A DNA stretch of 13,040 nt from the NCBI GenBank assembly GCA_031425655.1, contig JANPJS010000205.1:1-13040 (forward strand), read 5' to 3'. Below, one piece after another: positions 1 through 13,040 of the stretch. Position numbers and translations under genes: made by a program. Numbering within the stretch: the stretch's first letter is position 1; each line of letters opens with the position of its first letter. Origin of the DNA: Abditibacteriaceae bacterium. GTDB taxonomy: Bacteria; Armatimonadota; Abditibacteriia; Abditibacteriales; Abditibacteriaceae. The notes under the pieces were generated by a model. That model ran no database searches. It worked only from the letters and a program-made list of their open reading frames with translations, and was not told the origin of the DNA.

Positions 1-228
1 GCGGCGCGGCTTCAATTTCGGCACCGCAAAAGCGGCTTGGCAACGCCTCGAAGACGAAGAAACTGAGTGATTCTGGCGTTATGTAATGGAAAATCCTTCC
101 CGTCTTACCGCCCTTCCCGACTTACCGTTTAAGTATTTTCCATTACATAACGCCAGAATCACTCAGTTTCTTCGTCTTCGAGGCGTTGCCAAGCCGCTTT
201 TGCGGTGCCGAAATTGAAGCCGCGCCGC
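1..228. repeat. Perfect 94-bp inverted repeat (1-94 / 135-228, 40-nt spacer) duplicating the 3' end of recX; probable fold-back artefact at the sequence end
   Basis: 1-94 is the exact reverse complement of 135-228, extending to 98/131 with one mismatch (GGAAAATCCTT vs GGAAAATACTT). The + copy re-encodes RRGFNFGTAKAAWQRLEDEETE* at 2-70. Confidence 0.95.
95..127. repeat. Short tandem repeat, 2 x 16 bp, period 17
   Basis: CCTTCCCGTCTTACCG (95-110) and CCTTCCCGACTTACCG (112-127), one mismatch; built from 8-9-nt CTTMCCG subunits. Confidence 0.85.
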
Positions 229-818
229 ATCAAGAAATCGAAGATTTTCTTTTGACGCGCGCGGTCATCCAATGCTGTCCACAATCGCAATTTTGGGCGC
301 ACCGCGGTGACGGCGTTTTCAATCTCCATTTCGTCGTCGGGTAAGGCGGCTTCGATTTCTTCGCGCCCGACGCCTTTTTGCCGCAATTCCTGCTTGAGCG
401 CCCTTGCGCCGCGCGGACGATAAAGCGAGCGGTTTTCGACCCACGCCGACGCGAAATGCGCGTCGTCCACCAATTTTTCGTCGCGTAGGCGCTCCAAAAC
501 GCGCTCGGTGACTTCGTCCGGCCATTCGTCGCGTTGCAATCGCGCGCGGATTTCCTGCGCCGAGCGAATGCGATAACCCAGAAAAAACAGCGCGCGGGCG
601 TAAGCGCGGGCATCGCCGTCTTCGGCTAAAAGCTCGTTTAAAGTCGCGGCGTCCAGCCGAACATCGGGATGCAACCCGCGCCGCCGTGCCAGTTCGGCAT
701 CAAGCGCGAAGGAGAATTTATCGTCCACGAAGACGTTGACGCGCTCGCCGAGAAGCCGCCGCGTTTTCGCTTGGGCTACAACAGCGGTGATGATTCCGGG
801 AAAAGGTTGGCGCGCCAT
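159..818 (-). CDS. recX: Regulatory protein RecX (long form with N-terminal extension)
   Basis: 219 aa. N-terminal ITAV..Q..RVNVFVDDKFSF segment of long RecX proteins, then RecX three-helix repeats: ALFFLGYRIRSAQEIRARL, LVDDAHFASAWV, RGARALKQELRQKGV, KKIFDFLMRRGF. Confidence 0.95.
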   Translation of the reverse strand: MARQPFPGIITAVVAQAKTRRLLGERVNVFVDDKFSFALDAELARRRGLHPDVRLDAATLNELLAEDGDARAYARALFFLGYRIRSAQEIRARLQRDEWPDEVTERVLERLRDEKLVDDAHFASAWVENRSLYRPRGARALKQELRQKGVGREEIEAALPDDEMEIENAVTAVRPKLRLWTALDDRARQKKIFDFLMRRGFNFGTAKAAWQRLEDEETE

Positions 819-896
819 GAAATTCGGTCTGATTCACCAGTTTACGCGCATCCTGTGCCGAAAATCGCTTGGCGAAAGTTAGGATTTATTGGTTAC

Positions 897-1163
897 TCTT
901 AACGCTAAAGATAATAGGGCGCGCCGCGCCGCCGCGTTAGCACGTCCGCGAATATGGCTTGTTCGCGGTCAACCCGTTTTCCAACGGCAGCTTCGCCGGC
1001 GGCGAAAAAACGCCCTTCACGTTGCAAAACGGCGCGAGCGCGAACAAGCCATATTCGCGTGTTGCTGCACGGAGAAAACCCGAATCTGGCGGCGATTTGG
1101 GACGGAATGCAGAACCCACCACACGCTATCGTCGCATGAAACGCAGCATTATTTAGGTTCGCG
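897..1163 (+). other. Possible long, degenerate attC-like recombination site
   Basis: Starts TCTTAAC-GCTAAA-GATAAT and ends ATTAT-TTAG-GTTCGCG. The two ends pair (AAC/GTT, CTAAA/TTTAG, TAAT/ATTA, with bulges) around nested stems, and a low-GC gene begins 44 nt after the GTT. Length and box spacing are non-canonical. Confidence 0.3.
947..1059. repeat. Long imperfect hairpin / structured non-coding element upstream of the OLD-family gene
   Basis: Perfect 21-bp inverted repeat CGCGAATATGGCTTGTTCGCG (947-967) / CGCGAACAAGCCATATTCGCG (1039-1059). Inner stem CCGTTTTCCAACG / CGTTGCAAAACGG (one mismatch) and an apical TTCGCC-GGC-GGCGAA hairpin. Confidence 0.9.
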
Positions 1164-1202
1164 TCGCCGCCTTTGAATTTATAGCCTTACAGAACAGAAC
1201 CC

Positions 1203-3032
1203 ATGAATAAGCTCATTTCGATTGCCCTGCCCGATACGTTTGAGATGTATCAGAACACTGACAGTCAATCGTTAAAATCGCTGCAGCCAACCTCCCAGAT
1301 CAATATCTTTGTTGGTTCCAATAACTCTGGGAAGAGTCGGTTCATGCGCTTGTTGGCTACGCAAGAAACATTCGAGGGGCTTCCGATGGGATTTGACCTT
1401 CAAAGTGCAAATGAGGAACTTACAGATGCCCTTTCTGAAATTGAATCCAGTCTAATTTCACATCGGCTTAGTGATGCTGGCGGGATCTCAAGAGATAGTG
1501 TGGGTATATTAAAACAACTGCCAACCGCACTCAGCATCAGCAAAGATGTATATCAAAATTGGCGTTCAGTAATTCAAAAATGGGTTGGCATTCAAGGTTT
1601 CAGTAATTGGAGTGGAAGTTCATCAGGTGACCCTAACAACCTCTCCTTTTTGAAACCAGTCCGTGAAGCTTCGGCAAGGGCATTTGCTGTCTTAGAAAAA
1701 ATTCCGCAACCTGCTGAGCAGAAGGCACCTAACCGAGTCTATATTCCGATCCTTCGAGGTCTGCGTCCCATAGATAAAGCTGGTAACGATGTGTATGCGA
1801 GGCGCACCACCGAGGATTATTTCAGCGAAGGGGAGATTCGGCCCCCTGAGATTTTCACGGGCCTCACATTTTTTCAACGTCTCACAGACTTACTCTTAGG
1901 GAGTAATTCCGAAAGAAAACTCATCAGCGAATATCAGAATTTTGTGTCGCAGGCATTTTTTGAGAGGCGGCCTTTGGCTCTCATTCCAAACCAAAAATCT
2001 GGCGTGGTTATGGTCAAGATCGGAAAGGAGCAAGACCGTCCCATCCATCATTTGGGCGATGGAATACAATCAGCCATAATCTTTTCCTTTCTTCCATTTG
2101 TAATGGAGGAGCCCACTTTTTTCTTCATTGAAGAGCCGGAATCGCATCTTCACCCAGGCTTGCAACGTAAAATTATGAAGTTTTTTGCGGACAGGCAGCA
2201 ACACACATTTTTCCTGACGACTCATTCCAACCATCTGCTTGATGTTACGATGGACATTAAGGAAGCCACAATTTTCACCTTTCGCAAGCAGATTGATCAC
2301 GACGCGGAAGACGATGAACAATCGGCAACTTTCACTGTTGAGAATGTGGATTCAGGGCATGGAAGCTCACTTGAGCTTCTGGGAGTGCGCAATTCATCTG
2401 TATTCCTAACCAATGCAACGATCTGGGTTGAGGGAATAACCGACCGTTGGTATTTACGAAAAATGCTGAAGTCGTATATGGAACACCTCGGCACCCCGGA
2501 GCGGTTTGAAGAAGATGTCCACTATTCTTTCGTAGAATATGGCGGAGCAAACATAACACACTGGTCTTTCTTGGACTGCGAAGATCACCCAATTGAGGTC
2601 ACACGGCTTTGTGCTCGTGCCATTTTAATTGTCGACGGCGACGGCTCAAGCAAACTTAAAAGGAAAGAAGCATTGGAGAATGAACTGGGAGACCGACTTT
2701 GCATTTTGCCATGCCGCGAAATTGAAAACCTGTTGCCCTACGAGGTGATTCGACAAGTTATTCTTGAATTCGAGAAAACGCCTGACAGGGAGCTTCCGGA
2801 AACCAAATACGAGTCTTACAAGGACAAGTATTTGGGACGATTTATCGAAGACAATCTCCTGAAAAAGGATTTCAATCGGCGCGGTGGATACAAAGCAGAT
2901 TCCGGCACAATTAAATCGAAAACAGATTTCTGTCAGCGCGCAATAGAGATAATTACTTTCGAGGCGCTGCCAGAATCCACACAAGGCGTCATTAAACGTA
3001 TCTACAAGTTCATCTACAGCCAGAATTCTTAA
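1203..3032 (+). CDS. OLD-family ATP-dependent nuclease (ABC-type ATPase fused to a TOPRIM domain), stand-alone; candidate anti-phage defence protein
   Basis: 609 aa. Walker A GSNNSGKS, signature-like LGDG, Walker B/D-loop FFIEEPESHLHPGLQ, H-loop TTHS. C-terminal TOPRIM motifs WVEGITD, EYGG, IVDGD and EIENLL. Visibly more AT-rich than its neighbours. Confidence 0.85.
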   Translation: MNKLISIALPDTFEMYQNTDSQSLKSLQPTSQINIFVGSNNSGKSRFMRLLATQETFEGLPMGFDLQSANEELTDALSEIESSLISHRLSDAGGISRDSVGILKQLPTALSISKDVYQNWRSVIQKWVGIQGFSNWSGSSSGDPNNLSFLKPVREASARAFAVLEKIPQPAEQKAPNRVYIPILRGLRPIDKAGNDVYARRTTEDYFSEGEIRPPEIFTGLTFFQRLTDLLLGSNSERKLISEYQNFVSQAFFERRPLALIPNQKSGVVMVKIGKEQDRPIHHLGDGIQSAIIFSFLPFVMEEPTFFFIEEPESHLHPGLQRKIMKFFADRQQHTFFLTTHSNHLLDVTMDIKEATIFTFRKQIDHDAEDDEQSATFTVENVDSGHGSSLELLGVRNSSVFLTNATIWVEGITDRWYLRKMLKSYMEHLGTPERFEEDVHYSFVEYGGANITHWSFLDCEDHPIEVTRLCARAILIVDGDGSSKLKRKEALENELGDRLCILPCREIENLLPYEVIRQVILEFEKTPDRELPETKYESYKDKYLGRFIEDNLLKKDFNRRGGYKADSGTIKSKTDFCQRAIEIITFEALPESTQGVIKRIYKFIYSQNS

Positions 3033-3050
3033 AATCGTGTGTGCCATTAC

Positions 3051-4535
3051 TCACGCCAAAATTTTGGTCACCGCGCTGCCGCCTTCGACGCCGGTTAATT
3101 TTGCGTCCAAGCCCTGAAATTTGTGGGTGAAACGGTTGCCGTCAATGCCCATTAAACGCAGCATGGTCGCGTGCAAATCGTAGATGCTGACCGGGTCACT
3201 GACGATGTTGTAACTGAAATCGTCGGTTGCGCCCAATGACATTCCCGGTTTGATGCCGCCACCGGCCAAAAACAGCGTGAAGCAGCGCGGATGGTGGTCG
3301 CGGCCATAATTGGTTTCGGTGAGCGTGCCCTGACTGTAAATCGTGCGCCCGAATTCTCCGCCCCACACGATGAGCGTGTCGTCGAGCAGGCCGCGCTGTT
3401 TGAGGTCTTGAATCAAGCCCGCCGTCGGCTGATCGGTGTCGCGGCACTGGCCTTTGATGGCCGCCGGCAGGCCGCCGTGATGATCCCAGCCCATGTGAAA
3501 AAGCTGCACGAAACGCACGTCGCGCTCGGCGAGGCGGCGCGCCAGCAGGCAATTCGCGGCGTAAGTGCCGGGCTTTTTCACGTCTGGGCCGTATAAATCC
3601 AACACGTTTTGCGGTTCCTTCGATGTGTCCGTTAAATCCGGCACACTGGCCTGCATCCGAAACGCCAACTCGTATTGCGCGATGCGCGTGGCGATTTCCG
3701 GGTCGCCGATTGCGGCATGATGCTTAGCGTTCAGCGCGCCCAATTCGTCTAAAGTTTCGCGGCGCATTTGCCTGTCTACACCGGGCGGATTCGACAAATA
3801 CAAAACCGGGTCGCCCGTGTTGCGAAACTTCACGCCTTGATGCTCCGAAGGCAAAAATCCGCTGCCCCACAAGCGGTCGTAAAGCGGCAGGTCGTCGCGG
3901 CGACCTGTGCCGAACGAAGTCAAAACTACATAGGCCGGCAAGTCTTTGTTGGCGCTGCCCAAACCGTAGTCAATCCACGAGCCGATGCTCGGATAGCCGG
4001 CGATTTGCCGTCCTGTCTGGAAAAACGTGATCGCCGGATCGTGGTTGATCGCGTCGGTGTGCATGGATTTGATGAAACACAAATCGTCGGCGATTTTGGA
4101 AACGTGCGGCATCAGGTCGCTGATCCACGCGCCGCTTTGTCCGTGCTGCGCGAACGTGAAAATGCTCGGCGCGACCGGAAAATTCTTCTGTCCGCTCGTC
4201 ATCGTGGTTAAGCGCTGACCTTTGCGGATGCTTTCAGGCAGGTTTTCGCCGCGACGATTGGCCATTTGCGGCTTGGGATCGAACAAATCCATCTGCGACG
4301 GCGCGCCCGATTGAAACAGGTAAATCACGCGCTTAGCCTTGACCGGAAAGTGCGGAAAACCGGGAATCATGCGGTTGCCGGGCGCAGCGGCGAAGGCGTT
4401 TTTGTCGAGCAAACCTTGCAGCGCGATAAGGCCCAACCCCGCCGCCGAGCGCGATAAAAACGTGCGCCGCGTGATGGCGAGCCGCTGCTGCGCGCTCAAG
4501 CCGCGAAACTCGTGATCGTTGCAGTTGATGTTCAT
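3051..4535 (-). CDS. DUF1501 domain-containing protein with a twin-arginine-like N-terminal motif
   Basis: 494 aa. TRRTFL followed by a hydrophobic stretch. Typical DUF1501 motifs AKRVIYLFQSGAPSQMDLFDPKP, CLLARRLAERDVRFVQL, GWDHH, WGGEFGRT, GRDHHP, DLHATML. Lies directly downstream of a DUF1549/DUF1553 gene, the usual arrangement. Confidence 0.93.
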   Translation of the reverse strand: MNINCNDHEFRGLSAQQRLAITRRTFLSRSAAGLGLIALQGLLDKNAFAAAPGNRMIPGFPHFPVKAKRVIYLFQSGAPSQMDLFDPKPQMANRRGENLPESIRKGQRLTTMTSGQKNFPVAPSIFTFAQHGQSGAWISDLMPHVSKIADDLCFIKSMHTDAINHDPAITFFQTGRQIAGYPSIGSWIDYGLGSANKDLPAYVVLTSFGTGRRDDLPLYDRLWGSGFLPSEHQGVKFRNTGDPVLYLSNPPGVDRQMRRETLDELGALNAKHHAAIGDPEIATRIAQYELAFRMQASVPDLTDTSKEPQNVLDLYGPDVKKPGTYAANCLLARRLAERDVRFVQLFHMGWDHHGGLPAAIKGQCRDTDQPTAGLIQDLKQRGLLDDTLIVWGGEFGRTIYSQGTLTETNYGRDHHPRCFTLFLAGGGIKPGMSLGATDDFSYNIVSDPVSIYDLHATMLRLMGIDGNRFTHKFQGLDAKLTGVEGGSAVTKILA

Positions 4536-4546
4536 AATCGTTGTTT

Positions 4547-4660
4547 ATTAACCACGGATGGACACTGATAGACGCTGATAGCTGGGAGTGGCTTTCTTTT
4601 GGGTCAATCTATCGAAAATCCCAATTTATCAGCGTTAATCCGTGTTCATCCGTGGTTAAT
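4547..4660. repeat. MITE-like intergenic element with 34-bp imperfect terminal inverted repeats made of ~10-nt subunits
   Basis: Left arm ATTAACCACGGATGGACACTGATAGACGCTGATA (4547-4580) matches the reverse complement of 4627-4660 at 30/34 positions; 46-nt spacer. Confidence 0.85.
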
Positions 4661-4663
4661 TCT

Positions 4664-7600
4664 TTACTCTCGTGTTACCACTTCGTCTAAGTTCAGCAGC
4701 ACGTTGGCAGTCAGCGTATAGGCGGCGAGTTCAGCAGTGTCCAGTTTTGCATCGGGCTTCGTGTCGCCGACGGCCAGCAATTTTTTGGCGCTGTCGGGGT
4801 CGGCTTTGAAGCGCGTCAGGCGCTTTTCGAGGCCTTTTTGCAGCACTTTGAGTTCGTCGGCGGCGGGAGCGCGGCCCGTCGTGCGGCGGAAGCCGTAAGT
4901 AATGCGCGCAGCCGGCGTTGCGCCGCCTTCGAGCAGCATTTTTTGCGCGAGCGCGCGAGCCGCTTCGACGTAAGTCACTTCGTTGAGCAGTGACAAGGCT
5001 TGCAGCGGCGTATTGGTGCGCGAGCGGCGAATCAGGCAGCTTTCGCGCGTCGGCGAATCGAAAAGCAGTTGCGACGGCGGCGCGGCGGTGCGCTTCCAAA
5101 TGGTGTAAAGCGTGCGACGGTAAAGCGCCTCGCCCGTATCGGCTTTATAGCCGCGCAGATCGCCGTAAACGCTGGTTTCGTCCCACACGCCGGGCGGCAT
5201 ATAAGGCCGCACGCTCGGCCCGCCGATTTTCTCCGCCAACAGGCCGCTGACTGCCAAAGCGTTGTCGCGGATTAGCTCTGCCGGCAAACGAAAGCGCGGG
5301 CCGCGCGCGAGCAAGCGGTTTTCCGGGTCGCGCTCCAAAAGCGAGGGCGACACTTTGGAACTCTGGCGATAAGTCGCGCTGGTCACCATGAGCTTTTGCA
5401 TCGCTTTCATGTCCCATTTGCGTGCGATGAACTCGGTCGCAAGCCAGTCGAGCAATGCGGGATGCGACGGCGGATCGCCTTGCGAACCGAAGTTTTCGCT
5501 GGTTTTTGATAGCCCCGTGCCGAAGAATTTTTCCCACTGTCGGTTAACCCAAACGCGCGCCGTGAGTGGATTTTTGGGGTCAACGATCCATTTCGCAAGG
5601 CCCAGACGGTTGTTCGGCGCGCCTTCCGGCAGTGCGCCAAAAAGTGCCGGCAGTGCGGCAGTGACTTCCGGCCCTTTTTTGTCGTATTCGCCGCGCAAAA
5701 GAATGTTGGCAACGCGCGGTTTATCCATTTCACGCATCACCATCACGGTCGGAATCTGGTCGTGATAGTCGTCTTCAGCTTTTTTGGCCTTTGCCAGTTC
5801 GCTTTCGGCCTGCTTCGCGGGATTGTCGAAATTGGTGCGATAAAACGCGAGAAGTTCGGCGCGCTGCTTGTCGCTGCGTGCCTCCGGCGCCAAAGCGAGA
5901 ACGGATTTGATCGTCGCAGGCACGCCGCCGCCGTTGAGTTTGGCCATCGCCGGGCCAAGCGATGTTGTGGAAACGCGAAAACGTCCGATGGAATGCTGCG
6001 CGAAGGCGTTAAATCGGAGGCGAATCACCAGCGATGCGCCGTCGGGCACCGTAGCGGGCGCATCGGGCAGGAACATCGCTTTGCGCGCCACGCGATTTTC
6101 GGGCAAATTGCCGCCAATCGCCCAGCCTTTGCCGGCCTGCGCTGCGATGGCGTATTTGACTTCGTAATCTTTCTGCGAGAAATCGGCTTCGGCTTTGGTG
6201 AAGGCGACAATTTTCGGCGGCGCGTCCGGCGCGCGGATTTCAGCTTCGATTTTGGAAAGCACAAAGTTGCCGTTGGAAGCGCGTCCGAGACTGCCCTCGA
6301 CGAGGCTGGCGTCGGGCAATGTTTCCATCAGAACACCGCCGAAACTGCCTGCCGCAAGCGGTGCTTCAAGCGTATAAATATCGTTTTCGGGATTGGTGCC
6401 GCTCGCTAAATAGGAGGCATCGGCTTGCTTTGTCAAGGTCGCGCCGCCTGCCGAAACCACGCTTTTCGGCACTAATGGCTGCCAAACGGATGGTTGATCG
6501 GCGGTTTTAGCGCGAAATTCCGGCTCCCACGCCGCGATAAGCTGCGGCAGGCGTTTTTCCGCTTCTTTAACGCGGATTTCGGCACTTTTGACGGCGCTAA
6601 TTAATCTCGCAAACTGGGCGCTTTGCTCTGCGCTTGGCACCTCGACAAACGGCTCCATATTGCCGCCGCTGCGATTCGACGGCCCGCGAATAACGCCGCT
6701 TTCCGGCACGTTATTGAAATAAGCGAAGAGTTGATAAAACTCTTTTTGCGACACGGGATCGTATTTGTGATCGTGACAGCGCGCACAACCCAAAGTCAGT
6801 CCCATCCAAGTCGCGCCGGTCGTGTCCACGCGGTCAATGATGTTTTCGATGCGCCATTCTTCGTCAATGATGCCGCCCTCGCCGTTGATGCGGTGATTGC
6901 GATTGAAGCCGGTGGCGACAATTTGCTCTTGCGTCGCGTTGGGCAGCATATCGCCCGCGAGTTGCTCGACAGTGAATTGATCGAACGGCTTGTTTTCGTT
7001 GAAAGCCTTAATCACCCAATCGCGCCACGGCCACATGAAACGCGAGCTATCGGTTTGAAATCCGTGGCTGTCGGCGTAGCGCGCGTAATCGAGCCACGGC
7101 ATCGCCATGCGCTCACCATAATGCGGCGAAGCGAGCAGCCTGTCCACGACTTTCTCGTAAGCATTCGGCGCTTTGTCGGCCACGAACGCGGCGACTTCTT
7201 CTGAAGTTGGCGGAATGCCGGTCAAGTCGAAGGAAACGCGGCGAAGCAGCGTGACTTTATCGGCTTCGGGCGACGGCGCGAGACCGTCTTTTTCCAAGCG
7301 TTCGAGAATGAAGCTGTCGAGCGGAGATTTGGCCCAGGTTTTGTTTTTGACGGTCGGCACGGCGGCGCGAAGCGGCGGTGTAAAAGCCCAGTGGCTTTTG
7401 AATTCGGCGCCTTCGGCGACCCAGCGGCGAAACAATTCTTTTTGCTCCGTCGTGAAAGTTTTGTGCGCTTCGGGCGGCGGCATCAAATCGTCTTCGTCCG
7501 TTGCGAAAATGCGCTTGATAATTTCGCTTTGGTCGGGTTTGCCCGGCACGATGGCGATTTTGCCCGATTTGCCGGCTTTGAGTGCTGCTTCGCGCTCGTC

Positions 7601-7771
7601 AAGGCGCAATCCGCCTTTGCGCGCTTTGGCGTCAAAGCCGTGGCAGCGAAAACAGGTATCCGACATGATGGGCCGGATGTCGCGGTTGAAATCTACTTTG
7701 GCGGCGCGGGCGCTGGAACTCAAAGCCAACAACGCCAAAACGCCGAATAGAGTTTGCGAATGAATTTTCAT
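4664..7771 (-). CDS. Planctomycete-type cytochrome c (PSCyt1) / DUF1549 / DUF1553 (PSD1) domain protein, secreted
   Basis: Sec-type signal peptide MKIHSQTLFGVLALLALSSSARA (alternative start at 7780). VDFNRDIRPIMSDTCFRCHG and GCARCHDHKYDP haem-binding CxxCH motifs. DUF1549 motifs LLRRVSFDLTGIPP, YGERMA..WLDYARYADS. DUF1553 motifs NPLTARVWVNRQW, PSHPALLDWLA, RSRTNTPLQAL. Confidence 0.93.
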   Translation of the reverse strand: MKIHSQTLFGVLALLALSSSARAAKVDFNRDIRPIMSDTCFRCHGFDAKARKGGLRLDEREAALKAGKSGKIAIVPGKPDQSEIIKRIFATDEDDLMPPPEAHKTFTTEQKELFRRWVAEGAEFKSHWAFTPPLRAAVPTVKNKTWAKSPLDSFILERLEKDGLAPSPEADKVTLLRRVSFDLTGIPPTSEEVAAFVADKAPNAYEKVVDRLLASPHYGERMAMPWLDYARYADSHGFQTDSSRFMWPWRDWVIKAFNENKPFDQFTVEQLAGDMLPNATQEQIVATGFNRNHRINGEGGIIDEEWRIENIIDRVDTTGATWMGLTLGCARCHDHKYDPVSQKEFYQLFAYFNNVPESGVIRGPSNRSGGNMEPFVEVPSAEQSAQFARLISAVKSAEIRVKEAEKRLPQLIAAWEPEFRAKTADQPSVWQPLVPKSVVSAGGATLTKQADASYLASGTNPENDIYTLEAPLAAGSFGGVLMETLPDASLVEGSLGRASNGNFVLSKIEAEIRAPDAPPKIVAFTKAEADFSQKDYEVKYAIAAQAGKGWAIGGNLPENRVARKAMFLPDAPATVPDGASLVIRLRFNAFAQHSIGRFRVSTTSLGPAMAKLNGGGVPATIKSVLALAPEARSDKQRAELLAFYRTNFDNPAKQAESELAKAKKAEDDYHDQIPTVMVMREMDKPRVANILLRGEYDKKGPEVTAALPALFGALPEGAPNNRLGLAKWIVDPKNPLTARVWVNRQWEKFFGTGLSKTSENFGSQGDPPSHPALLDWLATEFIARKWDMKAMQKLMVTSATYRQSSKVSPSLLERDPENRLLARGPRFRLPAELIRDNALAVSGLLAEKIGGPSVRPYMPPGVWDETSVYGDLRGYKADTGEALYRRTLYTIWKRTAAPPSQLLFDSPTRESCLIRRSRTNTPLQALSLLNEVTYVEAARALAQKMLLEGGATPAARITYGFRRTTGRAPAADELKVLQKGLEKRLTRFKADPDSAKKLLAVGDTKPDAKLDTAELAAYTLTANVLLNLDEVVTRE

Positions 7772-7874
7772 GCGGCACATTCTTTACTGTCAAAACTGCT
7801 GGTTCGACAAGGTATTTGGAGTGGAGTTACAGTTTAGCCTTCTTGCGGATACAGGTTGCGCTGCGTGACGATAC

Positions 7875-8036
7875 GCAGGGCAAACGCATTAGGATTGCCC
7901 TGCAAGTCGCCCGGCCATAAATGGCCGGGCTGAAACACCAAGCCTCTTCGAGGCTCACCCAAACACTGTTCCCTCAGCCCCGCAGGGGCTTTGTATTTCA
8001 GCCCGGCACCACCCAAAGGGTTCCCGGATCGCCGGG
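7875..8036. repeat. Cluster of REP-like hairpins, including an inverted pair of composite units
   Basis: Hairpins GCAGGGCAA/TTGCCCTGC (7875-7903) and GCCCGGCCAT/ATGGCCGGGC (7909-7930). Arms 7924-7955 and 7976-8007 are reverse-complementary at 27/32 positions, and each holds its own palindrome (AGCCTCTTCGAGGCT; AGCCCCGCAGGGGCT). Confidence 0.75.
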
Positions 8037-8170
8037 TGGCACAAGCACAAGCGATGAGGTTCTCATGCAATTGCCGTGGCTTTAGCCGCCCGGACATTCG
8101 GCACCAAGCTGGGATTCTTCACACGCCGAGAGTGCGGCTCCGGTAGAATGAGAGAAGTCAAAATCGCACG

Positions 8171-8177
8171 AGAAAGG
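8171..8177 (+). promoter_or_regulatory. Probable ribosome-binding site of the DHS-like gene
   Basis: AGAAAGG ends 8 nt before the ATG at 8186. Confidence 0.5.
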
Positions 8178-8185
8178 TTTGTTTT

Positions 8186-9544
8186 ATGCGCTCTAAATCG
8201 CAACGCCGCAAGGCTAATGAAGGATTGTTGGGCAGTCCCGTGGCCACGCTGCCCGTCAGTGAATGCGCTTCGATGCACGAGGCGTTTTTGTCGCTGCCGC
8301 GCGCTTGCGGAGCCACCAATTTGTCGTCGGCTTATCGCATTCTCTACAAGGCCATCACCGAAGAAGTGCCGCTTGTGCTTTCGATTTCCGGCATCGGAAG
8401 CCTGTCGAATCAGACGCGTTTCTGGATCAATTCGATGGTCGAAGCCGGCTACATCGCGGTGATTTCCACGACCGATGCGCTCGTTTATCACGACGGGCAC
8501 GATGCGCTGCGGCCCACGCCGCGCGGGCGCAAAGTCGAGCGGCCTGTGCGCGAAGTGAATCCGAACGGGGACGACGGCATTTACCGGGATAACCGCATTA
8601 TTCGCGTTTACGATGTCGGCTTCAAGGAAGAGATTCTTGAAGAGCAAGACCGCGTCACGCGCTGGTTTTTCCAGCAGCCGGAATTGCAGCACCCGATGAC
8701 CACGACCGAGCGCAATTTTCGTATGGGCAAGCTTTTCGATGCCTTGGAACAAGTGCGCGGCGTCGAATCCGGCCTCGTTTCCACTTGTTACAAGCACGCG
8801 GTGCCGATTTTCATCGGCGCGCCGGGCGACGGCTCCAATTCGCTGGGAATGCTGCCGCTTTTGATGAACAAGCAAGTTCACGGCGAGCCGTTCGGCTTCA
8901 ATTACGACCCGCTCGGCGACGTGATGGAAGCGTGCGCGTATCACTTCTGGGGCTTGTTCAGCAATCCCGTCAACGAGCTGGGCATTCTCATCATGGGCGG
9001 CGGCGTGCCCAAGAATTTCGCGCTTCAGCCGGAGCCGTCGCTGTTGCAGAATTTCATGCTGGATGAAGGCAAACACGAGGTTCGCGGCTACAAATACGAC
9101 CTGCAAATCACCAGCGCTCCGGTCTCGGACGGCAGTTTGTCGTCGTGTCCGCCGTCCGAAGCCGTCAGTTGGGGCAAAGTAGATCGCGACACGTTTCACG
9201 ATACCACGGTCAGCGTTTTCGGCGATTACACGCAGCTTTTCTGGCCGTTAGCCTACGCGATTTTCGAGCGCCGCCGCGAATTGGAAAAGCAAGTCGCCGC
9301 GTTGTCGGAAAAAGACAAAAAGCAGTTCTTCAAAGAAAACGCCGAAGCGCGCGGCCTGCTGCGTCCGGGCGGCCCGCCGCGACTTTTCGAGCAGCGCAAA
9401 AAGCTGATGGCCGACTTTTACAAAATCGCCGGCTCCAAGAAAAACACGGCGCGCATCAAAGAATGGTATGGCGGCAACCGCGAGTTGCTGGACACGCTTG
9501 ACGCATTGCGCGCTCAGGGCGCGTTGGATGTCGGCGAGATTTAA
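8186..9544 (+). CDS. Deoxyhypusine synthase family protein (bacterial DHS-like; possible homospermidine/polyamine synthase)
   Basis: 452 aa. Motifs LVYHD, IRVYDV, PIFIGAPGDGS, GILIMGGGVPKNF, LQITSAPVSDGSLSSCPPSEAVSWGKV, the last retaining the imine-forming catalytic Lys of the EAVSWGK motif. Confidence 0.9.
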   Translation: MRSKSQRRKANEGLLGSPVATLPVSECASMHEAFLSLPRACGATNLSSAYRILYKAITEEVPLVLSISGIGSLSNQTRFWINSMVEAGYIAVISTTDALVYHDGHDALRPTPRGRKVERPVREVNPNGDDGIYRDNRIIRVYDVGFKEEILEEQDRVTRWFFQQPELQHPMTTTERNFRMGKLFDALEQVRGVESGLVSTCYKHAVPIFIGAPGDGSNSLGMLPLLMNKQVHGEPFGFNYDPLGDVMEACAYHFWGLFSNPVNELGILIMGGGVPKNFALQPEPSLLQNFMLDEGKHEVRGYKYDLQITSAPVSDGSLSSCPPSEAVSWGKVDRDTFHDTTVSVFGDYTQLFWPLAYAIFERRRELEKQVAALSEKDKKQFFKENAEARGLLRPGGPPRLFEQRKKLMADFYKIAGSKKNTARIKEWYGGNRELLDTLDALRAQGALDVGEI

Positions 9545-9556
9545 AGAGGACTCCAA

Positions 9557-9594
9557 AAGCAGGCACAGCGGTGCGTTTTTCGCTGCGCCTGCTT
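9557..9594. terminator. Stem-loop just after the DHS-like gene; possible terminator or mRNA-stabilising hairpin
   Basis: AAGCAGGCACAGCG (9557-9570) / CGCTGCGCCTGCTT (9581-9594), 13/14 paired, 10-nt loop, 12 nt after the stop. No proper U-tract on the + strand. Confidence 0.45.
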
Positions 9595-9685
9595 GGAAAA
9601 CCGCCTTCGCAGCGTGATTATGACACGATTGCCTTGACATTTATATGAAGGGTCGTGGTAGGCAACGAGTAAGATAATAAGTGAA

Positions 9686-12600
9686 ATGGAAGAAGCATCG
9701 AAGACGAGCAACCTCAGCGCGACCCAAGACGCCACCGACGAAACGCGGCCCGTTGTTCTCATCGTCGAAGACGAAAAAGACGCAGCGCTACTGCTGAATC
9801 GCATTTTAAGTGATTCTTATCGCGTTTACAGCGCTGGTGATGGGCGCGCCGGGCTTGAAAAGGCCATCGAAGTGCGCCCTGACCTCATTCTTTGCGACTT
9901 GATGATGCAGGGATTGTCGGGCAGCGAACTGGTGCGCGCGGCCCGCGCTCTACCGGAATTGGATGCTGTTCCCATTGTGGTATTGACCGCGCTACACGAT
10001 GCGCGTCTTCGCGCCGAACTTTTGCGCGATGGCGCGCAGGATTACCTCACTAAACCTTTCGAGCCGGAAGAATTGCTGACGCGCGTGGCCCACCATATTG
10101 CCGTGGGACGCGCTCGCAGCGCACTGCGCGCCGAAATTGCCCCGGATGTGGCGCCCGCAGCCTCGCCGCACCACCGCGTGCCGGCGCAAGACCTGGCCGA
10201 TCTCGCGGCGCAGGTCGCAGCGCAAAAGCGCACGCTGGAAAGCACTCTGGAAACACTGCGGCGCAGCCGTGCGCTTTATCATTCGTTAGCCCGCGATTTC
10301 GCGCACGCCGCCGGAGTGTTTTTCGACCGCGAACTCCGTTTCACAGCGGTTCAAGGCGAAGGTTTCGCTTCCGGCGTGGCCGAAGGCGAGATTGTTGGCA
10401 AAACCGCTGTCGAAGTATTTCCCACGGCCCTCTCGGCCATTCTGGAGCCTCATTTTCGCGCCGCTTTGAATGGAATTGCCACAACTTTTGAACTGCCCGA
10501 TGCCGACAATCAGGGGCGTCTGTCGCTGGTGCGCGCTCTGCCGGTGCAGGACGAAGCCGGGAATGTGACGGGCGGGCTGGCAGTTATCCAAAACGTGCGC
10601 GAACATCAACTCGAAGAAGACGAATGGCAAGGTTTTCAAGCGCGCATTCTTTCGCAGGTCGAAGATGCCGTCAATGCTGTGGATGCCCATCATCGCATTA
10701 TTTATTGGAATCATGCCGCAGAGCGACTTTATGGCATTTCGGCAGAGGAAGCTCTGGGACGCACTCTGACCGAAATTTACGATTACGAGTGGGTTGGTAT
10801 TGAGCGCCCCGTCGTTTTGGAGGCTTTAGAATGTGACGGTTGGTGGAAAGGCGAATGTTGGCATCGTTTGCACCGCGATGGACGTGAGATTTCCGTGGAA
10901 GTATCGCTGAGCTTGCTGCGTGAGCCGTCTGGTAAGCCGTCCGGCTTTTTGGCGGTCATCCGCGATATTACCGCCCGCAAGCGGGCTGAAAGTGCGCAGA
11001 GCATTTTGTCGGAAGCCGGCGCGGCGCTGGCCGCTTCGCTGGATTATGATACGACCGTTGAAACACTGGGCCGTCTTTGCGTCCCGGCGCTGGCGGAGCT
11101 ATGCGTCATTGACTTCGTTGCGCCCGGCGCGGCAGACGGCCCCTTGGGCAACGGACGGGAGGCCAGTCCGCTTGTCGCGCGGCGGGCGCTGGCGCAGCAC
11201 GCCGACCCGGAACGCGCGCACTTAGCCAACAAGTTGCTGGATTATCCGCAGCGTTTCCTTGCCGGCTCGATCCCAGCGCAAGTGCGCTCCAACGCGCAGT
11301 CGCGCCTTTTGTCTCAAGTTACGGACGAAATACTACGCGCCGCCGCCTACGACGACGAACACTACGCGCTTTTGCATGAATTAAACATACGTTCGGCGAT
11401 TGTCGCGCCTCTGATTGCGCGTGGAGGTCTGATCGGCATTGTTTCGCTGGTCAACACGGCAGAGCGCCCGCCATTTAGCGAATACGACTTGCATATCGTC
11501 GAAGAACTGATGCGCCGCGCGGCTTTGGCATTGGAAAATGCGCACCTTTACTCGGAAGCGGAAAAAGCGCGCCACGAAGCCGAAGCCGCCGACCGCGCTA
11601 AAGACGAATTCTTAGCCGTTGTTTCGCATGAGTTGCGCACGCCGCTCACGCCCATTTTAGGTTGGGTTTCGATGCTGCGCGACGAAGGTAAGCCCGGCAC
11701 TCCGGGCGCATTGGACGACGACACGCGCGCTCACGCCCTGCTTACAATTCAACGCAGCGCCGAACAGCAAGCGCAACTGATTGACGACCTTTTGGATGTG
11801 TCGCGCATTATTTCCGGCAACGCCCGTTTGCATTTGCAGCCGGTGCGTTTACGTTCGATTGTCGAGGCCGCTTTGGAAACGGCGCGCGCGCAGGCCGGCG
11901 ACAAAAATGTGGCGATATGGACTTCTTTTGACCCTGCCCTCGGCGTAGTCGAAGGCGACGGACGGCGGCTTCAGCAAGTGGTAGCTAACCTGCTGTCCAA
12001 CGCCATCAAATTCACGCCGTCGGGTGGGCGTGTGGAAGTTCAACTCGCCGACAGAGATGGTTGCGCCGAATTGATGGTGCGTGATAGTGGCATCGGCATC
12101 GAACCGGAATTCTTGCCGCAGGTTTTTGAGCGTTTCAGTCAGGCCGATTCCTCGACCAGCCGCACTTTCGGCGGTTTGGGATTGGGGCTTGCCATCGCGC
12201 GCCACATCGTGCAGTTACACGGCGGAACTATTAGCGCTTCGAGCGAGGGACAAGGGCAGGGCGCGGCTTTCTTCGTTACTCTGCCGGTGCAGTTGCCGGA
12301 GAATTTTCAGCCGGGCGAGGCTTTGTCCAGTCTGTCGTGGCTGCCGAATGCAGGTGCTTCTCCTCAAACAGCCGCTTTATTCAATGACAGAGTATTGGCA
12401 GGTAAACATGTGCTCGTGGTTGATGATGAGGACGCGACGCGCGATATGTTAGCCGAGGTGCTGCGTCAGGGCGGCGCCATCGTTGAGATTGCAGATTCGG
12501 CTCACGCAGCCCGCGTGGTTTTAGCACGATGGCGACCGGATGCCATGGTCTGTGACATCGGAATGCCCGGCGAAGACGGCTACACATTTATTAAATTTCT

Positions 12601-12772
12601 GCGCGCTTTGCACCCCGACGATGGTGGAACATTGCCGGCTATCGCGCTAACCGCCTACGCGCGTGCCGAAGACCGCCAGCGTGCGCTTGCAGCGGGATTT
12701 AACCGGCATATTTCCAAGCCCGTCGCACCACCCGACCTGATTCTGGCGGTCGCCGAGATTGTGGCGCGCTAA
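9686..12772 (+). CDS. Cytoplasmic hybrid sensor histidine kinase/response regulator (REC-PAS-PAS-GAF-HisKA-HATPase_c-REC)
   Basis: 1028 aa. N-terminal REC (LIVEDE, LCDLMM, VLTA, KPF). PAS (YWNHAAERLYG..EEALG, RDITARK). GAF (LAASLDYDTTV, SAIVAPLIARG, ALALENAHLY). H-box VSHELRTPL, N-box NLLSNAIKFT, G1 DSGIGI, F-box VFERF, G2 GGLGLGLAI. C-terminal REC (VVDDE, CDIGMP, ALTA, KPV). No obvious transmembrane segment. Confidence 0.95.
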   Translation: MEEASKTSNLSATQDATDETRPVVLIVEDEKDAALLLNRILSDSYRVYSAGDGRAGLEKAIEVRPDLILCDLMMQGLSGSELVRAARALPELDAVPIVVLTALHDARLRAELLRDGAQDYLTKPFEPEELLTRVAHHIAVGRARSALRAEIAPDVAPAASPHHRVPAQDLADLAAQVAAQKRTLESTLETLRRSRALYHSLARDFAHAAGVFFDRELRFTAVQGEGFASGVAEGEIVGKTAVEVFPTALSAILEPHFRAALNGIATTFELPDADNQGRLSLVRALPVQDEAGNVTGGLAVIQNVREHQLEEDEWQGFQARILSQVEDAVNAVDAHHRIIYWNHAAERLYGISAEEALGRTLTEIYDYEWVGIERPVVLEALECDGWWKGECWHRLHRDGREISVEVSLSLLREPSGKPSGFLAVIRDITARKRAESAQSILSEAGAALAASLDYDTTVETLGRLCVPALAELCVIDFVAPGAADGPLGNGREASPLVARRALAQHADPERAHLANKLLDYPQRFLAGSIPAQVRSNAQSRLLSQVTDEILRAAAYDDEHYALLHELNIRSAIVAPLIARGGLIGIVSLVNTAERPPFSEYDLHIVEELMRRAALALENAHLYSEAEKARHEAEAADRAKDEFLAVVSHELRTPLTPILGWVSMLRDEGKPGTPGALDDDTRAHALLTIQRSAEQQAQLIDDLLDVSRIISGNARLHLQPVRLRSIVEAALETARAQAGDKNVAIWTSFDPALGVVEGDGRRLQQVVANLLSNAIKFTPSGGRVEVQLADRDGCAELMVRDSGIGIEPEFLPQVFERFSQADSSTSRTFGGLGLGLAIARHIVQLHGGTISASSEGQGQGAAFFVTLPVQLPENFQPGEALSSLSWLPNAGASPQTAALFNDRVLAGKHVLVVDDEDATRDMLAEVLRQGGAIVEIADSAHAARVVLARWRPDAMVCDIGMPGEDGYTFIKFLRALHPDDGGTLPAIALTAYARAEDRQRALAAGFNRHISKPVAPPDLILAVAEIVAR

Positions 12773-12849
12773 CAGCGAATTAGACAGAAATATTCTAAAT
12801 ATTCACCTTGCGCAGTGGAGTGTGTTAGGCAGACAAATTCAAGAAGCGC

Positions 12850-12871
12850 TGTCATTCTGAGTCCTGCCCAG
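12850..12871. repeat. Probable half of a REP-like palindromic repeat interrupted by the IS110 element
   Basis: TGTCATTCTGAGTCCTGCCCAG directly abuts the IS end. TGTCATTCTGAG / CTCAGAATGACA is, from recall, the terminus of a widespread intergenic palindromic repeat family. The partner arm is not in the window. Confidence 0.45.
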
Positions 12872-13040
12872 AGATTCTATGGTTGAAGTCAAGGGGTTGG
12901 CCACTGGTTTTGGGGATTTTGTTGATAAACGCGGTTTGGGTCGTAGGTTGTGCCGTGGGTGACCAGCGACCAACACAAGCGGGCCAGTTTACGCGCGACG
13001 GCACACAAAGCGGCGGTGGACGACAAGCCTTTGGCGCGTT
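12872..13040 (-). mobile_element. Right end of an IS110-family (IS621-like) insertion sequence, truncated by the window end
   Basis: The transposase stop is followed on the - strand by TTGACT-TCAACC-ATAGAAT-CT: an outward -35 box (12892-12887) and a donor-like end with a CT core (12873-12872), resembling the IS621 end ACAGTAT-CT. Very short right end. Confidence 0.8.
12889..13040 (-). CDS. IS110-family transposase/recombinase, C-terminal 49 aa (partial; 5' part outside the window)
   Basis: Hand translation of 13038-12889: RAKGLSSTAALCAVARKLARLCWSLVTHGTTYDPNRVYQQNPQNQWPTP*. It matches the G....A..AVARKL.R..WSL......YDP C-terminal signature of IS110 enzymes. Absent from the ORF track because it lacks a start codon. 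Confidence 0.88.
   Translation of the reverse strand, partial: RAKGLSSTAALCAVARKLARLCWSLVTHGTTYDPNRVYQQNPQNQWPTP

Follow-up and report, generated by a model that had tools for sequence, protein, structure and literature searches.

An IS110-group element of an Abditibacteriaceae genome with predicted bridge-RNA guides and a nested hairpin cassette as its putative target

What mobile element ends at the edge of a contig from an Abditibacteriaceae bacterium, and what kind of site did it enter? The stretch analysed here (the window, 13,040 nt) is the entire contig C205 of a genome assembled in 327 contigs, and an open reading frame runs off its right-hand end. The best explanation of this end is that it belongs to an IS110-group bridge-recombinase element, present in about ten copies, whose target, GGGYGCC-CT-CTGGG, lies within a nested hairpin cassette. 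From the sequence comparisons set out below, we give this reading a probability of roughly 0.93.

The element end and its copies

The frame that runs off the contig (13038-12889, minus strand) encodes 49 amino acids beginning RAKGLSSTAALCAVARKLARLCW, with 152 nt from position 13040 to its stop. An earlier, sequence-only reading had taken these last 152 nt for an IS110-type C-terminus on the minus strand. Searched alone against Pfam, the 49 residues match no IS110 model, the single match being to DUF4235 (E 0.028). Contig C101 holds a copy with the same 49 residues, in which the frame continues to 121 amino acids; this copy reaches PF02371 (Transposase_20) with an E-value of 7.5e-16, above the cut-off, and bears the assignment out. 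The open 121-aa piece retains the QSG catalytic-loop motif, which is invariant in the alignment of relatives and aligns to the SG of ISCro4. The stop had also been said to overlap a TTGACT box followed by a six-nucleotide gap, and this too is what is found: TGA (12891-12889) lies inside TTGACT (12892-12887), after which comes TCAACC. The pattern TTGAC-N7-ATAGAATCT has a single occurrence in the window, and 0 of 200 shuffles contain it. The features of the locus are as follows.

9686..12772, plus strand: hybrid histidine kinase/response regulator gene, an undisturbed neighbour
12803..12862, minus strand: host REP-like repeat of the GATTCTTC...CTCAGAATGAC family plus tail, which carried the cassette; many copies by BLAST
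12863..12871, minus strand: CTGGGCAGG, the cassette's right half; the putative right target guide CCCAGAG is the complement of CT-CTGGG
12872..12873, minus strand: CT core dinucleotide and element boundary, present at 10/10 right ends and 9/9 left ends
12874..12880, minus strand: left donor half ATAGAAT, of which AGAAT plus the C of the core is matched by the putative donor guide
12887..12892, minus strand: TTGACT (-35), the same box at all right ends
12889..13040, minus strand: final 49 codons and TGA stop of the IS110 recombinase gene, which is truncated where the contig stops

The host repeat lies directly downstream of the kinase gene, which is convergent with the element. The ATA of ATAGAAT is part of a short 5-bp inverted repeat, CCATA/TATGG, around the core; a short inverted repeat at this position is among the features described for the IS110 group (PMC11208160). 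Elsewhere, the window encodes a protein of the deoxyhypusine synthase family in a bacterium (8186-9544, plus strand; PF01916, E 1.9e-38) and an AAA_21/AAA_15 ATPase with a weak OLD-like TOPRIM match (1203-3032, plus strand; E 0.022), possibly a defence gene judging from these matches. RecX (159-818, minus strand) and a DUF1501 plus PSD1/PSCyt gene pair (3051-7780, minus strand) are ordinary for such genomes.

Across all contigs of the genome, TTGACT-N6-ATAGAAT has ten matches (on C15, C23, C58, C71, C97, C101, C154, C205, C248 and C302), each followed by CT-CTGGGC and each located 99-363 nt from a contig end. The right-end boundary TTGACTTCAACCATAGAAT-CT is identical in all ten. The sequence-only reading had tied its case to other copies ending at ATAGAATCT, and 10/10 right ends stop there. 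For the opposite end, a search of the genome with CTTGTATGG gives 16 matches, nine of which are found where contigs end, follow GGGYGCC and represent a common left end; the remaining seven are internal and unrelated, and eight of the left ends were reconfirmed with a longer pattern. All nine left ends start GGGYGCC-CT-TGTATGG (GGGTGCC in seven, GGGCGCC in two) and are 99-100% identical. Visual comparison matches the left flanks to the right flanks according to host-repeat family (4+4, 2+2, 1+1, 1+1 and 1+2), and the empty site is therefore GGGYGCC-CT-CTGGGC.

The assembly breaks at the element, and the DEDD half of the gene and the far part of the left end are absent from the contigs of this genome, where a profile search for the DEDD half matched only two other IS110s. 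In a sequencing run that may be the source of the window (X1), a 1250-nt contig starts at the junction of target and left end, with a depth of 120 compared with 10-21 for flanking contigs; in two further runs (X2 and X3), 254-nt contigs start at the same junction. The genome also contains two other IS110-family genes with 340- and 509-aa open frames (C54, loci L001/L004; C81, loci L003/L005) and a decayed relic of the element's clade (C135, about 11394-11545).

Alternatively, the copies of this IS110-like element might be decayed or non-autonomous, their target choice no longer depending on a bridge RNA and arising instead from, for example, homologous recombination between repeats. The middle of the gene is absent from the assembly, and in the closest relative (G003) the copy has a frameshift and is interrupted by another IS. 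Furthermore, the right ends comprise two C-terminal recombinase variants, in five copies each, with synonymous differences that assort across both; together with a mosaic copy, this suggests recombination among element copies. Nevertheless, the element has exact boundaries in each of five different host-repeat contexts, its left ends are almost uniform, and the 121-aa piece is open with its catalytic-loop motif kept. We consider decay unlikely and retain the reading of an element that would choose its target through a bridge RNA.

In IS621, as its mechanism is described in PMC11208160 and PMC11208158, excised elements supply the model for what follows: the present element would form a circle, and the joined ends of the circle would make a promoter. 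Read together, the two ends give TTGACT-17-TATGGT, which agrees with a sigma-70-like consensus at 9 of 12 positions, as a consensus match only. The forecast that a -10 box would start about 2 nt into the left end was accurate, TATGGT following after 2 nt with a spacer of 17 nt. A circle junction of this element is found neither in the assembly nor among the loose ends listed (6 of 10). Right-left junctions were seen only in relatives, at 4 of 152 loci. One of these, that of L069, reads TTGACG-17-TATGGT and lies inside a 1361-nt contig that corresponds to a permuted whole element. The four junctions could also represent tandem copies or assembly loops rather than circles.

The two ends differ greatly in length, with about 15 nt between stop and core at the right end and a left end of at least 170 nt in this genome and 268 nt in the closest relative. 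This bears on a second alternative, namely that the element belongs to the IS1111 group, which shares the protein family PF02371. Elements of that group are described as having a long right end that contains the guide RNA, together with subterminal inverted repeats of 7-17 bp (PMC11208160). Here the guides are carried by the long left end, the right end is short and the inverted repeat is of 5 bp; membership of the IS1111 group is refuted by the end lengths, and we attach next to no weight to it.

Putative guides, relatives and the comparison with IS621

Two segments of the left end correspond to the target. GGGTGCCCT, which equals the left target plus core, is reached by 8/9 left ends and is identical in all of them; CCCAGAG, the complement of the core plus CTGGG, is reached by 7/9, again all identical, the others ending early. 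AT follows and, further along, GAAGAATC. By the IS621 scheme, GGGTGCCCT, CCCAGAG, AT and AGAATC are the putative left target guide, right target guide, handshake dinucleotide and left donor guide, respectively. A comparison of left-end guides with the flank had been proposed at the outset, and both target guides match the target exactly. The donor left half first proposed, ATAGAAT, is identical to IS621 at 7 of 9 positions when the core is included; the donor guide matches AGAATC only, not all of ATAGAAT, and ATA belongs to the inverted repeat. The position of the right donor guide reads RYAAG-GG in relatives, while the assembled left ends of this genome stop before it.

Folding of the left end gives a z-score of -2.49. 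When 20 left ends chosen by hand are folded to a consensus, both target guides are unpaired and 10 of 27 pairs are compensatory. The left guide, compared by eye with the flank in a 20-row alignment, agrees at 7/7 positions in 14 rows, at 6 in three and at 5 in one, a shift of 1 nt being needed in two. An Rfam search with a related left end gave 0 matches at E<=1, and the exact left-end pattern had 0 matches in metagenome contigs. In the minimum-energy fold at L006:231-385, UCUGGG of the RNA pairs with the right guide CCCAGA and closes the target loop. The hairpin nature of the target makes this pairing possible, and the modelled structure may be a self-inhibiting fold.

Relatives in the same bacterial family share 94% (G003), 80-84% (G005), 75% (G006) and 73% (G016) identity with the element over the shared part, and the nearest titled records are Abditibacteriaceae assemblies. 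The copy in G003 (L011 and L028) has an imperfect left flank, GGGAGCC. Full-length relatives, 73-84% identical to the element in the part they have in common, contain PF01548 (DEDD) in 4/4 cases as well as PF02371, and long relatives pass NF033542 (199 bits, with a cut-off of 140). A profile of the relatives matches the structure of IS621 with an E-value of 3.7e-30 and that of ISCro4 with 1.2e-30. Thus, of the initial description as an IS621-type orthologue, membership of the IS110 group and a target of its own survive, whereas close orthology does not, the element being a distant member by that profile. In a plasmid collection only distant IS110s were found, all 734 matching records falling below 60% identity.

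Covariation of guide and target is seen among the relatives, where 69 of 108 loci could be parsed to give 38 unique guide pairs. The right guide agrees with the flank at 4.65 of 5 positions (37 pairs; shuffled, 1.77+-0.22) and the left guide at 3.67 of 7 (33 pairs, with a crude anchor and several rows mis-registered; shuffled, 2.68+-0.20). Neither value is reached in any of 10,000 shuffles, a significance that is overstated because related elements are kin. The donor ATAGGAT is accompanied by the donor guide GGGAT in 10/10 cases, while GGGAT accompanies 0/56 other donors. Across these alignments, the predicted guides change together with the targets.

IS621 of E. coli is an IS110-group element whose bridge-RNA mechanism is described (PMC11208160, PMC11208158), and its donor, ACAGTATCTTGTAT, is printed in an oligonucleotide (PMC13396178). 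The present element resembles it in having a CT core, a predicted junction promoter across right and left ends, a repeat as its target, and a putative bridge RNA in the long left end with the target loop ahead of the donor loop. The right donor half TGTAT is identical, as are 12 of 14 donor bases overall. In the published IS621 scheme, the right target guide is followed by a handshake dinucleotide that pairs with positions 6-7 of the donor (PMC11208160, PMC11208158), and the AT found here can do the same. The target, in contrast, is a different one, as the sequence-only reading had claimed: GGGYGCC-CT-CTGGG has 4 of 11 bases in common with ATCAGGCCTAC and lies in a cassette found in many repeat families, whereas that of IS621 lies in one REP family. 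Potential pairing of the right target guide spans 7 nt, compared with 4 in IS621, the left donor guide matches 6 nt compared with 8, and the protein is only distantly similar (the profile E-value given above).

Every IS110-group feature that could be tested is present, and on this sequence evidence the element is predicted to work like IS621. By that model, a bridge RNA would be transcribed from the left end, and a DEDD/Ser recombinase would exchange strands just after the CT core. The proposed guided recombination site is GGGTGCCCTCTGGG. The target can form the hairpin TGCCC-TCT-GGGCA, and exchange would fall in its loop. Whether IS621 itself is excised by a cut-out or a copy-out route is debated (PMC13626964; 10.64898/2026.08.31.748434).

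REP targeting by IS110 elements is established in the literature covered. ISPpu10 of Pseudomonas putida is likewise described as an IS110 element that enters palindromic repeats between genes, with duplication of CT and a target able to form a stem-loop (10.64898/2026.03.19.712850); ISPpu9 of the same species reportedly behaves alike. The stem reported for ISPpu10 forms between a 5' extension and the left target; here the core lies at the centre of the hairpin, whose arms are therefore the two guided halves, with the predicted cut in the loop. A literature search for IS110 in the Abditibacterium or Armatimonad lineage gave no paper containing IS110 among the matches listed, and the element tables of PMC11208160 may already contain the clade. 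Titles and the opening lines of abstracts in the IS110, REP, RAYT and SDR literature hold nothing on this clade.

The hairpin cassette at the target

The cassette, C-GGGYGCCCTYTGGGC-AGG, is a hairpin of about 19 nt. GGGYGCCCTYTGGGC is present in about 276-277 copies in the genome, preceded by C in 94% and followed by AGG in 84-97% per base, with no consensus further out. No intact cassette is found in the window, where the right half remains at 12863-12871; the sequence-only reading had not recognised this flank as part of a high-copy nested hairpin. Only 32 of 273 cassettes fall inside long ORFs, although these make up 81% of the genome; the cassette is thus mostly intergenic, and it is found within many unrelated REP-like repeats.

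For 171 of the 273 copies, a short allele with the same 9+9 flanking bases exists elsewhere in the genome, as against 9 for about as many randomly chosen sites. Relative to the short allele, the cassette represents a gain of 15 nt in 135 cases and 14 nt in 27. Both alleles are present in eight of nine hand-chosen repeat families, and in the 109-copy family to which the window's repeat belongs, 79 copies have the short allele GCAAG and 23 the cassette. Where the short allele is 7 nt long, its sixth base is G in 72 of 73 flank pairs, many of these pairs being variants of one repeat; the cassette therefore replaces N4G. A replacement rule as strict as this would point to a candidate single-strand processing enzyme for the cassette. 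Our guess would be that the cassette moves by a single-strand (HUH-type) swap inside repeat DNA, the enzyme being hypothetical.

Other arrangements are seen at comparable sites of the genome. The flanks AAAGCCGTT..AAAGCGAAGC and TCATTCCGAG..GTCGAGGAAT hold other hairpin inserts, of 23-30 nt, at the same replaceable spots. Cassette sites on C253 (about 377-421), C25 (about 8803) and C86 (about 7679) include some with chimeric flanks, the left from one repeat family and the right from another, and one perfect palindrome of two right halves. From their sequence, the chimeric flanks and the palindrome suggest recombination at the cassette.

The cassette occurs in 21 of 24 genomes of the family, and among 41 genomes the one studied here has the most. 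Four others, G009, G011, G012 and G014, contain 34, 36, 13 and 75 copies (3, 1, 2 and about 40 contigs, respectively), in other repeats and in inverted doublets; none of the four has a close recombinase match by protein or the right-end motif. A junction of element and cassette is found in 2 of 301 genomes of the phylum, the present one and G016, the latter having 10 right ends and 24 empty cassettes.

It might be supposed that the IS110 element itself gave rise to the cassette, for example as a footprint of imprecise excision or a product of half-match recombination, and that the cassette is not an independent repeat. The guides do equal the centre of the cassette exactly, the genome richest in cassettes among the 41 has ten element copies, and half-match recombination is reported for IS621 (10.64898/2026.08.31.748434). 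Such an origin would nevertheless leave unexplained the cassettes of the four genomes that lack this IS clade, the rarity of the junction in the phylum, and the extension of the cassette past the guides (a leading C and a trailing GC-AGG), and related elements have been retargeted to other sequences. We regard a footprint as very improbable. As a repeat, the cassette is independent of the element, and in these genomes it is probably the older of the two.

The relationship between clade and cassette can also be followed among relatives. In a tree built by a quick method from 84 rows (107 loci with matches plus the present element, with short, non-C-terminal and duplicate rows dropped), in which the row of the present element is 36% filled, the rows that target the cassette are basal within a clade of 48 rows (support 86), and other targets are nested inside it. 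This gives only a hint that the cassette may be the ancestral target of the clade. Two relatives (L087 and L130) have the guide CCCAAAG, which fits a TTT loop variant of the cassette, and in another (L041) the core is shifted by 2 nt, with TT as the left core, in the same cassette. Between filled and other sites in the genome, neither the T versus C variant (7:2 and 100:117, p 0.088) nor TCT versus TTT (10:0 and 217:59, p 0.22) differs significantly, though both lean towards the perfect match.

How does the cassette compare with known small repeats? A literature search for its sequence in both orientations found no paper. The small dispersed repeats of Nostoc, reportedly described by Elhai et al. 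in 2008, are said to be short, high-copy and mostly intergenic hairpins, like the cassette. REP/REPIN sequences associated with RAYT, as presented in PMC3116915, share these properties and, like the cassette, often form inverted doublets. As in REPINs, the cassette is high-copy, extragenic and palindromic (276 copies; 32/273 in long ORFs). It differs from both REP/REPIN and the Nostoc repeats in being only about 19 nt long, in lying inside other repeats and in replacing 4-5 nt for a net gain of 15. It differs from REPIN-RAYT systems in that no transposase gene was found with it: none of six Y1_Tnp (PF01797) loci has an exact cassette within 2 kb, some of these loci being near contig ends in an assembly of 327 contigs. 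C12 (4782-5123, L149) and C70 (3418-3744, L150) each carry a RAYT-like Y1 transposase gene with hairpin repeats at its flanks, and the repeats on C12 resemble one host family of the cassette.

A tentative scheme, to which we give somewhat less than even odds, would bring these observations together. A mobile hairpin of about 19-20 nt would spread by swapping 4-5 nt ending in G (net +15) in dozens of unrelated REP-like repeats, and the IS110 clade would be a specialised hyperparasite upon it (repeat, then cassette, then IS), its guides tracking loop variants.

Significance of the nested target

What is new here is the nested target cassette; the element itself belongs to an already known kind of IS110 bridge recombinase. 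The element adds a readable natural set of guide, target and donor, together with a small series of retargeted relatives that have one common donor. Such a set may be useful for bridge-recombinase engineering, though 5,511 target-RNA pairs are already catalogued according to PMC11208160. With the core-centred hairpin, one could ask whether a structured target favours or impedes bridge recombination.

The target matters more than the element. As the cassette is common to many repeat families, it would provide the element with hundreds of mostly intergenic landing sites, and RNA-guided aim at one tiny cassette would thereby give access to many safe sites. The fixed +15-nt, G-anchored replacement rule, for its part, is a handle on the spread of very small repeats and on the diversification of REP families.
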